From an uncultured virus (IMG/VR IMGVR_UViG_3300046003_003664) (taxonomy: Duplodnaviria > Heunggongvirae > Uroviricota > Caudoviricetes): DNA of 64,000 nucleotides. How positions within the stretch are numbered: position 1 is the stretch's first letter; the number at the start of each line of letters is the position of its first letter. Location: the IMG/VR virus record IMGVR_UViG_3300046003_003664. The stretch is one strand, 5' to 3'. Position numbers and translations under genes: made by a program. The notes below the pieces were generated by a model, which saw nothing but the letters and a program-made list of their open reading frames with translations, had not been told where the DNA came from and did not search any database. Shown here piece by piece: positions 1-64,000 of this stretch.

Positions 1-34
1 GAAATCGTGTTTCCTTTTCATTCCGTATATTATT

Positions 35-63
35 AGTATAAACTGATTCTATACGAATGTCAA
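35..63 (-). promoter_or_regulatory. sigma70-type early promoter (class A, GANTC in spacer)
   Basis: TTGACA-17bp-TATACT on the minus strand with GAATCAG in the spacer. Confidence 0.8.
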
Positions 64-174
64 CAGAAAATGTTTGTCTGTCACTCTCCAGACTGCCACC
101 CATAAAATAATATTGCATCACAGTTTCAGGGTCACGATGCAAGGGTATCGTCTCTCTTTAAGAGACTCTAATAT

Positions 175-289
175 CAGGATCATTTATTTGCCGGTTGCCT
201 TTACCATTTGGCCACAAAGATCTTGTGTGATCTAAGGTAGGACTTGAACCTACAATCTACTGGTTGTTAAAATTGCTGTATTGATCCTT
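175..289 (-). ncRNA. Permuted tRNA-like (YrlA/Y-RNA-like) RNA, copy A
   Basis: GGATCA-ATACAGCAA...TGATCC closing stem; T-arm GTAGGTTCAAGTCCTAC precedes D-arm GGCCAAATGGTAAAGGC. Confidence 0.65.
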
Positions 290-294
290 AAACT

Positions 295-369
295 TGGAGC
301 GGACGATGAGATTCGAACTCACGACCTGATGCTTGGCAAGCATCTGCTCTACCACTGAGCTACGTCCGC
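295..369 (-). tRNA. tRNA-Gly(GCC)
   Basis: Cloverleaf GCGGACG...CGTCCGCTCCA; anticodon loop TTGCCAA. Confidence 0.95.
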
Positions 370-468
370 AATATAAAATACAATGGAATAATGAGTGAGG
401 TAGCGAACCATCATCTTGTTAATTTCCGTATCTAGACTTCTAAAACTCAGATACAACCATTGTAATCT

Positions 469-545
<77 letters not shown>

Positions 546-558
546 ATAAACTTTATAA

Positions 559-710
559 TTGAAAGAACGCTATAGGGTAATTAATCCTATTCGAGGACGC
601 TGTTTGCAACCAACGTTTGATCCTAACTTTTGTGTTACAGATTCGAACTGTCCCTGCCAGCAAAGGCCGTGCATCCATTTACACCTTACGCTACTTGTCT
701 GTTCCTTCAA
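559..710 (-). ncRNA. Structured ncRNA family 2 (tRNA-elbow-containing), copy 1
   Basis: TTGAAGGAAC/GTTCTTTCAA closing stem, D-arm-like and T-arm (GTTCGAATC) elements; paralog at 6261-6437. Confidence 0.55.
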
Positions 711-741
711 TAATAAAGTCTGTAATTTATTATGTTTATTT

Positions 742-764
742 TTCTAAATTGTCAAAGAGCGGTT
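742..764 (-). promoter_or_regulatory. rrn-type boxA antitermination element
   Basis: CCGCTCTTTGACAATTTAGAA just downstream of promoter 774-802; repeated at 4312, 6814, 7504 and 28275. Confidence 0.6.
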
Positions 765-798
765 ATTAAGTTTACCATATACTGATTCTGTGTGTTTG

Positions 799-1104
799 TC
801 AACCGAAAAGTTGTTCGGTAATCACGTTAATTTCCTTCGAAGATTGCTTACGAGCTTTACCTTCAAGAGAAGCATCATAGTCTTTGTAAGCAACTTCAAC
901 CTTATAACCAAGTTCATCACCTGATTGTTCACCGATAAACATCATTTCATAAAGACATTTGACGGTGACTTTCAGACTTTCTTTAGAACCATCATGAGAC
1001 ATTTCCATGATATTGGCGACCGATCTACGACCGTCTTCATCAGACTCAATCCAAAGTACACGGATTGCAGTATCGGAAGCTTTTTCGAAGATGTATTGGT
1101 TCAT
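799..1104 (-). CDS. hypothetical protein
   Basis: ORF with AAGGA RBS and its own promoter at 1130-1158. Confidence 0.65.
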   Translation of the reverse strand: MNQYIFEKASDTAIRVLWIESDEDGRRSVANIMEMSHDGSKESLKVTVKCLYEMMFIGEQSGDELGYKVEVAYKDYDASLEGKARKQSSKEINVITEQLFG

Positions 1105-1169
1105 GTTCGGTTCCTTTCCTTATATAATCAATATATACTGATTCTGTAAGGATGTCAACCATTATTTTT

Positions 1170-1390
1170 CTGGATCAACTTTTTGCGTAACCTGCTCTAC
1201 TACCTGAGCTACTCTCCCATCAAAGATACTGCACGCTAGTTTATACCCAATTGTCTCGCCATATAAGCCTATTAATATCTTATACAAGAAAGGTTGTCAT
1301 AAACTAACAGTATCCGTGGTGGGAGAGGAAGGATTTGAACCTCCGACACGGCCCATTTCAAGGATGCTAATTTGTTGCTGTAATGATCCA
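1170..1390 (-). ncRNA. Permuted tRNA-like (Y-RNA-like) RNA, copy B, with internal CCA
   Basis: GGATCA-TTACAGCAA stem, T-arm, CTCTCCC-A-CCA, about 98 nt insert, GGGAGAG, D-arm, AAAAAGTTGATCC. Confidence 0.7.
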
Positions 1391-1498
1391 TTTTGTATTT
1401 GTCAAGCCAGAGCGTCACCAGTGTCGTGGATAGAATGTCTATAGTCACCTATATAAACTCAATCCATGATACCTGGCTATCATCTGGCTGTCAGGAAT

Positions 1499-1571
1499 TG
1501 GAGCGGGTAGCCGGAATCGAACCGGTCTCCTGCAGATTGGAAATCTGATTGGTTGCCATAACCTTACCCGC
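1499..1571 (-). tRNA. tRNA-Gly(UCC)
   Basis: GCGGGTA acceptor, loop TTTCCAA, short D-arm. Confidence 0.85.
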
Positions 1572-1577
1572 ATTGAT

Positions 1578-1652
1578 TGGTCAGTGTGACAAGGATTGAA
1601 CTTGCGACTTCTAGTTTCCAAAACTAGCACTCTACCACTGAGCTACACACTG
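1578..1652 (-). tRNA. tRNA-Pro(UGG)
   Basis: Cloverleaf, loop TTTGGAA, C1:G72. Confidence 0.9.
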
Positions 1653-1761
1653 ATATTCGTACTCCGAGGGTCTGAATCTCGGGAGCCGAGGAAGAGAGGG
1701 ATAACCTTCAAAGCCAATACAGACAATAGGCTCGGGTCAGTGCGCTTTTCTTCCTAATAAT

Positions 1762-1845
1762 TGGTGCCCAGAGAGGGATTTGAACCCTCACGCAATTAAG
1801 CGCCACCTACTCAAGATGGTGTGTCTACCGTTTCACCACCTGGGC
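1762..1845 (-). tRNA. tRNA-Leu(GAG)
   Basis: Class II cloverleaf, loop TTGAGTA. Confidence 0.9.
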
Positions 1846-1847
1846 AT

Positions 1848-2093
1848 TTAAATTATGCGCGGCGATGGCCATAGACCACGCATACAAATAATGTAGTGCA
1901 GTCCGTCCATCGGTGCTTGTAGTTTGGGAAGAGCAAAATTGTGGCCGACGGTGCCACCATAAGTATTCCCAACTAAAGCATAAATTGCTTGTTCTTCATT
2001 TACATTTAAAAGTCTACCATCACATGGTAGATAACCTTCTGGTGCATAATTAAATGCTACAAGTTTAACAGTACCTAATAGTTCTTCGTCCAT
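1848..2093 (-). CDS. phage tail collar domain protein
   Basis: LGTVKLVAFNYAPEGYLPCDGRLL...YGG...FALP tail-collar signature. Confidence 0.8.
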   Translation of the reverse strand: MDEELLGTVKLVAFNYAPEGYLPCDGRLLNVNEEQAIYALVGNTYGGTVGHNFALPKLQAPMDGLHYIICMRGLWPSPRII

Positions 2094-2119
2094 ATTTTTT
2101 CCTTCATATCAAAGTATAA

Positions 2120-2194
2120 TGGTAGTCCGTAAAGGGATCAAACCTTTGACCTTCTCCGTGTAAAGGAGTTGCTCTATCGCTGAGCTAACGGACC
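2120..2194 (-). tRNA. tRNA-Val(UAC)
   Basis: Cloverleaf, loop TTTACAC. Confidence 0.9.
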
Positions 2195-2201
2195 GTTATT
2201 T

Positions 2202-2285
2202 TGGTGCGCCTGGAGGGACTTGAACCCCCACGCCCGAAGGCACTGCATTCTAAGTGCAGCGTGGCTGCCATTACACCACAAGCGC
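2202..2285 (-). tRNA. tRNA-Leu(UAG)
   Basis: Class II cloverleaf, loop CTTAGAA. Confidence 0.92.
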
Positions 2286-2293
2286 ATAAACTT

Positions 2294-2369
2294 TGGCTGC
2301 CCCTCGTGGACTCGAACCACGGTTTCCTGATTCAGAGTCAGGCGTCCTACCGGCATAGACGAAGGGGCA
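2294..2369 (-). tRNA. tRNA-Gln(CUG)
   Basis: U1:A72, loop CTCTGAA. Confidence 0.93.
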
Positions 2370-2508
2370 AAAATTTCAGCCGGAAATTCTTTAGTCAGGC
2401 GCCGGATCGCCTCGTTAATGGTGTCAATCAAGGAATTGAACCTTGTCATAGCGTGACATGACGCCTGTGATATCTGTGCTGTTAGCAAACCTGCATTGAC
2501 ATGTTTAT

Positions 2509-2584
2509 TGGTGGACCATGACGGTAACGATCCGTCTCTTCCGCATTGCAAGTGCGGTGTGCTACCCTCTATCACTAATGGCCC
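2509..2584 (-). tRNA. tRNA-Ala(UGC)
   Basis: G3:U70, loop CTTGCAA. Confidence 0.9.
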
Positions 2585-2942
2585 ATAAATTCTGCTGGTT
2601 CTCACGTTGTCGAACCGAATGCTGTCTAGAATTTCGACCCGTGCTGGATTTACAGCATCTAAGGTATCTAGATCAAACTCAAATTGGACAAGGAGCGGGA
2701 AGTTGAACCCACCAGCACGAACCGATATTACCAGTATCATTATCATGCATGCCTGACGCCACCTTTCTTGCAAACTCTGGTAAAGTCTGCGGTACTTGGA
2801 TCATCACCCCGTTGGTGCCTACGTTTGCCTCGACCAAATGGGAAGCGAGCATAGGACTTAGTTGATATAGACTGGGCTGGTTTGCCGACTTGACCTATCT
2901 CTAGGGTCACACTCATAAGGGGTGACTATATCCAGTCTATTT

Positions 2943-3018
2943 TGGTGGATCTTATCAGTCTCGAACTGATTACCACGGACTTCCGCCCAGTGCTTTACCC
3001 ATCTTAAGCTAAAGACCC
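2943..3018 (-). ncRNA. Anticodon-less tRNA-Ala-like RNA
   Basis: Acceptor GGGTCTT/AAGATCC-A-CCA (G3:U70), D and T arms intact, anticodon arm capped by a GGAA tetraloop. Confidence 0.7.
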
Positions 3019-3024
3019 AATGTT

Positions 3025-3101
3025 TGGTTGCGGGAGAAGGATTTGAACCTTCGACCTCTTGGTTATGAGCCAAGCGAGCTACCGGACTGCTCTATCCCGC
3101 A
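3025..3101 (-). tRNA. tRNA-Met(CAU), initiator-like
   Basis: TGCGGG...GAGCAGTCCGGTAGCTC body resembles fMet tRNA; loop CTCATAA. Confidence 0.88.
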
Positions 3102-3246
3102 AAAATCTATTTGTTACCTAGTCCTTTCGATTGACAGCCGCTAAACCAATCAATCTGGGTTCTGTCCGATTTTGACTCAAGTTGAAAGTTGCCATGGCAA
3201 CCGCTCTCTATTGTCCCAGTAACACGTCCACCCAAAGTCCATTGAT

Positions 3247-3320
3247 TGGCGCACCTGACGGGACTCGAACCCGCCTTCACGGTTAGACAGACCGCGGCCT
3301 TCCCTGACGGCAACAGGTGC
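3247..3320 (-). tRNA. tRNA-Asp(GUC)
   Basis: Loop CTGTCTA, G73. Confidence 0.88.
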
Positions 3321-3329
3321 ATTGTATTT

Positions 3330-3404
3330 TGGCTCCTCAGACAGGATTCGAACCTATATTGAACAGATTAACAATCTGGAGCCTTACCTATCGGCCACTG
3401 AGGA
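3330..3404 (-). tRNA. tRNA-Asn(GUU)
   Basis: TCCTCAG/CTGAGGA-G-CCA, loop TTGTTAA. Confidence 0.85.
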
Positions 3405-3903
3405 ACAATTCTTTTATATTTTCTTTATAAACCCATTCACCTTTTGCAATGTTAATTTTATAATGAGTTAGATAATATCTTTCTTCTTCTCTTGCATTTT
3501 CAACAACACGGTAATGTTCAACTTTATATCTTTTCATCGGATCATATGTTTGATAAGATCTTAAACGATTTACGAGATTTTTGGTCATACCAATTTTAAT
3601 AAAACCATCAAAAGCAGGATTACTAATTAAATAAACAATTCCACTTTTTGTTTTTGTCTTTGATTTATTAGTTTTTACTTCTTCTATTTCTTCTCTTTGT
3701 AAATTTAATTTCAACAAAGATAAACCAGCTAATTTTAAAGCATAATTTTTATTAGAATTTGTTTTTGTATCACCATTGCCAGAATATTTTGAATATAAAG
3801 ATACATAGTCTTCTTTCATACTATGGGTAATATCAAATATACCATTCGGTGGCAATGCATCTGTTTCAATCATCTCATAAAAAATAAAACTATCAAACTT
3901 CAC
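3388..3903 (-). CDS. GIY-YIG (T5orf172-like) putative homing endonuclease
   Basis: GIVYLI...FIKIGMT...RLRSYQT...GEW motif; AT-rich insert within the tRNA cluster. Confidence 0.75.
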   Translation of the reverse strand: MKFDSFIFYEMIETDALPPNGIFDITHSMKEDYVSLYSKYSGNGDTKTNSNKNYALKLAGLSLLKLNLQREEIEEVKTNKSKTKTKSGIVYLISNPAFDGFIKIGMTKNLVNRLRSYQTYDPMKRYKVEHYRVVENAREEERYYLTHYKINIAKGEWVYKENIKELFLSGR

Positions 3904-3920
3904 AATATACTTTCTATATT

Positions 3921-3995
3921 TGGCAGGGGCCGCGAGAGTCGAACTCGCTTCTCAAGGTTTTGGAGGCCCGCGGATTACCGGTTTCCCTGACCCCT
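3921..3995 (-). tRNA. tRNA-Trp(CCA)
   Basis: AGGGGTC acceptor, loop CTCCAAA; imperfect anticodon stem. Confidence 0.8.
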
Positions 3996-4006
3996 GCATT
4001 TAATTT

Positions 4007-4082
4007 TGGCTCCCAGTGACGGGCTCGAACCGCCGACCCAAGGATTAACAATCCTTTGCTCTACCAACTGAGCTAACTGGGA
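4007..4082 (-). tRNA. tRNA-Asn(GUU)
   Basis: Canonical cloverleaf, loop TTGTTAA. Confidence 0.95.
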
Positions 4083-4088
4083 ACATTA

Positions 4089-4213
4089 TCTCTGTTTTCA
4101 GCTAAGGGTCACCAAGGAATTGAACCTTGCGTTCACTTTGTCGGAAGCTGCCGAAATCGCCGACACGATTAGGGCACTCACGGACCATCATGACCCTCAT
4201 GTGAAAACAGAGA
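4089..4213 (-). ncRNA. Structured ncRNA family 3, copy 1
   Basis: TCTGTTTTCA-CA...GC-TGAAAACAGA closing stem and T-arm CAAGGTTCAATTCCTTG; paralog at 7283-7385. Confidence 0.55.
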
Positions 4214-4734
4214 GTATTCAATCTGGTCTTATCGGTTTGTCCGAGCCAGATAATCTCTGTTTTGTTTTTGTAAATCACGGTTTACAGTTTCATCAACTAA
4301 CGTGATCAGATTTCTAAATTGTCAAAGAGCAAGATTAACATTCATCAACAAGACACTCATCACCCAGATTAGCATAGTCAAAGTCTGGGATATATTCCAC
4401 TTCGATCCAACCTTTTTGGCGAAGCGAGAGCGCCTCATACCAATAGCAAGTAACTTTTTCCTTAGTAATTACATTTTGCATTACGTAGGTTTCCATATTA
4501 TTTCCTTTGGTTGGTTATAAGTTTAGTATAAACTGATTCTTACAGATTGTCAACCAATTTTCCGCGGATATTTTCAAGACCTTTATCTTTGATAACGGTC
4601 AACAGTTCCATGCAAGCATTGGATTTTTCAATCTCACCTGCAAGGAGAAAATCAGCAGCATTACGAGCAAGACGTTCAATCAGTTTGGTCATTGTCATGT
4701 TTCGGTTTCCTTTGTGTTACCTTATATATTTAAA

Positions 4735-4971
4735 CTATACCGATTCCATACGATTGTCAACCACTTTGTTGCGTCTTTGCTTCTTTTGTTTTTCAAGAAG
4801 TTTCTTGGCACGGATACGAGCCAAAGCATCTTCTTCGTCTTTTTGGAGATGCGCTGTTTTTGCAAACCTTGATACTTGACGGCGAAGTCGAGCAGCAATA
4901 GATCGTTTCCAGCGGGTTGCACGTGAAGGTTTTTCGAGTTTGATGTCGACATCTTCTTCTACAGTATCCAT
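4735..4971 (-). CDS. small basic hypothetical protein
   Basis: GGAG RBS upstream; 78 aa ORF. Confidence 0.5.
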   Translation of the reverse strand: MDTVEEDVDIKLEKPSRATRWKRSIAARLRRQVSRFAKTAHLQKDEEDALARIRAKKLLEKQKKQRRNKVVDNRMESV

Positions 4972-4997
4972 GGTATATTCTCCATTTTAAATTATGA

Positions 4998-5088
4998 TGG
5001 CAGATGGTGGAGGTATCGAACCCCTGACGGGTATCAGCCGTCACGCTAGTTTTCAAGACTAGTCGAAGCACCTGCTTCCGCACCATCC
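4998..5088 (-). tRNA. tRNA-Ser(UGA)
   Basis: Long variable arm, G73, loop CTTGAAA. Confidence 0.9.
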
Positions 5089-5094
5089 ATAATT

Positions 5095-5179
5095 TGGTAC
5101 CCCCTGCCGGACTCGAACCGGCACGCCATAACAGCTAGAGATTTTAAGTCTCTTGTGTCTACCATTCCACCAAGGAGGC
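5095..5179 (-). tRNA. tRNA-Leu(UAA)
   Basis: Class II cloverleaf, loop CTTAAAA. Confidence 0.93.
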
Positions 5180-5189
5180 ATTATTTAAT

Positions 5190-5317
5190 CAGGATCAACT
5201 TTTTGCTACGCGTTTTACTACTAAACTAACCCCTGTCAGTGTATGGTCAGGGGTGTAGGAATTGCACCTACGACTCGATCTCCGAATGATATGCATATTT
5301 GTTGCTGAAATGATCCT
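5190..5317 (-). ncRNA. Permuted tRNA-like (Y-RNA-like) RNA, copy C
   Basis: GGATCA-TTTCAGCAA stem; T-arm, ACCCCTG-A-CCA, short loop, CAGGGGT, D-arm, AAAAAGTTGATCC. Confidence 0.7.
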
Positions 5318-5323
5318 TTAATT

Positions 5324-5953
5324 TTATTTTTGTATTAGATAGTGTGTGTCATATGTAAATGCTACAACTTCATTATTTTTGGTATCTAGAATTGAAAACC
5401 CCAAATCCTTGAAGTATTTAAATAATTTGTCACGTTTAACTTGGTCACTTTTTATGTCAGATACTTGATGTGTTTCTAAGACAATTGTAGGATAATCTCT
5501 AGTAAGAATTTCTTGTCCATGGTAAAATATTTCATATTCACCACCTTCAATATCACATTTAATAAAATCAACTTTGATATCTTTACAAAATGTATCAAGT
5601 GTTATTGATTGTACTTGTATAGTATTGTTTACTGAATGTCCCCATTTCTTGAGTTTTGCCAAACCTTCCATAATAGTGTGACCACCATCATTTGCAGAAC
5701 AAACAAAAAGATCAATAACACCATCTGATGTTCCAATTACTTTTTGTTCTATTTGAACATTTTGTTCAGTAACTTTAGCTTTAATCTTTGTTACATTGTC
5801 TGGGTGTGGTTCAAATGAATAAACTTTCCCAAATTTTGATGCAAGTAATTTTGAGTAAATTCCATGATTTGCTCCTATATCTAGTGCAATTCCATTTTCA
5901 TTTACTTCTAAATTTGCTATTACGGTTGCAACCCAATCTTCATTTCTAGACAT
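5324..5953 (-). CDS. FkbM family methyltransferase
   Basis: LDIGANHG, FEP, IKCDIEGGE motifs. Confidence 0.85.
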   Translation of the reverse strand: MSRNEDWVATVIANLEVNENGIALDIGANHGIYSKLLASKFGKVYSFEPHPDNVTKIKAKVTEQNVQIEQKVIGTSDGVIDLFVCSANDGGHTIMEGLAKLKKWGHSVNNTIQVQSITLDTFCKDIKVDFIKCDIEGGEYEIFYHGQEILTRDYPTIVLETHQVSDIKSDQVKRDKLFKYFKDLGFSILDTKNNEVVAFTYDTHYLIQK

Positions 5954-6103
5954 AAATTGCCCTCTTAAAATACTATAATTAACACCATCTTACTTCTCTG
6001 ACCTTGGCTCGGGCTGCCTTGGATCAGTTCATCGCAGTATTCCGCTAAGAACCTATCAACCTCATCCCTCTTTTACTCTTGGTGATAGGCGATGGTGTGT
6101 ATT

Positions 6104-6178
6104 TGGAGCGGGTAGCCGGCATCGAACCGGTCCTCTCTAGCTTGGAAGGCTAGGGCACATCCTCTATACCATACCCGC
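6104..6178 (-). tRNA. tRNA-Gly(UCC)
   Basis: Loop CTTCCAA, U73. Confidence 0.93.
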
Positions 6179-6186
6179 AATGTTTT

Positions 6187-6252
6187 TGGCTCTGCTCAGG
6201 CTATGTTGAGCGACTTAGTTGCTTCTTCGATCAGGCCGAAGCAATACCGATA
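6187..6252 (-). ncRNA. Structured ncRNA family 4, copy 1
   Basis: TATCGGTA-hairpin-CTAAGTC-hairpin-AGAGCCA; paralog at 6530-6594. Confidence 0.5.
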
Positions 6253-6260
6253 AGTTTATT

Positions 6261-6437
6261 AGACCTCATAATTGAAGAAATATTGTTGGTTAGCTACTCC
6301 AAACTAGGGAACTGTTTCGAACCAGTGATCCCAGCTTTTCATGGTAAGGATTCGAACCTTGTCTCCCGCTTCACGCGGGCGTGCTATCCGGGTTGCACCA
6401 TTCCACTACTTTACCTATTTCCTCAATGATGAGGTCT
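6261..6437 (-). ncRNA. Structured ncRNA family 2, copy 2
   Basis: AGACCTCAT/ATGAGGTCT outer stem; D-arm, short stem and T-arm GGTTCGAATCC; similar to 559-710. Confidence 0.6.
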
Positions 6438-6444
6438 AAAAATT

Positions 6445-6521
6445 TGGTGGTCCCTGTAGGATTCGAACCTACGACATTCCGCTTAGAAGGCGGATGCTCT
6501 ATCCAACTGAGCTAAGGAACC
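6445..6521 (-). tRNA. tRNA-Arg(UCU)
   Basis: Loop CTTCTAA, A20 in the D-loop. Confidence 0.95.
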
Positions 6522-6529
6522 AATGTGTT

Positions 6530-6594
6530 TGGCTCTACCCATCCGCTCTTGGGCGATTTAACTGGTGGTGATTTGATTAACACCAGTACCGATA
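6530..6594 (-). ncRNA. Structured ncRNA family 4, copy 2
   Basis: Same linkers as 6187-6252 with covarying stems. Confidence 0.5.
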
Positions 6595-6598
6595 TGTT

Positions 6599-6675
6599 TG
6601 GTAGGGGATGACGGACTCGAACCGCCAACCGTCTTCTTATGAGGAAGCTGAACTAACCAATTGTTCTAATCCCCC
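6599..6675 (-). tRNA. tRNA-CAU, probably Ile2 (lysidine)
   Basis: Loop CTCATAA; GGG-start acceptor; phage encodes TilS and the cluster leader has an ATA codon (Ile2 identity is inferred). Confidence 0.8.
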
Positions 6676-6679
6676 AAAC

Positions 6680-6797
6680 TCTGTTTTGAGCGATATACAT
6701 TGCCACGATGTTCTCTGCTGTGTTTCAAGCAACACTGTCATGTCTACCCGCTTACATCTTTCGACTGGTGCACGCCATGTATATCTGTCAAAACAGA
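6680..6797 (-). ncRNA. Structured RNA with family-3-type closing stem
   Basis: TCTGTTTTGA-CA-GATATACAT...ATGTATATC-GC-TCAAAACAGA. Confidence 0.45.
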
Positions 6798-7104
6798 ATT
6801 TAATCTGTTTTAGTTCTAAATTGTCAAAGAGCGGTTTGTCATTCAGGGTTTACAGTTTCATCAACTAACCTGATTTATAAGTTTATATTATACTGATTCT
6901 GTGGTTTTGTCAACCGTTTTATGCAAAACCACCAGATTTCAAGCGAGAATAAACAGTCCCATCTTCAACACGAATGAAGAAACCATCATCTTCAATGATC
7001 TTCTGACCTTTGTAGAAGCTGCCGACGAGATTTTGTTTCATTTGGTTTCCTTTACCTTATATAATCAATATATACTGATTCTATAGTAATGTCAACCATT
7101 ATTT

Positions 7105-7194
7105 TGGCGGAGTCGGGGGAGCACGATTCCCATGGTATTTCTACCACGTTCTGCTTTCCAAGCAGACCTGCCAACCTTGACAGCTCTCAACTCC
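7105..7194 (-). tRNA. tRNA-Ser(GGA)
   Basis: Long variable arm, loop TTGGAAA, G73. Confidence 0.85.
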
Positions 7195-7201
7195 ATAATT
7201 T

Positions 7202-7277
<76 letters not shown>

Positions 7278-7282
7278 ATTAT

Positions 7283-7385
7283 TTCTGTTTTCAGCTGCTC
7301 TTTTTGGATTCGAACCAGTCCAACCAACTAAATGGGCGAGGTTAACCGTACTACATTACGGACTAAAGAGCATGTGAAAACAGAA
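7283..7385 (-). ncRNA. Structured ncRNA family 3, copy 2
   Basis: TCTGTTTTCACATG...GTCCGT...GGTTCGAATCC...AGCTGAAAACAGA. Confidence 0.55.
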
Positions 7386-7537
7386 TTTTCAGTATTCCGA
7401 AGAATACCTCTAACAAAGGAACATTCAGACACATTCGTCAGTTTGTTCTTCTGTTTTTCAGATCTATTATCGAGTTTCCTCTAAGACCACAAGGAGTAAT
7501 TAGTTTCAAAGAGCGGTTTGATTTCCTTTATAAGTCA

Positions 7538-7566
7538 GTTATAAACCGATTCTCTTATATTGTCAA
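7538..7566 (-). promoter_or_regulatory. sigma70-type promoter heading tRNA cluster 1
   Basis: TTGACA-17-TATAAC with GAATCGG in the spacer. Confidence 0.75.
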
Positions 7567-7573
7567 CCAAAAT

Positions 7574-7607
7574 AAAAAGGCCCAGGGTTTTATTCCTGGG
7601 CCTTTTT
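7574..7607 (-). terminator. Intrinsic terminator / attenuator of tRNA cluster 1
   Basis: AAAAAGGCCCAGG-AATAAAAC-CCTGGGCCTTTTT hairpin with U-tract. Confidence 0.85.
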
Positions 7608-7635
7608 GAGATAGAATTTTTATCGAATTTCTATG

Positions 7636-7734
7636 TCAAAACAGCCCACTTCCTCTGCCTATGAGCACTTGGCGACCAGGATTATTATCCTGTGTCCATT
7701 GCGCTGATAATGAGGAGACGTGTAGGGAAGTCAT
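7636..7734 (-). CDS. Putative attenuator leader peptide 1 (MTSLHVSSLSAQWTQDNNPGRQVLIGRGSGLF)
   Basis: 32-codon ORF after a TATAAATA late promoter; last codons complementary to the terminator 5' arm; codons match cluster-1 tRNAs. Confidence 0.7.
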   Translation of the reverse strand: MTSLHVSSLSAQWTQDNNPGRQVLIGRGSGLF

Positions 7735-7763
7735 GATACTCTCGGTTGGTTAAATTGTAATTT

Positions 7764-7771
7764 TATTTATA
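7764..7771 (-). promoter_or_regulatory. T4 late promoter TATAAATA
   Basis: Exact gp55 consensus upstream of leader 1. Confidence 0.65.
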
Positions 7772-7800
7772 ACACGCTTTCGTTGACTTCGTAAAAAAGA

Positions 7801-8187
7801 TCAAACTTTTTCAACTTTTTCAAAATAAAATTTCTTTAGAAGCCATTTTACTTTCATTGGCACCACGAACCATTCTTCATACTTTGCCTGTTTCCAAGGC
7901 ACGGTAGAAACAATCCAAGACGGACCATCGAAGTACAGAATAGTATGCATATCTGCAAGTCCTTTTACTTGTTGTTTTAGTGTATTCCAACGAATACTTT
8001 TTGTAGTCCACAACAGTCTGGCATATTCTTGAACTGAAGGGTGCATGAACTCGTAGTAAAAATCTTTTGCTTTCTGATTGTCGGCAGTGATATATTCATC
8101 GCCGATATCAATTGGTTCTGATTTGAACAATTGCCTTTCTACTCGCATTTGAGTAGGACCTACGATAAGTTTATATTTTGGTTTCAT
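7801..8187 (-). CDS. hypothetical protein
   Basis: ORF coupled to the upstream gene (ATGA overlap). Confidence 0.65.
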   Translation of the reverse strand: MKPKYKLIVGPTQMRVERQLFKSEPIDIGDEYITADNQKAKDFYYEFMHPSVQEYARLLWTTKSIRWNTLKQQVKGLADMHTILYFDGPSWIVSTVPWKQAKYEEWFVVPMKVKWLLKKFYFEKVEKV

Positions 8188-8603
8188 TTACCAAGTGTCC
8201 CAGCATATTTTACAACTAGTGGAATCGAGTCAGTATATGCCTCTTGTTCCCACCAACGGTCATCATATGGAGTATCCCAGCAGGTGTGAATCCAGTGGTT
8301 CAAGTTATCTTTCAGAAATTGTTTCACGTGGATCATTTCATGTGCAATGGTCGTGCACATACAACCGATATCTCGATCTTTTTCCTTGACGAATACAAGA
8401 AATTCATCTTCGGTTACATCAAGACAAAGACCAAGAGTTCCATCATTCATTTCATAGGGAACAATAGTAACTTTTGCGGGTCTAATATCAAGTTCAACAC
8501 ACAAAAACTGTGCAAACTTTTCAAAAAACTTAGGATAGCTAGTTTCTGCTTTGATAACGGTCATTGGGTCAAGGTATCCAGATTTTCTTGAATGAAGAAC
8601 CAA
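8184..8603 (-). CDS. putative zinc metallopeptidase (HEXXH); start probably near 8564
   Basis: TIAHEMIHVKQ...WWEQEA. Confidence 0.65.
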   Translation of the reverse strand: MVLHSRKSGYLDPMTVIKAETSYPKFFEKFAQFLCVELDIRPAKVTIVPYEMNDGTLGLCLDVTEDEFLVFVKEKDRDIGCMCTTIAHEMIHVKQFLKDNLNHWIHTCWDTPYDDRWWEQEAYTDSIPLVVKYAGTLGK

Positions 8604-9142
8604 ATTTGACGGCGAGTTTGCAGTTGATCTTTGATATACTGCATGTAAATGGTGTTTCGGGTCTTGTTGATGTTTAGACCTTCGATCCCGACAGTCAACT
8701 TGCCGACAATATCAAAGATACGACCCTGAGTCGCATTCTTGATAATGAAATTCGTGATACCTTTGATTCCGGTGTTGCGGATACTTTTGCCGCGGAAACA
8801 ACCGGTGACATCATAACCTTCAGCCTCGAGAGTTTCACGAAGTTCACGTGCAAGCCGAAGTGCAGGGTTCATATTCAGGTTTTCAACACGATCGGTTTCC
8901 GACCATTCAGAGATACCGGTATTCATCAAGCGAGTCACAAAGGCCGAACCGAACTGATATTCAGTAGAAGGGTTGTTTGCGGCACCTCGAACTGCATACT
9001 TTGCACTGTTATATGCACCGTTCAAGGTTGCAGAGTAGTTCCTCTGACCTTTGTTCGTGAACATATTGTTTACAGCAATGTGAGCAAGCTTCAGTCGCTT
9101 GTTGCGGTAGATGATGACTTGTTGCAGGTCAAGATTTGTCAT
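8561..9142 (-). CDS. hypothetical protein
   Basis: 193 aa ORF with GAGG RBS after promoter 9171-9199. Confidence 0.7.
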   Translation of the reverse strand: MTNLDLQQVIIYRNKRLKLAHIAVNNMFTNKGQRNYSATLNGAYNSAKYAVRGAANNPSTEYQFGSAFVTRLMNTGISEWSETDRVENLNMNPALRLARELRETLEAEGYDVTGCFRGKSIRNTGIKGITNFIIKNATQGRIFDIVGKLTVGIEGLNINKTRNTIYMQYIKDQLQTRRQIWFFIQENLDTLTQ

Positions 9143-9165
9143 TGGTTCCTCAGTGTTACCTTATA

Positions 9166-9199
9166 GAATCAGTATAAACAATTTAAACCTGTTTGTCAA
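9166..9199 (-). promoter_or_regulatory. sigma70-type early promoter (class B, TATACT-GATTC)
   Basis: TTGACA-17-TATACTGATTCTATAAGG; near-identical copies at 10042, 11283, 16227, 17631, 18186, 22756, 26632, 29703, 38322, 40475 and 42407. Confidence 0.85.
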
Positions 9200-9407
9200 C
9201 ACTAATTTTCAAGTTCTTCCGTTGTAATTTCAAAAATTCTATCGGCACGATATACGATCATACAGTTTTCATCCGATATATTTGTGTGAAAAATGACGTG
9301 CTGTGGTGCCCATGTGATCTTCCAAAATGGAACTGTCTCAATATATTGCTTTGCAAGAATTGTCGCAGTCGCATGATCATCTCGGGCAAGAGTGATATTT
9401 GCAAGTT

Positions 9408-9695
9408 TCATTTGGCATATTTCCTGTGATTTTTGATGTTCCATTTTTCAATCGTATATCCATTATCGGTTTCATCGGTGACAACATGAACTACGGAACC
9501 TTTGACTAGAGCTCGACGAGTTTCTTGACCAAAAGGTCCGACAAAGATCAAGTGAGGAAAATGTACATTTTTGCCACCATGTGCAGGAGTATGGAGTACA
9601 TATTCAGGATTTTCAATATACTCGAATGTGTGACCACAATAACGCTCGACAAAGGAGCCAGAAATAGAAATAACACCGAGAGGCGCGTAAGCCAT
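9408..9695 (-). CDS. hypothetical protein
   Basis: GAGGAG RBS. Confidence 0.6.
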   Translation of the reverse strand: MAYAPLGVISISGSFVERYCGHTFEYIENPEYVLHTPAHGGKNVHFPHLIFVGPFGQETRRALVKGSVVHVVTDETDNGYTIEKWNIKNHRKYAK

Positions 9696-9705
9696 TGTTT
9701 TCTCC

Positions 9706-9915
9706 TCAGAGAGTTTCGAGACGGAAGTACCAAGTTTTCAGATTCTGTGAAAACCCGGAATCTGCTCGTTCACCGCAATGTCGATATGCTTTTGCAAGAC
9801 GAAGACAAGCAAGTTCAGAACCAAATGCATATAGTGCACCACCTAGTGATTGAACATCGAGAGTTTCTTTAGTGTGATTCTCAAATTCAGTCTTTGCACG
9901 GTTTATGTTTATCAT
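9706..9915 (-). CDS. hypothetical protein
   Basis: GAGG RBS. Confidence 0.55.
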   Translation of the reverse strand: MININRAKTEFENHTKETLDVQSLGGALYAFGSELACLRLAKAYRHCGERADSGFSQNLKTWYFRLETL

Positions 9916-10260
9916 GCAGTTTCCTCTTCTTCTGCGTCAGTATTATCACCGTCAGGGAAATGAATTGCATACCAGTCATGCTCATCGTAGACATCATACT
10001 CGTAATCTTCGTTCATCTGGTTTCCTCTACCTTATAGAATCAGTATAAACTATTTAAAAGCATTTGTCAACAATATTTTTGTACCATTTACTCTCTTGAG
10101 GGTCTATTCCACTGGATAGTTCATGAATATATTGATGAACTGCTACATTCATATGTTTCTCAATAAGGTTTTCTATATTCAATACATGAGTTGTAAGTCT
10201 CATACTTGGGAGCAGTGGAAGTTTTTTGTAGGTAAATGGGTCTCTATAACCTAATTCCAT

Positions 10261-11157
10261 TTACCTACCTTCATACTTTTCAAGGACGGACTTTAGTTCA
10301 GCAACAAGCCGTTCTACCGGAACATCGCGTTTGACAGCTTGATCCAGAGAACCATAGTGCTGTTCTAGACAAGTCATAAGAAGATCCTTGATAGCATCTT
10401 CGTCCGGCACATGCCGAAGGGTTGACTTGGTATAAAGTTCTTCAAGATGTTTCTCCTTAGCATCAAACCAGCTCCGGAGTTTCTCTTCACTCCAGTCACC
10501 ACGACGAACTGCTTTCAGGACTTCAGCATTTCGTTCAATGTCAAGATCATGCTCCATCAAGATCTGTTCACCCTCAAGAGCAAGACGAATAACATGATAA
10601 GCAAACTTAAGATCCATGCCGTGTTTTTCGATGTCAGCTTGGCGCTTAGGATTGGAACTATTTGACTTCGTGCCGATCTTGTGCAATTGAGCATAAGCAT
10701 ATCCGCGGAACTTGTGATACGAATTCTTTGTCAAGAATAGTTTGCGGTTATCACGGACAATCTGAGCAACAGTAGAGCAATACAAAACACACCGTTGTGG
10801 AGTAAACAGAATGTCAACCATATTCGGATTATTTTCCATTGCAAGTTGAAAAAACTTCACGATTGAATAGATACTGAAGTCGTATTCTTGACGAGATTCA
10901 TTATCCATGATGTGATGTTCCTGCCATAATTCAAATCGTTTGTGTTGTAAACCAAAACCAGGAATCTCACCACGAAGGTGCGGGAAGATGTCATCTTTTG
11001 GTGGCATACAAAAACCAACAACATCCATATCAGAAGTGTCTGAACTTACAGCATAGCTGACAGAACCGGTGATCACTTCATAGTGAATGTTTTGAGGTAG
11101 CCACCTTGGCGGACTGATAAGTCCCTTCTGTTTCATTAGTTGTACACGTGATGCCAT
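10261..11157 (-). CDS. Pol-beta superfamily nucleotidyltransferase (RlaP/Nuc-transf-like)
   Basis: GSVSYAVSSDTSDMDVVG motif, NPN, YAYAQL, K.AYH.IRL. Confidence 0.8.
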   Translation of the reverse strand: MASRVQLMKQKGLISPPRWLPQNIHYEVITGSVSYAVSSDTSDMDVVGFCMPPKDDIFPHLRGEIPGFGLQHKRFELWQEHHIMDNESRQEYDFSIYSIVKFFQLAMENNPNMVDILFTPQRCVLYCSTVAQIVRDNRKLFLTKNSYHKFRGYAYAQLHKIGTKSNSSNPKRQADIEKHGMDLKFAYHVIRLALEGEQILMEHDLDIERNAEVLKAVRRGDWSEEKLRSWFDAKEKHLEELYTKSTLRHVPDEDAIKDLLMTCLEQHYGSLDQAVKRDVPVERLVAELKSVLEKYEGR

Positions 11158-11299
11158 TTTATATTCCTTTAGAGACTAAGTACGTAGATGATCATGCCGA
11201 AAGCAAAAGCAGTAGCTGCAATCAAAGCAATGTCAGAAAGATCAATCTTAAGCATATTAGGTTCCTTTCACCTTATAGAATCAGTATATACTATTAAGA

Positions 11300-11662
11300 T
11301 CACAAAGTCAACTGTATTTTTATCAAAATATTTTGGCCGAGTTCATCATTTGCACCAAATAGTCGATCTGCAAGATATTTCAGTTCTTCCTCGGTAAAAT
11401 CAAGTTTTGGTTTACTTGGTTTCATAGGATATATTTTTGACATAATTTTCTGTCGATCACCAAATGACGGAAAATGACTCATATACTTCGAGTATTCACG
11501 GGAGGCAGCAAAAGACAAATTGGGTTCTTCGGTAATTCCTGTTTCTATAGCACGCCGTCGACATTCATCTTGAATGCGATGTGTGTCTTTCCAATTCCAC
11601 GGAAGACCCGGCCATATATCTCGATCACAAAGTCTTTTGTCGGTTGATTTAATTGATACCAT
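11300..11662 (-). CDS. hypothetical protein
   Basis: ORF in operon context. Confidence 0.55.
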   Translation of the reverse strand: MVSIKSTDKRLCDRDIWPGLPWNWKDTHRIQDECRRRAIETGITEEPNLSFAASREYSKYMSHFPSFGDRQKIMSKIYPMKPSKPKLDFTEEELKYLADRLFGANDELGQNILIKIQLTL

Positions 11663-12113
11663 AAAACACCTTCATCATCTTTTCTTCGAGTTCATATGCT
11701 TCAATTTCCCACGGGAGTTTGTCATAGTCATCTTTATAGACTACACCAAACCACTTGCGACCGTGATCTAGTCGACCATCCACGTATTGTTTGACATGCA
11801 CTAGTTCATGAAACAGTGTCCGAATAATATCTTTCTGTGACAGTCTTTTTGCAATGGTGACTATAACTTCATCTTCATCATAATCACAGAAACCATACTG
11901 GTGTTTTTCAAGTCTCTCGAACTCAATCACGATGTCGTTATTCAAGTCAAGATAAGAACAAGCAAAAGAGACCGCGGTGTCTAGCAACACGGTCTCGATT
12001 CGTTTGGATTTGTTTACTACTTCGTAAAACATAGTTTTGTTATAAACTGATTTTACTTTCAACTTCTTGTTTGCCGCGAGTTGCCCACTCAAGAATTTGC
12101 TCAGTAGTACCAC
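11649..12113 (-). CDS. putative zinc metallopeptidase (HEXXH); start probably near 12032
   Basis: TLFHELVHVKQ...LPWEIEA; paralog of 8184-8603. Confidence 0.65.
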   Translation of the reverse strand: MVLLSKFLSGQLAANKKLKVKSVYNKTMFYEVVNKSKRIETVLLDTAVSFACSYLDLNNDIVIEFERLEKHQYGFCDYDEDEVIVTIAKRLSQKDIIRTLFHELVHVKQYVDGRLDHGRKWFGVVYKDDYDKLPWEIEAYELEEKMMKVFYGIN

Positions 12114-12465
12114 CTAGAATTGCTTTCACAAGAAGAAAGTTAAGTCCCGCGTCTAGAACTTTATCTTTCATACCAGGTCCCATTTCTACTTCAATATCAG
12201 CAGAACCGTCAATATTTTCATTGACACAAGTTATAGTAAACGTGTTGGCTGGCAAATTCTTGGTACCTAGCACCGTATCAATTCGAGCCTTGTTTTCTGC
12301 ATAGTAGTTTTCATATTCACTTGGTACACTGTAATATTCAATCACTCGAAGTATCGAAAGAATCATATCACTATCTTTATCTTTTTCGTCGAGTCTAAGA
12401 AGTGTTTCGACTCCCTCTTTAAGTACAGTAATTACTAGTCTGTCGAGTGCAAGTTCTCTATTCAT
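12040..12465 (-). CDS. hypothetical protein
   Basis: GGAG RBS; 141 aa. Confidence 0.65.
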   Translation of the reverse strand: MNRELALDRLVITVLKEGVETLLRLDEKDKDSDMILSILRVIEYYSVPSEYENYYAENKARIDTVLGTKNLPANTFTITCVNENIDGSADIEVEMGPGMKDKVLDAGLNFLLVKAILGGTTEQILEWATRGKQEVESKISL

Positions 12466-12544
12466 GATATAGTCTCCATTAGTCAGTTGATACTTGGTTC
12501 ACTTAGTATGATTTTATCTAAAACCCATAACGGGCTTTGTGCTA

Positions 12545-13933
12545 TCAGGCGGCTGTCAACTCAGTAAGGTCCTTGGTGAATTGATCCTTGGGTGTTGTTT
12601 TTGACCAATACACAAGTTCCTTTTGAGCATCTTTGATTTCAGTTTCAAGTTGCTTGACCATTTCAGCAGTCAAACTCAGAATGTTGATCCGAAGCAGTCG
12701 ATCAATATCATCTTGAATTGCATCGGTGGTTTCAAAGATCTGTTTTGCAACTTCATCCTTTTTCTTGTTCTTGAACTTGATTTTATCCTCAAGAACAGCT
12801 TGGATAAATTGCATTTTGACAGTCAACCAACGGGCAAGTTCTGTTGTTTCAACCTTCCGTAGGTCAATCCGTTTTTGAAGAATAGTTGTGCGATAATCGC
12901 AGAAGTCACGGACCAGATTTCGTTCATCGTCATATTCTTTCAGTTTACCACGACTATCAATAACAGTCAAGTTTTCACTGAATGGTTTTGCCAGTTTGAA
13001 AGCAGAGATGATTTTTTGGTCGTCCCAGTTTGCAGATGTATTCTGTTTCAGTTTGACTTCGAACTTGAAGCCAGTCTTGTCACAGAGATCATCATATCCG
13101 ACAATGTCGCCTTTTTCTTCTAGTTTATCCAGAACCTCGACATACCCTTCACGATCATAACCGTATGGGACCTCAGTGATTAGCAGAACTGTCTTGCCCT
13201 TCCGTTCGAAGATACCATTACAATAGTAACGGTTTTCGTCGGCATTATATGTCACGGTTCCTTTGAAGTCTGGAAACTTGATCTTGACTTTGGATTTGAT
13301 GTCTCCAGTTTTAATGTATTCTTGGCATGCACGGACAAGATCATCTGGATCACGCGGTAGAATATTTGTTGCAAAACCAGTGGCAATACCTTTGACACCA
13401 TTGGCAAGAACCAGAGGGATCACAGGAACATAGAACGAAGGTGGTTCGTGTTCAGGATCGTCGTGCACAGGAGCAAGATCAATGTCCTTGATGTACCTAT
13501 TGAAGTTCTTGTGGAGACGTGTGTAGGTATAGCGGGCCGCGGCTGCAGACTGAACTAGACGAGTTCCAAATGATCCTCGACCTTCGACAAGACAGATGTT
13601 GTTAGACCAATCAGCTGCCATTAGTTGACCGGCACCAGCAGCAGAACTTTCACCGTGTGCATACCCGTAATCGCTTAACACACCTGAAACAGCACTGACT
13701 TTTTTAAATTCGGTCTTGCTATTCTTGATAGATGAATACAGATAAAAGCGATTTACGGGTTTCATACCGTCAATCATACTTGGAATAGCTCTAGCCTCTA
13801 CTGTATAAAGAGCAAATTGTAACCACTCGTTACGAGCAACCTTGGAGATAGGATATTCCCGAATCATTGATTTAGCCTTTTTACCATTTGATTCTACTGT
13901 ATCACCATCAAAGAAATTTGTCAACCCACTCAT
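12545..13933 (-). CDS. 52: DNA topoisomerase II medium subunit (GyrA/ParC-like)
   Basis: RAIPSMIDGMKP, YAHGE, GSFG, AAAARYT catalytic Tyr. Confidence 0.95.
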   Translation of the reverse strand: MSGLTNFFDGDTVESNGKKAKSMIREYPISKVARNEWLQFALYTVEARAIPSMIDGMKPVNRFYLYSSIKNSKTEFKKVSAVSGVLSDYGYAHGESSAAGAGQLMAADWSNNICLVEGRGSFGTRLVQSAAAARYTYTRLHKNFNRYIKDIDLAPVHDDPEHEPPSFYVPVIPLVLANGVKGIATGFATNILPRDPDDLVRACQEYIKTGDIKSKVKIKFPDFKGTVTYNADENRYYCNGIFERKGKTVLLITEVPYGYDREGYVEVLDKLEEKGDIVGYDDLCDKTGFKFEVKLKQNTSANWDDQKIISAFKLAKPFSENLTVIDSRGKLKEYDDERNLVRDFCDYRTTILQKRIDLRKVETTELARWLTVKMQFIQAVLEDKIKFKNKKKDEVAKQIFETTDAIQDDIDRLLRINILSLTAEMVKQLETEIKDAQKELVYWSKTTPKDQFTKDLTELTAA

Positions 13934-14145
13934 TTATTCTTTTCCTTTCGGTCATAGTAATAATTAACGGCAATCTTGGTTGTAAACTCAAGCAACAATG
14001 ACATCGATGTTGCAAAACCGTAAACAATGGCCGCTACAATAAACAATAGATGAATCGGAATTGCAGGATGGACAATAATGACTACACCCAAGGTAAGTGC
14101 ATACATTAATAGCTCAGATAGAATAAAGATAATTGACTTTTTCAT
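13930..14145 (-). CDS. small membrane protein
   Basis: Two hydrophobic segments; coupled between the topoisomerase genes. Confidence 0.6.
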   Translation of the reverse strand: MKKSIIFILSELLMYALTLGVVIIVHPAIPIHLLFIVAAIVYGFATSMSLLLEFTTKIAVNYYYDRKEKNK

Positions 14146-15974
14146 TTTGTCATGATTTCCTTTCGAAGAGATACGTCATTACCAAACATGATCTGAAAGT
14201 AATTTGCATCATCAATTGTTACAGTATCAAGGACCGGATCATTGATAACACGGTCATATTCTGATTCGGTCAATGATCCCAAGCCTTTGATATATCGGTG
14301 TGTGTAACCTTTGCAATCAGATTTAAATTCTGTTGCATCATCATATGTAAAGAACCACTTGACATCTTTACCATTTGTTGAGATCATGATCGGTGAACGG
14401 GTAATATGAATACGCTTTTCGGTCAAGAGACGTGGCCAAAACTTGTAAAAGAAGGCCACAATCAATGGTGAAATATGTCCAGCGCCGTCGTGATCCGCAT
14501 CAGTCAATGTTGCCACACCACGATACGTCATGTTGTCTACACTGTTCGGATCATTGATATCAAGACCAAGGATTGCAACAAGTTCACCTAGTTCCTTGTT
14601 TTTAAGAACATCGGACGGTTTCATATCCCAAGTGTTCATGATAACACCACGAAGTGGATATGCGCCGATCTTTGAAGCATCACGAACTTTCAGAAGGAAC
14701 CCCATAGCAGAGTCACCCTCGACAAGGGCAAGAAGTGCATTGACATTATTTGCCGAGATATGTTTGGCAACCTTGACCTTTTTGAGTTTCTTCTGAGCAA
14801 CAATAGAGTCGCGCCGATCATCTGCCATCTTTTTGGCAAGTTGTGCAGCAATAATTGGTTCAATAATATCCGTTGCAGCAAAGATCCGCTTGGCAATATG
14901 CTTGAAGTCATGAACATCGGTAGTCTCATGATGTTCTTTGATGTTTGACAGTGGATTGGTCAGACGTTCCTTGGTCTGGCTATCAAACTTTGGATTGACA
15001 AAATTCTTTGCAAACAGAACAAATGTCAAACCATTCTTGATAACACTCTTGGAAACCTCGACCTTGTGCTTTTTCTTGATAAGTGCTAGAACCTCATCAA
15101 TCACGTTATTCACGAGGTATTCTACATAGGTTCCACCTTGGCGTGTATTCACGCCATTAATGAAACTATTGGTGCGGAAACCATCAACAGACGATGCAAA
15201 GAAGAAGGACAGATTTTCTGATTTCTCAATGATAACCGAAGCACCTTCTTCTGAAAACATTTCAGCATAGCGCTTCATGTCACGGACTTGAATCCGCTTC
15301 TTGTTAAACGAGAATGTGATTTCAGGGAAAGCCATTTGAAGGCTGATCAGTCGATCCTCGACTAGCTGGATGGTGTCAAGGTCGCTGATCGAGTCAACTT
15401 CAAATAGTAAAAAATCAGGAATGAAAGACACTTCAGTTCCAGAGCCAGTTTTGGCTTTGTGTTTGACTTTGGTTTTAAGACCACCTTCAGTGCAAAGCAC
15501 CTCTAGCATATTTCCATTCTGCCATGTTCGCCCCACGAACTCTGTTGACAGGAAGTTGGTCGCAGAGGAACCTACACCATTTGTGCCGATGGTCACTCGG
15601 CTATCATCAAACGATGTGCCAGCATTGACTCGGGTCCAAGCGGCGACCGGCCGGAGAATTTTCTCGTTGGTAACAGAGTCATGAATTTCCTCTTGAGGAA
15701 TACCACGACCATTATCAGTCACCATCACCCAGTTTCCGTCAATGGAAACATCAATCTTGTTTGCATATTGGAAATTGGTACGGATTGCTTCATCAATCGA
15801 GTTGTCGAGGATTTCATCAATCATCTTGGAAAGTGCAGGAACATAAACTGCAGTCTTCCATTTACCAAGTACAAAACGGTCAACATCTTCCCGAGCTGCC
15901 GACCCCATGTACATACCGATTCGTTCGCGCACGTGTTCACGCGGCGTAAGAATTTTGAATTGTTCTTTTGCCAT
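14142..15974 (-). CDS. 39: DNA topoisomerase II large subunit (uninterrupted gp39+60)
   Basis: EILDNSIDE, DNGRGIP, GTNGVG, EGDSA, PLRG, TDADHDG, YIKGLGS. Confidence 0.95.
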   Translation of the reverse strand: MAKEQFKILTPREHVRERIGMYMGSAAREDVDRFVLGKWKTAVYVPALSKMIDEILDNSIDEAIRTNFQYANKIDVSIDGNWVMVTDNGRGIPQEEIHDSVTNEKILRPVAAWTRVNAGTSFDDSRVTIGTNGVGSSATNFLSTEFVGRTWQNGNMLEVLCTEGGLKTKVKHKAKTGSGTEVSFIPDFLLFEVDSISDLDTIQLVEDRLISLQMAFPEITFSFNKKRIQVRDMKRYAEMFSEEGASVIIEKSENLSFFFASSVDGFRTNSFINGVNTRQGGTYVEYLVNNVIDEVLALIKKKHKVEVSKSVIKNGLTFVLFAKNFVNPKFDSQTKERLTNPLSNIKEHHETTDVHDFKHIAKRIFAATDIIEPIIAAQLAKKMADDRRDSIVAQKKLKKVKVAKHISANNVNALLALVEGDSAMGFLLKVRDASKIGAYPLRGVIMNTWDMKPSDVLKNKELGELVAILGLDINDPNSVDNMTYRGVATLTDADHDGAGHISPLIVAFFYKFWPRLLTEKRIHITRSPIMISTNGKDVKWFFTYDDATEFKSDCKGYTHRYIKGLGSLTESEYDRVINDPVLDTVTIDDANYFQIMFGNDVSLRKEIMTK

Positions 15975-16878
15975 TCAGGTTCTCTTACTTGTTTTTATTT
16001 TTCTGTGTATTACGAAAGTCACTGCGAGCCTGCGCAAGGCGCTCTCGACTTCCGCTTGCTGCCTCATTGGCATCAGCACCAGCTGGTTCGATAGTGTGAA
16101 CACCTTTGGTACGGATAAATTCGTTAATTAGAGCACGATCTTCAGGAGGAAGAGCATCTCCGCGAGATGTGGAGAATCCGCCATTCAATGTAGTCATAAT
16201 TTAGTTCCTTTCCATTTCATAGAATCAGTATAAACCATTCCGTATGATATGTCAACCAGAATGTTTTGGTAAAATAGTCAAATAATGACCACTTGACCAA
16301 AACATTCTTTACGAAGTTGGGCTTTTTCATCACGACGGACGGCTTTCTTGGTTCTGCCGTGTGCACCCTGCTTTTTACCAATAAGGTGCTGAACGAAAGG
16401 ATTTCGTTCTTTTTTGAGTTTTACTTGTTTAGTCTTCATAACTTCCTCCTACAAAAGAATTATTTATTTACACCACGAAATGCCCATATGATGAAGAATA
16501 TCACGAGCCAACATCACTTCGCCAGCATGTTCGCCTTGTTCGAATGCGTCATCTACATTTCCACCAGCATAGTCATTAATACACTTGTCTTCATCTTCTA
16601 CGTCATAGTAGCATTCTTTGCGGGCAAACTTTTTCAACCGCTCAATAATTTTACTATCCATTACCATTCTCCACGATTTAGTTCTTCTTCCGTAAATTGG
16701 CCGCCCGAGCGATCAGGATTTATTTGCCACCCCATATCGCTGTTGCTTTCACGAAGGCGTTTAATTTCACCGACTGCTCGTGACAGTAAAAGATAAAGTT
16801 CGGCGCCAGACATCGTGTTACGGATGCCGCCCTCGATCTCAGCAACGGCACTAGAAAGATCTTGTAGAATATCAGGCA

Positions 16879-17268
16879 TTAGATCAACTCCTTGAACTTT
16901 TCTTTCAACCGCAAGAACTCAGCATATTCAGCGTCAGCCTTCAACTTCTTAGCTTCAGCAGTAGCTTTACGTTTGGCAGAGGCAGCCTCTTTGCGTTTGG
17001 CTTCAGCATTTTCACGAGCAAAGGTTTCCTTTTCGGTTTCAACACGCTCAAATTCGTAAGTGATAACCAACTCATAATCATTACTATAATAGATGGCGCA
17101 GCTTTCAAAATCAAAGCGGCCTTCACCGACCATACCTTTGGCATTTGCAGCTTCAACTACTGAGTCGATATATGCTTTCACACCATCGGCGGTAGTTTCA
17201 AAACTGTACCGATCACAGTTGATTTTGTCATAGTTCACATAGATACCGTTTTCGTTCTTGCGGCTCAT
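16879..17268 (-). CDS. hypothetical protein
   Basis: GAGG RBS; 129 aa. Confidence 0.65.
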   Translation of the reverse strand: MSRKNENGIYVNYDKINCDRYSFETTADGVKAYIDSVVEAANAKGMVGEGRFDFESCAIYYSNDYELVITYEFERVETEKETFARENAEAKRKEAASAKRKATAEAKKLKADAEYAEFLRLKEKFKELI

Positions 17269-17283
17269 TTTATATTTCCTCTA

Positions 17284-17601
17284 TCAGCGATTACGAACAA
17301 ACGAAGTCATGCGAGTGAAAGCCCCATCATAATACAAGTCACCACCAGTAAGATAGTCCATTTCAGTGTATCCATAGCGGTCGACACCGTCGCCGCAGCC
17401 GACATATTCACCATCGGCATCAAAGCAGGAGTATCCGTAAGAGTCAAATCCTTCGTCGTCGTAGTTGTCATACATTGTTTTTTCGTTATACGAGTCTTTG
17501 TTCCACTCGGTCGGGACTTCCCCATAGCAGTTGAACTTGAACATATCATATCCAGGTTCATTAGCGTGAGGGCAAAGAGGTGAGTATTTTCCAGTGCTCA
17601 T
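17284..17601 (-). CDS. acidic Gly/Tyr/Asp-rich hypothetical protein
   Basis: YDDEGFDSYGY / GVDRYGY repeats; follows a class B promoter. Confidence 0.65.
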   Translation of the reverse strand: MSTGKYSPLCPHANEPGYDMFKFNCYGEVPTEWNKDSYNEKTMYDNYDDEGFDSYGYSCFDADGEYVGCGDGVDRYGYTEMDYLTGGDLYYDGAFTRMTSFVRNR

Positions 17602-18310
17602 GTCGATATTCCTTTATACCTTATAGAATCAGTATAAACTATTTGAAAGCATTTGTCAACAATTATTCTGCAATCGTTCCAATGCGAAGGAGACTGACAT
17701 TGCTTACACCCTCTGTATCAGAACTCAATGTTCCCATGATACGATTAGTAAATAGTCCACGATCTTTATTGCTATAGGTGCCTTCCATGATAAACTTATC
17801 AGTCCCGCCGCCATGCCAATGGACTTCAATCTCAAGAATACCAAACACTTTCTTGTCGGTGTAGTTCCAATCTTCCCAAACTATATGTTCAATTTTCATT
17901 ATTTTACAGTCTCCAAAGGATAGTTTGATCCGTAGGTTTTCATTGCAGATTCACGAGAAATTCGGTGAAGTGTTTCTTTCAACCACATACCTTGTCGAAA
18001 CAATTTCTCATGCCCTGGTTTGATTGACACGTTGTAGTTTGCATCTCGAAGGATTGCTCGGATTTCAGGAGAAAATGAATCAAACAAGTCCATTGACTCT
18101 TGTCTTGTACGTTTGACTTCGGGTTTGTCAACTGCGATGTAACCGTTGCTATTGATTGTCATCTGTTCCTCTACCTTATAGAATCAGTATATACTATTTG
18201 AAAGCAAATGTCAACCAACAAAAGTCTCTTTATAACGACATTAATGGTTGACATTATCTTAACACGTGGTATAATTGGATTATCATCCATAATATAAAAG
18301 AGTACTGATT

Positions 18311-18655
18311 CTATAGTAGTTTCAGAGAACCAGTAATAGGAAGTAGTTCCTCATGAGAGGCAGGACCTACTGCGATGCAAGTATTCGTCGGCACATTATT
18401 AAATTCGGTTCTTCCTGCATCAGTGATGAGTGCAGTAATAAGACCTGCTTCTTTAGCTTTATTCATAATTTCAAATAGTTCTTCTTCTGAATTTACCGAA
18501 ACGGCAATTTTGGTGAATGGACCTGATAGCCATTCCTTCACGTTCGGATGTTCAAGATTTTCAAGCGTAGCTTTCATGCTTGCATGAGCACCTTGTGCTA
18601 TTTGTTTTCCCAAACGCATATTCAGGTCTTTTCTCATTACAATAATTTGTTTCAT
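18311..18655 (-). CDS. pth2: peptidyl-tRNA hydrolase type 2
   Basis: KQIIVMRKDLNM..GK..AQGAHA, DAGRTEF, TCIAVGP. Confidence 0.92.
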   Translation of the reverse strand: MKQIIVMRKDLNMRLGKQIAQGAHASMKATLENLEHPNVKEWLSGPFTKIAVSVNSEEELFEIMNKAKEAGLITALITDAGRTEFNNVPTNTCIAVGPASHEELLPITGSLKLL

Positions 18656-18905
18656 TTCTTTTCAAACCTATTTGGTAAAAGTTCAAACGTATCGGTATCA
18701 AACATATATGATTTAACATCGACTGGTACTGCATATTTTATTGCTGTTCTATGAATAACCATAGGATGAGTCAAATGTTCTTTCAACTTTTTATGAAGAA
18801 AGTTCAAATTTTGTAAATCATCTGTATAGTTTGATGATGAAATGGTTCCTTCGGATACAAACTTACCGTCTTTGTCTAGGAACCTAAAATCTAATCTTAG
18901 TGACA

Positions 18906-19472
18906 TTATTTTCTATTCTTCTCCTTCCAAATGCGGCGCGATACCGTCTTATACAAGTCTTCATAACCAGTCTCTACTGCATTATCAGATCCGCCTAATT
19001 TATGATGAAACAGAGCAGGGTTTCCTGTTTCTTTGCAGAACGAATCCATCTGTTGAAGTTCATCTGCTATTTCCATCAACACTTTACTACCATCAAAAAA
19101 CTCACCTTTCCAAGTAAGTTTTAGACCATAGCAGATGATATTTACATCATGGTAATCAACGAGATCGGATAAATCCCAGACTTGTTTTTTTGTGAGAAAT
19201 TGTGCTTCGTCTACTAAAATATAATCTATATTGCAATATTCTGATAGACTAGTCTTTTCATATATTTGACTGAGTATTGGATATTTATCATCTACCATTA
19301 TACATTCTGCTTCAAGACCAATACGACTTGATATAGTTGTTGTTCTATCATCGACTGCAGGTTTAATTAGCAATGTACGATAGCCCTTCTCCTTTAACAT
19401 AAAGTTTTTGGTGAGAAGGGCGAGTGTCTTGCCGGAGTTCATTGATGAAAAGATGAAGGTGAGTTTAGCCAT
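18906..19472 (-). CDS. tk: thymidine kinase
   Basis: SSMNSGKT P-loop, VDEAQF, YGL. Confidence 0.92.
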   Translation of the reverse strand: MAKLTFIFSSMNSGKTLALLTKNFMLKEKGYRTLLIKPAVDDRTTTISSRIGLEAECIMVDDKYPILSQIYEKTSLSEYCNIDYILVDEAQFLTKKQVWDLSDLVDYHDVNIICYGLKLTWKGEFFDGSKVLMEIADELQQMDSFCKETGNPALFHHKLGGSDNAVETGYEDLYKTVSRRIWKEKNRK

Positions 19473-20048
19473 TCAGTCTTTCCTCATCCAAATACCGGAT
19501 CCTGCTTCCGGCATGGAATACTCTCTGTCTTTCAATTTAAGGGCAGTATCCCATGCGAGCTTCATCATTTTCTTTTCATTCTCGTAATGCTTTGGATACA
19601 AAACGGCATCAACCATCTTCCTTGTATTTCTTGCAAAAAATTCTTCAAACTCTCTATCGTAGTTCATTTGCTAACCTTATGTTTAATAAATGTGATTGCA
19701 CCCATAATGTATGCTATCGGCATTACACCAGATATTAGTATTTTGTCTAGTAATGTATCTTTGTGATTTTTGTGACCCAAAAGGCTTATAACTCGACAAA
19801 CTCCTGCCGCGGCCCATACAAGATAAGCAAGAATAATCCACCAGAATATACTCATTTACGTTTCTCCTAAAAATACTGTTTCGACAAAAACGCGGCACTG
19901 CTCAAATACTGATGGCCCAAAAACAACTTTGCTCGGCTTGTTATCATTGCCTTTGTCAATAACAAACCAATTTAATGAATCGACTGAATTTATAATAGCA
20001 AGACCTACATCTTCACATAGATAACAAGTCTCAGATAACTTTGTAATT

Positions 20049-20564
20049 TCAAACATTCTTTTTCTCCCAAGTACCCATCAGACTAACAGCGTTAAGCATG
20101 TGTTTATGCAATAATCCATTATCTGCATCAGTCTGAACAAGCCGCCTCTTACCAAGGATTTCATTAAACCGATACCGATTATCATCGAACAGAACAAAAT
20201 CGTCTACATCAGTAGCGTATGTTTCGAGGTAATCTTTGACTTCATTACCTCGATCCCACTTTTTTACTGGCGCAAAATTATCAGGGTCTGTTTTCCAAGG
20301 ACTTGCAAACTCGCCCCGGAACCCAGAATTTGCAAATGCTGACCGAACCCAATGTTCCGTCATTTGATCATCATTCCGAAGTCCATTTTTCCAAGTCGAC
20401 ATGAGAACAAACTCAACTGGATATGTGTCATGGATCCAATTAAAAAATTGAACTGCTATGGGATCGAATTGACACCACATTCCATATTCGCCTTGATAGG
20501 TCTTATGCACTCTCTGTGATGTGAGGACTCCATCAATATCAAGGAAGCACAAATATTTTCTCAT
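20049..20564 (-). CDS. HAD-superfamily phosphatase (Swiss-army-knife RNA repair type)
   Basis: FLDIDGVL, STW, RGNE, FVLFDD, V.TD...GL. Confidence 0.8.
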   Translation of the reverse strand: MRKYLCFLDIDGVLTSQRVHKTYQGEYGMWCQFDPIAVQFFNWIHDTYPVEFVLMSTWKNGLRNDDQMTEHWVRSAFANSGFRGEFASPWKTDPDNFAPVKKWDRGNEVKDYLETYATDVDDFVLFDDNRYRFNEILGKRRLVQTDADNGLLHKHMLNAVSLMGTWEKKNV

Positions 20565-20580
20565 CTCAAATCCTTTTCAT

Positions 20581-20661
20581 TATAAATAGAAGTGTCAGTC
20601 GCGGATTGCCGTCCCACTGACTCTATGTTTGAACACTTTACAGGAAAGGAACACAGCCATG
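20581..20661 (+). promoter_or_regulatory. Late promoter plus conserved structured leader of homing endonuclease
   Basis: TATAAATA then GTCAGT-CGC-GGA-loop-TCC-C-ACTGAC hairpin; homolog at 57233-57308. Confidence 0.7.
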
Positions 20662-21594
20662 ACAAATGGTATTTATATCCCTTATTTCTACATCATTCAA
20701 GAAGTTTCTACTGGTATGTATTACGCTGGTGCTAAATGGGCACAAGGATGTCATCCAGGTCAGCTTTTGAAAGAAGGCGGATACGAGACTTCATCGGAAA
20801 CCATCAAAAAACTTATTAGAAAACATGGATTTGAAAATTTTATCATCCGAAAAATAAGAACATTTGAAACAGCAGAAAAAGCTCAAAACTATGAAACTAG
20901 GTTTTTAGTAAAAGTAGATGCAAGGAACCATCCAAAATTTTATAATGGTCATAATAATGATCATCTGATTAGTTTCAATACAAAAAGATATGAAGATATG
21001 ATGCTAAGTTATTACGGCGTAACTCATCCTATTTATTCCGAAGAAATACAAATGAGAAAGAAGAATACGGTGTTGCAAAGATATGGTGTTGATCATTATT
21101 CAAAAACAGAAGAATACAGAGATAAATTTTTAGAAACTTCTCTAGATAGATACGGTGTTCAACATCCAATGCAAAACGATATGATTAAGGATCGTATGTT
21201 TATATCTAAGTTAGAAAAGTATGGCAACCCCGTTTTTGTAAATCATGAAAAGTCAAAATTGACAAAACTGGAGAAATATGGCAGTCCTACCTATAATAAT
21301 ACCGAAAAGTCAAAGAAAACAAAATTAGAAAAGTATGGTAACTCTTCGTATGTAAACAAGGAAAAAGCAGAAAAAACTAACATAGAAAAATATGGAGCAG
21401 ATAATCCATTTAAATCGCCTGAGATAATAGAAAAAATTTCAGATCACAGAAATAAAATGCTTTTAAGAAAGAACGTTGAAGAACTGAAAACATTGTCCAA
21501 AAAATACAAAATCAGTCTTGGCAGAAATTGGAATAGAAGAAATGATGAATGGATAGACAATAAAATAGAATCAATAAAGAATGAATATGAATAG
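20659..21594 (+). CDS. putative homing endonuclease (GIY-YIG-like N-terminus plus KT.LEKYG repeats)
   Basis: PYFYIIQ...YYAG N-terminus, tandem EKYG repeats, antisense to neighbours, AAGGA RBS before ATG 20659. Confidence 0.75.
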   Translation: MTNGIYIPYFYIIQEVSTGMYYAGAKWAQGCHPGQLLKEGGYETSSETIKKLIRKHGFENFIIRKIRTFETAEKAQNYETRFLVKVDARNHPKFYNGHNNDHLISFNTKRYEDMMLSYYGVTHPIYSEEIQMRKKNTVLQRYGVDHYSKTEEYRDKFLETSLDRYGVQHPMQNDMIKDRMFISKLEKYGNPVFVNHEKSKLTKLEKYGSPTYNNTEKSKKTKLEKYGNSSYVNKEKAEKTNIEKYGADNPFKSPEIIEKISDHRNKMLLRKNVEELKTLSKKYKISLGRNWNRRNDEWIDNKIESIKNEYE

Positions 21595-21599
21595 ATTTC

Positions 21600-21679
21600 A
21601 TTGCATTGTGTGCATAGTGAACCCGATTCGACGTAAATACACCGTCGATGTCAAGAAAGATTAGATATTTCCGTTGCAT
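21600..21679 (-). pseudogene. Orphaned 5' fragment of the HAD gene
   Basis: Encodes MQRKYLIFLDIDGVFTSNRVH, vs MRKYLCFLDIDGVLTSQRVH at 20564. Confidence 0.7.
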
Positions 21680-21873
21680 TGCATATACTCTCTAATTTCT
21701 TTACGATGTTCTTTTGTTTGAATATCTTCACGCATATCAATACAGATACAGCACCAGCAATTATCGGACTTGCTTTTCTTACCTTTCATATTAATATTTG
21801 CAGCAGCTGCGTGAAAAGGGCCTTTATTATGTTTGCGATTACGACCTCTGCCGTAAACCGGTGATTTTGCCAT
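21661..21873 (-). CDS. small basic Cys-rich hypothetical protein
   Basis: GGAGG RBS. Confidence 0.55.
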   Translation of the reverse strand: MAKSPVYGRGRNRKHNKGPFHAAAANINMKGKKSKSDNCWCCICIDMREDIQTKEHRKEIREYMQCNGNI

Positions 21874-22168
21874 TTATTCCTCCTAGGTTAAGCCTAGAAG
21901 TCTTCATAAAACTTTCTGTAACGGATCATGTAAGTTCCTTTGTTCATAGTTCTGGATTTTTCATCCAATGTGTAAACGGTCCGATAACTGCTTTCGTGTT
22001 TGGACATGTCCAGTATCCGCCATCTTGATTATACTTGCCGGGTTTTGTATCGACCCATTTTGTAGTTCTAGACAAAACCGTATCATTTATCTTAACTATA
22101 CCAAGAATATAAGTTCCATCCTTTGGTGCAGTCTCAATTGGTTGAATATTATATTGCATTTTATTTCC

Positions 22169-22726
22169 TCAATTATAAAAGATGTGCGAGTCAATTCGCG
22201 CAGTTTCAGTATAGCTGGAAACCCAGAATGGTTCCACGTAGTTGGCATGATACATGATCGCGCCATTGGTAGGATCAATCTCATCCCCGTATGCGGCAAA
22301 AACCTCTTCCGCGATCTTTGCGGAAACATTCCATGCTGCCTGATCTGTAATATCATCAGACTTCCCGTCACAGAACCAGCTAAACTGGCACTTGTTCTTC
22401 AACGGGATACCGTTATCATTCAATTCTGCCTGATAAACTACATCACAGATAGTGTCAGGATATTTTTCACTTTTGGTGCGATTCATTGTTGCCCAAGCAA
22501 CGGCACGTTGACCTGTCATACCGTCATTACGAGCTTCGTGGTAGATATTTTTTGCAAGACAATCAACTTGTTTTGCATTTCTAAGATGCATAGAAACTTC
22601 AGCTATAATTAACTGAGTTTGATTAGCGCTAAATATGTCTTCGGAAACTTTTGTGTAATACATAGAACTCGCAGTTGCAATAGCTGCAATATTAACACCG
22701 ATCATGATCTTCGTGATGATTTTCAT
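22169..22726 (-). CDS. cell wall hydrolase, SleB/Hydrolase_2 family
   Basis: CLAKNIYHEAR, V..NR, CQFSW, DPTNGA.MYHA, HIFY. Confidence 0.9.
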   Translation of the reverse strand: MKIITKIMIGVNIAAIATASSMYYTKVSEDIFSANQTQLIIAEVSMHLRNAKQVDCLAKNIYHEARNDGMTGQRAVAWATMNRTKSEKYPDTICDVVYQAELNDNGIPLKNKCQFSWFCDGKSDDITDQAAWNVSAKIAEEVFAAYGDEIDPTNGAIMYHANYVEPFWVSSYTETARIDSHIFYN

Positions 22727-22794
22727 TTCTGCTCTCTTGTTTACCTTATAGAATCAGTATAAACTAACTGCAAGTAAATGTCAACAATTTTCTT

Positions 22795-23298
22795 TTATTT
22801 TAGTATTTTAATATCACTTTTTGATATTCGGGTACCTTTAGAGACTAACACTTCTTTTTCTTTCGATGCACTGTCTAAGTTTGTTTCATCATACCCAAGC
22901 ATCATCATTTGTTGTATTCCCATGAAAAGAACAAATGAATCTATATCTATAATTTGGCTTGATTGTGCTATGACTTTACCTATCAAGATCTTTTTCTTTT
23001 CTATATTTGTTCTTCCAAGAGAAAAACTTTCATCTGTAACAAATTTAGTTGCTATCTTTTCATCTTTAGACCAAGATGTGTGCTTATCTAGTAACATAGA
23101 ACCAGATTTTTCTATCTTTTCTAGTGCTACATCGTCAATATACATACCTCTGTATAGTTTTTGTCTGTATGATCTAAATGGGGCTGGAATCTTATTTCTG
23201 TTTATAAAGAGAAAATTTGCATTCGATTGATCATTTTTAAATAACCAATCATCTAAATTCTTTCTAAAATTTTCCGTTCCAATTACGTAATCAACCAT
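22795..23298 (-). CDS. putative ADP-ribosyltransferase-fold protein
   Basis: LYRG / TSWS / EKEVLV resembles the R-S-E triad. Confidence 0.45.
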   Translation of the reverse strand: MVDYVIGTENFRKNLDDWLFKNDQSNANFLFINRNKIPAPFRSYRQKLYRGMYIDDVALEKIEKSGSMLLDKHTSWSKDEKIATKFVTDESFSLGRTNIEKKKILIGKVIAQSSQIIDIDSFVLFMGIQQMMMLGYDETNLDSASKEKEVLVSKGTRISKSDIKILK

Positions 23299-23711
23299 TC
23301 ATTTTCAACCAATTTAAAGTTCTTTTTGCCCATGCACTGGTTTTATAACCTTGGCCCCATGCACGTGTACAATCAGGCCACGTGATATACCAAAGACCAT
23401 TTGTATCTTGTTCAATGTAGCACACACTATACATCATTTTTCATTAACCTCGTGTAGGGGTGATCTTTGTAACTTTCAGTCAATTTATGTCTTGCAAGAT
23501 CACGTTTCCATTCATCTAGTTCTACCCATTCCAAAATTCTATTCATTGTAAAATAAACAATCTCTTTTGCCATATATTGAAATGTACGATTCTTAAGTAT
23601 TACATAAGCTTCATTTTTTCTATATGCAATTACATCTGCTTCTGCCTGACCATCAAAAGGTGCATTATCATAAATTTCTTTTGAGCCGTAAATAAGAACT
23701 TTGACCATTTT

Positions 23712-24152
23712 TTACTCTAGTACATAGACAAAAGGTTTGGTATCAATAAGAGTATTCTCAATGATAGCGGAAATAACATTCCAATCTCCGTTGGCAAGAC
23801 CTGCACCGATTTTTGGCATTGCAATCTCTTTAATACCCCATTGATTAATTTTACGGAATACTTCTGCAATTGCCCAATATGAAACATAAACACGTGATGG
23901 ATCACGTCCATAATCTTTCTGGGTAATTGCATTGTGAATTACATTTCCATCTTCCTGAACAGATACGACGATTGCACCAAGTTCAAGACCATAACTATTA
24001 TACGAGTCATTGTAGTCTTGAAATGCAGATGGATATTTATCTCGAAGTACATAAGCAACACCAGACCTCATCACACCATGACTATTACAACCATGAATAA
24101 TATGCTTGATATTTGTTTCAAGCAGGTCACCTTTTATATATTCAATCTGCAT
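23712..24152 (-). CDS. macro-domain protein (T4 tk.4-like)
   Basis: KGDLL, HGCN..GVM.SGVA, MPKIGAGLANGDW. Confidence 0.88.
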   Translation of the reverse strand: MQIEYIKGDLLETNIKHIIHGCNSHGVMRSGVAYVLRDKYPSAFQDYNDSYNSYGLELGAIVVSVQEDGNVIHNAITQKDYGRDPSRVYVSYWAIAEVFRKINQWGIKEIAMPKIGAGLANGDWNVISAIIENTLIDTKPFVYVLE

Positions 24153-25163
24153 TTATCTCGCTTTCAATAATATATCTGAGAATTGCTTATAACAATTCTC
24201 CCACGTCCATTTCTTAGAACTAATATAAACCGATTCTCTATTTAAGTCAAGGCATTTTTGTACCGCTTCAGATAAATCATCTGATAAGTAACCATTCACA
24301 CCCTCTTCTATGATATCTTTAGGGCCTGTAACTGGATATGCAGCAACAGGAGTACCGCAGGCAAGTGCTTCAATATTTACAACTCCGAATGTGTCAGTTT
24401 TTGAAGGAAACACAAACACGGTCGCTTTTCGATAATAGTCACCAAGTTCTTTCCCGGTCTTTTTACCAGCACAAAGAACATCTGGATACTTCTTTTTCAG
24501 TGTTTGTAGATAAGGACCATCACCTACTAGTATTTTCTGAGCATTTGGTATTTTTATAGAACAAAAATCATCAAGACCTTTTTCTGGACTTACTCGACTG
24601 ACACACAGCAATGTAATATTTCTATTTTTATCTTGTTCTTCTGGATAAAAAATTGATCGGTCAACACCACGAGTCCATGACTGAATATCTTGAGTAAAAC
24701 CTTTATCTTTTAGCTCTTGAACCATACTATCTGTAGTTGTCAAAATAGTTGTTGTCCCATTATATACATGCTTCATCCATTTCCAACCAAGTTCTACTGA
24801 AATGAAGTTCCATTTTGCATTAATAAATTCTGGAAATTTTGTATGACACGATGTGGAGAATGGTATTTTTAATCTACGGCAAGTTCGTGAAAATGCAATA
24901 CCAAGAGTACCTTCTGGTGTTGCAATATGTATGTGATCCCACTTTTGTTTCTTTAATAATTTTCTGATTTGAAACGGATTTGGAATTCCAATTTCAATCT
25001 CTGGATAAAACCAAAGTGAAAATCTAATCTTGCATCTTTTTGGGTGATATACATAAACAATATCTCCATGCTCCCGAGCTTGTTTAACTAGATTAGAAAG
25101 TGTAGTCACAACACCATTTACTTGTGGATGCCAAGCATCAGTAATCAGAAGTATCTTCGACAT
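24153..25163 (-). CDS. GT4 glycosyltransferase (Agt-like glycolipid synthase)
   Basis: TDAWHPQVNGVV, HIATPEG, FVFPSKTDTFG..NIEALACGTPV. Confidence 0.88.
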   Translation of the reverse strand: MSKILLITDAWHPQVNGVVTTLSNLVKQAREHGDIVYVYHPKRCKIRFSLWFYPEIEIGIPNPFQIRKLLKKQKWDHIHIATPEGTLGIAFSRTCRRLKIPFSTSCHTKFPEFINAKWNFISVELGWKWMKHVYNGTTTILTTTDSMVQELKDKGFTQDIQSWTRGVDRSIFYPEEQDKNRNITLLCVSRVSPEKGLDDFCSIKIPNAQKILVGDGPYLQTLKKKYPDVLCAGKKTGKELGDYYRKATVFVFPSKTDTFGVVNIEALACGTPVAAYPVTGPKDIIEEGVNGYLSDDLSEAVQKCLDLNRESVYISSKKWTWENCYKQFSDILLKAR

Positions 25164-25902
25164 TTTTATTATACCTATATTCTATTATTTCAAACCTGCC
25201 ATCCATGTGTTCTACCAAGGCAGTTCCGGATTCAACCCAATCACCGCAATTCATATATTGAATTTCATCAATAGTTTTAATCTTTGCTACGTGAATATGC
25301 CCACATATAACACCATCATAACCTTCTTCTTTGCAATACTGAGATACACGATTTTCAAAATTGTTAATAAAATTTAATGCTTCTTTGGTGTTTTGTTTTA
25401 GCCATTTACTTAAGCTCCAATATTCTAGGTTCAATAAATTTCGTATTTTATTGAAATGTATGTTAAACCAGATCATAAAGTTATATGCAACATCTCCAAT
25501 ATGCATTAACCATTTGTGATTTACCATTAATGTATCAAAGAAGTCTCCGTGTATTACAAGATATCTTTTGCCATTAATCCCAGTATAATCTATTCTATCT
25601 AGAAGCTTGATATTACCTACTTCAATATCAAATTGTAAAAACTTTCGAAGAGCTTCATCGTGGTTTCCTAGAATATAATAGACATTTGTTCCACGTTTTG
25701 CAGCAGTTAAAATTCGTCTTATCACATTAGCATGACTTTGAGGAAAATACCATCGTTTTTGAAGTTGCCAACCATCTATAACATCACCAACAAGATATAA
25801 ATTTTTACATGTATTAGTTTTCAAAAAAGAGCAGAGAGCATCTGCTTGACACCCTCTGCTCCCTAAATGTATATCAGATATAAAAATACTCTTATAATGC
25901 AT
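25138..25902 (-). CDS. metallophosphoesterase, LpxH2/PlcP family
   Basis: ISDIHLG, GDVIDGW, GNHD, HGD, CGHIH, NCGDWVES. Confidence 0.85.
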   Translation of the reverse strand: MHYKSIFISDIHLGSRGCQADALCSFLKTNTCKNLYLVGDVIDGWQLQKRWYFPQSHANVIRRILTAAKRGTNVYYILGNHDEALRKFLQFDIEVGNIKLLDRIDYTGINGKRYLVIHGDFFDTLMVNHKWLMHIGDVAYNFMIWFNIHFNKIRNLLNLEYWSLSKWLKQNTKEALNFINNFENRVSQYCKEEGYDGVICGHIHVAKIKTIDEIQYMNCGDWVESGTALVEHMDGRFEIIEYRYNKNVEDTSDY

Positions 25903-25923
25903 GATAGAACCTTTGTAATGTAC

Positions 25924-26367
25924 TCACGGACTATTTATCGAGACCGTTTCTACAAAGACTCCATCTTTTATTTTCAGTGTTTTCCGAGTAAACGAATCTC
26001 GATCAATAAATGCTACTCTGAAATAGTCCCGACCACCGTCAATAGAAACACCATTACCGACACCACGAAAATCGTGTCTGTGTTGACTATAATGAAGTTC
26101 ATCATTTACTTCGACCATGTCAAAGTTAAGATCTTCAATTCGGTCTGCATTGGTAATCATAAGTCTACCCTGCGAATCATTATACAATCCAAAATACCGA
26201 TTGCCGAACTCTGGGTGTGGTGTCTCACGGAAAAAGATATCTGCGGCCGAAGCACCATAGTTTGAAGTAGAAGATGTACAAACATACTTGACTTCAACAC
26301 CATCCTTTTCGGAATATAGTTGAGCAGCTTTTTGTACATCAAGATATGGGTTGTGTTTAATGTTCAT
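25924..26367 (-). CDS. hypothetical protein
   Basis: YS.HRHDF...IDGGRDY; 147 aa. Confidence 0.65.
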   Translation of the reverse strand: MNIKHNPYLDVQKAAQLYSEKDGVEVKYVCTSSTSNYGASAADIFFRETPHPEFGNRYFGLYNDSQGRLMITNADRIEDLNFDMVEVNDELHYSQHRHDFRGVGNGVSIDGGRDYFRVAFIDRDSFTRKTLKIKDGVFVETVSINSP

Positions 26368-27182
26368 TTAATTCACCTGAGGGATTACAAGACCACGAAT
26401 AGTTGCTTCTCTGAGCAAAACACAAAGAACAATAGCAACATTTGCGGCAAAATGATTGATTTCATGATTCTTCATAAAATCGCGAAGCATATCATCGTCA
26501 CCTTCAAAGCGACGGTCAAGTGGAAGTCCTTGTCTGTCAAATGCGGTAACAAGAGCAATAATGTCTTGATCTGCAAGTTCTTTGGTATTGATAGGTCTCA
26601 TTTGTGGGATCCTTTTCTACTTTATAGAATCAGTATATACTATAAGAAGGAAAATGTCAACCCATTTCGTACCAATAACCAACCATGTTCCAAGTTGAAG
26701 CAGTATTTGCTGTCATTTGAACATGTGCTTTGTCTTCAGTTTGCTCTATAATATAGGGGTTTATTCCTTCTTCATGGCAAAGTGCTTTATAAGAGTCGAG
26801 ATTTTTGAGAAGTATCCAACATATCATTAGTTTACCAATGTCCTTTTTGTTTTTCCAGTATGTGGTGGATTGTGTTTCCGGTTTGAATCGCCAAAGTCTA
26901 CAACTTCATAGTTACCATTTTTGATGGATTCGTTCATTTTTAAAAGTTCATTGACAATATCAATGATCGGTGTGTCTATAAATGACTCGCCAGGAGAGAA
27001 TTGAAAATTGGTTAAACCCGAACCTTCGTGCTTCATCTTTTCCATGTAAACATATCGAACAAGCTCATACTTAGCATTACGTGCACGCAAGTATTTGTTT
27101 TCGTCCTCGGTGAGTTGTTCACCACTAAATGCTTTCATAATCAATTCAAATGCTTTATCTATCATGATATACCTTTTAATTT

Positions 27183-27264
27183 TGGAGGCGCCTCTCGGAG
27201 TCGAACCGAGTACTTTCGTGCTTCGGATTTGCAATCCGACCCATTACCGTCCTGGCCAGGCGCC
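27183..27264 (-). tRNA. tRNA-Cys(GCA), extended variable arm
   Basis: Loop TTGCAAA, U73, 82 nt. Confidence 0.88.
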
Positions 27265-27476
27265 ATTATTTACTATTTATTAATCATTGAAATCTAAACG
27301 TAGTGTATAGATCTTTCTTTTCCTTTGATAACCACCAGTAGTCGCAAGAACACAGTTCTCTGGTATTTCCGCCGTCTTCTCTTACAAGAACATATGAACA
27401 TCCAGCTGGCATGTATTCTATTGGTTGCCATTCCCATGAAGAAAAATATTTAATATCCAATTTTCGCCTTTATAGT

Positions 27477-27548
27477 TGGTAGCGTCTGTCGGAGTTGAAC
27501 CGACCCTAGATCCTTATGAGAGACCCGTCTAAACCACTTAGAGACGCC
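27477..27548 (-). tRNA. tRNA-Met(CAU), elongator-like
   Basis: GGCGTCT/AGACGCT-A-CCA, loop CTCATAA, atypical D-arm. Confidence 0.78.
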
Positions 27549-27657
27549 ATGATCATTAACTTAATGCTGCACTAGGGTTCTTATTGAGAACATTCCAGCG
27601 CAAGGTTTTATCGTTTTCGGGAGCAACCCCTATACGCCTAGTGCATCATAAAGTTAA

Positions 27658-27745
27658 TGGAGATCCAGAAGGGAATTGAACCCTTATAACCTTTCGGTAG
27701 TGACTTAAAAGGACACCGCTCTTGACCAATGAGAGCACCTGGACC
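27658..27745 (-). tRNA. tRNA-Lys(UUU), long variable arm
   Basis: Loop CTTTTAA; extra ACCGAAAGGT arm; U73. Confidence 0.78.
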
Positions 27746-27753
27746 GTATAGTT

Positions 27754-27839
27754 TGGTGAACCGCCTGGGAATTGAACCCAGATAGCTTTCGCGACAGGTT
27801 AAGAGCCTGTTCCTATTGACCAATGATAGGACGCGGTCC
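27754..27839 (-). tRNA. tRNA-Lys(CUU), long variable arm
   Basis: ACAGG-CTCTTAA-CCTGT; extra GCGAAAGC arm. Confidence 0.82.
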
Positions 27840-27847
27840 GTAAATTT

Positions 27848-27924
27848 TGGTAGCGCATACGGGTTTCGAACCCGTTTCTCCGCCTTGAAAGGGCGGCGAC
27901 CTTCGCCAAGAAGTCCAATGCGCC
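27848..27924 (-). tRNA. tRNA-Glu(UUC)
   Basis: CCGCC-CTTTCAA-GGCGG. Confidence 0.92.
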
Positions 27925-28031
27925 ATTATTCAGAAGATACACTGTTCCTTACCCCTATGAAGTTATCGTCGGACAACAGATACGCATACCTACTTTTCTA
28001 TGATGGATTAACCAGTGTATCATCAGAATAA

Positions 28032-28107
28032 TGGTGCAGCCCCGCGGGATCGAACCGCATCCTCTAGTTTTTCAGACTAGCGTACACACCAGTTATACCA
28101 GGGCTAC
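28032..28107 (-). tRNA. tRNA-Phe(GAA)
   Basis: Loop CTGAAAA. Confidence 0.9.
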
Positions 28108-28111
28108 ATTT

Positions 28112-28195
28112 TGGTGGGTCGGGCAGGAATCGAACCTGCCGTGGGTTTCCCCGACGGATTTACAATCCGCTGCCACACCTTGTGGCATCCGACCC
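28112..28195 (-). tRNA. tRNA-Tyr(GUA)
   Basis: Class II, loop TTGTAAA. Confidence 0.9.
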
Positions 28196-28200
28196 ATATT

Positions 28201-28274
28201 TGGTGTTCCTACGAGGTAACGATCCTCGGTCTCTCGCTTATCAGGCGAATGCTCTACCATTGAGCTATAGGAAC
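28201..28274 (-). tRNA. tRNA-Ile(GAU)
   Basis: Loop CTGATAA. Confidence 0.9.
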
Positions 28275-28294
28275 CTAAATTGTCAAAGAGCAAT

Positions 28295-28328
28295 AAAAAA
28301 CCCTCCGAGGATTTTTCCAGGAGGGTTC
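28295..28328 (-). terminator. Intrinsic terminator / attenuator of tRNA cluster 2
   Basis: GAACCCTCC...GGAGGGTT-TTTT directly upstream of boxA and tRNA-Ile. Confidence 0.85.
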
Positions 28329-28357
28329 TAAAACTATATACTTATTTGCATAAGATA

Positions 28358-28417
28358 TCAGTCTCGGGAACCCTCCCAAGTCATATATTCCTCAAATTTG
28401 CAAATAAAGTAAGTCAT
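28358..28417 (-). CDS. Putative attenuator leader peptide 2 (MTYFICKFEEYMTWEGSRD)
   Basis: GAGG RBS; codons 3-12 use only cluster-2 amino acids; GGAGGGTTC complementary to the terminator 5' arm. Confidence 0.75.
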   Translation of the reverse strand: MTYFICKFEEYMTWEGSRD

Positions 28418-28443
28418 TTTAGTCCTCTGTTTTGTTTTAATCT

Positions 28444-28493
28444 GGATGAGCTTGGTTTTGTATATCAAACAATTTTAGTTGCTGTATTCATCC
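28444..28493 (-). ncRNA. CAGCAA bulged-stem element (no tRNA module)
   Basis: GGATGA-ATACAGCAA...TCATCC, covarying with GGATCA/TGATCC of the permuted RNAs. Confidence 0.55.
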
Positions 28494-28504
28494 ATTATTT
28501 GGTT

Positions 28505-28542
28505 TATTTATATAATATATACTGATTCTGTGTGTTTGTCAA
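28505..28542 (-). promoter_or_regulatory. Overlapping sigma70 (class A) and TATAAATA promoters for tRNA cluster 2
   Basis: TTGACA-17-TATATT with GAATCAG; TATAAATA at 28505-28512. Confidence 0.7.
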
Positions 28543-29747
28543 CAATTATTTTTAACTTTTATTCATAATTTTTAGAAAGGCGGCGAATAGCCTTGGCACT
28601 CATACGTTTTGCATATTTGTTACCGGGGCGACCCCAGCAACCAGCTGCTTTTCGTCCAATTTTTTTATAGAAGTTCATCAGTCAGTCTCCGTTTCGGTAT
28701 ATTTAAATATTATACTGATTCTGTGTGTTTGTCAACAATTAGTTTGTTACCATGGCAGAAAATTTGGAGGGTTCCGTAAAACTAACCATATACAGATCAA
28801 TGTTGTGACAATTCCAGTGATAAAACCAAGAATAAACATCAAGCGGCCTCCACCCAATCACGTTGGGATTGAATAATCATTTCCATCTCAGACCGTTCAG
28901 CAACCTCTTCATAATTCTCGGCAATATCAATCATTGCTTCAAGAATCTGTTGACGGTTATAACCAAACGTATCTGCACGCCGAGCCAAATTTCGCATATT
29001 TTTTGCAAACTCATAGGCGGCTTGAATATCCATAGCATGATTCCTTTTCATTTCACATAGACATATTAATATAATCAGAATCGTTTGTCAACTAATTTAA
29101 TAGTGATTATGATAAGTAATTGTAGAAACAGAGTAAACATGCCCATCAGGTGTATGAGCAATTTTAACTGTCGCTGTATTCCGCCCTTCATTCAGTTTTT
29201 TTACATACTCCGAACTGCCATACTCATTAAATACTACTCGTTTATATCCTCGGGCCAAAATCATCGTGTGAATTTTGTCATAATGCTTATTCTTATCACC
29301 ACGAAATAGAGTCCTAGAAACAGAAGCACTCCCACCATTTTCATAATAGTGAAGACCGAGAGTCGTAAGTTCTGTATGTAACGGAACAAGTTTCAGCATG
29401 ATTAGACCTTTTCACCAAGTTTGTTTATATAGGCCTGCATAAACTGACTCCATTCAACTAAAGGTTCAATTTCACGGAACATTCGATCCATGGCCCAGTA
29501 AGGCCATTCTTGTTCGATTGTAATCTCTACAGCTTTACTGATGCAAGCCTTTGCAAGGTTCCATTCTTGTTGAGAACCTGCATGATGATAACTTGCATCA
29601 TTCAGACACTTTTTGAATTCTTGAAAACCTTCGAGAGGGCATTCAGTTTTTGAGTTCCACGGAGAAACTGCTTTCATTTGGTTTCCTTTACCTTATAGAA
29701 TCAGTATATACTATAAGGGAGGAAATGTCAACAGTTATTTTCAATAA

Positions 29748-30056
29748 TCATATGCCAAAACTTTCACCACAGCCACATTTTGCTTTTGCGTTAGGATTCA
29801 ATACTGTCAGATAGTTGCCACTTAGTTTACGAATGTAATCCACAGTACAACCAAATACAAACATCTCAGCCATAGTATCCAAGACAAGAATGTCTTGCAC
29901 TAATGTACCTTTGTCGGTCTCATCAGTAAAGTTCCATTCATATTTGAACCCACTGCATCCACCACCTTTGACGTTAAGATAAACATATCGTGTGCCGTTA
30001 TCCTCAGTCATCTTAGTAAGATATTCTTTTGCTGTCGATGTAATATTTAAAAGCAT
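29748..30056 (-). CDS. HesB/IscA-like Fe-S cluster assembly protein
   Basis: GGGCSGFKY, NPNA...CGCGESF. Confidence 0.9.
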   Translation of the reverse strand: MLLNITSTAKEYLTKMTEDNGTRYVYLNVKGGGCSGFKYEWNFTDETDKGTLVQDILVLDTMAEMFVFGCTVDYIRKLSGNYLTVLNPNAKAKCGCGESFGI

Positions 30057-30063
30057 TTGTTTT

Positions 30064-30504
30064 TTACTCGCACCATGATTTTTTGGCATCACCATAATAT
30101 TCTCTGGCATAACCATTCTCGATAAGAAGTTTTGTAAGACTTTTACCATCTATGAGAATATCACCAAGAACACGGCCGCCGAACTTGTCCCACTCGTAAA
30201 TTACAATTTCTGTTTTCTTTGCTTCAGCAAGAAGTTTCTTTGTAAATTTACTTGCATCTTCTCCAAGTTTTTTCTCAGAATCACAATTTGCGCGGAATGA
30301 TTTTTCAGGTGTATCTACACCCCAGACGCGTAATGATAACTTTTTGTCGAGTGGTGCTGGAAGAAAGTCTGCTTTAAATTCCACAGTATCACCATCTATC
30401 ACACGAATAATTTCATATGGATATGGCACACCTTTAGGTATTTTTGGTCCTGCTAACCCAATTGAAGGGATTAACAGGACCAATAGAAATATGAATAGTC
30501 TCAT
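30064..30504 (-). CDS. thermonuclease (SNase) family protein with signal peptide
   Basis: RVIDGDT, GVDTPE, DKFGGRVLG, L.ENGYA. Confidence 0.88.
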   Translation of the reverse strand: MRLFIFLLVLLIPSIGLAGPKIPKGVPYPYEIIRVIDGDTVEFKADFLPAPLDKKLSLRVWGVDTPEKSFRANCDSEKKLGEDASKFTKKLLAEAKKTEIVIYEWDKFGGRVLGDILIDGKSLTKLLIENGYAREYYGDAKKSWCE

Positions 30505-30665
30505 AAAATAACTCCTTTTGGAGCTATTTATTAGAAATAAGTCCCAGCCAATGATTCAAGTGTTGTTGAATACTTGTAGTCTTCCGTGAAGAACCAGCAT
30601 AAAGAACTTCCTCACCTGGCTCGATCTTCTGGTCAAACTCGTTTACATATGATTCTTCAACAAAC

Positions 30666-31361
30666 TCAGTCATGTTCATATTCCTCTACTTCAATACCAT
30701 TAGTTGAAACAACTACTTTGGAGTGGTCACCAAACATAGCGCGCATAAGATCTTCATCAATACCAGAGATCATACTTTGGATCTCTTTGTAATCCTTTTT
30801 TAGATTTGGATAATTTGACACAACTAACTCTGCAGTCTGAAGCTGATCTTGAACACTCTCCTTTGAAACATAATGTGGTTTCCATTCACTCATAAGATCT
30901 TCTTCAGTCTTGTATTCACGTCTATTGTAAGAATACGAACTACTAGTATCAAAAGGATTGCGATTATATCGTTTGATATATTCTTCTTTATGCTTTCGAG
31001 CTTCTCCCATGGGATCTTTTTCCCATGCTTCCCATTTTGCAATATGTTCTTTCAAGTTATTGATATTATCTTTGTCGTATATTTCGGAACCTTCGTACTC
31101 GCAAGCATCTTCGTCATTCTTCAAAAGAATATGTACGTCATGCACGCTAAATTCACATGCTTCACCATCATTAAAGTGAGGTGTATACTGTGTCCAGAAA
31201 ATACTTTCGACAACTTCATCATATTTTTCTAGAAAGCCACGGAATGCTTCCTTCATTAGTTCCTTTGAGTTTTCACGCATTTTCTCATTCAGAGCATTAA
31301 TTTGCTCCTGAAGAGTTTTGTGTTCTTTCTTCAATGTATTAAGCAATTTTTCGTCCATCAA
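30666..31361 (-). CDS. hypothetical protein
   Basis: WTQYTPHFNDGE.CEF; 231 aa. Confidence 0.7.
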   Translation of the reverse strand: MMDEKLLNTLKKEHKTLQEQINALNEKMRENSKELMKEAFRGFLEKYDEVVESIFWTQYTPHFNDGEACEFSVHDVHILLKNDEDACEYEGSEIYDKDNINNLKEHIAKWEAWEKDPMGEARKHKEEYIKRYNRNPFDTSSSYSYNRREYKTEEDLMSEWKPHYVSKESVQDQLQTAELVVSNYPNLKKDYKEIQSMISGIDEDLMRAMFGDHSKVVVSTNGIEVEEYEHD

Positions 31362-31720
31362 TCAGCCTCCATACCGATGCTTTCAACATATGTTTTCAAC
31401 CCTTTACCTACCATCCAATTCTTTGGTGGTAGATCACCCAACCATTCATCAATAGTCGGAATTTTACCTTGGCAATCCTCTTTAACATGATCTTCTGCAA
31501 CATCACGGACAGAGATCTTCTTACCATCACTATTTACAATATAGACACCAAACAATTGTTCGGCAAGGAAAATACCAAACGTGTTGTGTAGAATTGCACG
31601 ATGGTAAAAATTTGCAGTGGATGCTTTGGTGCTATCAAACCAGTTGTGAATTTGAAGATAATCTTCTTCTACCCCACCATACCGTTTTACTGAGTTACGA
31701 GCATGAATAAGAGGTTTCAT
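31358..31720 (-). CDS. His-rich hypothetical protein
   Basis: HA.NS..RYGG, IH.WFD, HRA.LH, HV.ED. Confidence 0.7.
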   Translation of the reverse strand: MKPLIHARNSVKRYGGVEEDYLQIHNWFDSTKASTANFYHRAILHNTFGIFLAEQLFGVYIVNSDGKKISVRDVAEDHVKEDCQGKIPTIDEWLGDLPPKNWMVGKGLKTYVESIGMEAD

Positions 31721-32229
31721 TTTACTTCTTCACCATGTAGAATACGAAGAATCTTTGACGCAAGCTCGTATTCACCAGCTTGAGAACCGTATTGGAAACC
31801 GTCAGAATATACATCGTCTGCATTGCCAAAACTAAACGGCATACCGTCGCTATCAAGACCCATATCATAGAATGTTACATCTTCGCCTTCAGGTCTCTCT
31901 TCTTTTAACTCTGATAGTGTGGCGTTGCCACTTGCCAATACTTTATTGACTAGATCGTAGATAAAATCAAGCTTGTCCATCGTTCTTTTTCCCATAGTAT
32001 AGATTATCAAAATCACAGTTCAGATGATTTCCATCCTTGAAAAGGATCTCATTATCAGTTGGAACAGGTCCGACCTTTTGTTTCCATAGTTTACGAAAGC
32101 TTTGATAGTTCATTATATAATCTCCATGATATAATTTAATAGTAGTATAACATATTTTATGCAAAATGTCAACAAATTTGTTATTGAACCGTATATCCTT
32201 TATAAATAATAAAAATAAAGGAGAATGAA

Positions 32230-33012
32230 TTGTTTATAGAAAATAAATACACCAAAATATACTATTCGATCATATATAATGCAAAAGCTAAATCAAGAAT
32301 AAAAGGTGATATGTATTATGAAAATCATCATATAAAACCAAAATCATTAGGTGGTAATAATGATAAAGATAATCTTGTTTTATTAACACCGAGAGAACAT
32401 TTTATATGCCATTTACTACTTGCAAAAATTACCTTAGATTCTGATAGAATAAAAATGATTTATGCTCTTAGAAGATTAGCAAATAGTAACATAGTTTTAA
32501 ACTCTCGGCAGTATGATGTGGTAAGAAATTTGCATATATCTGTATTAAAATCTATCCCTAAATCCGAAGAACATAAAAAGAAAATATCAGAAGCAAATAA
32601 AGGAAGAAAATTAACACGTGAACACAGGGAAAAGTTAAGAAAACCTAAAACTGAAGAGCATAAGGACAAGTTAAGAAAACCAAAATTAAATTCAGAAAAT
32701 ATGGGCAGATATGAAAGAACAGAAGAAACCAGAAGAAAAATGAGTGAATCTCATATAGGTTTACAGTTTGGTGAAAAGAATCCAATGTTCGGAAAAAAGC
32801 ATACCGAAGAAGTTAAATTAGCACATTCCGAAAGAATGAAAGGTAATCAGAATGGGAAGGGTTGGATTCCTTCTGAAGATGCTCGGGCCAAAATGTTAGC
32901 CCGAGCAAAAAATCGTAAAGTAACTGTTTGTCCATACTGTCAAGGTTCTTATGTAGGTTCTAATTACACAAGATGGCACGGAGACAATTGCAAATTAAAA
33001 GTCGTATCGTGA
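32230..33012 (+). CDS. HNH homing endonuclease with NUMOD3 repeats
   Basis: ENHHIKPKSLGG...NLVLLTPREHFICHLLL; late promoter TATAAATA at 32201. Confidence 0.85.
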   Translation: MFIENKYTKIYYSIIYNAKAKSRIKGDMYYENHHIKPKSLGGNNDKDNLVLLTPREHFICHLLLAKITLDSDRIKMIYALRRLANSNIVLNSRQYDVVRNLHISVLKSIPKSEEHKKKISEANKGRKLTREHREKLRKPKTEEHKDKLRKPKLNSENMGRYERTEETRRKMSESHIGLQFGEKNPMFGKKHTEEVKLAHSERMKGNQNGKGWIPSEDARAKMLARAKNRKVTVCPYCQGSYVGSNYTRWHGDNCKLKVVS

Positions 33013-34458
33013 ATCCATGATTACTTTCATCATCATAGCTTGAGGCGTAAACTCTTCTGGGTTTGCACCTAGAACAGTTGCCATAATTGATGGGCTAAAC
33101 CCTGATACAATGACAACCCCCTGATCATTAACCTTTACAGGAGATTGATCTGCACTTGCCCTAGCAGCTAGGTTCCAGAAGATAATTTTTGGGCAATTAT
33201 ATCCAGCATCACGATATTTTTGGCGAGCCATTTCTAGTGCGGTCGCGTCAGTACCACGGATTGCTGCATCATTAAATTGCATATCACTCATGATGGCAAT
33301 AAATTCTGGCATATTATCTGGTGCAACATTACCACTCTTCGCAGTCTGTAGTAGACTATCGAAAGCCTTGGTAAGGTTGGTGTCGTAACCAACAGCACCT
33401 GACATCTGGCGCATCTTCTGGGAAAGTGTACCCTTCAGAACCTGAATAGTTGCAGAACTGGTGAAAGTAATGAACATATCCTTGAAGTCAGATGAAGTCT
33501 TGGAAGATAGATACAGACCTAGTGAAAGGGCAATATCCATGGCAGTCATACCACCAGCGAGCATAGTACCCATGGAACCTGACACGTCGACCATTGGCAT
33601 GATCTTGGTGTCACCGACATAGTTTGGCAGAGCATCGAACTGTGCGTTAGCAACAGCCTCGTTACCATGACGAAGTGACTTGACAACATCGTATGGGTAA
33701 ACTGCACCAGCATTGATCTTGACCTTTGGATCACGCTCTTCCTGTGGCTTCTGAAGCTCACGGATATAAGCAGAGTAAGCATCAGCGGCATTCTTACCGA
33801 AAGCCTTCTGGTAACGGGCAGAAGCAAGTGATGGAACATGCGAGAAGTTAATCTCGTCCCAGCGCTTGGCACACATCAGAGACTCAACAACACGAGTCGA
33901 ACCAACAAGAATCTGACGATACTCCTTTGGAGAGAGCATCATGAACTTGCGCAGTTCGCTTGCGTTCTTTAGCTTCTCCATCTTACCTGGAGTAGTTGAC
34001 TTCTTGCTTGATGCAAGACGTGGAGCCCACTTTGCGGCAAGACCGTCACCATTCATGAGTGCGTCAGCAAACATGCGGAGTGCATTTTTGCGGTTAGCAG
34101 GATCACGATATGCAAAGAGGTCGTCCCAACGGCCAAGTTCTGGAACCTTGTGCATGATGCGACCAGCTAGTGCTGGGCTCTGTGCTTCGAGTGAACGAAG
34201 AAGATTACGGAAGGTCTGGCGCTCACCAGCACCGGAACGGACGTCACGTGCCCATAGAAGAACACGAACAGCTAGGTTCTCATCTTCTGCAAGTGCAGCG
34301 GAGAACGAAGGTGTCAGGTCACGACCACGGCTTGAACCGATCTTACCGAAAAGGTCAAGGACCTTAGAGTCGGAAGTTGCCCATGCCTTCATACCGTTCT
34401 CGGTACGAGATACCTCCGCTGATTTTTGATTTGCAACTGCTTGTGAAAAAGTAGCCAT
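32995..34458 (-). CDS. DUF2828 / TROVE(Ro60)-like helical-repeat plus vWA protein
   Basis: RDVRSGAGER, GRWDDL, AAKWAPR, VDVSGSM (MIDAS), SDMQF, FWNL, SGFS. Confidence 0.8.
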   Translation of the reverse strand: MATFSQAVANQKSAEVSRTENGMKAWATSDSKVLDLFGKIGSSRGRDLTPSFSAALAEDENLAVRVLLWARDVRSGAGERQTFRNLLRSLEAQSPALAGRIMHKVPELGRWDDLFAYRDPANRKNALRMFADALMNGDGLAAKWAPRLASSKKSTTPGKMEKLKNASELRKFMMLSPKEYRQILVGSTRVVESLMCAKRWDEINFSHVPSLASARYQKAFGKNAADAYSAYIRELQKPQEERDPKVKINAGAVYPYDVVKSLRHGNEAVANAQFDALPNYVGDTKIMPMVDVSGSMGTMLAGGMTAMDIALSLGLYLSSKTSSDFKDMFITFTSSATIQVLKGTLSQKMRQMSGAVGYDTNLTKAFDSLLQTAKSGNVAPDNMPEFIAIMSDMQFNDAAIRGTDATALEMARQKYRDAGYNCPKIIFWNLAARASADQSPVKVNDQGVVIVSGFSPSIMATVLGANPEEFTPQAMMMKVIMDSRYDF

Positions 34459-34472
34459 AATGTAGTTCCTTC

Positions 34473-34529
34473 CAGGTTAGTTTTTGTGTTTTCAATATAA
34501 ACATTATTAGGTTCTGCGGAACCTAACCT
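34473..34529 (-). promoter_or_regulatory. Bulged stem next to the RBS of the DUF2828 gene (possible autoregulatory site)
   Basis: AGGTTAG-GTTCCGCAG...AAAAA-CTAACCTG directly before GAAGGA RBS. Confidence 0.45.
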
Positions 34530-34813
34530 TTGGATGTTAGTTTAATTTATACCAATTCTTTGGGTTTGTCAACAGATTTTTTAGAGTACACTGTAAAATA
34601 AAAATTTGTTTCTGCCATATCGTCTTTATATCGCCAGAACATTTCTTTTTTCTTTTGGGGTAGTGTATCGAACCATTGCCAGAATTGTTGCTTAAATTCT
34701 AGATATTCGGGGTGTTTTCTGTCCATTTACTTCACAGAGTTATGTTTACATTTATATCAGTATTTCTGAAAATGTATTATTAAATTTAAATTAAATGTGA
34801 CTATTAAATGGTA

Positions 34814-35794
34814 TTATATTTCATACACGATTATGACAAGACCATTTCCGCCCTTGCCAGACGTTACGGCGGATTCAGTTGCTACACCGCCGCTTCCGGC
34901 TCCATACGTAGGAGATCCTGAAGCACCGGATCTATTCCCATCAGACGCATCAAAACTCAGAATAGCCGACCCTAAGAATGGTTGTGACCTATTACTTGCG
35001 TAAGTCGCGATTGTAGGATATGCGCTATATCCTGAAACTTTAATACCGACTGTAGTTGCGCCTGTTGTGGAACTTACAGCAGTGCCGGCATCAACACTTA
35101 AGAATCTTGGAGCTCCGCCACCCGCAGCAGATGTGCGCACATCACTTCCACTTACGCTGTATCCTCCTCCTAATCCTCCGGTAAGATTTAATGTATTACC
35201 ACCAGATGCAGATCCACCAGCACCACCGCTTCCAGAAGTTGAGTCTCCACCGCCTGATGTTGCTTGAGAACCCTGCCCGCCTAGGCCGCCCGACCCGGTC
35301 ATATTTAAGCCTAGTCCTATAAAACTAGATGCAGTGCCAGCATTTCCACTTATAGCATTTCGTTCTCCACCAACGCCGACTCCAGTTCCTCCAGCTCCAA
35401 TAGTAACAGTAGCAGAACCTGAAGTTGTTCCTGGTATAACACTATATGATACACCGCCGGCTCCGCCGCCACCAGCCCCAGCAACACCGTCGGTATTACC
35501 AAAAGTACCTACGTTTCTTGCAGGCCAACCCATTCCGCCAGAACCGCCAGCCCCAATAGTAAAGATATGAATAAATCTAGCAAGATTAAGTTTTGGGGTC
35601 CATGTCTTTGAAGCCGTAATTGTTTCGACTACAACAAAAGTTTTTTCGTAGGTCGTGGACATAGATATTGGTCCATTTGTAGGTAGACCACTTGCCAACC
35701 CATAATACTCGGACAAACTAATCGGCGCGACTCCGCCAAACTCAGTTTGTATCTCGGTCATAGTTAATGCACTTCCGCTGGGTTTAATTGACAC
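34814..35794 (-). CDS. glycine-rich virion fibre-like protein
   Basis: IQTEFGG..PISLSEYY N-terminus, GAGGSGG repeats, GGNG.VIIVYE C-terminus. Confidence 0.7.
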   Translation of the reverse strand: MSIKPSGSALTMTEIQTEFGGVAPISLSEYYGLASGLPTNGPISMSTTYEKTFVVVETITASKTWTPKLNLARFIHIFTIGAGGSGGMGWPARNVGTFGNTDGVAGAGGGGAGGVSYSVIPGTTSGSATVTIGAGGTGVGVGGERNAISGNAGTASSFIGLGLNMTGSGGLGGQGSQATSGGGDSTSGSGGAGGSASGGNTLNLTGGLGGGYSVSGSDVRTSAAGGGAPRFLSVDAGTAVSSTTGATTVGIKVSGYSAYPTIATYASNRSQPFLGSAILSFDASDGNRSGASGSPTYGAGSGGVATESAVTSGKGGNGLVIIVYEI

Positions 35795-35840
35795 GGTTTG
35801 TATTCTTTCTAGTTAGTGTGAGATTTCTATATTGATATAT

Positions 35841-36458
35841 TTATACTATACAGCAATCTTCCAAAACCTTCTTGCGAATTACTTTATGAAGGCCTGGGTT
35901 AACAACAAGCGCTTTGGGAACAATTTCGTGACGGATGAAGTTGCGCATATATTTTGTATCTTGATTTGAAGAGTCTTCGATCCAAGGGACATTATTATTT
36001 CGGCACCAGTTTGTAAATTCGGATTTTTGATTTAGTCTAAATGGACGAATAACATTCCTATGTGAATATGGAATAATTCTACCGTTACCATTTAATGAAT
36101 TAAAAATCCAAGTTTCGACACAATCATCTAAATGGTGACAAGTAATAATTGGATGTGGGTAATATGAATGAAACCACTCATATCGCTGAGTTCTCCAATA
36201 TTCTTCCCATGAATCTGATTTGGCTTTTGAATTTGTCAAACCGCCAATATCTAGACTCATACGACCAAATTCAATACTTTGTAAATACTTATCTTTCAAA
36301 AACTCAAGAGCTTCACGAGAAGTCTCAGTTCCATGGTCAAAAAACATAAGGTTGACTTTATGATTCTTCATCAAGAAGTCAACAACTGCCATAGAGTCTA
36401 CGCCACCAGAACAGGCAACGTAGACTTCACGATCAAGTTTACCTTGAATTTGGATCAT
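35841..36458 (-). CDS. tilS: tRNA(Ile)-lysidine synthetase, minimal
   Basis: SGGVDS PP-loop, HHLDD.VET, IRP, ED.SN, RN.IRH. Confidence 0.85.
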   Translation of the reverse strand: MIQIQGKLDREVYVACSGGVDSMAVVDFLMKNHKVNLMFFDHGTETSREALEFLKDKYLQSIEFGRMSLDIGGLTNSKAKSDSWEEYWRTQRYEWFHSYYPHPIITCHHLDDCVETWIFNSLNGNGRIIPYSHRNVIRPFRLNQKSEFTNWCRNNNVPWIEDSSNQDTKYMRNFIRHEIVPKALVVNPGLHKVIRKKVLEDCCIV

Positions 36459-36598
36459 TCAACTTCAAACCCATCTTCTTCTGCTTGTTCAAGTAGAGTA
36501 CGAATATAGTCAAGATACTCTTCGATAGTCATATCCATGTAAGTTCTCCATTCCTTATATTTTCATATTATACCGATTCGGGCGTTATGTCAACACTT

Positions 36599-37009
36599 TT
36601 ATGTTTCTATAACTCGTTTTCTCAAGTCACTAGAACTAAACCGATGATCTCTAGTATTGAAGTATAAGCGAATACCACGTTGTTTACAGATTTCACGAGC
36701 TGTAAAATCTTTATTCTTGTATTCTTCGCCTAAGATACGAACAGTAATTGGAAACATCTGTGTAATATCTTCCAGATCTTTCTCTGTTTGATAGCATATA
36801 ACTTCATCTACATACTTTACAGCAGATAATTGTACATATCGTTCAACCAATGTTTGAATTGGTTTATTCTTTTCTGGCCTGTCAATAGTTGGGTCAGTTT
36901 GCAAGGCAGCAATTAAATAGTCACACTGTGTTTTTGCTTCTCTCAACATCATAATATGACCAGCGTGTAGCAAATCAAAACACGATGTTACAAGTCCGAT
37001 TTCTTTCAT
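36599..37009 (-). CDS. cytidylyltransferase (TagD-like)
   Basis: FDLLHAGH (HIGH-type), R.H.FSSS. Confidence 0.85.
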   Translation of the reverse strand: MKEIGLVTSCFDLLHAGHIMMLREAKTQCDYLIAALQTDPTIDRPEKNKPIQTLVERYVQLSAVKYVDEVICYQTEKDLEDITQMFPITVRILGEEYKNKDFTAREICKQRGIRLYFNTRDHRFSSSDLRKRVIET

Positions 37010-37732
37010 TTATTCCTCGCGTATCATCAAGAGTGAATTGTATGTATCTAACCAACTATTAACATTAATAGAGTAATCACACAGTATTGCAGCGTCATAA
37101 TCGTTACCACCAGGGAAGATCTGATCGCCAAAATAATAAATTATATCTGTTTTTTCTGTACGTATTTTACTTATGGCTTGTGATTTACCAAAACCTTTTT
37201 TAAAGATATCTAAACCTGTTTCACCACCGATATATACATCTATATGATCAAATTTATCTTTTATCTTATTGTAAAATAGTTTTCGTTCTTGGGTTTTACT
37301 GTCCCAATCAACATATTGTTCTCTCTGTTTAAATGAACAATTTCTACCCGGTATCGAGAAATTAACCATACCTTTTCTAAACTCGATATGATTGCCTGTT
37401 TTCTCTGGAAATTGTGATTCATCTAGAAGTATTTCAAGATAATTTACAATTTCTTGATCTGGTTTCCAATTACTTGAATACACTAGATAATTTTTATTCC
37501 ATACTTCATTACCTGCACAATTGAATGAAAGCTGCGCAGAATTAAATATAGTTTTACCGATTTGTTCTACAGTTTTTGGCTTGTCACTTCCTGTAACAAA
37601 ATATACTAAATTTGTTTCACAGAATGTTTTAAAAAACTTTGCAAAATCTTTTTCTATAACTTTACGAGATTGCGTAAGAGTACCGTCAACATCAAATACA
37701 AATTTTCTAGTCAAGATGTTCAACATATCCAC
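37010..37732 (-). CDS. phosphomannomutase, eukaryote-type (HAD-IIB)
   Basis: FDVDGTL, IEFRKGMVNFS..GR, FGDQ..GGNDY. Confidence 0.82.
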   Translation of the reverse strand: MDMLNILTRKFVFDVDGTLTQSRKVIEKDFAKFFKTFCETNLVYFVTGSDKPKTVEQIGKTIFNSAQLSFNCAGNEVWNKNYLVYSSNWKPDQEIVNYLEILLDESQFPEKTGNHIEFRKGMVNFSIPGRNCSFKQREQYVDWDSKTQERKLFYNKIKDKFDHIDVYIGGETGLDIFKKGFGKSQAISKIRTEKTDIIYYFGDQIFPGGNDYDAAILCDYSINVNSWLDTYNSLLMIREE

Positions 37733-38300
37733 AGTGATTTATATAATCATGGATTGTTTCTAGTGATTCTTCCATATGATCAAACCTATGGCTCCCACCT
37801 TCAAACCGCTTCATCGGGAATTCTTTTAGAACTAATTCTGTTCCACCAGATCCAATAACTTCATCACCCATATCCAAAAGAACCAAAGGAAGATATTTGT
37901 AAGTTTTATCTTGCCCGTAGATATACTTCGAATTGTATGTATCAACAACTTCACTAGTTAAAACATTAGTGATAGCTGTATGATAGTTTGTTGTTATAAC
38001 ACCTTCATACCTACGAAGCATTGAACTAGGATCATAACAAGGGTTAATAATAACCGAAGGACATCCATAATGCTTTCCCATTTGCGCCGCCCAGAAACCG
38101 CCAAGTGAGGTTCCTACGAAAATAACTTCATCCGACCGATCACTTGGTACTTGAGATGTGATGTATGAGAAAATTTCATCATATGATACATAAGTATCAT
38201 ATGTGATACCGATTACTTCTCCTAGAGAAGATAGTGTTTTTACTTTACTTGCTTCTGGATCAAAAGCAGAATTAAAGCCGTGAAGGTAGATATAGATCAT
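37707..38300 (-). CDS. YqiA/YcfP-like alpha/beta esterase
   Basis: YLHGFNS, GTSLGG, INP, GGSHRF. Confidence 0.85.
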   Translation of the reverse strand: MIYIYLHGFNSAFDPEASKVKTLSSLGEVIGITYDTYVSYDEIFSYITSQVPSDRSDEVIFVGTSLGGFWAAQMGKHYGCPSVIINPCYDPSSMLRRYEGVITTNYHTAITNVLTSEVVDTYNSKYIYGQDKTYKYLPLVLLDMGDEVIGSGGTELVLKEFPMKRFEGGSHRFDHMEESLETIHDYINHCGYVEHLD

Positions 38301-38346
38301 AATATTTCTCCGTATAGAATCAGTATATACTATACTTACTTAAATG

Positions 38347-38961
38347 TCAACTAAAAATTTTTAAATTCGGAGTTCCCATAGAAACTTTTAGGTGCATTTC
38401 TCCGCCAAGTTCTCTTACATAGAAATACGGTTTTAATTGTGGGAATTTATCATAAGTAAATTTATCTTTGACATCCAAGTTTTGCACGCCAAACTTTTCG
38501 ACATGAAGTACTTTCTCTCCAGAGATTTTTTCCAATTGTTCTGGTGTAAACAAAAATCGTTCCAGTGTTTCCCAAGGAACTGCTTTCATCATAGTTCCAA
38601 GTGCAGGGCCAGATTTTTCTCCATATGAAACACCAAGAGATGCTTTGAATATATCACCAACTACTTTTTTACCAAGATCAGACCCATCAGTAGCAATAGC
38701 AACAGACTTTCGGCCACCTTTGTCTTTGTAAAATACTGCGGCAAGTACTTTATCACCTTTAGTATAAAGTTTCCAAAATGGAATATTATCAATCATATCT
38801 TGCTTTGAGTTAAAACCATTACCTTTAACACCGCCAATTGGAGCATATGATTTTTTCAGAATTTCCCATGTTTGATCAGCCCAGAGTTCTCTCTGAGTTA
38901 TTGATGATGGTCCTATAAAATTCTTGTAATTTTCAGAAAGAAAATCTTTAAAAGAAAGCAT
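38347..38961 (-). CDS. hypothetical protein
   Basis: 204 aa ORF with GGAG RBS. Confidence 0.7.
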   Translation of the reverse strand: MLSFKDFLSENYKNFIGPSSITQRELWADQTWEILKKSYAPIGGVKGNGFNSKQDMIDNIPFWKLYTKGDKVLAAVFYKDKGGRKSVAIATDGSDLGKKVVGDIFKASLGVSYGEKSGPALGTMMKAVPWETLERFLFTPEQLEKISGEKVLHVEKFGVQNLDVKDKFTYDKFPQLKPYFYVRELGGEMHLKVSMGTPNLKIFS

Positions 38962-39192
38962 GAAAAACTCCAGTTATTTTTCACTTATTTATATGAATCG
39001 TGTATTTCTTGTGCGCATGCTTTAATAGCATCTAGATCTTGTGTTGGAGAAATTCCAGAGAACGCATCCCAATACATAACATCATCATAAAAGATACGAA
39101 AGTCACCTGATTTTGCGGCAGGTGACTTTGCTAGATACATTGGTAGTTTATCGTGGTGAACCCATTCAAGCATTCTTATCTCCATAAAAAGT

Positions 39193-40449
39193 TCAGGCAG
39201 CTTTCACCGCCCGAACTCGTGCTTTAAACATACCGTCCTTGATCCGTTCTACATTAGTTTCTCCGTCAGGAAAAACATCAGCAAATTTTACAGACTTGAC
39301 TCTATGCCAAATATCCAGCAGTTTCATCAGATGGACAGTAGACTCATTTTCTGAACCCAGACGACCATTATGATCACAAACACCGACAGACCACAGCAGA
39401 AAAACAACTTCTGGGTCATTAAATGCACCCATATCCATAAACATATTAACAAATGTCTTTGGATTCAGTGTATCCAGTTTGTGCATGTGCATGTGGTACC
39501 GAGTGGTTTTCATCACTCGATCCCGCATCTTTGAAGGGACGGTCAGGCGGTCACAGAAGTTTTTGGTAACAGGAACACCAGACATTTCGTGACCGTAGTG
39601 CTTTGGCAGTTGATCACGTGGTGTCAGACCCTTACCAAAGTCATGTACCAGACATGCCAGTCGAGTCTGCAGATCAAAACCTTTACGAACGGCTTGAGTC
39701 AGAACAATCATGGTGTGTTCGTATGCATCACCTTCTGGGTGCCAACGGCGTGACTCCAGAGCAGTCTTCAGTCGATACACTTCTGGGAACAGAACATGCA
39801 GTGCATCGCACTCCAGCAGAGTATCAAAGAACAGGCGAGGAAATTCCTCTTCCATTGCCCGTGACAGTTCCTTCCAGACACGTTCGGCAGTCAGTTCATT
39901 CAGGACACCAGCTTTAGCCATTTTAGCAACCAGAGTTACAGTTTCTGGAGCAACAGTCCATTCCGAACCCAGACGAGCACGGAATCGGGCCAGCCGCAGA
40001 ACACGAACAGGATCTTCCTCGAAAGCATTAGAAGTGTGCCGCAGCACTTTGGCATGCAGATCATCTTTGCCGCCGAAAAAGTCATGAACCAGGAAACTGC
40101 CGGGGTTATCTTCCTCGGCTTCAAATGCCATAGAATTGATAGTCAGGTCTCGCCGTCCCAGGTCTTCCTCCAGTGTCACGTCAGTTCCAAATTCAGAGGT
40201 AAAGCCCAGGTAACCAGTCCCAGTCTTTTTCTCCCGCCGAGCCAGTGCATATTCATCACCGGTTTCGGGATGCAGGAACACAGGAAAATCTGCACCGACC
40301 TGAGAAAACCCAGCAGCCAGCATGTCAGAAGGAGATGAACCAACGACAACATAGTCTCGGTCCTTGGGTTCCAGACCCATCAGCATGTCACGGACGGCGC
40401 CGCCTACTAGGAAAACAGATCTAAATTCTTCAACAGTTGGTGTTTTCAT
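39193..40449 (-). CDS. cca: multifunctional CCA-adding enzyme with HD domain
   Basis: VGGAVRD, DRDYVV, ALARRE, RRDLTIN, EDPVRVLR, HDFGKG. Confidence 0.93.
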   Translation of the reverse strand: MKTPTVEEFRSVFLVGGAVRDMLMGLEPKDRDYVVVGSSPSDMLAAGFSQVGADFPVFLHPETGDEYALARREKKTGTGYLGFTSEFGTDVTLEEDLGRRDLTINSMAFEAEEDNPGSFLVHDFFGGKDDLHAKVLRHTSNAFEEDPVRVLRLARFRARLGSEWTVAPETVTLVAKMAKAGVLNELTAERVWKELSRAMEEEFPRLFFDTLLECDALHVLFPEVYRLKTALESRRWHPEGDAYEHTMIVLTQAVRKGFDLQTRLACLVHDFGKGLTPRDQLPKHYGHEMSGVPVTKNFCDRLTVPSKMRDRVMKTTRYHMHMHKLDTLNPKTFVNMFMDMGAFNDPEVVFLLWSVGVCDHNGRLGSENESTVHLMKLLDIWHRVKSVKFADVFPDGETNVERIKDGMFKARVRAVKAA

Positions 40450-40889
40450 TTTGTTTCCTCTACCTTATAGAATCAGTATAAACTATTTGATAGCATTTGT
40501 CAACCCTTATTAGTATATTTTTCTTGTAGTTTCAAAAATTGTACATATTCAGCAGCATCTTTTGCTGCTTGTCTTGTTTTCTCTTTTTCTTTTCTAGCAA
40601 GATCAGCATTTTCCAATTCATTTTCGTAGTTTCGCATAAACTCATCGGAATCAGCAAATTTATCTACATACATATCATGTGAGATACTACCGCTACCTCC
40701 TTGATATGAATAAGAACCATGCAGTTCAAAAATAACCATTGTCTAACGTAAATCGATCATAATAATACTTTTCACGATAACCAGACGAGTATTTTTGTTC
40801 CAGTTTTTCGATACGATCAAAGAGTGAACTTGCAGCTTGATCTACGATTGCGTACTCATCAGCAAAGTTTGCAAGTTGTTCCTTATTCA

Positions 40890-41314
40890 TCATTGATTTG
40901 ACTCACTTTTATTTTGAAGCAATTCACCGGCATCACCACGGAAGTCAATATCGGATAAAATTTCCTGCGGCTTGAATGTTACACGGTGATGATAGACACT
41001 CACGTTAGCAGTTTCAAGTTGTTCAGCAAAATAGGTCACGTTGTCAGACAAACCGAGGAAGTGCTTTTTGAAAGCATCGCGACCGATCTTGCATGTCACT
41101 TCCAACTGAGTAGTCTGATCTTCAATAGAGCACCGACCTTCGATTGTCAACATATATGTATCTGTAATACCGTTATAGAATACGATACGGCGGTCAATTT
41201 CAAAGTTGTCAGCAGCTTTTGAAATATTGTATGATGCCACTTGTGCATCATCTTGGCAGCCAGCAAGAGCAAACAGTGAAGTTGCAGCAAGAGCAGTAAG
41301 AGTTAGTTTATGCA
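40890..41314 (-). CDS. conserved phage lipoprotein
   Basis: LAGC lipobox; AADNFE..RRIVF.NGIT. Confidence 0.7.
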
Positions 41315-43560
41315 TTATGTCGTTTCCTTTTATACCCGTCAATGATGTTGGTGTATTTCTGTTTTTCTTCTGATGTCAAAATAAGTTCTGGGTCATAATC
41401 GTCATCGTATAAAGATGCGACTTCCATTGGTCTTTTTATTTGATTTTTGTATGATTCCATACTTTTTCTTTTATCTGAAGAAGATGATTGTGTTCTTTTA
41501 CACTCGGTGCATTCGTGATGATGAGTTCTGAATTTTACAATTAAGTAGCCATCACTCACCTTTGGAGTCCAAATTTCTGTTCTAGAGCTTTCTATAAACT
41601 TTGTGAAGCAGTCATTGTATGTGCAATCGACCTTACCAGTTTCTGGATTTATGTATTTTACATTTTTATTATTTGGTAACTTTTTCAGAGCCATCATTCA
41701 AACTCACATAAAAGTTCTTCATAAAATAAACAATCATTTACATATTCTGGATCATAGTTATCCAAATTGTAGATTGATTCTAGATATTGCTGATGTGCAT
41801 GAAAATCACGTTCAGCTTCGAGATGAGCAGCAAGTTCTTGATCTGGTGACATACCACAAGCAGACACAAGAATAACAGCGACAAAGGCAATGTATTTCAT
41901 TTTGTTTCCCATTCAAGCAAAAGCAGTGTCAAAGCAGACTTGTCCATATTCACCGAGAGTGAATGCACCTGCTTCAAATAGACCGGCAATCATTTTAGCA
42001 TCAGTTTCGTTATTGATGTAGAGTTCGTCAATTTCAACTTCATCTTCAACTAGAGTAACAGTCCAAGACCAATCTTCGGTTTTGACCCCGTTGCGCCGAA
42101 CTTCAGCCCATTCTTTTTCAACAGTTGTCATACGCATTAGCATTCACCCCGAAATTGACGAAATCCGACAGACCATTCAGCATTCCTACGAGCAGCATCG
42201 AAAGAGACAAAAGGTCCTGCACTCGTAAACTTATCATCGAGTCGACCTTCGGGTGTGTAAACCATCCACGTATTACGGTCATATTGAGCGGGTGCAACAC
42301 CTCGGACAATTCGTACTTCTCTGAGAGAATTTGTCGCTACAGCAGTGGTTTCATCAAGAGTTTCGAAGGTCATCATGTTTCGGTTCCTTTATCACCTTAT
42401 AGAATCAGTATAAACTATTTGAAAACATTTGTCAACCGTTATGATGAGTGACTGCCAAAATTTGCCAACCATGCTGCAAATACAGTATCGTGCGTGGATA
42501 CAGCAAGAAGTTCTTCAACATTCTCGCATTCTGATGCTATTTCACATTGCTTTTTAAATGACGTATTATATACTATAGCAAACAATTCAGCTTTAAGTTC
42601 AAGATACATAATATTCCGTAGTTCTTCTTCTGCACTAATTCCAAATATTGGTGGACTATCAAGACTTTCGGAAGTATATTTTACTCTAAGATGAACTGTT
42701 TTACCGTCAACTACTACTGAAAATGTATAGATTTTCAAACCATCAGATAAATTCTCGTGAGATATAATTGGATATTTGATACCACTTAATTCTATTTCAG
42801 TTATCATTGTGGATTTACCTCAAATTTATTTGTAATTTTTTCTTTAACGTCGTTACATGTATCATCAACATCCCAATTATTCTCAAGTGCAATTTTGTGT
42901 CTCTCAGAAACTACTGAAACACATTCCTTTGCAATCAAACTTGCAAATACTTCGAGGGCATCTGAAAACTCTCGATTCTCTTGCCAGATGCGCTCTTTGT
43001 TTCCATTTGCCCAAGGTCCTTGGACCATTCCTGCCTCTTTGGCAAGTTTTGTAATTAAATTTTTGTTCATCATTCACGAATCCTATAAATATCTGAGGTT
43101 TTGCGTCCATCTAGTTTAGTAATTACTTCATGACTATGATCTTTATGATCATTTGGCCAATCATATTTAGAATCTGGTGTCTTAAACTCAATCCTAAAAG
43201 AATATTTAGTCTTAATTAAACGACCTTCCCATTACATTGGCCGCAAAATTCATTCCAATAAGTATAATCATCTCGATGATAATCAGTTATTTCACTTTTT
43301 TCAGATATACCTTTGCCCTGACAATGTGAGCAAACTATTATATCTACAACTGATTCCCATTTAGGTTCTATTTTCATCTCGTGTCTCCGATTTTGCTGCA
43401 ATATATGGATATAGAGTCTTACCTTGACGATTCAGGAAAAATTCGGCTGCAGCCAAGGCAGAACCTCCACGTGAGGATGAAAACATAGTGTGGTTCGATG
43501 ACCATTCACGAGTTTCAGTCATAAGTTCTTTAGCTTCTTCGTGCGATACAAGTTTCATTT

Positions 43561-43926
43561 TTATTCTCCGTAGTGTTTCAGAAAGTTATTCATGTATACC
43601 CGAATATTTTCAGCACCGACTGGGTTCTTGGAATGAACCTTGAACTCAAAATCATCTGGTAACTGAAGACCATCCATAATCATATCACAAAGTTTTCGTG
43701 CAATCTCATAACCAGTCTTTTCGCCGTCACCAAGGTCATGGTCAAAGCTGATCATTTGTGGAAAACCAAATGTGACTACAAGTTCAAGAACATCAAGCCA
43801 GTTTCGAGCAATAGTCCAGTCACCGTCACGATAAAGTGCTTGATCTTCCCAAGGTCCCCATTTTACATCCATGGGAACTCGTTCATCATCAATGAAAAGA
43901 TTATAGGTCATTACAAAATTCTCCAT
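43561..43926 (-). CDS. cyclic-phosphate-processing receiver-like (cREC) domain protein
   Basis: LFIDDER, SFDHDLG, TGY, HSKNPVG. Confidence 0.75.
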   Translation of the reverse strand: MENFVMTYNLFIDDERVPMDVKWGPWEDQALYRDGDWTIARNWLDVLELVVTFGFPQMISFDHDLGDGEKTGYEIARKLCDMIMDGLQLPDDFEFKVHSKNPVGAENIRVYMNNFLKHYGE

Positions 43927-44117
43927 TGATGATATTCAAACGACTGTTGCCACATATACTTTTCTGCTTCTGCATAATCAGAAAAGGCTCTGACACCTGT
44001 CCAATCGCCATCTGCATACCGAGGTTTGCACTCCACAAGATACATCATTAGATGATTCCTTTTCTACCTTATAAATAGATAGTATACCGATTCTTCACAT
44101 ATGTCAACGGAAATGAA

Positions 44118-44603
44118 ATGATAACTAATTATTTTTCCCCACTAGAATTTATCGTGTCCGTCAAGAGATTACCGAACACCGAGTTCTTTACACAGAGAAC
44201 ACAGATACCTGGTGTATCTGCAGCACCAATTGTTAATCCAACACCATTTAACAATATATTTGAAACTCCAGATAAATTGACTTATGATAATTTTAACTTT
44301 TCATTTATAATAGATGAGAAAATGAATAATTATCTTGAGATTTATAACTGGATTAAAGGTGTTACATTTCCGCAAAATTTTGACCAATTTAAAACAATAA
44401 ATGAAAGCAAAGAAGGTAGATTTTCTGATATTTCAGTATTGGTATTAAACAGCAGTAAAAATCCTTCTATTAATATTACATATAGAAATTGCTTTCCAAT
44501 AAGTCTTTCAGAAATAAATCTTGATACTACATCCTCGGACCTAGTCTATCCAGAGGCAACTGTAACATTTCAATACGATTATTATGAAATAGAACAGCTT
44601 TAA
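44118..44603 (+). CDS. 3: tail completion/sheath stabiliser gp3-like
   Basis: Tube-fold motifs (F..Q...IPG, F..DE...NY, FP.SLS); T4 synteny before uvsY; TATAAATA at 44070. Confidence 0.75.
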   Translation: MITNYFSPLEFIVSVKRLPNTEFFTQRTQIPGVSAAPIVNPTPFNNIFETPDKLTYDNFNFSFIIDEKMNNYLEIYNWIKGVTFPQNFDQFKTINESKEGRFSDISVLVLNSSKNPSINITYRNCFPISLSEINLDTTSSDLVYPEATVTFQYDYYEIEQL

Positions 44604-44655
44604 GTAGTTGACTTTTATTAAAAAGATTATATAATATATAAAATAGATTTATAGT

Positions 44656-45105
44656 ATGGAGACTTCAATGACACTGGAAGAATTAAATGAAATGTGGGCT
44701 AAGGATGCAAAGATTGATGAAGTTGTATTAGGTCATGAAGCTCTTAAAATACCGCAGTTACATAACAAATATTACACATTATATAGTAAAGAATCTCTGA
44801 GATTCAAAAAATATAGAGCCGATTTAACTCAACTAGAACATGCCAAATATGAATGGTACACCGGAACAATGGCTGAAGAAGACATGAAAACCCGTGGCTG
44901 GCGACCAAATTCTCTCAAAATTTTAAGAGCTGATGTAAATAAATATATTGAGAGTGACCAAGATGTCATTAACTTGAGTCTCAAGATTGACTATCATTTG
45001 CAATTAGCAAATTATCTTGAGGACATTGTCAAACAAATCAACAATAGAAACTTTATGATTAGAGCAGCTATCGACTGGGCCCGCTTCCAGGCTGGGGGAT
45101 ATTAA
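44656..45105 (+). CDS. uvsY: recombination mediator UvsY
   Basis: W.KD..ID, IP.LH.KY, I..R.F.I..AIDW..F.AG. Confidence 0.88.
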   Translation: METSMTLEELNEMWAKDAKIDEVVLGHEALKIPQLHNKYYTLYSKESLRFKKYRADLTQLEHAKYEWYTGTMAEEDMKTRGWRPNSLKILRADVNKYIESDQDVINLSLKIDYHLQLANYLEDIVKQINNRNFMIRAAIDWARFQAGGY

Positions 45106-45111
45106 TATATT

Positions 45112-46617
45112 ATGGCAGACGTAGTAACTATTGAGTACTTTAACGATGTACATATGAAGGTCATAGGTGATCCTGGTATTCGTCAAGAACTATCCCAGTA
45201 TTTCTCATTTAGACCACCTGGTTATCAATTTACGCCAGCATATAAAAACCGAGTTTGGGATGGATTTTTTCGCTTGTATAATCCAATGCGGCCACTTCTA
45301 TATGCTGGTCTTGTTGACTACATCAAGAAATTCTGTGAGGATCGTGAATATGAAATAGTTATTCCAGATTCAATGGAACCTGAAACTGATATTCCAGATA
45401 ACTATGTTGAAGAACTTGCCGAAGAGATTGGTGCAAAATTAAAGCCGCGTGATTATCAAATTCAATATGTTCTCAATGCTCTTCGGAATAGAAGATCACT
45501 TTCATTGTCTCCAACATCATCTGGTAAATCATTTATCATTTATCTAATTCAGCAGCACTATTGGAGAGCATTTAATCATCGCACATTGATTATTGTTCCG
45601 ACAATTTCTCTTGTTCACCAAATGGCCGGCGACTTTATTGATTATGGTTGTGACCCAAAGCAGATTTACAAAATTCAGGGTGGTGTTGATAAGACAACTT
45701 CAGCTCCGATAGTAGTTTCAACATGGCAATCACTCATTCGTCAACCAAAAGAATGGTTCGACCAATTCCGTGTTGTGCTTGGAGACGAAGCACACTTGTT
45801 CCAAGCAAAATCATTGACAACAATTATGGAAAAACTAACAGATGCACCTTATCGCCATGGGTTTACAGGTACAATTTCGTCAGAGTCAAAAGTTCATAGA
45901 CTGATACTTGAAGGTGTGTTTGGTCCAATCAAACGCTTTGTTACCACGAAACAGCTTATGGATGAAGGTACTGTTGCGGACTTCAAGGTGAAAGCACTTG
46001 TTCTCCAACACGATAAAGAGTCTAAAGATACATTTGTAAGAACTCTCAAAGACATGAAGAAGAAAAATCCTACCAAAAAGAACATGGTATATGCTTTTGA
46101 AAAAGAATATCTTTTTGCAAATGAGAAACGAAACAATTACATACAGAAGTTGGTTCATTCCCTCGACAATCAGAATAACCTGATACTTTTTGATTGGGTT
46201 GAGAAACATGGTAAAATCTTAGAACCTTTGCTACGCAAAGAAGGACGAATCCTACATTTTATCTATGGTAATACACCTGGTGAAGAACGTGAACGAATTC
46301 GTCATTTGATTGAGAATGATCCATTGAAGAGACATGACATACTAGCTTCGTACGGAGTTTTCTCTACAGGTGTTTCTATAAAAAGAATAGACAATGCTGT
46401 CTTTGCATCTGCATACAAAGCAGAGATTAAAGTTCTTCAGTCAATTGGTAGAACACTACGCAAAGGTAATGGCTCAGATAAAGCAATCCTCTATGATATT
46501 ACAGACGACTTGACAGTAGGTTCATTTACGAATTATACTCTCCAACACTTCCGCCGCCGAATTGAAATCTATGCCGCGGAACAATTCCCATTCAAGATAT
46601 ATAATATAGATTTATAG
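45112..46617 (+). CDS. uvsW: RNA-DNA/DNA helicase UvsW
   Basis: PTSSGKS, GDEAH, QSIGR. Confidence 0.93.
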   Translation: MADVVTIEYFNDVHMKVIGDPGIRQELSQYFSFRPPGYQFTPAYKNRVWDGFFRLYNPMRPLLYAGLVDYIKKFCEDREYEIVIPDSMEPETDIPDNYVEELAEEIGAKLKPRDYQIQYVLNALRNRRSLSLSPTSSGKSFIIYLIQQHYWRAFNHRTLIIVPTISLVHQMAGDFIDYGCDPKQIYKIQGGVDKTTSAPIVVSTWQSLIRQPKEWFDQFRVVLGDEAHLFQAKSLTTIMEKLTDAPYRHGFTGTISSESKVHRLILEGVFGPIKRFVTTKQLMDEGTVADFKVKALVLQHDKESKDTFVRTLKDMKKKNPTKKNMVYAFEKEYLFANEKRNNYIQKLVHSLDNQNNLILFDWVEKHGKILEPLLRKEGRILHFIYGNTPGEERERIRHLIENDPLKRHDILASYGVFSTGVSIKRIDNAVFASAYKAEIKVLQSIGRTLRKGNGSDKAILYDITDDLTVGSFTNYTLQHFRRRIEIYAAEQFPFKIYNIDL

Positions 46618-46764
46618 ATTTAGGTTTCACCTTTATCTTTATGGATGATAATCCAATTATACCATGTGTCGTGAATTTGTCAACACAAAAGATGGTTCTT
46701 TAATTTTAGTTGACAAATGAATAACTTGATATATTATAAAATAAAAAACCAGAAGGAATGTATT

Positions 46765-47307
46765 ATGATACAGAAAAGAGTTAAAAAGAATTATATTAAT
46801 AACAAGGATCTTTACCAAGCACTCATTCAGTATCAAAAAGATTGTCGTGATGCTGAAGATTCGGGTGATGAGAAACCTATGGTTCCTAGATATATCGGCG
46901 AATCAATTTTTCAGATTGCAACAAGGTTATCCACAAAACCAAACTTCTCAGGATATTCTTTTAAAGAAGATATGATTATGGACGGTATTGAAAATTGTTT
47001 GCAATATATGCATAACTTCAATCCCGAAAAGACTGAAAATCCTTTTGCATATTTCACTCAAATTATTTGGTATGCATTTCTAAGACGAATTGCTAAAGAG
47101 AAGAAACAGATGTACATCAGATATAAATCATCGCAGTCGATGATTTCAATGGGTGAAACATATGAAGGCGGATCGGAACTTGCACTACATTTAAATACAA
47201 GCGCCGATTATATCAATAACTTTATTGAAGATTATGAAATTAAATTAAATAAAGGTAAAAAACAAAAAGAAATAGACGAGGCAAAAGATGTTACCGACAA
47301 TAATTGA
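46765..47307 (+). CDS. 55: late transcription sigma factor gp55
   Basis: NYINNK, DMIMDGIENC, NPFAYFTQI..AF.RRI.KEK. Confidence 0.93.
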   Translation: MIQKRVKKNYINNKDLYQALIQYQKDCRDAEDSGDEKPMVPRYIGESIFQIATRLSTKPNFSGYSFKEDMIMDGIENCLQYMHNFNPEKTENPFAYFTQIIWYAFLRRIAKEKKQMYIRYKSSQSMISMGETYEGGSELALHLNTSADYINNFIEDYEIKLNKGKKQKEIDEAKDVTDNN

Positions 47308-47442
47308 AGATTATATAAAGAATTTAACCAATAAGAATACACATATAGAAAGACGACAATTTTATTATGCCACACTTCTTAAAATTAGAGACGAAGTCGG
47401 AAGTGCAATTGCAAAGTATGAAAAGGAAAAGAGTGGACATAA

Positions 47443-48504
47443 ATGAAGATAGCTATATTATGCGATTCACACTTTGGAATAAGATCTGATAGTAAGATAT
47501 TTCTAGAACACCAAGCTAAGTTCTTTGGTAATTTGTTTTTTCCGTATTTAAAAGAATATGGTATTGATACTGTATTACATCTTGGTGATATTTTTGACCG
47601 AAGAAAGTACATTAACTTTTATACTCTCAAGAAATCAAGAGAGTTCTTTTTTGATGAATTAAAGCGCCGCAATATTGAAATGCACACAATTCTTGGAAAT
47701 CATGATACATTCTTTACAACAACAAATGAAGTTAATTCAAATGTACTTCTACTAAAAGAATATGATAACATTCATATATATGAAGATACTGTGGTTCATC
47801 TAGATTTTGGTTCAACAAAATTTGCAATGTGTCCTTGGTTGACCAAAGAGAATACAGAGACTAATATGAAAATCCTGAAGGAATCAAAGGCACACATTCT
47901 TTGCGGTCATCTCGATTTAAAAGGTTTTGAATTGATGAAAGGAATTGTCAGTGACCACGGATTTGACCATAAAGAGTTTTCGAATTTTGAAGCTGTTTAT
48001 TCTGGTCACTATCATCACCAGTCTGAATACGGCAACGTCAAGTATCTTGGTGCTCAATATGAAATGAACTGGTCTGACTATGGTTGTAAAAAAGGGTTCC
48101 ATGTCATTGATACTGAAACAAGAGAGTTGACATTTGTCGAAAATGATGATAGAATATATCATAAGTTAGACTATGATGATGTTGATCTAGCGATTGATGA
48201 TATTGCAGCTCTTGATACATCAATACTAAAAAACTGTTATGTCAAAGTTATCGTAAAGAATAGAACAAATCCATATCTATATGATTTATTCCTAAATAGA
48301 TTAAATGAATGTGGTGCTGCTGATATTAAAACAGTAGAAGATGGATTGAATTTATCTGGAATCGGTGTTGCCGAAATGTTAGAAGAAGCAAAAGACACGA
48401 AGGATATATTACATTCATATATTGACTCAGTTGAAACAAATATCAATAAAGTTAAGATTAAAACCGTTGTTGATCAATTATACTTAGAAGCAATGAATAT
48501 TTGA
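47443..48504 (+). CDS. 47: recombination endonuclease gp47 (Mre11-like)
   Basis: DSHFG, LGD.FD, GNHD, SGHYH. Confidence 0.93.
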   Translation: MKIAILCDSHFGIRSDSKIFLEHQAKFFGNLFFPYLKEYGIDTVLHLGDIFDRRKYINFYTLKKSREFFFDELKRRNIEMHTILGNHDTFFTTTNEVNSNVLLLKEYDNIHIYEDTVVHLDFGSTKFAMCPWLTKENTETNMKILKESKAHILCGHLDLKGFELMKGIVSDHGFDHKEFSNFEAVYSGHYHHQSEYGNVKYLGAQYEMNWSDYGCKKGFHVIDTETRELTFVENDDRIYHKLDYDDVDLAIDDIAALDTSILKNCYVKVIVKNRTNPYLYDLFLNRLNECGAADIKTVEDGLNLSGIGVAEMLEEAKDTKDILHSYIDSVETNINKVKIKTVVDQLYLEAMNI

Positions 48505-48567
48505 AATTAAAATCAACTATTCATTCTTTTTGCATTAATAATGCAAATATAGCGCAGTGAGGACTTA

Positions 48568-50280
48568 ATGCACATACAATTCAATAAAGTTAGATATAAA
48601 AATATTATGTCTGTCGGAAATCAATTCATAGAAATTGATTTGGTTAGATCTAAAACAACTCTCATTAGTGGTGCAAATGGAACCTCAAAGTCAACTTTCA
48701 TCGAAGCTGTTGTTTTTGCCCTCTATGGAAGGCCATTTAGAAAAATTAACAAGCCACAATTAGTCAATAGTATTAATCAAAAAGAGTTACTTGTTGAACT
48801 TGAATTTTCCATTGCAGCAGATAAGTATCTAATCAGACGCGGAATGAAACCAAATATATTTGAAATTTGGAAAAATAATGATCTTGTAAATAAAGATGCA
48901 GCAACAAGAGACTATCAAGAATATTTGGAACAGAATATTATCAAGATGAGTTTCAAGTCATTCTCTCAAATTGTTATCCTTGGAAGCGCAACATATGTTC
49001 CTTTCATGGAACTTCCAGCCGGTCAGAGAAGAGAAATCATCGAGGATCTTTTGGATATCCAGGTATTCAGCACAATGAATATTCTATTGAAAGAGAAAAT
49101 TGCCGATAATAAGACAAATATCATGGACAATAATTATTCTATTGATCTTTTGAAAACCAAAATTGAATCTGCAAAAGAACATAATGAGGAAATTCAACGG
49201 ATCAAAGAAACAGAAGTTGAAAAGATCAAAGGTAAAATTGAAGAAAATCTGAATACAATAGAGGTTGAAAAACAAGTAATTGAAACACTGGAAACTGAAA
49301 TTACTGAACTATCATTATTGATTACAGATAAAGCAAAACAGAAGAAAACTTTAGAACAAGCTAAAAATCTTCTATATGAACTAACATCAAAGTATAAAAC
49401 ACACATTGATGAAATTTCATTTTATTCAAATCACGATAATTGCCCAACTTGTAAACAAGGTATTGAACATCTATTCAAAGAACATATTGTATCGGAGAAA
49501 TCAGATCCTAATACAGAGTTACTTGGTGGGATTGACAAACTAAAGACTCGTATAGAAACTGTTGAAACTCGTTTGTCTGAAATTTCCGATGTTGAAGATA
49601 AAATTCAAAAACAACACAATACAGCAAATGGGCATCGGGTTCAAGTAAAGATTATGATCAATCAGTTAAAATCATTCAAGAAAGAACTTGAAGGTGCTGA
49701 ACGAGAAGTAGAAGAAATTGACCAAACAAAGATACTTGAGTTTATGAATGACCTGAAAAAGAAACAAGAAGAACAGACGGAACTATACGAGAACCGTGAA
49801 ACTCTCGGTATTGTTGGAACAATGTTAAAAGATGGTGGAATCAAGACGAGTATCATAAAAACATATATTCCTATCATGAATAAATTGATTAATCAGTTTC
49901 TATCAGAGTTCGAACTTTTTGTTGATTTTAACCTGGATGAAAACTTTAATGAAACTATCAAGTCACGGTTTCGCGATGCATTCTCCTTTGCTTCATTCTC
50001 CGAAGGTGAAAAAATGCGCATTTCACTCAGCATCATGTTTACATGGAGAGCTATTGCCAAACTAAGAAACTCAGTGTCAACAAATCTACTTATCATGGAT
50101 GAAACACTTGATGGCCCATCTGATGCTGATGGTGTTGAATCATTGATTGATATTCTCCACAAGATGAACGGAAATGACAACATCTTTATCATCTCACACA
50201 GAGGTCAACAATTCTCCGAAAAGTTCGATGATCACATTCGGTTTGAAAAGGTGAAAAACTTCACGCAAATTGCAGCTTGA
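48568..50280 (+). CDS. 46: recombination ATPase gp46 (Rad50-like)
   Basis: Walker A region, CPTC hook, FSEGE, MDE, ISH. Confidence 0.93.
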   Translation: MHIQFNKVRYKNIMSVGNQFIEIDLVRSKTTLISGANGTSKSTFIEAVVFALYGRPFRKINKPQLVNSINQKELLVELEFSIAADKYLIRRGMKPNIFEIWKNNDLVNKDAATRDYQEYLEQNIIKMSFKSFSQIVILGSATYVPFMELPAGQRREIIEDLLDIQVFSTMNILLKEKIADNKTNIMDNNYSIDLLKTKIESAKEHNEEIQRIKETEVEKIKGKIEENLNTIEVEKQVIETLETEITELSLLITDKAKQKKTLEQAKNLLYELTSKYKTHIDEISFYSNHDNCPTCKQGIEHLFKEHIVSEKSDPNTELLGGIDKLKTRIETVETRLSEISDVEDKIQKQHNTANGHRVQVKIMINQLKSFKKELEGAEREVEEIDQTKILEFMNDLKKKQEEQTELYENRETLGIVGTMLKDGGIKTSIIKTYIPIMNKLINQFLSEFELFVDFNLDENFNETIKSRFRDAFSFASFSEGEKMRISLSIMFTWRAIAKLRNSVSTNLLIMDETLDGPSDADGVESLIDILHKMNGNDNIFIISHRGQQFSEKFDDHIRFEKVKNFTQIAA

Positions 50281-50342
50281 TGTTGACAAATTTATCACCT
50301 TGTGATAAGATAAACCAAATACATTATAATTAAGAGGTACTT

Positions 50343-52880
50343 ATGTCTTCATTCTATACATCTGTTGAACGCAGCGGTAACATGATTTTATGGCGGGGCT
50401 ATGAAAATAACCGCCGCTTTTCTCGTAAGATTAAATATGAACCATCGTTGTTTATTCCAACTAAAGAGGACACGAAATATAAATCTTTGGTCGGAGACCA
50501 TTCTATAAAACCAAAACAGTTTGATACTATGAATGATGCAAAAGATTATGTTGAACGATATAAAGAGGTATCAAACTTTCAGGTTTATGGTAATACAAAC
50601 TTTGTTCAACAATTCATTCAGGAAAAATATCCGAGTGAAATTGACTTTGACATGAACCAGATCAATATCTTTTCGTTTGACATAGAAGTTGATATTTCCA
50701 AAAAACTTCCAGACATGGAAACTGCTGATAATGAAATCACTTCTATTGCTATTAAATCATCTAAATCAGATACATATCATCTTCTTGGCCGTAAAGGCTA
50801 TGACAAGACCAAGACACTGTCTGGTATTGACCCAGACAATATCCAATTCATGGAATTTGATACCGAAAAGGCTCTACTGAACCGCTTCATCCAAATCTGG
50901 ACAAATGACTTTCCAGATATTGTGACCGGATGGAACGTGGAATACTTCGACATTTATTACATCATCACTCGGATCATCCGTTTGTTCGGTGAGGAAAAGG
51001 CCAAAGAACTTTCACCCTGGGGCTACATCCGAAAAGTCACAACTGAAATCTTCAATCGTAATCAATCAACATACAATATCTCTGGTGTCAATATCATTGA
51101 CTATATGGATGCATTCAAGAAGTTCGGTTACAAATATGGCACACAAGAGACATACAAACTAGATCATATTGCACACGTTGTTCTCGGCAAAAAGAAACTT
51201 GATTACTCTCACTATGGTTCATTGACCGAACTATACAATCAAAACCCACAACTTTACCTTGACTATAACCTAATCGACACTCAACTTATCCAGTTGATGG
51301 AAGACGAAACGGCACTCCTTGCTCTTGTTTTGACTGTTGCATATGGTGGTGGTGTCAACTATTCCGACGCATTCGGAACCGTTGGTATCTGGGAATCAAT
51401 CCTTTATCGTAAACTAATGACCAAAAACTTGGTCCCACCCGTTAAATCAGGTCCAGGTGAAAAACTTGGTGAACTTGTTGGTGGTTATGTAAAGGACCCT
51501 GACACTGGTCTGAAAGAATGGATCGTATCTTTCGACCTTAACTCACTGTATCCTCACCTGATGCTCCAATACAACATGTCACCTGAAACTTATATTCCGG
51601 ACCAACGTGAATATATTTCACAGGAAATGGTTCTAAATAATGAATATAGGAATGCAAATCCAGATTATTCGGTCTGTGCAAATGGTGTATGTTTTACCAA
51701 TAAGAAACTTGGCATCATTCCAGAAATCATTCAAGAATATTATAGTAATCGTAAAAAGATTAAAACCGAAATGCTTCGTATTGAACAGCTTGAACAGGAT
51801 ACAAGTGATCCTGTAAAGAAAAAAGAATACAAGAAGCAAATAACACAATTACATAATGCGCAAATGGCTATTAAAATTGCTATGAACAGCTTGTATGGTG
51901 CAACCGCTAATCGTTACTTCCTATACTATATCTCTGAAATGGCCGAGGCTATCACAACATCTGGTCAACTTTCAATTCGGTATTCACAGAAATCTATAAA
52001 TGATTATTTAAATTCTGTTTTGAAAACTGATAATAAAGATTACGTCTCATATGTTGACACTGACTCTAACTATGTGAATATGGCCCCACTTGTTGAAAAG
52101 ATATTTGGAACTACAAAGATTACACGTGAACAAGGTGAAAAGTTCCTTGATGCAGTTTCAAAGGAAAAACTAGAACCTGCCATCCAAGAGGGTTATGAAA
52201 AACTTGCATGGATGATGGGTGCATACCGTAATGCAATGTCCATGAAACGTGAAAAGATTACGGACAAGACTATCTTTATTGCCAAGAAGCGCTATATCAT
52301 GAATGTTTTAAACTCTGAAGGCGTTCACTATGCAAAACCAAAAATTGCAGTTACAGGTGTTGAATCTGTTCGGTCTTCTACTCCAGAAGTCTGCCGAAAT
52401 AAAATGGAAGATGCATTCAAAGTGTTCTTGAACGGAACCGAAACTGATGCACAGGATTTTATTGAAGGTTTCCGTCGTGAATTTTCATCACTTCCCGCCG
52501 CAGAAGTTGCTAAGACATCTGGAACCGATGATATCGGCAAATTCATGGACAAGCAAGGTTGGTATACAAAAGGTTGTCCAATTCACGTCCGAGGCGCGAT
52601 ACTTTACAATAAGTATCTTTCCGATAAAGATCTAAATAACAAATATGAAACAATCAGATCAGGTGATAAAGTAAAATTTGTTTATTTGAAACTTCCCAAC
52701 CCCGTCCGTGAAAATGTGATTGCATTTCCTGGATATCTTCCAACTGAACTCGGTATTGACCGATATGTGGATTATGACACACAATTCGATAAGGTATTCT
52801 TGAAACCTCTCGAAATCGTGCTGCATGCAATGGGTTGGACTTCCAAAAAAGTTGACACGCTTGAAAGTTTTTTTGGTTGA
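50343..52880 (+). CDS. 43: family B DNA polymerase gp43
   Basis: FDIE, SFDLNSLYP, K..MNSLYG, YVDTDS, KKRY. Confidence 0.97.
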   Translation: MSSFYTSVERSGNMILWRGYENNRRFSRKIKYEPSLFIPTKEDTKYKSLVGDHSIKPKQFDTMNDAKDYVERYKEVSNFQVYGNTNFVQQFIQEKYPSEIDFDMNQINIFSFDIEVDISKKLPDMETADNEITSIAIKSSKSDTYHLLGRKGYDKTKTLSGIDPDNIQFMEFDTEKALLNRFIQIWTNDFPDIVTGWNVEYFDIYYIITRIIRLFGEEKAKELSPWGYIRKVTTEIFNRNQSTYNISGVNIIDYMDAFKKFGYKYGTQETYKLDHIAHVVLGKKKLDYSHYGSLTELYNQNPQLYLDYNLIDTQLIQLMEDETALLALVLTVAYGGGVNYSDAFGTVGIWESILYRKLMTKNLVPPVKSGPGEKLGELVGGYVKDPDTGLKEWIVSFDLNSLYPHLMLQYNMSPETYIPDQREYISQEMVLNNEYRNANPDYSVCANGVCFTNKKLGIIPEIIQEYYSNRKKIKTEMLRIEQLEQDTSDPVKKKEYKKQITQLHNAQMAIKIAMNSLYGATANRYFLYYISEMAEAITTSGQLSIRYSQKSINDYLNSVLKTDNKDYVSYVDTDSNYVNMAPLVEKIFGTTKITREQGEKFLDAVSKEKLEPAIQEGYEKLAWMMGAYRNAMSMKREKITDKTIFIAKKRYIMNVLNSEGVHYAKPKIAVTGVESVRSSTPEVCRNKMEDAFKVFLNGTETDAQDFIEGFRREFSSLPAAEVAKTSGTDDIGKFMDKQGWYTKGCPIHVRGAILYNKYLSDKDLNNKYETIRSGDKVKFVYLKLPNPVRENVIAFPGYLPTELGIDRYVDYDTQFDKVFLKPLEIVLHAMGWTSKKVDTLESFFG

Positions 52881-52935
52881 CATATGCATAACTTGTGTTA
52901 AAGTTATCTAAATAGATTTATTTTAGGAGTAAAGT

Positions 52936-53253
52936 ATGAAAGAACAAGTCAGGGATACTTCAAAAGACTATGATGATATGGTCGATTATGTAGCCGAAGA
53001 AAATATCAATAAAGGATCATTAAATGAGTTTCTTGGTGAAACACCAAAAGAATATAAACCAGAAGTCAAGAAAAAAGAACGTGATAATGAATTTCCAGAA
53101 GATTGGCAGAGACTAATGGTAAACTTTCATTCCGAAAAAGACTATATTGAGTTTATGAACAAAATCGGAAGTAAACCTGTTCCGAAATTAAAGGGGTTTA
53201 TCTATGAAACACCAGGTGAAAAATCAGCATTTTCTGACTTCTTTGGAGATTAA
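52936..53253 (+). CDS. hypothetical protein
   Basis: GGAG RBS after promoter near 52877. Confidence 0.65.
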   Translation: MKEQVRDTSKDYDDMVDYVAEENINKGSLNEFLGETPKEYKPEVKKKERDNEFPEDWQRLMVNFHSEKDYIEFMNKIGSKPVPKLKGFIYETPGEKSAFSDFFGD

Positions 53254-53255
53254 AT

Positions 53256-53579
53256 ATGAGCACATTAATTGAAATTAATACAGTAGAAGAATTACAAAAT
53301 CACTGGCGCGATCATTATCTTCAATGGTGGGCTGCAGGCATGCCGAGTTTTAGACAACCATCCAAAGACCCGTGGAAACAAATTGTAATTAAATTTAAGA
53401 ATAAAGAAGATCGTGAACATTTTGGACAATTATTCGGATACAAATTGACAGATCGAACTGATGTGGTATCATATCCAGATAGACCGCGCGATCCAAATAT
53501 GATGAGTCGATATGTTGAAGAAGGATATGAACAAGATAAAATTGAAGGAATTAGTGAAGATGACGACACAGATGAATGA
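53256..53579 (+). CDS. hypothetical protein
   Basis: W..GMP.F.Q motif; directly upstream of the glycosyltransferase. Confidence 0.65.
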   Translation: MSTLIEINTVEELQNHWRDHYLQWWAAGMPSFRQPSKDPWKQIVIKFKNKEDREHFGQLFGYKLTDRTDVVSYPDRPRDPNMMSRYVEEGYEQDKIEGISEDDDTDE

Positions 53580-54516
53580 TAATCCTCGATACCCCATCTA
53601 TGTGATATCGAAAGGCCGCTGGGAATCAAGACACACAGCAAGAACTCTGGACAAGATGGGTGTTCCGTATTATCTTGCTGTTGAACCACAAGAATATGAT
53701 AACTATGTAAATGCAGTGGGCAAAGAAAAAGTTTTGGCTCTACCTTTCAGCAACCATGGGCTAGGTTCTGGACCTGCTAGAAATTGGTGTTGGGAACATT
53801 CAAAGGCAACTGGTTTCAAGCGGCATTGGCTTATGGATGATAATATGCTCGACTTCTATCGTCTACATAATAACAAGCGTTACCGCGTAGATAAAGGTTC
53901 CGCAATTTTCCGTGCCGCAGAAGATTTTGTTGATCGGTTTGAAAATATTGCACTTTCAGGTTTTCAATACAAATTCTTTGCAATTGATGATTGTGCATAC
54001 CCTCCATATATTTTAAATACACGCATAATGTCTTGTTTCCTTATTGATAATGACTGCCCTGTAATGTGGCGCGGTAAGTATAATGAAGACGTTGATCTTT
54101 CAATTAGAGTTTTGAAAGAAGGTCTTTGCACTATGTTATTCTATTCGTTCCTTTGTGGGAAACTCCGGACTGGTACGGTTAAAGGTGGTAATACTACCGA
54201 AATCTATAACAACTATCAGGAAGATGCATCATATAATAAGTCCAAGATGCTTTATGAAATGCATCCAGACTGTGTTGAACTTGTAGAAAAATATGGTAGA
54301 GCACACCACCATGTAAACCTTGATAAAATCATAAATAAGTTCGGCCAACCTGCTAGACAAAATGTTCCAATCTTGAAAAAAGATGTTGACATAGTCAATA
54401 AAGTAGATAATTATGGTATGGAATTATACCGTAACTATGGGTCAAATAACACATTTTCAGATCCTACATTCAGTTTAAATGAATACCCCAAGGGGAGACT
54501 TTCTAATCATGCATAA
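53560..54516 (+). CDS. GT-A fold glycosyltransferase, TAGT/GREB1-like (putative DNA modifier)
   Basis: [31 protein letters not shown]; start uncertain. Confidence 0.65.
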
Positions 54517-55366
54517 TATTCTTGTCACAGGTGGTGCTGGTTTTGTCGGCAGCCACCTGTGTGAACGTCTTGTATCACTGGGGCATAATGTTACATCACT
54601 TGATAATTATTTTACTGGCTCAAGTGATAATCATATTTCGGGTGTAACTTATATTAACGGAAGTACTGAAGATATACTGTCTTTACTTTACAGTGAAACT
54701 TTTGAATATGTTTATCACCTTGGTGAATATTCACGAGTAGAACAATCATTTGATGATATGGAACTTGTATGGAATTTTAATAAAGTAGGAACATATGAAG
54801 TTCTTAAATATGTAAAACAATGTAATGCAAAATTAATTTATGCTGGTTCATCAACCAAATTTGCAAAAGTTGATGTTATAAGTCCATATCAATGGTCGAA
54901 AGCATCCAATACAGATTTTGTAAATCAATATTGTTCATGGCATTCTATTGACTATGCTATTACGTATTTCTATAATGTTTATGGTAAACGTGAAATCAAA
55001 GACGGAAAATATGCTACACTTATTGCTAAATACAAGTCATTAATGAAACAAGGCAAAAAACTTCCTATTGTAATGCCAGGTATCCAACAGAGAAATTTTA
55101 CACACATTGATGATATTGTCGATGCTTTAATTCTTGTTGGTTTCGGTGGACAAGGCGACGAATACGGTATTGGAAATCCAAATTCGTATTCAATTCAAGA
55201 AGTTGCCGAAATGTTTGGTGGTGAAATTGAATATTTACCAGAACGAAAAGGTAATCGCCTAAGTGCAGAGGTTAAGAGTGAAAAAACTATAGAATTGGGG
55301 TGGAAACCTCAGAAAGAATTAACTAAATATATCGAATTGTTAAAATATAATGGATGGTGTGACTAA
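54509..55366 (+). CDS. NAD-dependent nucleotide-sugar epimerase/dehydratase
   Basis: [12 protein letters not shown], YxxxK, RNFTHIDD. Confidence 0.88.
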
Positions 55367-55367
55367 T

Positions 55368-56213
55368 ATGAAAAAGTTAAGAATGGCTATTGTGGGGCAC
55401 GGGTTTGTCGGTGCAGCAGTAGATTATGGGTTTCCGAATGGTAACTGTAATAAAACAATCATTGATCCGAAATATGGAACTCAAGTCTCTGATTTAATGG
55501 AATCTGATGTTGAAGTGTCATTTGTTTGTGTTCCAACTCCGATGGGGCAAGATGCAAGCATTGATGCTTCAATTCTAGTTTCTACTGTAACTGATTTGCT
55601 TGCATACACGTCTGGTATGATTGTGATTAAATCAACAGTCATTCCGAGTATTGTCGGTGAACTTGCAAAAGATCCAAGAGTCATTTACAATCCAGAATTT
55701 TTGACCGAAAAGTCTGCAAATGAAGATTTTGTCAATCCGATCATGCACGTGTTCGGTGGAGATTCTGAACAAACAGAAAAACTTGAAAAGATCTACACTA
55801 GATATAGTGCATGTAAACCATGTGCTGTTTACCACATGACCGCCGAAGAAGCAAGTTTTGTCAAATATGGTATGAATTCATTTTTAATGACAAAGGTATT
55901 ATTTTTCAACCAACTTTTTGATTTAATTGAAAAGAACGGTTCTAATTTTAGTATTATACAAAAGGCAATCACTACGGATCCTAGGATAGGCAGTTCACAT
56001 ACTATGGTACCTGGACATGACGGTCGCAAAGGTGCCGCGGGGGCATGTTTTGCAAAAGACGGACCTGCATTTGTTATGTATGCAAAAAAAGAAAAAAACC
56101 ACTTTACTATATTAGAAGAAGTTATAAGAACAAATCAAAAATATAGAAATTCTTATGGTGAGCCTCTACCAAGAGAGAAAGAACAACATATTAATTTCAA
56201 TTATGATATCTGA
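55368..56213 (+). CDS. UDP-glucose/GDP-mannose dehydrogenase-like protein
   Basis: GHGFVG, CVPTP, IKST, NPEFL, G.CF.KD. Confidence 0.85.
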   Translation: MKKLRMAIVGHGFVGAAVDYGFPNGNCNKTIIDPKYGTQVSDLMESDVEVSFVCVPTPMGQDASIDASILVSTVTDLLAYTSGMIVIKSTVIPSIVGELAKDPRVIYNPEFLTEKSANEDFVNPIMHVFGGDSEQTEKLEKIYTRYSACKPCAVYHMTAEEASFVKYGMNSFLMTKVLFFNQLFDLIEKNGSNFSIIQKAITTDPRIGSSHTMVPGHDGRKGAAGACFAKDGPAFVMYAKKEKNHFTILEEVIRTNQKYRNSYGEPLPREKEQHINFNYDI

Positions 56214-57235
56214 TCTTTCGCAATTACGGAAAAACCTATTTCTCTATAGGTTTTTCCCACTATATTATTAAAAAAATTAGTTTGCAAGAAAATACTATTC
56301 CTATAAACTCTCAATGATATTTTTCTATCACATTTTATGCACCATGTTTTCATTTTTTCACGAGAAATACCCATATCTATTAAACTTGATGCAGAATCAA
56401 ATATTCCTATGGGTGTTGAATAAAAATACTTATGTTTATGATGATTTATCCCAGACATTTTTTCGGAAATTTTATCTTTAGTTTCATTTGATACTATTTT
56501 TCCTTTCTGTGATTTAGACATTTTTTCTCTAGTTTCATCAGACCTTTTTAGACCAAGTTGCCCCTTTCCTATATTTTCTTTATGAGTTTCCGAAAGTAAT
56601 CTGCCTGTTAATGCTTTCCTAACTTTTTCTGTGTGCTCACTGCTTTTCTTTTTACCTCGTAAACCAGAGGATATATTATTTTTATGAGCTGTTGTTTTGC
56701 GTACTCCTTTACTTGTATTTGAAATTTTGTGTTTATGATCATCCTTTAATGATATACCTTTTAAAATTGGAATATAATTGCCGTTTAGATAATTGTGATC
56801 GTCTATATTTGATTTAAAATATATCTCTGGATTATTTTTGTCATATACAACAACTTTATTTTTGTTTCTTTTAGAAATATTTGTTACTGCTTCTACTCTA
56901 AGTTTATCGTAAATTCTGGAGTTCATAAATGTTTTTCTCCTGCATTTCATACCCCATATTGCATCTACACAAGAATAACTTTTTGGATAAGCTTTCCAAA
57001 GTAATAAGTGTGCAATAAAATGTTGGCGATGTGTTAAAAATGCTTTATTCCAAGGATAAATTAAAAATGATTTATATTCTGGAAACATGTCATTTGCTTT
57101 CGGGCAAATATGGTGTTTTTCAATATTACCATTATAATTAGTATTTTTAAGTTGACATTTTTGAATAAATGTTATATACTTATTCAAATAATGTGAATTG
57201 TGCGGCTTACTTGCCAAAATGGAATAAATATCCAT
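56201..57235 (-). CDS. HNH-type homing endonuclease with NUMOD3 repeats
   Basis: EKHHICPK...LTHRQHFIAHLLL; repeated S.ET..K.S motifs; antisense insertion. Confidence 0.8.
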   Translation of the reverse strand: MDIYSILASKPHNSHYLNKYITFIQKCQLKNTNYNGNIEKHHICPKANDMFPEYKSFLIYPWNKAFLTHRQHFIAHLLLWKAYPKSYSCVDAIWGMKCRRKTFMNSRIYDKLRVEAVTNISKRNKNKVVVYDKNNPEIYFKSNIDDHNYLNGNYIPILKGISLKDDHKHKISNTSKGVRKTTAHKNNISSGLRGKKKSSEHTEKVRKALTGRLLSETHKENIGKGQLGLKRSDETREKMSKSQKGKIVSNETKDKISEKMSGINHHKHKYFYSTPIGIFDSASSLIDMGISREKMKTWCIKCDRKISLRVYRNSIFLQTNFFNNIVGKTYREIGFSVIAKDQIS

Positions 57236-57308
57236 GCTGCGTTCCTTTTAAAATTATCAACGTAGAGTAGATGGGACTGGTACTCCGTGATCTACACTAT
57301 TATTTATA
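57233..57308 (-). promoter_or_regulatory. Late promoter plus conserved structured leader of homing endonuclease
   Basis: TATAAATA...GTAGAT-CAC-GGA-loop-TCC-C-ATCTAC...AAGGAACGCAGCATG. Confidence 0.7.
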
Positions 57309-57347
57309 AAGTTGTTTACCTAAAGACAAATATATCATGAGTGAGGT

Positions 57348-57680
57348 TTGACTATGACATCTGAAAATTTCAATAACTTAACACCAGCAGAAACAGAACG
57401 GCTTGCTATGCTTGCCGAAGAGTGCGCAGAAGTAATCCAAGTAGTAGGAAAAATACTTCGGCATGGCTATGACAGTAGTAATCCTACAATACCGAAAGAA
57501 CACGGTGTTTTTATTCCTACCAACTTTGGTGATCTCATCAAAGAGTTAAGAGACATACAAGGTGTTATCTATGGCATGGTTCAAGCACGTGACTTGCCAC
57601 GTGACTTTCTTGAAAATGAAGAACCAGAAAATGTATGGCAAAAGAAACTAAAATGGACTCACCACCAGGATAAAAATTAA
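57348..57680 (+). CDS. MazG-like NTP pyrophosphatase-fold protein
   Basis: LAEECAEVIQ...KILRHG, ELRD. Confidence 0.6.
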   Translation: MTMTSENFNNLTPAETERLAMLAEECAEVIQVVGKILRHGYDSSNPTIPKEHGVFIPTNFGDLIKELRDIQGVIYGMVQARDLPRDFLENEEPENVWQKKLKWTHHQDKN

Positions 57681-58171
57681 TGCCAAAAGTTAATTCAAAA
57701 TGGGATGCTCGGTTCATGAAATTAGCCCGAGAAATTTCAACATGGTCTAAAGATCCAAGCTCAAAGATTGGTGCAGTCATTGTCAATGACGAGCGCAGAA
57801 TACTTGCCACTGGTTACAACGGGTTTCCAAAAGGTATTGAAGATACCGAAGAGAGATTAAATGACCGTGAACAAAAGTATCCTAGAATTGTGCACGCAGA
57901 AATGAACTCATTGATGCATGCGCTACACAGTGGTGTGTCGGTAAAAGGTGCTACAATTTATGTTTATGGACTTCCAGTCTGCCCTGAATGTACAAAATCT
58001 ATAATTCAAGCTGGTATTAAAAGAGTTGTCATGTCACCAGATCCATATGTCTATATCACACCATGGACAGAAAAGTGGGATAAAGTTTCAAAACAAATGA
58101 TTGTAGAAGTCGGTGACATTGGCATTACATATACAAATTCAGATAAATTGGATTGGACAGTGAATGGCTAA
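57680..58171 (+). CDS. cd: dCMP deaminase
   Basis: GYNG, HAE, C.ECTK. Confidence 0.9.
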   Translation: MPKVNSKWDARFMKLAREISTWSKDPSSKIGAVIVNDERRILATGYNGFPKGIEDTEERLNDREQKYPRIVHAEMNSLMHALHSGVSVKGATIYVYGLPVCPECTKSIIQAGIKRVVMSPDPYVYITPWTEKWDKVSKQMIVEVGDIGITYTNSDKLDWTVNG

Positions 58172-58811
58172 AAATCTCAAAGATATATACGTCGGTGTGA
58201 AAAAAGATGATGAAAATCGGAATGAAAATGATCTTTATCCAACACCGCCAATAGCAACATATATACTTCAGAAATATGTTGATTTACCGAAGAATATTAT
58301 TGAACCATGTGCTGGGCGCGGTAATATTTCTATTGAACTAATTCGGAATGGGTTTAATGTTAAATCATTCGATATGCACGAATATCCAGATCAATTATGT
58401 TCTATTCAAACTGGACAAGATGTTTTAACTCTTCCAAAACAAGTTGATTATGATGCTTTTGTGACAAATCCACCATATTTTCAGGATTTACCTCGTAAAA
58501 TAGCAGAAAAGGGTGTGTCCGAATATGCAGTGACCGCTTTATTTGTTCGTTTGACATATCTAGAAGGCAAAAAACGAAATAAACTATTTACAAAAAATGT
58601 TCCAAGTGATATAATTATCCTCTCGGATCGTATTAGATTTGGAGCCGGGTATCCTGAAGCTATAAATAAAAATGAGCAACTTGGCGGTATGATTGCATAT
58701 ATGTGGATTATTTGGGATAAACGGAAAGATAATTCATCTACAAAACTTCGTTGGGTTCTTTTAGAAGATGAATATGATGAATGGAGACAACATTATGAGG
58801 ATACTAAATGA
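58164..58811 (+). CDS. DNA amino-methyltransferase (m6A/m4C)
   Basis: YPTP, EPCAG.G, TNPPY. Confidence 0.8.
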   Translation: MAKNLKDIYVGVKKDDENRNENDLYPTPPIATYILQKYVDLPKNIIEPCAGRGNISIELIRNGFNVKSFDMHEYPDQLCSIQTGQDVLTLPKQVDYDAFVTNPPYFQDLPRKIAEKGVSEYAVTALFVRLTYLEGKKRNKLFTKNVPSDIIILSDRIRFGAGYPEAINKNEQLGGMIAYMWIIWDKRKDNSSTKLRWVLLEDEYDEWRQHYEDTK

Positions 58812-59881
58812 CTAAAATTGTAATGCCTTTCTTAATGAATGATGAAAACGATTTAGATTCACCAAGAGTTTCTGGCGGACTAGAACGATTCTCGCAGTTT
58901 ATTTACAAATATGCAAATGCGGAAGTAATTCCGTTCTATTATAACCGAGATGATCGCAAAAATAGAACTGTAACGCCAAAGTTACTTGCATTTATACATA
59001 ACCATAAACCTGACCTTGTTATTTCAAATCAAGATTCGGGAACTATTACAACTAATATCCAAAAAATGGTTGATGTACCTATGATGTGGATATCACATAC
59101 AGCATCTGGTGGTATTTTTAAAATCCCTCAACTTGATATGATGAAAGAGTTTGTCGACAACGGTGGTACTCTTGCTATGGTTAGTCAATGGCAATATGAT
59201 GGTATGAATGATCTGTCCAAGAGAGTTCGGAGCAGAGAACTTGAATTAAATGGTGGTCTAATTAATTCTGCATTCTGCAATGGAGATGAACAAGTTTCTA
59301 TGCAGATTGATTATGATTGTGTCACCATTGGCAGAGTTGACAAGGAAAAAGATCCATTTCTTTTACATAAACTTGCAGGTAAGAGTGACTTGAAATCATT
59401 GGTTCTTACCTCTGCGTATGAATTACTTCCAGTTCAACAAGAATACCTTGACAAGAATAACCATTGGGAAAGCCCAAAGGAAACCATGTTTAATCTAAAA
59501 CACGTCGAAGTTATGGATCACCTATCAAGATCTGGTGTTTATCTTTCCACTTGTGCCAGAGAGACCTGGGGTATTACTGCACTTGAAGCATTTGCTCGTG
59601 GTGTACCAGTAGTTTTATTCAGAATTGGCGCTAATAAAAACAAACACGCTTCTGAGGATATTGCACCAGGACCAGAGTATTTTGAAGCAATGACTAATAA
59701 AACTGAGAAGGACTTCAAATTAGCAGTTGACAAATTACTAAAAGTTGATAGAATGGAACTATCACAAAAGACCAAAGAGAAACATTCCAAAGAAAATTGG
59801 GTGCAAACTCTTAATAATCTTATTGATAAAGCAATCGAAAATAAAAAGCAACATCAGAAACCTGTATCATGGTTTGATTAA
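58808..59881 (+). CDS. GT-B (GT4-like) glycosyltransferase
   Basis: GGLE, GR...K, ETWGITALEA...GVPV. Confidence 0.75.
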   Translation: MTKIVMPFLMNDENDLDSPRVSGGLERFSQFIYKYANAEVIPFYYNRDDRKNRTVTPKLLAFIHNHKPDLVISNQDSGTITTNIQKMVDVPMMWISHTASGGIFKIPQLDMMKEFVDNGGTLAMVSQWQYDGMNDLSKRVRSRELELNGGLINSAFCNGDEQVSMQIDYDCVTIGRVDKEKDPFLLHKLAGKSDLKSLVLTSAYELLPVQQEYLDKNNHWESPKETMFNLKHVEVMDHLSRSGVYLSTCARETWGITALEAFARGVPVVLFRIGANKNKHASEDIAPGPEYFEAMTNKTEKDFKLAVDKLLKVDRMELSQKTKEKHSKENWVQTLNNLIDKAIENKKQHQKPVSWFD

Positions 59882-59892
59882 GAAAGTATATT

Positions 59893-60528
59893 ATGAAATT
59901 AATCTTTATAGATTTTGAAACAATGGGCGATGATGTGCTCGAACCTTGTGCCGCAGTAGACATGGCTATACTTGTCGCCGATACGGATAAAATGTTGTCT
60001 GACAATCCTTATTCTTGTAGAGACGTTACCCTTTCAAAGAAGTTTAAATTGTCAGTGAAAGATCAAGTCACGAATTATGGGTTTATTGTCCAAGATACTG
60101 CGCTTAAATTTTGGCAAGAAGTATCACCAGAAGCTCGTAAACATGTCAAACCTTCCCCCGATGATCTTACCGTAGATCAGTTTATCAATCAACTGATTAC
60201 ACATATGAATACAATTGGTAAGTTTGACTATTGGTTCTCACGTGGTAATACTTTTGATCCAATTATTCTCCAAAGACTATTTAAAGTAGTTGGCAAAACT
60301 TACACCTTTAAGGAATATTTCCGATTTAATAGAGTGCAAGATATGCGAACTCATATTAATGCTAAATTGAATAATCCCGTTACTACAAATATTACCCCAA
60401 TCCAAGACGAAGAATTTTGGAAATCAGTTTTTGTAGAGCACGACAGCGCGTGGGATATTCTTGCCGATATGCTGCGGTATCAAACAATCCTTAGACTAGA
60501 AAATGATTTAGAACAACCGAAAAGGTGA
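59893..60528 (+). CDS. dexA: 3'-5' exonuclease DexA-like
   Basis: IDFET, RGN.FD, D.RT, H.S..D. Confidence 0.8.
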   Translation: MKLIFIDFETMGDDVLEPCAAVDMAILVADTDKMLSDNPYSCRDVTLSKKFKLSVKDQVTNYGFIVQDTALKFWQEVSPEARKHVKPSPDDLTVDQFINQLITHMNTIGKFDYWFSRGNTFDPIILQRLFKVVGKTYTFKEYFRFNRVQDMRTHINAKLNNPVTTNITPIQDEEFWKSVFVEHDSAWDILADMLRYQTILRLENDLEQPKR

Positions 60529-60531
60529 TAA

Positions 60532-61398
60532 ATGAAACTTGAAATAACTACAGAAGACTTACGAAAGTATTCCATATTCCTCGGCACTCCTATGTATGGA
60601 GGTAATTGCGCAGGTCTTTTTTGTAAATCTACAAATGATCTTTTTAAACTTTGTGCTACACATGGAATTGAGGTTAAAGAATATTTTCTTTTTAACGAGA
60701 GTTTAGTTCAACGTGCAAGAAATTATGTTGTTGATGAATTTTTGCGATCAGATTGTACACATTTGATGTTTGTTGATGCTGATATTGGATTTAATCCTAA
60801 AGATGTATTAATGCTATTAGCACTGCAAATATCAGATCCGGTAAAATATCAGATTGTTACTGGTCCATATCCTAAGAAAACAATTGCATGGGAAAAAGTA
60901 AAATCTGCTGTTAAAAATGGCAAAGCAGAAAATCCTTCCGATCTTGCCTTTTATTCTGCAGATTATGTATTTAATCCTGCAAGAGAAGTTCAATCATTTA
61001 AAATTGACGAGCCAGTTGAAGTTGCCGAAGGTGGTACTGGGTTTATGCTTATTCCTAGAACTGTGCTAGAAAAATATTCTGCAGCATATCCAGAGTATAG
61101 TTATAAACCAGACCATGTAAGATCTGAAAATTTTAACGGTGATAGAGAAATCACTGCATTCTTTGATTGTGGAATTGATCCAGAAACAAAGCGGTATCTA
61201 TCTGAGGATTATTTCTTCTGTAAAAATGCTCGTAAGATAGGTATTACAATTCATATGTGTCCATGGATGCAATTACAACATGTTGGAACTTATGTCTTCC
61301 GCGGCTCGATGGCAGCAATCGCATCTATTGGAGCGTCTCCTACAGCAGGAGCCGATGCAAAAGCAAAGAAAAAGAATAAATTAGGGACAAGACCATGA
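60532..61398 (+). CDS. GT-A-like conserved phage protein
   Basis: TPMYGG, NESLV.RARN, FVDADI, GTGFM, YLSEDY.FC. Confidence 0.7.
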   Translation: MKLEITTEDLRKYSIFLGTPMYGGNCAGLFCKSTNDLFKLCATHGIEVKEYFLFNESLVQRARNYVVDEFLRSDCTHLMFVDADIGFNPKDVLMLLALQISDPVKYQIVTGPYPKKTIAWEKVKSAVKNGKAENPSDLAFYSADYVFNPAREVQSFKIDEPVEVAEGGTGFMLIPRTVLEKYSAAYPEYSYKPDHVRSENFNGDREITAFFDCGIDPETKRYLSEDYFFCKNARKIGITIHMCPWMQLQHVGTYVFRGSMAAIASIGASPTAGADAKAKKKNKLGTRP

Positions 61399-61739
61399 CA
61401 GACTCATTTTTGACACAACTACGACAAAAGAATAATCAGCGCCAGACTATGTGGACTGGCGCTGAAAATGTTGATATTTTATTTCGAGCAGTAGAATTTG
61501 CTGGTGAAGCGGGTGAACTTGCAAATGCCGTAAAGAAAGTTTATAGAGCACGGAATGGGATTATCGGCAATAACAAAGACATTAATGATCTTATGGAAAA
61601 TCTAGTCGAGGAAATTGGTGATGTTCTCATCACTATCGACTTGCTTGCAAATGAATTTAACATCGACCTAGAGCAAGCGGTCAAGTCAAAGTTTAACAAA
61701 ACATCCGAAAAAGTCAGTATTCCAGTATTTCTGGAGTAA
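61395..61739 (+). CDS. MazG-like nucleotide pyrophosphohydrolase
   Basis: GEAGELANAVKK, EEIGD, KFN. Confidence 0.8.
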   Translation: MTDSFLTQLRQKNNQRQTMWTGAENVDILFRAVEFAGEAGELANAVKKVYRARNGIIGNNKDINDLMENLVEEIGDVLITIDLLANEFNIDLEQAVKSKFNKTSEKVSIPVFLE

Positions 61740-61809
61740 TTTTGGTTGACTTTTTCCCACATTATGATATATTCAATCTATTATATGACACTCATTGAAA
61801 GGAATTACT

Positions 61810-62472
61810 ATGAAATTTTCTGAACGCACACTCACAGTTCTCAAGAATTTTGCGACAATTAACCCATCCATTATCTTTAAACCCGGCAAACAACTGCGCA
61901 CTATCAGTCCACAAAAGACTGTAATGGCTATTGCAAATATTGAGGACGAGATTCCTTCAGAAGCCTGTGTTTATGACATGTCTCGTTTCCTATCTACTTA
62001 TGGACTATTCGGTGAACCAGATGTTCAATTTGAAAGTAATCATTTCACGATGGCTCAAGGTAAAACAAAGACCCGATATTACTTTGCTGACAAATCTATG
62101 ATTATCGCCCCGCCAGAAAAAGAAATCACTATTCCATCCAATGATGTTGAAGTTGAAATTGACTGGAATGATCTTCAATCTGTAATTAAAGCTGCTGGTG
62201 TTCTTCAACTACCAGAAGTTGCATTCGTTGGTGATGGCGATACTTGTTCACTGAAGGCAATCGACTCAAATAATACAACTGCTGATACTTTCGGTGTGGA
62301 ACTTGGTTCCACTGGTGATAAATTTCAATTGATTATCAAGACTGAAAATCTGAAACTAATTCCGCAGAAGTATAAGGTTACACTATGCTCAAAAGGTATT
62401 TCAAAGTTTGTATGTGATCAAGTTACATACTTCATTGCTATTGAATCCAAATCAACATACAAGAAAGGCTAA
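61810..62472 (+). CDS. 45: sliding clamp gp45
   Basis: LKNFATIN.SI, YD...FL, ENLK, Y.IA.E. Confidence 0.92.
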   Translation: MKFSERTLTVLKNFATINPSIIFKPGKQLRTISPQKTVMAIANIEDEIPSEACVYDMSRFLSTYGLFGEPDVQFESNHFTMAQGKTKTRYYFADKSMIIAPPEKEITIPSNDVEVEIDWNDLQSVIKAAGVLQLPEVAFVGDGDTCSLKAIDSNNTTADTFGVELGSTGDKFQLIIKTENLKLIPQKYKVTLCSKGISKFVCDQVTYFIAIESKSTYKKG

Positions 62473-62474
62473 TA

Positions 62475-62660
62475 ATGGAAACAAATATTAATTTAAGTGA
62501 TATGATTACTATGGTAAATATCATTGATGCTTGCACAGAACGTGGGGCATTCAAAGGTAACGAGTTGATAACTGTAGGAACACTACGTGAAAAAATTGCA
62601 AATTTTGTTCGTGAAAATCAATCACAACAAGAACCTGTTACTAAGGAAAGTGCTGAATAA
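62475..62660 (+). CDS. small hypothetical protein
   Basis: IID....RGAFKG.E...VG. Confidence 0.6.
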   Translation: METNINLSDMITMVNIIDACTERGAFKGNELITVGTLREKIANFVRENQSQQEPVTKESAE

Positions 62661-62708
62661 GCACTTTCCCATATTCGTATTGAAATTTTTGAAAAGGAAT
62701 ACTATATA

Positions 62709-63659
62709 ATGTCTCTTGATGTGAAATCCGACGAACTTCTATGGGTTCAAAAGTATCGTCCGCAAAAAGTCGATGATACAATTCTGCCTGTATTGACTAA
62801 AACTGCATTTCAGAAATTCATTAATACCAGCAACATTCCAAATCTTCTTCTTGCTGGTTCACCGGGAACTGGTAAAACAACCGCAGCAAAAGCAATGCTT
62901 GAAGAAATGGCTTGCGATTACATTATCATCAATGCTGCATTAAACCGCGGCATTGATACTGTTCGCAGTGAAATCTCAACCTTTGCATCTTCGATCTCTC
63001 TTACAGGTGGTCGCAAATACATCATCCTAGACGAAGCTGATTATCTTACTCCTGATGCTCAAGCATCCATGCGTAACCTAATTGAAACCTTCTCTAAAAA
63101 CTGTGGTTTTATCTTTACTTGTAACTTTAAAAATCGCATCATTGCTCCACTTCGTTCTCGTCTTTCTGAGGTTGACTTCGCGATTGAAAAAACCGAAAAA
63201 CCAAAGCTTGCCGCACAATTTTTCAAGCGCACACTTGCAATTCTTAATTCTGAAAATGTTGACTATGAACCAAAAGTTGTGGCAAAAGTCATTGAAAAAT
63301 ATTTCCCAGACTTCCGCCGAATCCTAAATGAACTTCAAAAATATGCTGGTAACGGTCGTATTGATGAAGGCATCTTTGCTGACTTCAAACAAGAGTCTAT
63401 TGATGAACTCTTTTTACTCTTGAAGGAGAAAAACTTCACCGGTATGCGTAAATGGTGTGCAGATAATTCTGACCAAGATGCAAATGAAATCTTCCGTAAA
63501 ATCTATGACACTGCGTCTGACAAACTTGAATTGAAAAGTATGCCATCTTTTGTCGTGTCTCTTGCGGACTATATGTATAAATCTGCATTTGTCGCTGATC
63601 AAGAAATCAACCTTGTCGCTTTCCTTACTGAAATTATGATGGAAACGAGTTTCCGCTAA
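62709..63659 (+). CDS. 44: clamp loader large subunit gp44
   Basis: WVQKYRP, GTGKTT, DEAD, SR. Confidence 0.95.
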   Translation: MSLDVKSDELLWVQKYRPQKVDDTILPVLTKTAFQKFINTSNIPNLLLAGSPGTGKTTAAKAMLEEMACDYIIINAALNRGIDTVRSEISTFASSISLTGGRKYIILDEADYLTPDAQASMRNLIETFSKNCGFIFTCNFKNRIIAPLRSRLSEVDFAIEKTEKPKLAAQFFKRTLAILNSENVDYEPKVVAKVIEKYFPDFRRILNELQKYAGNGRIDEGIFADFKQESIDELFLLLKEKNFTGMRKWCADNSDQDANEIFRKIYDTASDKLELKSMPSFVVSLADYMYKSAFVADQEINLVAFLTEIMMETSFR

Positions 63660-63859
63660 TGCTATCCGGTCTGTTCAAGAAAAAAAATACAAATGTAACT
63701 TGTCACTTCTGCAAAATAGATATTGACAAAAGTGTTGCATTTGTGTTAAAATATAAAGCAGCGGATGGAAGTGGGTCGATGAATGTTTGCACAGAATGTT
63801 CACATTATCTCAACAATATTATAGATACATGGGAAAGCCTCAATGAAAAAGACGACTAA
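63659..63859 (+). CDS. small Cys-containing hypothetical protein
   Basis: CHFC...CTEC. Confidence 0.5.
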   Translation: MLSGLFKKKNTNVTCHFCKIDIDKSVAFVLKYKAADGSGSMNVCTECSHYLNNIIDTWESLNEKDD

Positions 63860-64000
63860 AAAAACCGCAGTGGTCCAACAAAAACTTTCTGCTAGAGATG
63901 ATGACTTCCAGGAATTTAACTATTTTGGTCTTGGTAAACCAGAAGAACTTGAGGAGATTGATCTTTCCGAACTCAAAGAGGAAAACATGACCTTCAAGTT

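What the first reader, a model, noticed from the sequence alone, without database searches (positions are those of the whole stretch)
7574..7771. Second attenuator: a 32-codon leader matching tRNA cluster 1 down to isoacceptor level
Seen: late promoter TATAAATA (7771-7764), then ORF 7734-7636 (MTSLHVSSLSAQWTQDNNPGRQVLIGRGSGLF), then the terminator at 7607-7574. The ORF end GGGCTGTTTTGA can pair with TCAAAAAGGCCC, the terminator 5' arm. Its codons mirror cluster-1 anticodons: TCC/Ser-GGA, TCA/Ser-UGA, CTA/Leu-UAG, TTA/Leu-UAA, CTC/Leu-GAG, ACA/Thr-UGU, CAG/Gln-CUG, TGG/Trp, GAT/Asp, AAT/Asn, CCT/Pro, GGC/Gly-GCC, GGA/Gly-UCC, AGA/Arg-UCU, GCG/Ala, GTG/Val and ATA/putative Ile2. It has no Tyr, Cys, Lys, Glu or internal Met codons, and Phe appears only as the last codon, so it complements leader 2. 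Inference: same sensor design. It predicts that His, Arg(ACG), Gln(UUG) and Ser(GCU) tRNAs lie further along the cluster, left of position 1. Caveat: sigma70 promoters also lie downstream of this terminator, so attenuation would mainly govern late or read-through supply.
Basis: partly seen in the sequence, partly recalled or inferred. Interest (0 to 1): 0.92.

Follow-up and report, generated by a model that had tools for sequence, protein, structure and literature searches.

The report
Ribosome-sensing switch before phage tRNA genes
An uncultured T4-like lake phage places a tiny reading frame and a stop/go RNA switch in front of its large tRNA gene block, so it probably makes more tRNA late in infection when ribosomes read that frame slowly, a control I found described for amino-acid genes but not for tRNA genes.

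Summary
The late-promoter motif (7771-7764), the 32-codon ORF (7734-7636), the strong terminator (7607-7574) and the pairing of the ORF end with the terminator's 5' arm are all present on the minus strand.

Comparison supports a real switch:
- All 12 homologous copies keep an open frame of 26-33 codons. These come from IMG/VR and metagenome contigs and are mostly very different in sequence.
- The frame ends 24-48 nt before a terminator.
- The ORF end stays complementary to the terminator's 5' side, with compensatory changes. Three shared columns covary with both partners.
- Substitutions show no third-position bias, so the frame is kept but the peptide is not.

Codon matching is real but looser than claimed.
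- 28 of 31 codons are readable by tRNAs of the downstream cluster (P about 0.01).
- Only 1 of 31 is readable by the second cluster (P 0.002-0.005).
- The leader of 25 tRNA species of its cluster (P 0.0003-0.014). This breadth recurs in two further split-cluster relatives but not in a merged-cluster relative.
- Of the four predicted tRNAs, two were found, one is ambiguous and Arg-ACG is absent.

An early promoter lies after the terminator in every copy read. The switch can therefore gate only late or read-through transcription. Nothing here is experimental.

This scan has noted similar elements on other DNA (33 AI notes). My six full-text searches listed no paper on it.

The parts
7764..7771 (-). 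T4-type late-promoter motif TATAAATA, 30 nt upstream of the leader ATG
   Evidence: The window holds 11 copies against 5.3 expected, most of them 22-66 nt upstream of ORF starts in the same orientation. The motif is invariant in 7 of 7 aligned close homologues and also present in G008. Promoter activity is inferred.
7739..7743 (-). Purine-rich Shine-Dalgarno-like stretch 4 nt before the ATG (weak)
   Evidence: Read. The AGAG 4-mer is present in 5 of 11 homologues, and 4 of 11 have none of the 8 most enriched upstream 4-mers of the phage's long ORFs.
7636..7734 (-). Leader ORF: 32 codons plus TGA
   Evidence: The frame is open in 12 of 12 homologues while both other frames carry at least 1 stop in each. 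No PHROG family matches.
7677..7692 (-). Mid-ORF hairpin (6 bp, 4-nt loop), a candidate RNA polymerase pause hairpin
   Evidence: 83.3% of cells paired against 19-47% when slid, 2 pairs with compensatory change, absent in L035. The pause role is inference.
7636..7647 (-). Region 2: the last three sense codons plus the stop codon, forming the 5' strand of the antiterminator
   Evidence: A ribosome at the stop codon would cover this stretch (inference from ribosome footprint size).
7611..7634 (-). Inner hairpin between regions 2 and 3, compatible with both states
7598..7609 (-). Region 3: the strand shared by the antiterminator (with region 2) and the terminator (with its 3' arm)
   Evidence: Alignment columns 192, 194 and 195 vary and stay paired with both partners in 7 of 7 sequences.
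7574..7607 (-). Intrinsic terminator: 13-bp stem, 8-nt loop, T-run
   Evidence: Energy -22.0 kcal/mol. In the alignment 91.2% of cells are paired and 4 pairs show compensatory change.
7538..7566 (-). Early (sigma70-type) promoter-like site: TTGACA, 17 nt, then a TATAAC-type -10 box. It bypasses the switch.
   Evidence: Read. The same class, with a conserved GAATC spacer motif, follows the terminator in G004, G005, G008, L035, L061, L064, L068, L072 and L077. It was not listed, because that scan requires T as the last base of the -10 hexamer.
7340..7515 (-). Conserved 5' element between the early promoter and the first tRNA, of unknown role
   Evidence: 10 sequences. I used it as the search pattern that found the homologues.
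7202..7277 (-). tRNA-Thr(UGU), first gene of tRNA cluster 1
7105..7194 (-). tRNA-Ser(GGA), detected only at a lowered threshold
   Evidence: L061 has a Ser-GGA at the syntenic place.
1..7277 (-). Window part of tRNA cluster 1. It continues about 15 kb in all beyond position 1.
28298..28512 (-). Sister module ('leader 2') before tRNA cluster 2. It comprises TATAAATA (28512-28505), a 19-codon ORF (28417-28358) and a terminator (28328-28298), followed by tRNA-Ile at 28274.
   Evidence: A homologue lies in G004 at L019:14986-14930(-).

Best explanation
This is a ribosome-mediated (leader-ORF) transcription attenuator placed at the head of the phage's large tRNA gene cluster.

Proposed mechanism.
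- Transcripts start at the late promoter motif 30 nt upstream, or read through from the upstream gene. They enter a 32-codon ORF.
- The last 12 nt of the ORF (region 2, which includes the stop codon) can pair with the 5' side of the terminator (region 3). This extends a pre-formed inner hairpin and removes the G-C core of the terminator stem.
- If a ribosome runs through quickly and sits at the stop codon, it covers region 2. The terminator then forms and transcription stops before the tRNA genes.
- If the ribosome is slow or stalled earlier in the frame, region 2 is free and captures region 3. RNA polymerase then runs on into the tRNA cluster.
- The first roughly 25 codons call on most tRNA species encoded downstream. 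They avoid the amino acids whose tRNAs sit in the other cluster. The switch would therefore raise cluster-1 transcription when one of its own tRNAs is limiting.
- A host-type early promoter follows the terminator. The switch can therefore govern only late or read-through supply.

What is shown and what is inferred.
- Shown by computation: the elements, their conservation, covariation of both alternative helices, maintenance of the frame without peptide conservation, and the codon statistics.
- Inferred: translation of the ORF, promoter use, the ribosome's effect on folding, and the direction of regulation.
For: (1) Anatomy at the stated coordinates. The terminator folds at -22.0 kcal/mol and the competing hairpin at -19.5.

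(2) Homologues. I found them through a conserved element downstream and a neighbouring gene. A leader ORF of 26-33 codons ends 24-48 nt before a terminator in 12 of 12 sequence-distinct copies.

(3) ORF-end complementarity to the terminator 5' arm. Duplex energies are -14.0 to -23.6 kcal/mol. The empirical P against flanking 26-nt windows is at most 0.0165 in 11 of 11 and at most 0.005 in 9 of 11, although the paired sequences differ between lineages.

(4) Covariation in 7 alignable copies.
- Antiterminator: 20 pairs, 89.9% of cells paired (24-53% when slid), 7 pairs changed on both sides, 0 of 500 shuffles reach the covariation score.
- Terminator: 13 pairs, 91.2% paired, 4 pairs compensatory.
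- Three columns of the shared strand covary with both partners.

(5) Frame maintenance. Frame 0 is open in 12 of 12 while the other frames carry stops. The chance of an open frame per sequence under shuffling is 0.08-0.30. Window versus L061 differs at 8/6/8 sites by codon position, with 5 synonymous against 9 non-synonymous codon changes.

(6) Codon content.
- 28/31 codons are readable by cluster-1 tRNAs (P 0.008-0.012).
- 1/31 is readable by cluster 2 (P 0.002-0.005).
- 21 of 25 cluster-1 tRNA species are called (long-ORF windows mean 14.4, P 0.00026; strict assignment 0 of 11,518).
- G004: 22/26 species (0 of 6,260 windows). G008: 19-20 of 22-23 (P 0-0.009).

(7) Sister module before cluster 2. 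Its residues 3-12 are all amino acids of that cluster's 8 tRNAs. A run of 10 compares with a maximum of 8 in 12,116 gene windows. It is conserved in G004, where Tyr is missing from the leader and tRNA-Tyr lies in the other cluster.

(8) Merged-cluster relatives G005 and L072 have Glu, Tyr, Phe and Cys or Lys codons in their leaders.

(9) Rarity in the window. The two modules own the first- and third-strongest of 70 terminator-like hairpins. Their upstream complementarity (-21.9 and -23.9) is matched by only 1 of the 21 other hairpins of -12 or better.

(10) A tested precedent for the logic. In the whiB7 uORF attenuator, efficient uORF translation gives termination, and the uORF's amino-acid content decides which starvation is sensed (passages of PMC10274678).
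Against: - There is no expression, Term-seq or ribosome data. The RNA-library contigs found cannot show transcription.
- Translation signals are weak. AGAG occurs in 5 of 11 leaders, no enriched SD 4-mer in 4 of 11, and G004 starts with GTG.
- An early promoter sits between the terminator and the tRNAs in every copy read. The tRNAs do not depend on read-through, and the terminator could serve as an insulator.
- No conserved anti-antiterminator (1:2) pairing was found. With no ribosome at all the default would be read-through.
- There are no tandem runs of regulatory codons as in classical attenuators.
- Codon matching fails in G005: 22/30 codons, P 0.91, and 15/24 species, P 0.54. Its leader holds Asn, Ala and Phe codons with no such tRNA detected.
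- Lys codons are 2 of 327 across 11 leaders, even where a Lys tRNA lies downstream.
- Phe does not track tRNA-Phe in G004's leader 2. It has three Phe codons, while tRNA-Phe lies in the other cluster.
- The homologues are related, so the tests are not independent. The breadth statistic is one of several that I computed.
- Some tRNA identities rest on lowered thresholds.
Confidence: 0.65

Rival explanations
1. A translation-independent RNA switch or insulator. The terminator simply stops late or read-through transcription before the early tRNA promoter. The alternative hairpin responds to something other than the ribosome, such as a phage or host protein, a tRNA or temperature, or it only stabilises the 3' end of the short transcript. 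On this reading the ORF is incidental.
For: - An early promoter follows the terminator in all copies read.
- SD-like signals are weak.
- No conserved 1:2 pairing was found.
- The leader region as a whole is strongly structured, with z = -6.75.
Against: - The frame is open in 12 of 12 divergent copies while both other frames carry stops.
- The stop codon always lies in or within a few nt of region 2.
- Codon breadth and partition statistics exceed composition-preserving shuffles.
- There is no T-box or other Rfam cis-regulatory family at E up to 0.1.
Confidence: 0.15
2. An ordinary small late gene (a 32-residue protein) with its own terminator. The pairing of its 3' end with the terminator flank is a by-product.
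For: - A late-promoter motif sits at a gene-like distance.
- The frame is conserved.
- The first five residues are shared by five close homologues.
Against: - There is no third-position bias: 8/6/8 differences by codon position, with 5 synonymous against 9 non-synonymous changes.
- The peptides of the more distant copies are not visibly alike.
- No PHROG family matches.
- The rival does not explain the three-way covariation of regions 2, 3 and 4.
- It does not explain the fixed position before tRNA arrays in 10 of 10 copies that have downstream sequence.
Confidence: 0.07
3. The terminated leader transcript of roughly 185 nt (estimated from the coordinates) is itself the product. It would be a late small RNA acting in trans, as attenuator-derived sRNAs do in some bacteria. 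Control of the tRNAs would be secondary or absent.
For: - It has a dedicated promoter motif and a strong terminator.
- It is highly structured.
- The listing and abstract of PMC6614838 show that an attenuator RNA can act in trans.
Against: - I looked for no target.
- The sequence outside the paired regions is poorly conserved.
- This reading is compatible with, rather than opposed to, the attenuator reading.
Confidence: 0.08

Closest known systems
Class I leader-peptide transcription attenuators of amino-acid operons (trp, his, leu, thr, ilv, pheA) and of pheST
   Same: - A short leader ORF.
- An intrinsic terminator.
- An antiterminator that overlaps the ORF's 3' end and shares a strand with the terminator.
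- Leader codons that relate to what the downstream genes supply.
- The multivalent thr and ilv leaders also sense several amino acids (recalled, not from a call).
   Different: - The regulated genes are tRNA genes, not enzymes.
- There are no tandem runs of one codon. Instead the leader uses 27 distinct codons calling 21 of 25 tRNA species.
- No conserved 1:2 hairpin was found.
- A promoter lies between the attenuator and the genes.
- It is phage-borne with a late-promoter motif.
- No Rfam leader family matches.
whiB7/wblC uORF attenuator of Actinobacteria
   Same: - Two-state logic. Efficient uORF translation gives a terminator, and slow translation gives an antiterminator and read-through.
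- The uORF holds many different amino acids, and its composition decides which shortages are sensed.
- Knock-down of tRNAs and tRNA synthetases activates it.
(All from passages of PMC10274678.)
   Different: - It regulates a transcription factor, not tRNA genes.
- It belongs to a different host group.
- Its uORF is alanine-rich, whereas here no single amino acid dominates.
- There is no sequence relation. I did not test one beyond Rfam.
T-box riboswitches
   Same: They couple a terminator/antiterminator choice to the tRNA charging state and serve translation supply genes (recalled).
   Different: T-boxes bind uncharged tRNA directly and need no ORF. No T-box match was found at E up to 0.1 in window 1-30000.
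Anabaena trn operon (26 tRNA genes) under the repressor TrcR
   Same: [quoted passage not shown]
   Different: Control there is by a protein repressor at the promoter, not by a leader ORF and terminator switch.
Earlier AI notes of this scan on other phage genomes
   Same: A short ORF plus a terminator/antiterminator before phage tRNA clusters, including a phage with one such module before each of two clusters (e1-5359011, e1-5830176, e1-6021908, e1-2978539).
   Different: The notes concern other DNA. No look-alike stretch of this sequence is on record. They are unchecked AI notes, not independent evidence.

Membership tests
Leader-peptide (ribosome-mediated) transcription attenuator | A short ORF with a start codon upstream of the regulated genes, kept open in relatives | tested here: met
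   The ORF is at 7734-7636. The frame is open in 12 of 12 homologues while the other frames carry stops.
Leader-peptide (ribosome-mediated) transcription attenuator | An intrinsic terminator between the leader ORF and the regulated genes | tested here: met
   A terminator is present in all 11 analysed homologues, at -12.8 to -22.2 kcal/mol.
Leader-peptide (ribosome-mediated) transcription attenuator | An antiterminator that is mutually exclusive with the terminator and involves the 3' end of the ORF | tested here: met
   There are 7 compensatory pairs, and the shared columns covary with both partners.
Leader-peptide (ribosome-mediated) transcription attenuator | Regulatory codons cognate to what the operon supplies | tested here: inconclusive
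   There are no tandem runs. Matching is 28/31 (P about 0.01). Breadth is 21/25 species (P 0.0003-0.014) and is replicated in G004 and G008 but not in G005.
Leader-peptide (ribosome-mediated) transcription attenuator | An anti-antiterminator (1:2) or pause hairpin that synchronises the ribosome and the polymerase | tested here: inconclusive
   The mid-ORF hairpin has moderate support. No conserved pairing partner for region 2 was found upstream.
Leader-peptide (ribosome-mediated) transcription attenuator | The regulated genes lie directly behind the terminator with no promoter of their own | tested here: not met
   An early promoter-like site at 7566-7538 lies between the terminator and tRNA-Thr, and the same holds in the homologues. 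The feature is met for the sister module before cluster 2, where tRNA-Ile starts 23 nt after the terminator hairpin.
Leader-peptide (ribosome-mediated) transcription attenuator | Termination depends on translation of the leader | not testable with these tools
   This needs reporter, Term-seq or ribosome-profiling data. Public RNA runs gave only contigs.
Rfam leader families (His, Leu, Thr, Trp and similar leaders) and T-box | A match to the curated covariance model | tested here: not met
   (window 1-30000, E up to 0.1) lists 27 matches. Of these, 26 are tRNA-type and one is a weak chance hit on the plus strand opposite a tRNA gene.
T4-type late promoter | The TATAAATA motif at about -10, upstream of late genes | tested here: inconclusive
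   The motif is present, is enriched in the window (11 against 5.3 expected) and mostly precedes ORF starts. It is invariant in 7 of 7 close homologues. Its use by a gp55-type sigma factor was not tested.

The most novel reading that the evidence does not exclude
The phage runs demand-driven tRNA synthesis. Two leader-ORF attenuators have reciprocal codon sets, one before each tRNA cluster. Each would measure, through ribosome speed, the supply of the very tRNAs encoded behind it, and would open late transcription of that cluster only when one of them runs short. Such a shortage could arise when host tRNAs are degraded, cleaved by defence nucleases or outpaced by late protein synthesis. This would be a case of tRNA genes feedback-regulated by a sensor that reads their own products, and a multivalent sensor covering about 20 tRNA species in 31 codons.
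Probability: 0.45. Interest if true: 0.9.

Novelty: new variant of a known kind. Interest (0 to 1): 0.8.

Why it matters
The accounts I know say that phages carry tRNAs to fit their codon usage or to replace tRNAs lost to host shut-off and defence nucleases (recalled background). How tRNA output is matched to need is, as far as I know, not known.

A leader-ORF attenuator in front of tRNA genes would give a simple answer. The ribosome itself would report which tRNAs are scarce. This extends a textbook mechanism, attenuation of amino-acid operons, to a new class of regulated genes.

The two-module layout with reciprocal codon sets offers a natural experiment. Swapping codons between the leaders should swap which shortages open which cluster.

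The element is short. It should be directly testable in reporter constructs or in coupled in-vitro systems without cultivating the phage.

Six full-text searches listed no paper describing this control for tRNA genes (and their listings). Subscription journals are largely outside that library.

Tried and rejected
- **Whole genome:** none is held for the window. I used the identical IMG/VR contigs instead.
- **GenBank phages:** megablast found only tRNA-Thr matches. tblastn with the upstream 128-aa protein found nothing. blastn with the leader region found nothing. No cultured relative is available.
- **Metagenome pattern scan:** it returned 48 loci. I scanned the upstream regions of all 48 for terminators and printed 14 of them. 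Eleven of the 48 carry the module (L059, L060, L061, L064, L068, L069, L070, L072, L076, L077, L080), and some of these are duplicates of each other or of IMG/VR contigs. The five others printed (L042, L046, L054, L067, L081) look unrelated. I did not inspect the remaining loci further.
- **Distant relative G007** (neighbour gene 57% identical): my scan of its tRNA regions found only units with weak hairpins, -10.7 to -12.8. No module was recognised there.
- **RNA evidence:** the run search found lake-water DNA runs and two RNA-labelled runs with a small share of words. Laying them showed the tRNA-Thr part and one 210-nt low-depth contig of a relative across 7714-7923. Contigs cannot show transcript ends, so this gives no verdict.
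- **A conserved 1:2 anti-antiterminator:** RNAalifold gives only a 4-bp helix. Single-sequence folds pair region 2 with different upstream segments in different homologues. I do not claim it.
- **The odd tRNA-like gene at 3018-2946:** it scores 34.7 bits in Rfam. ARAGORN at a low threshold calls it Phe-GAA with a poor anticodon stem. I left it out of the tRNA sets.
- **Arg-ACG:** not found in the 15-kb cluster.
- **A script that was to locate the homologous leaders by typed peptide strings:** I then located the ORFs by rule from coordinates. For that reason the homologue peptides are not written out in this report; they are printed.
- **Protein tools:** I did not use protein database searches, structure prediction or complex prediction. 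No protein question was open.
Full report
**What is there**

The window belongs to an uncultured T4-like phage.
- It encodes topoisomerase II subunits (PHROGs). The large subunit is at most 48.5% identical to those of Vibrio phages of the nt-1 group.
- Public runs that hold the stretch are lake-water metagenomes.
- Two IMG/VR contigs are 100% identical to the window over the finding. They extend it to the left.

On the minus strand the finding's elements lie exactly as described:
- TATAAATA at 7771-7764.
- A purine-rich stretch at 7743-7739.
- ATG at 7734, then 32 codons and TGA at 7638-7636.
- A 13-bp terminator at 7607-7574 with a T-run.

The terminator hairpin folds at -22.0 kcal/mol. The last 12 nt of the ORF, an inner hairpin and the 12 nt at 7609-7598 form a competing 55-nt hairpin of -19.5 kcal/mol.

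After the terminator come:
- an early promoter-like site (TTGACA at 7566-7561, 17 nt, then a -10-like hexamer at 7543-7538; read);
- a conserved element of about 170 nt;
- tRNA-Thr at 7277.

**The tRNA clusters**

ARAGORN finds 19 tRNA genes at 7277-295 and 8 at 28274-27183.
- Rfam adds two genes in cluster 1. One is tRNA-Trp(CCA). The other, at 3018-2946, is irregular.
- A tRNA-Ser(GGA) at 7194-7105 appears only at a lowered ARAGORN threshold. It sits where relative L061 has a normally scored Ser-GGA.
- Left of the window the cluster continues for about 8 kb. It holds Gln-UUG, His-GUG, Leu-CAA, Thr-GGU, a CUA-anticodon tRNA, Thr-CGU, Val-GAC and Arg-UCG, plus three irregular tRNA-like genes.

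A Ser-GCU-like gene with an 8-nt anticodon loop is ambiguous. Arg-ACG is not there. For a phage with about 39 Rfam tRNA hits in G002 this prediction had a high chance of partial success whatever the mechanism.

**Relatives**

No GenBank phage resembles the region. I found divergent relatives in two ways:
- through a neighbouring nucleotidyltransferase gene (G004, G005, G008 and others, 55-75% identical);
- through a degenerate pattern taken from the conserved element downstream of the early promoter. This gave 5 loci in IMG/VR and 48 in metagenomes, of which 11 carry the module.

A rule-based search looked for a terminator, then an ORF of 15-45 codons ending within 70 nt upstream. It found a leader ORF in every homologue (G004 needed relaxed terminator rules). 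That makes 12 sequence-distinct copies of 26-33 codons.

Exact TATAAATA precedes 8 of the 12. In all copies that I read, an early promoter of the same class and the conserved element follow the terminator. In all 10 copies with enough downstream sequence a tRNA array follows. This last point is partly built in by the way I found them.

**Is the switch real?**

- For 11 homologues, the duplex between the last 24 nt of the ORF and the terminator's 5' arm plus 10-nt flank is -14.0 to -23.6 kcal/mol.
- Against all 26-nt windows in the 3 kb on either side, the empirical P is at most 0.0165 in 11 of 11 and at most 0.005 in 9 of 11.
- Against dinucleotide shuffles it is weaker for the window itself (P 0.064) and for G008 (P 0.117).
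- The paired sequences differ between lineages. In several copies the match is a perfect 10-12 bp.

On an alignment of the 7 alignable copies:
- The antiterminator has 20 pairs, with 89.9% of cells paired (24-53% when the partner is slid). Seven pairs changed on both sides, and 0 of 500 shuffles reach its covariation score.
- The terminator has 13 pairs, 91.2% paired, and 4 compensatory pairs.
- Columns 192, 194 and 195 of the shared strand change and remain paired with both partners in all 7 sequences. This is what a pair of mutually exclusive, functional helices predicts.

RNAalifold shows that the lower part of the antiterminator can coexist with the core terminator. The competition is therefore for the five G-C-rich bases at the bottom of the terminator stem.

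In the whole window these two modules own the strongest and third-strongest of 70 terminator-like hairpins. Their upstream complementarity is matched by 1 of the other 21 hairpins of -12 or better.

**Is the ORF read?**

This is not shown directly.

In favour:
- The frame is open in 12 of 12 copies, while each other frame has at least one stop in every copy.
- The chance of an open frame under composition-preserving shuffling is 0.08-0.30 per copy. With about eight sequence-distinct lineages the joint chance is of the order of 1e-6 (my arithmetic).
- The stop codon always lies in or within a few nt of region 2.
- The peptide is not conserved. Window versus L061 differs at 8/6/8 sites by codon position, with 5 synonymous and 9 non-synonymous codon changes.

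Against:
- SD-like signals are weak.
- G004 starts with GTG.

**Codons and tRNAs**

I used standard wobble rules: G34 reads C/U, C34 reads G, and U34 reads A/G, plus U in family boxes. One of the two CAU tRNAs was taken as Ile2.

For the window leader:
- 28 of 31 codons are readable by cluster-1 tRNAs. The mean in 31-codon windows of long ORFs is 20.4 (P 0.008). Against 333 short ORFs P is 0.012, and against nucleotide shuffles P is 0.010.
- Only 1 of 31 is readable by cluster 2 (P 0.002-0.005).
- The unmatched codons are CGC, AGT and TTT. The last two lie in the final four codons, next to or inside region 2. A stalled ribosome there would cover region 2 anyway.
- The leader of the 25 tRNA species of cluster 1. 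The gene-window mean is 14.4 and the maximum 21 (P 0.00026). With one tRNA per codon, 20 species are called against a maximum of 19 in 11,518 windows. Against short ORFs P is 0.005-0.014, and against shuffles P is 0.002-0.014.

In relatives:
- G004: 22 of 26 species (0 of 6,260 windows; shuffle P 0.0013).
- G008: 19-20 of 22-23 species (P 0-0.009). Its background windows come from overlapping loci of one contig.
- G005, whose tRNAs form one merged cluster: no enrichment (15 of 24 species, P 0.54; 22 of 30 codons, P 0.91).

Other composition features:
- ATA makes up 15 of 20 Ile codons in the 11 leaders, against a background share of 12-45%.
- Lys codons are 2 of 327, against about 8.5% in the background. 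They are scarce even in merged-cluster leaders, so not all of the composition is explained by tRNA placement.

**The sister module**

Before cluster 2 (Ile, Tyr, Phe, Glu, Lys, Lys, Met, Cys) lies the same design:
- TATAAATA at 28512-28505;
- a 19-codon ORF at 28417-28358;
- a terminator at 28328-28298 with ORF-end complementarity of -23.9 kcal/mol;
- tRNA-Ile 23 nt after the hairpin.

Residues 3-12 of that ORF are all from the seven amino acids of cluster 2, and all seven occur. A run of 10 compares with a maximum of 8 in 12,116 gene windows and 7 in 488 short ORFs.

G004 has a homologous module before its small cluster of Met, Ile, Lys, Cys and Glu. It of 5 species (P 0.005).
- tRNA-Tyr lies in G004's large cluster. 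Tyr is absent from its leader 2 and present in its leader 1.
- tRNA-Phe also lies in the large cluster, yet leader 2 keeps three Phe codons.
- So one of the two relocations is tracked.

**How it most likely works**

The design fits the two-state model tested for the whiB7 uORF. There, efficient translation leads to the terminator and slow translation leads to the antiterminator. The uORF's amino-acid content decides what is sensed (passages of PMC10274678).

Here, a ribosome at the stop codon covers region 2 and the lower helix, so the terminator forms. A ribosome held up in codons 2 to about 25 leaves region 2 free to capture region 3.

Because an early promoter follows the terminator, the switch can govern only transcripts from the late motif or from upstream genes. 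For a T4-type phage that turns host-type promoters off late in infection (established knowledge for T4; not tested here), this would make late tRNA supply conditional on need.

All steps from 'ribosome' onward are inference.

**Comparison and novelty**

- It works like a class I leader-peptide attenuator and like the whiB7 uORF.
- It fails one membership feature, because there is a promoter between the attenuator and the genes. It lacks tandem regulatory codons and a conserved 1:2 hairpin.
- It matches no Rfam leader or T-box model.
- Full-text searches listed no description of this control for tRNA genes. I saw listings and abstract starts only, except for passages of PMC10274678.
- This scan has 33 earlier AI notes of similar modules before tRNA clusters in other genomes, but none on look-alike sequence. 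They agree with my reading but are not independent evidence.

I rate it a new variant of a known kind.

Noticed in passing
window 28298-28512 (-); L019:14986-14930 (-): A sister attenuator lies before tRNA cluster 2. Its 19-codon leader has residues 3-12 that are all amino acids of the 8 tRNAs behind it. No promoter lies between its terminator and tRNA-Ile. A homologue lies in G004.
   Followed up: partly
L005:7592-7667 (-) (left of the window); L021:4545-4618; L072 downstream; L018:11751-11828: A tRNA with anticodon CUA (amber-reading; ARAGORN labels it 'Pyl') sits inside the tRNA clusters of this phage and several relatives. Long ORFs in the window are intact under code 11, so the genome is not recoded as a whole. 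Several relatives' leaders end in TAG.
   Followed up: no
L001:19873-19975; L021:2813-2931; L028:2214-2346, 2441-2546, 3955-4081: These tRNA-like genes of 103-133 nt carry an insertion of 28-50 nt in or near the anticodon loop. ARAGORN's identities for them are unstable.
   Followed up: partly
L001:19086-19167: A tRNA-like gene (27.3 bits in Rfam, below the cut-off) is drawn by ARAGORN with an 8-nt anticodon loop. It may be an irregular Ser-GCU.
   Followed up: partly
window 7340-7515 (-); also 28280-28296 (-): A conserved element of about 170 nt lies between the early promoter and the first tRNA in all 10 aligned relatives. Its opening motif of about 16 nt recurs just before tRNA-Ile of cluster 2. 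Its role is unknown (processing signal, middle-promoter box or small RNA).
   Followed up: partly
window 7538-7566, 28515-28545, 28705-28735 (-): The phage's early promoters share a conserved GAATC-containing spacer motif between the TTGACA box and the -10 box, which suggests a phage-specific promoter class.
   Followed up: no
window 5324-5953 (-), 10261-11157 (-): A methyltransferase-family gene lies inside the tRNA cluster and a nucleotidyltransferase-family gene lies 2.5 kb upstream (PHROGs). They are possible tRNA modification or repair enzymes.
   Followed up: no
L009:12297-12621; L010:4929-5253: Two relatives carry a tmRNA gene downstream of the nucleotidyltransferase gene.
   Followed up: no
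leader ORFs of 11 homologues (coordinates): ATA makes up 15 of 20 Ile codons in the leaders (background share 12-45%). At least one ATA occurs in 10 of 11 leaders. It may be a key sensing codon for a phage tRNA-Ile2.
   Followed up: partly

Follow-up and report, generated by a model that had tools for sequence, protein, structure and literature searches.

The second tRNA cluster of an uncultured T4-like phage is preceded by an element that is best read as a ribosome-mediated leader-peptide transcription attenuator, one that would sense decoding supply ahead of the phage tRNA array. We put the probability of this reading at about three in four. It draws on the anatomy of the element, its conservation, the co-variation of leader peptides with tRNA arrays and of leader codons with array anticodons, and a pair of alternative RNA pairings. 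From these we infer that the ORF is translated and that the RNA switches between two structures. The physiological trigger could be that host tRNAs run short, that defence nucleases cleave them, or simply that the phage's own tRNAs feed back on the switch. The attenuator reading was put forward in a first-pass annotation of the same DNA, and all parts of it that can be tested in silico, namely the co-variation, the pairing of the ORF with its own terminator and the fold model, held up.

The element lies on the minus strand of the window, by which we mean the whole 64,000-nt stretch of DNA analysed. Promoter, GAGG sequence, 19-codon ORF, terminator, boxA-like 17-mer and eight tRNA genes follow one another in the annotated order and at the annotated coordinates (Table 1). 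A second copy of the promoter module occurs at 28735. The Shine-Dalgarno sequence is retained as AGAGGA/AGAGAG in the homologues L136 and L135 described below, and an ORF list of the region contains the leader only within a longer TTG-started frame. A spacer of 30 nt separates the ORF from the hairpin. The terminator core scores -13.3 kcal/mol in a scan for hairpins followed by T runs, and a 48-nt stretch containing the terminator folds at -18.8 kcal/mol; it is absent from a simple terminator scan because its loop is longer than 8 nt. The boxA-like sequence has four exact copies in the window (0.39 expected), each 5' of tRNA genes, and the same 17-mer precedes tRNA arrays in many viral contigs. 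A promoter scan bore out the claim that no promoter is visible between the terminator and tRNA-Ile: promoter-like sites are absent from the 27 nt (boxA) that separate the terminator from tRNA-Ile and from the minus strand inside the array, and a single weak match (9/12) at 28361-28333 lies upstream of the terminator.

Table 1. Features of the cluster-2 and cluster-1 leader units (window positions; roles of RNA segments are predicted).
Feature	Position	Strand	Detail
Cluster-2 promoter, sigma-70-type	28542-28514	-	TTGACA-17-TATATT, 11/12 consensus matches
Promoter elements	-35 TTGACA 28542-28537; -10 TATATT 28519-28514	-	
Shine-Dalgarno GAGG	28427-28424	-	6 nt 5' of leader ATG
Cluster-2 leader ORF MTYFICKFEEYMTWEGSRD	28417-28358	-	19 codons + TGA
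Candidate regulatory codons 3-12 (YFICKFEEYM)	28411-28382	-	all seven array amino acids, no others
Region 1, leader codons 2-7	28414-28399, limits approximate	-	pairs with spacer in untranslated RNA (MFE structure)
Antiterminator 5' strand UUGGGAGGGUUC	28379-28368	-	within ORF codons 13-17
Spacer segment UGCAAAUAAGUA	28350-28339, limits approximate	-	region 1 partner
Intrinsic terminator (GAACCCTCC...GGAGGG, then TTTTTTATT)	28329-28292	-	hairpin + T tract
Terminator sub-parts	hairpin 28329-28297; T tract 28300-28292	-	
Terminator 5' arm = antiterminator 3' strand GAACCCUCCUGG	28328-28317	-	
boxA-like GCTCTTTGACAATTTAG	28291-28275	-	directly 5' of tRNA-Ile
Cluster-2 tRNA array	28274-27183	-	Ile, Tyr, Phe, Glu, Lys, Lys, Met, Cys
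tRNA-Ile(GAT)	28274-28201	-	
tRNA-Tyr(GTA)	28195-28112	-	
tRNA-Phe(GAA)	28107-28032	-	
tRNA-Glu(TTC)	27924-27848	-	
tRNA-Lys(CTT)	27839-27754	-	
tRNA-Lys(TTT)	27745-27658	-	
tRNA-Met(CAT)	27548-27477	-	
tRNA-Cys(GCA)	27264-27183	-	
Cluster-1 leader ORF MTSLHVSSLSAQWTQDNNPGRQVLIGRGSGLF	7734-7636	-	32 codons; upstream of large tRNA cluster
Cluster-1 terminator	7607-7574	-	13 pairs, then ATTTTGG
Cluster-1 tRNA array	from 7277 down to window start		

The match between the cluster-2 leader and its array is far beyond chance or composition. As the first-pass annotation had pointed out, codons 3-12 draw on all seven array amino acids and on no others; we find this property in one of 76,529 ten-residue windows. 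Across all six frames of the window, only 12 of the 76,529 stop-free 10-mers consist solely of these amino acids, and the sole 10-mer that covers all seven is the cluster-2 leader itself. Among 2,000,000 18-mers simulated at the amino-acid composition of long ORFs in the window, 18 contain such a run. The correspondence extends to the codons: all nine non-Met codons within this stretch can be read by array anticodons under strict wobble rules, and the ATG at codon 12 corresponds to the array tRNA-Met. Over the whole peptide, 11 of the 18 residues fall in the leader's own set, with the matches at codons 3-12, versus 7 of 18 in the set of cluster 1. Thr, found at codons 2 and 13, has no tRNA in the array. 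Each amino acid is used just once or twice and not in runs as in the his and phe leaders, so the response to losing one tRNA may be shallow.

The end of the ORF is predicted to pair with the terminator. As annotated, GGAGGGTTC (28376-28368) is complementary to GAACCCTCC (28328-28320), and the duplex between the ORF end and its own terminator arm reaches -23.3 kcal/mol versus -10.5 +/- 2.9 kcal/mol for shuffles. Folded as a whole, the 143-nt leader RNA has a free energy of -45.3 kcal/mol (z -5.19; none of 200 shuffles folds as well), and its MFE structure combines a helix between codons 2-7 and the spacer, a local hairpin over GGGAGGGUUCCC and the terminator; the first of these helices is what leads RNA without a ribosome to terminate in the prediction. 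A 70-nt segment that begins at codon 11 and ends with the terminator 5' arm forms, when folded alone, a 12-bp antiterminator helix of UUGGGAGGGUUC with GAACCCUCCUGG that closes a spacer hairpin (-28.1 kcal/mol, z -5.46). The alternative folds that the annotation had called for are predicted at cluster 2 in the form of mutually exclusive antiterminator and terminator helices.

To place a ribosome on this RNA, we computed equilibrium partition functions in which the A-site codon, the 15 bases 5' of it and the 12 bases 3' of it were held unpaired. The terminator forms with a probability of 0.99 when no ribosome is present, drops to about 0.2 or less for A sites at codons 2-11, and returns to about 1 for codon 12 and all later positions up to the stop. 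Retaining the U tract in a further run gave a similar, noisier picture in which stalls at codons 11-12 favour the terminator. The proposal that a stalled ribosome frees the antiterminator strand and a completing one covers it thus stands in the model for codons 2-10/11; it does not extend to the end of the matched stretch, because stalls at codons 11-12 already cover that strand, which sets the effective window at about codons 2-10/11. Among the 27 related units introduced below, an equilibrium switch appears in just 14, and the window's own cluster-1 unit is not one of them. The other 13 may rely on kinetics, or the model or the unit calls may be wrong; we accordingly keep equilibrium switching as support for the cluster-2 unit only and not as a general test. 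The pairing itself is more widespread. In the 27 units the last 36 nt of the ORF pair with their own terminator 5' arm at a mean of -17.7 kcal/mol, versus -12.3 +/- 0.58 kcal/mol with the arms of other units, and 0 of 10,000 permutations reach the own-arm mean.

These structures suggest how the element would work. A transcript started at the promoter at 28542 would carry the 19-codon ORF, whose codons 3-12 would be read by the tRNA species encoded downstream. If decoding is fast, a ribosome at the last codons or the stop would cover UUGGGAGGGUUC, the terminator hairpin would form, and transcription would stop at 28300-28292, before boxA and tRNA-Ile. If a tRNA is missing, uncharged or cleaved, a ribosome stalled at codons 2-10/11 would open the helix between the 5' half of the leader and the spacer; UUGGGAGGGUUC, now free, would pair with GAACCCUCCUGG, no terminator would form, and RNA polymerase would pass boxA into the eight tRNA genes. 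RNA that is not translated would terminate. Synthesis of the tRNA set would in this way be coupled to the current capacity for decoding that set's codons. Supply would follow demand, and the newly made phage tRNAs would themselves complete the feedback loop.

Close homologues of the cluster-2 leader, found by scanning for the 16-mer at the ORF end, occur in two other phages. In one of them (L135/L139) the ORF is identical, and the promoter region, spacer and terminator loop differ; its array reads Cys, Lys, Ile, Glu, Tyr, Phe, Met, with the Cys and Tyr tRNAs of L139 detected only at a relaxed ARAGORN threshold. The other, L136, has the leader MTYFICKFKEYMTWEGSRG and the array Cys Ile Tyr Phe Cys Lys Glu Lys Phe Met Tyr Glu Ile, and its Glu-to-Lys change remains inside the amino-acid set. 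Both arrays carry the same seven amino acids as cluster 2 in a different order. Of the 60 ORF columns in the three-phage alignment, 57 are invariant; the 5' flank has 30 invariant columns in 100, the spacer, where TATGCAAATA is conserved in all three phages, 15 in 30, and the terminator 19 in 34. The terminator stem of L136 contains a compensatory C>T / G>A pair, and the changed base keeps a G-U pair with the invariant ORF strand, so that both alternative helices survive.

A search of related phages for short ORF plus terminator units, one of the checks proposed at the outset, showed that cluster 2 is not alone. Scanning viral contigs for the boxA 17-mer gave 66 loci, many of them tRNA-rich. 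In these we required a terminator of -10 kcal/mol or lower within 800 nt upstream of a tRNA, took as leader the longest ORF with a Shine-Dalgarno sequence and ATG whose end lies 10-60 nt upstream of the hairpin (where there was none, the longest ATG/GTG ORF), and counted into the array all tRNAs on the same strand until the next unit, allowing gaps of no more than 1000 nt. The limits of the arrays depend on this gap rule and on the ARAGORN calls, which miss some tRNAs. Of the 27 units, 22 had their leader chosen by the first rule and five, lacking a Shine-Dalgarno sequence, by the fallback. Stop codon and hairpin are separated by a median of 29 nt. Twenty-one non-identical units have at least four tRNAs, a set in which we kept one unit that is probably the end of a normal gene. 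In the related units L094 and L100/L101, the ORF apparently starts at or adjoining the 5' end of the transcript.

Leader composition follows array composition in these 21 units. Of the amino-acid types of the arrays, 96.7% are present in the array's own leader (71.8 +/- 4.3% when leaders and arrays are permuted), and 68.4% of the leader-core residues belong to the set of the own array (48.9 +/- 3.5% permuted); 0 of 10,000 permutations reach either value. Read the other way, a precision of 0.68 means that for about a third of the leader-core residues no matching tRNA was detected behind the leader. The result is stable when the gap rule is changed to 500, 2000 or unlimited (four rules in total) and when the last six codons are included. 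Pooled over units and amino acids, the leader contains an amino acid in 178 of 182 cases in which the array has a tRNA for it and in 100 of 217 cases in which it has none. Examples are the leader MIRQPQPQMNNKRQVFTCEYIRMCEGSI, which precedes the array Cys Met Gln Pro Lys Lys Asn Phe Ile Glu Val Thr Arg, and MTTMMKHIQQYCIRWFSEGRSVLLT, which precedes Trp Ile Tyr Lys Gln Cys Met Phe. The units are mutually related, so the permutation counts overstate their independence and are not probabilities of independent events. Since the arrays recur in two types that might reflect a single ancestral split, we repeated the permutation within types: for type B (Lys or Ile, no Asp; 10 units) 0 of 10,000 permutations reached the observed values, and for type A (Asp, no Lys/Ile; 7 units) 30 and 25 of 10,000 did. 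The correspondence between leader codons and tRNA content that the first-pass annotation had asked for in homologous loci is found, and it is found within array types as well.

Synonymous codon choice follows the arrays too. For 20 units (the probable false unit dropped), we redrew synonymous codons from local usage. Codons readable by the anticodons of the own array number 235 of 284, versus 207.2 +/- 5.8 after resampling, and the leaders sample 168 of 186 array anticodons, versus 147.9 +/- 4.3; 0 of 2000 resamplings reach either value. The matched fraction declines along the leader toward the stop (0.72, 0.63, 0.52, 0.45), as expected if the last codons serve pairing and not sensing.

The window contains a second such unit ahead of its large tRNA cluster 1. 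In a near-identical contig, the one behind L097 (3 of 7800 positions differ), this cluster extends past the start of the window and gains Gln, His, Leu, Thr, a tRNA with a CTA anticodon, Thr, Val and Arg. The cluster-1 leader has 28 of its 31 residues within the set of its own cluster and 2 of 31 within that of cluster 2. Trp is a possible 29th match if the tRNA at 3995-3921 is accepted; this tRNA scores 36.2 bits in Rfam, above the gathering score, and is identified as Trp(CCA) once the ARAGORN threshold is relaxed. Isoacceptors are represented in the leader too, with Leu codons CTA, TTA and CTC for three tRNAs, Gln codons CAA and CAG for two, Thr codons ACA and ACT for two, Val codons GTC and GTG for two, and Gly codons GGT/GGC and GGA/GGG for two. 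Jointly the two leaders contain all 20 amino acids, as do the leader pairs of all five phages found with two leaders; simulation puts the chance of such coverage at 3-7% for each, and two of the five phages share a homologous leader. Downstream of the cluster-1 terminator lie promoter-like sequences and three further boxA copies, and attenuation therefore cannot be the sole control there and would be one input among several. The promoter scan detects no comparable bypass at cluster 2.

The alternative that survives best, and which we still consider unlikely, is that the unit is a general sensor of translation status, reporting only whether ribosomes follow RNA polymerase (as under host shut-off, ribosome shortage or translation inhibitors), and that the amino-acid match has no tRNA-specific role. 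The switch geometry would indeed respond to any slowing of the ribosome, and the sparse use of each amino acid together with the unmatched third of the core residues fits a sensor of this kind. It gives no account of why the amino acids are shared out between two leaders of one phage in step with their arrays, why the match tracks differences among arrays of a single type, or why the choice among synonymous codons suits the array anticodons.

We rate as very improbable that the ORF is an ordinary small gene followed by a constitutive terminator, its peptide having its own function or none, with the array transcribed by leakage or from unrecognised promoters. Expression of the ORF is a prediction, cluster 1 does have promoter-like sequences past its terminator, and 13 of the 27 units show no equilibrium switch, all of which such a gene would accommodate. 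The same explanation leaves unexpected that very diverse peptides are matched to their arrays, that ORF 3' ends pair with their own terminators at a narrow stop-to-hairpin spacing, and that the cluster-2 terminator and tRNA-Ile have no promoter-like site between them. Ranking just behind it is a timing device, in which tRNA transcription would be low early in infection and opened by phage-made changes to translation or transcription (for example, modification of RNA polymerase or a Nus factor), with codon content of minor importance. Early promoters of the sigma-70 type and an rrn-like boxA do suggest the use of host transcription factors; the boxA, however, lies downstream of the terminator and cannot modify the polymerase before the decision point, and the codon/anticodon match is left without explanation. 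Least credible of all is action in trans of the terminated leader transcript (as an sRNA) or of the peptide (as a small protein) with the cis arrangement secondary, for which the nucleotide-level conservation of the ORF in three phages and the trans-acting attenuator products rnTrpL/peTrpL (PMC6614838, PMC7298713) could be cited, but for which no target is in evidence and which sits poorly with leader sequences that vary widely among phages while the cis logic is retained.

Returning to the attenuator reading, the two units of the window invite a broader view, which we offer tentatively and hold to be more doubtful than the attenuator itself. The tRNA repertoire may be divided into two regulons, each gated by a leader that spells its amino acids, and the pair may act as a sensor of decoding damage and a counter-defence switch. 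Cleavage or depletion of host tRNAs, by anticodon nucleases or phage-induced shut-off, would stall the leader that holds the affected codons, and only the matching replacement set of tRNAs would be made until decoding recovers. The first-pass annotation had gone as far as to propose that the tRNAs are made only when the matching host tRNAs are depleted, uncharged or cleaved, for example by anticodon nucleases; both that exclusiveness and that trigger are conjectural.

The presence of tRNA genes in phages is a long-standing puzzle, usually explained by compensation for codon usage, replacement of degraded host tRNAs, or escape from tRNA-cleaving defences. If the attenuator reading is true, the phage itself gauges decoding capacity and makes tRNAs on demand. 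Leader-peptide attenuation would be widened in three respects: its targets would include tRNA genes besides those for amino-acid biosynthesis, its codon sets would span seven, thirteen or all twenty amino acids in place of one or a few, and viruses would join cells as its carriers. The rule that leader composition equals array composition could also be used for annotating tRNA transcription units in uncultured phages.

Among the records searched, the phage has no close cultured relative: its DNA polymerase shares no more than 43% identity with cyanomyovirus gp43, and array and leader queries against cultured phage records gave just one near DNA match, to a tRNA-Glu, and nothing in a distant search. 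DNA of the window is present in 22 runs labelled lake-water metagenome, and two metatranscriptome runs contain small shares of its sequence as contigs. One contig of 283 nt, derived from a relative in an RNA library, spans 28358-28431 and shows 9 differences; as these contigs come without ends or strand and DNA may have been present, we gave it no weight as evidence of expression.

The closest mechanistic parallels are the attenuators of amino-acid operons, such as trpL, hisL, leuL and pheL and the multivalent leaders of thrL and ilvGMEDA. The cluster-2 unit shares with them a short ORF with regulatory codons, an intrinsic terminator and an exclusive antiterminator at the ORF 3' end, an arrangement in which the position of the ribosome would decide the fold. 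As in the trp attenuator, the model has a three-state logic in which untranslated RNA and completion terminate and a stall reads through. The general principle of leader-peptide attenuation is laid out in PMC1183508. Unlike these operons, the cluster-2 unit fronts tRNA genes and not biosynthetic enzymes, it is carried by a phage, and it is followed by an rrn-type boxA. The leaders differ as well: they hold one or two codons apiece for seven (or thirteen) amino acids, a set that reflects the tRNA content of the array even at the level of anticodons. In drawing on several amino acids, the multivalent thr and ilv leaders are the nearest to them.

Other systems share single aspects. The pheST attenuator of E. 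coli phenylalanyl-tRNA synthetase (leader pheM) responds to the decoding of its own codons and likewise places a leader peptide in front of a component of the decoding apparatus; it differs in serving one amino acid, a protein gene and a host chromosomal operon. T-box riboswitches also let terminator read-through respond to tRNA status, but they bind uncharged tRNA directly and have no ORF. We rejected T-box or any Rfam family identity for the cluster-2 leader, since cmscan of window positions 1-30000 returned no T-box or other Rfam leader family at E values up to 1; the only Rfam match on the leader was a sub-threshold mir-2208 (26.4 bits versus a gathering score of 70). Older reports may place short ORFs in the tRNA region of phage T5. 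A terminator screen of positions 20000-50000 of the T5 record found no such hairpin directly ahead of a tRNA block, its one weak candidate lying in translated-looking sequence, and we dropped T5 as a model for the element. Within the boxA-like sequence, GCTCTTTGACAA is one base off the boxA of E. coli rrn operons. As in rrn antitermination through boxA and Nus factors, the element stands between a promoter or attenuator and stable-RNA genes; unlike there, it comes after a conditional terminator and is reused four times in phage tRNA clusters, where Nus binding is putative. Mycobacterial cysteine-responsive attenuators with leaderless short ORFs sense particular codons (bioRxiv 10.1101/834739), and the apparent ORF starts of L094 and L100/L101 at or near the transcript 5' end recall such leaderless ORFs; the mycobacterial attenuators serve a single amino acid and protein operons, and we liken them to the present element at the level of general design and not of detailed mechanism. 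Searches of openly available full texts yielded no description of attenuators before tRNA genes. Set against the known attenuators, the units described here differ in their target, which is tRNA genes, in the breadth and exactness of their codon sets, and in being carried by a phage.

The large tRNA cluster running from 7277 down to the window start (cluster 1) is headed by a second leader and terminator unit. Its 32-codon leader (leader 1) draws on the 13 amino acids of cluster 1, matching 28 of 31 residues with the default tRNA calls, and its codons sample several isoacceptors. Using Rfam or relaxed thresholds, we found five tRNA-like genes absent from the ARAGORN default calls; if real, these would close the gaps in the leader 1 match (TCC, GCG, TGG and TTT). 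Codons 18-20 (AAUCCUGG) are near-complementary to CCAGGAAU of the terminator (terminator 1), 3' of which lie a promoter-like TTGACA-17-TATAAC, not called by the promoter scan, and a variant of the rrn-boxA-like sequence.

Leaders of the Asn/Ser/Gly/Thr/Leu/Pro type, namely leader 1 and those on related viral contigs (L073, L077, L081, L085, L086, L087), share a W-x-x-G-x-x-N-P-G-like motif. These leaders could be homologous, or the motif could reflect an effect of the nascent peptide or a need for RNA pairing. In the related units L094 (about 9890-9991) and L100/L101 (about 9850-9977), the leader ATG lies only ~6-7 nt past the -10 hexamer and lacks a Shine-Dalgarno sequence; judged from this arrangement, translation of these leaders may thus begin on transcripts that have no 5' untranslated leader.

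Small ORFs and tRNA blocks are preceded by a recurring early-promoter module, TTGACAAA(C/A)(A/C)CACAGAATCAGTATA, whose copies have almost the same spacers. One copy belongs to a very basic ORF just 5' of the promoter of leader 2, the leader of the eight-tRNA array (cluster 2), with no terminator between the two; a Pfam search of this ORF gave no match. Five protein genes lie within or adjoining the tRNA clusters.

Features in and around the tRNA clusters
Feature	Position	Strand	Remark
Leader 1 and terminator unit	7574-7734	-	leader ORF 7636-7734
Promoter-like TTGACA-17-TATAAC	7566-7538	-
Trp(CCA) tRNA-like	3921-3995	-	Rfam, 36.2 bits
Phe(GAA)-like tRNA	2943-3018 (listing order)	-	Rfam, 34.7 bits
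Ser(GGA) tRNA-like	7105-7194 (listing order)	-	relaxed thresholds only
Ala(CGC) tRNA-like	7294-7372 (listing order)	-	relaxed thresholds only
Second Ser-like tRNA	6338-6408 (listing order)	-	relaxed thresholds only
Early-promoter module	28707-28735, 28514-28542, about 775-805, about 6890-6915	-
39-codon basic ORF (MNFYKKIGRKAAGCWGRPGNKYAKRMSAKAIRRLSKNYE)	28559-28678	-	own promoter-module copy
boxA-like 17-mer	744-760, 4314-4330, 6816-6832, 28275-28291	-	four exact copies
FkbM-type methyltransferase	5324-5953 (listing order)	-
T5orf172/MUG113-domain protein	3388-3903 (listing order)	-
Phage tail collar domain protein	1857-2093 (listing order)	-
Fe-S cluster biosynthesis (IscA-like) protein	29748-30149 (listing order)	-
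Staphylococcal-nuclease homologue	30064-30504 (listing order)	-

Beyond the window start, the same phage carries a tRNA with anticodon CTA (position 13913 of the near-identical contig L097), labelled Pyl by ARAGORN, and such a tRNA recurs in the arrays of six relatives (L071, L076, L077, L082, L111, L113); its predicted target would be the amber stop codon. All four exact copies of the boxA-like 17-mer in the window stand 5' of tRNA genes; in three cases a hairpin with the pattern AACAGA...TCTGTTTT(C/G)ACA comes next. This pair of motifs is found again in many related viral contigs and may have a role in antitermination or in RNA processing.
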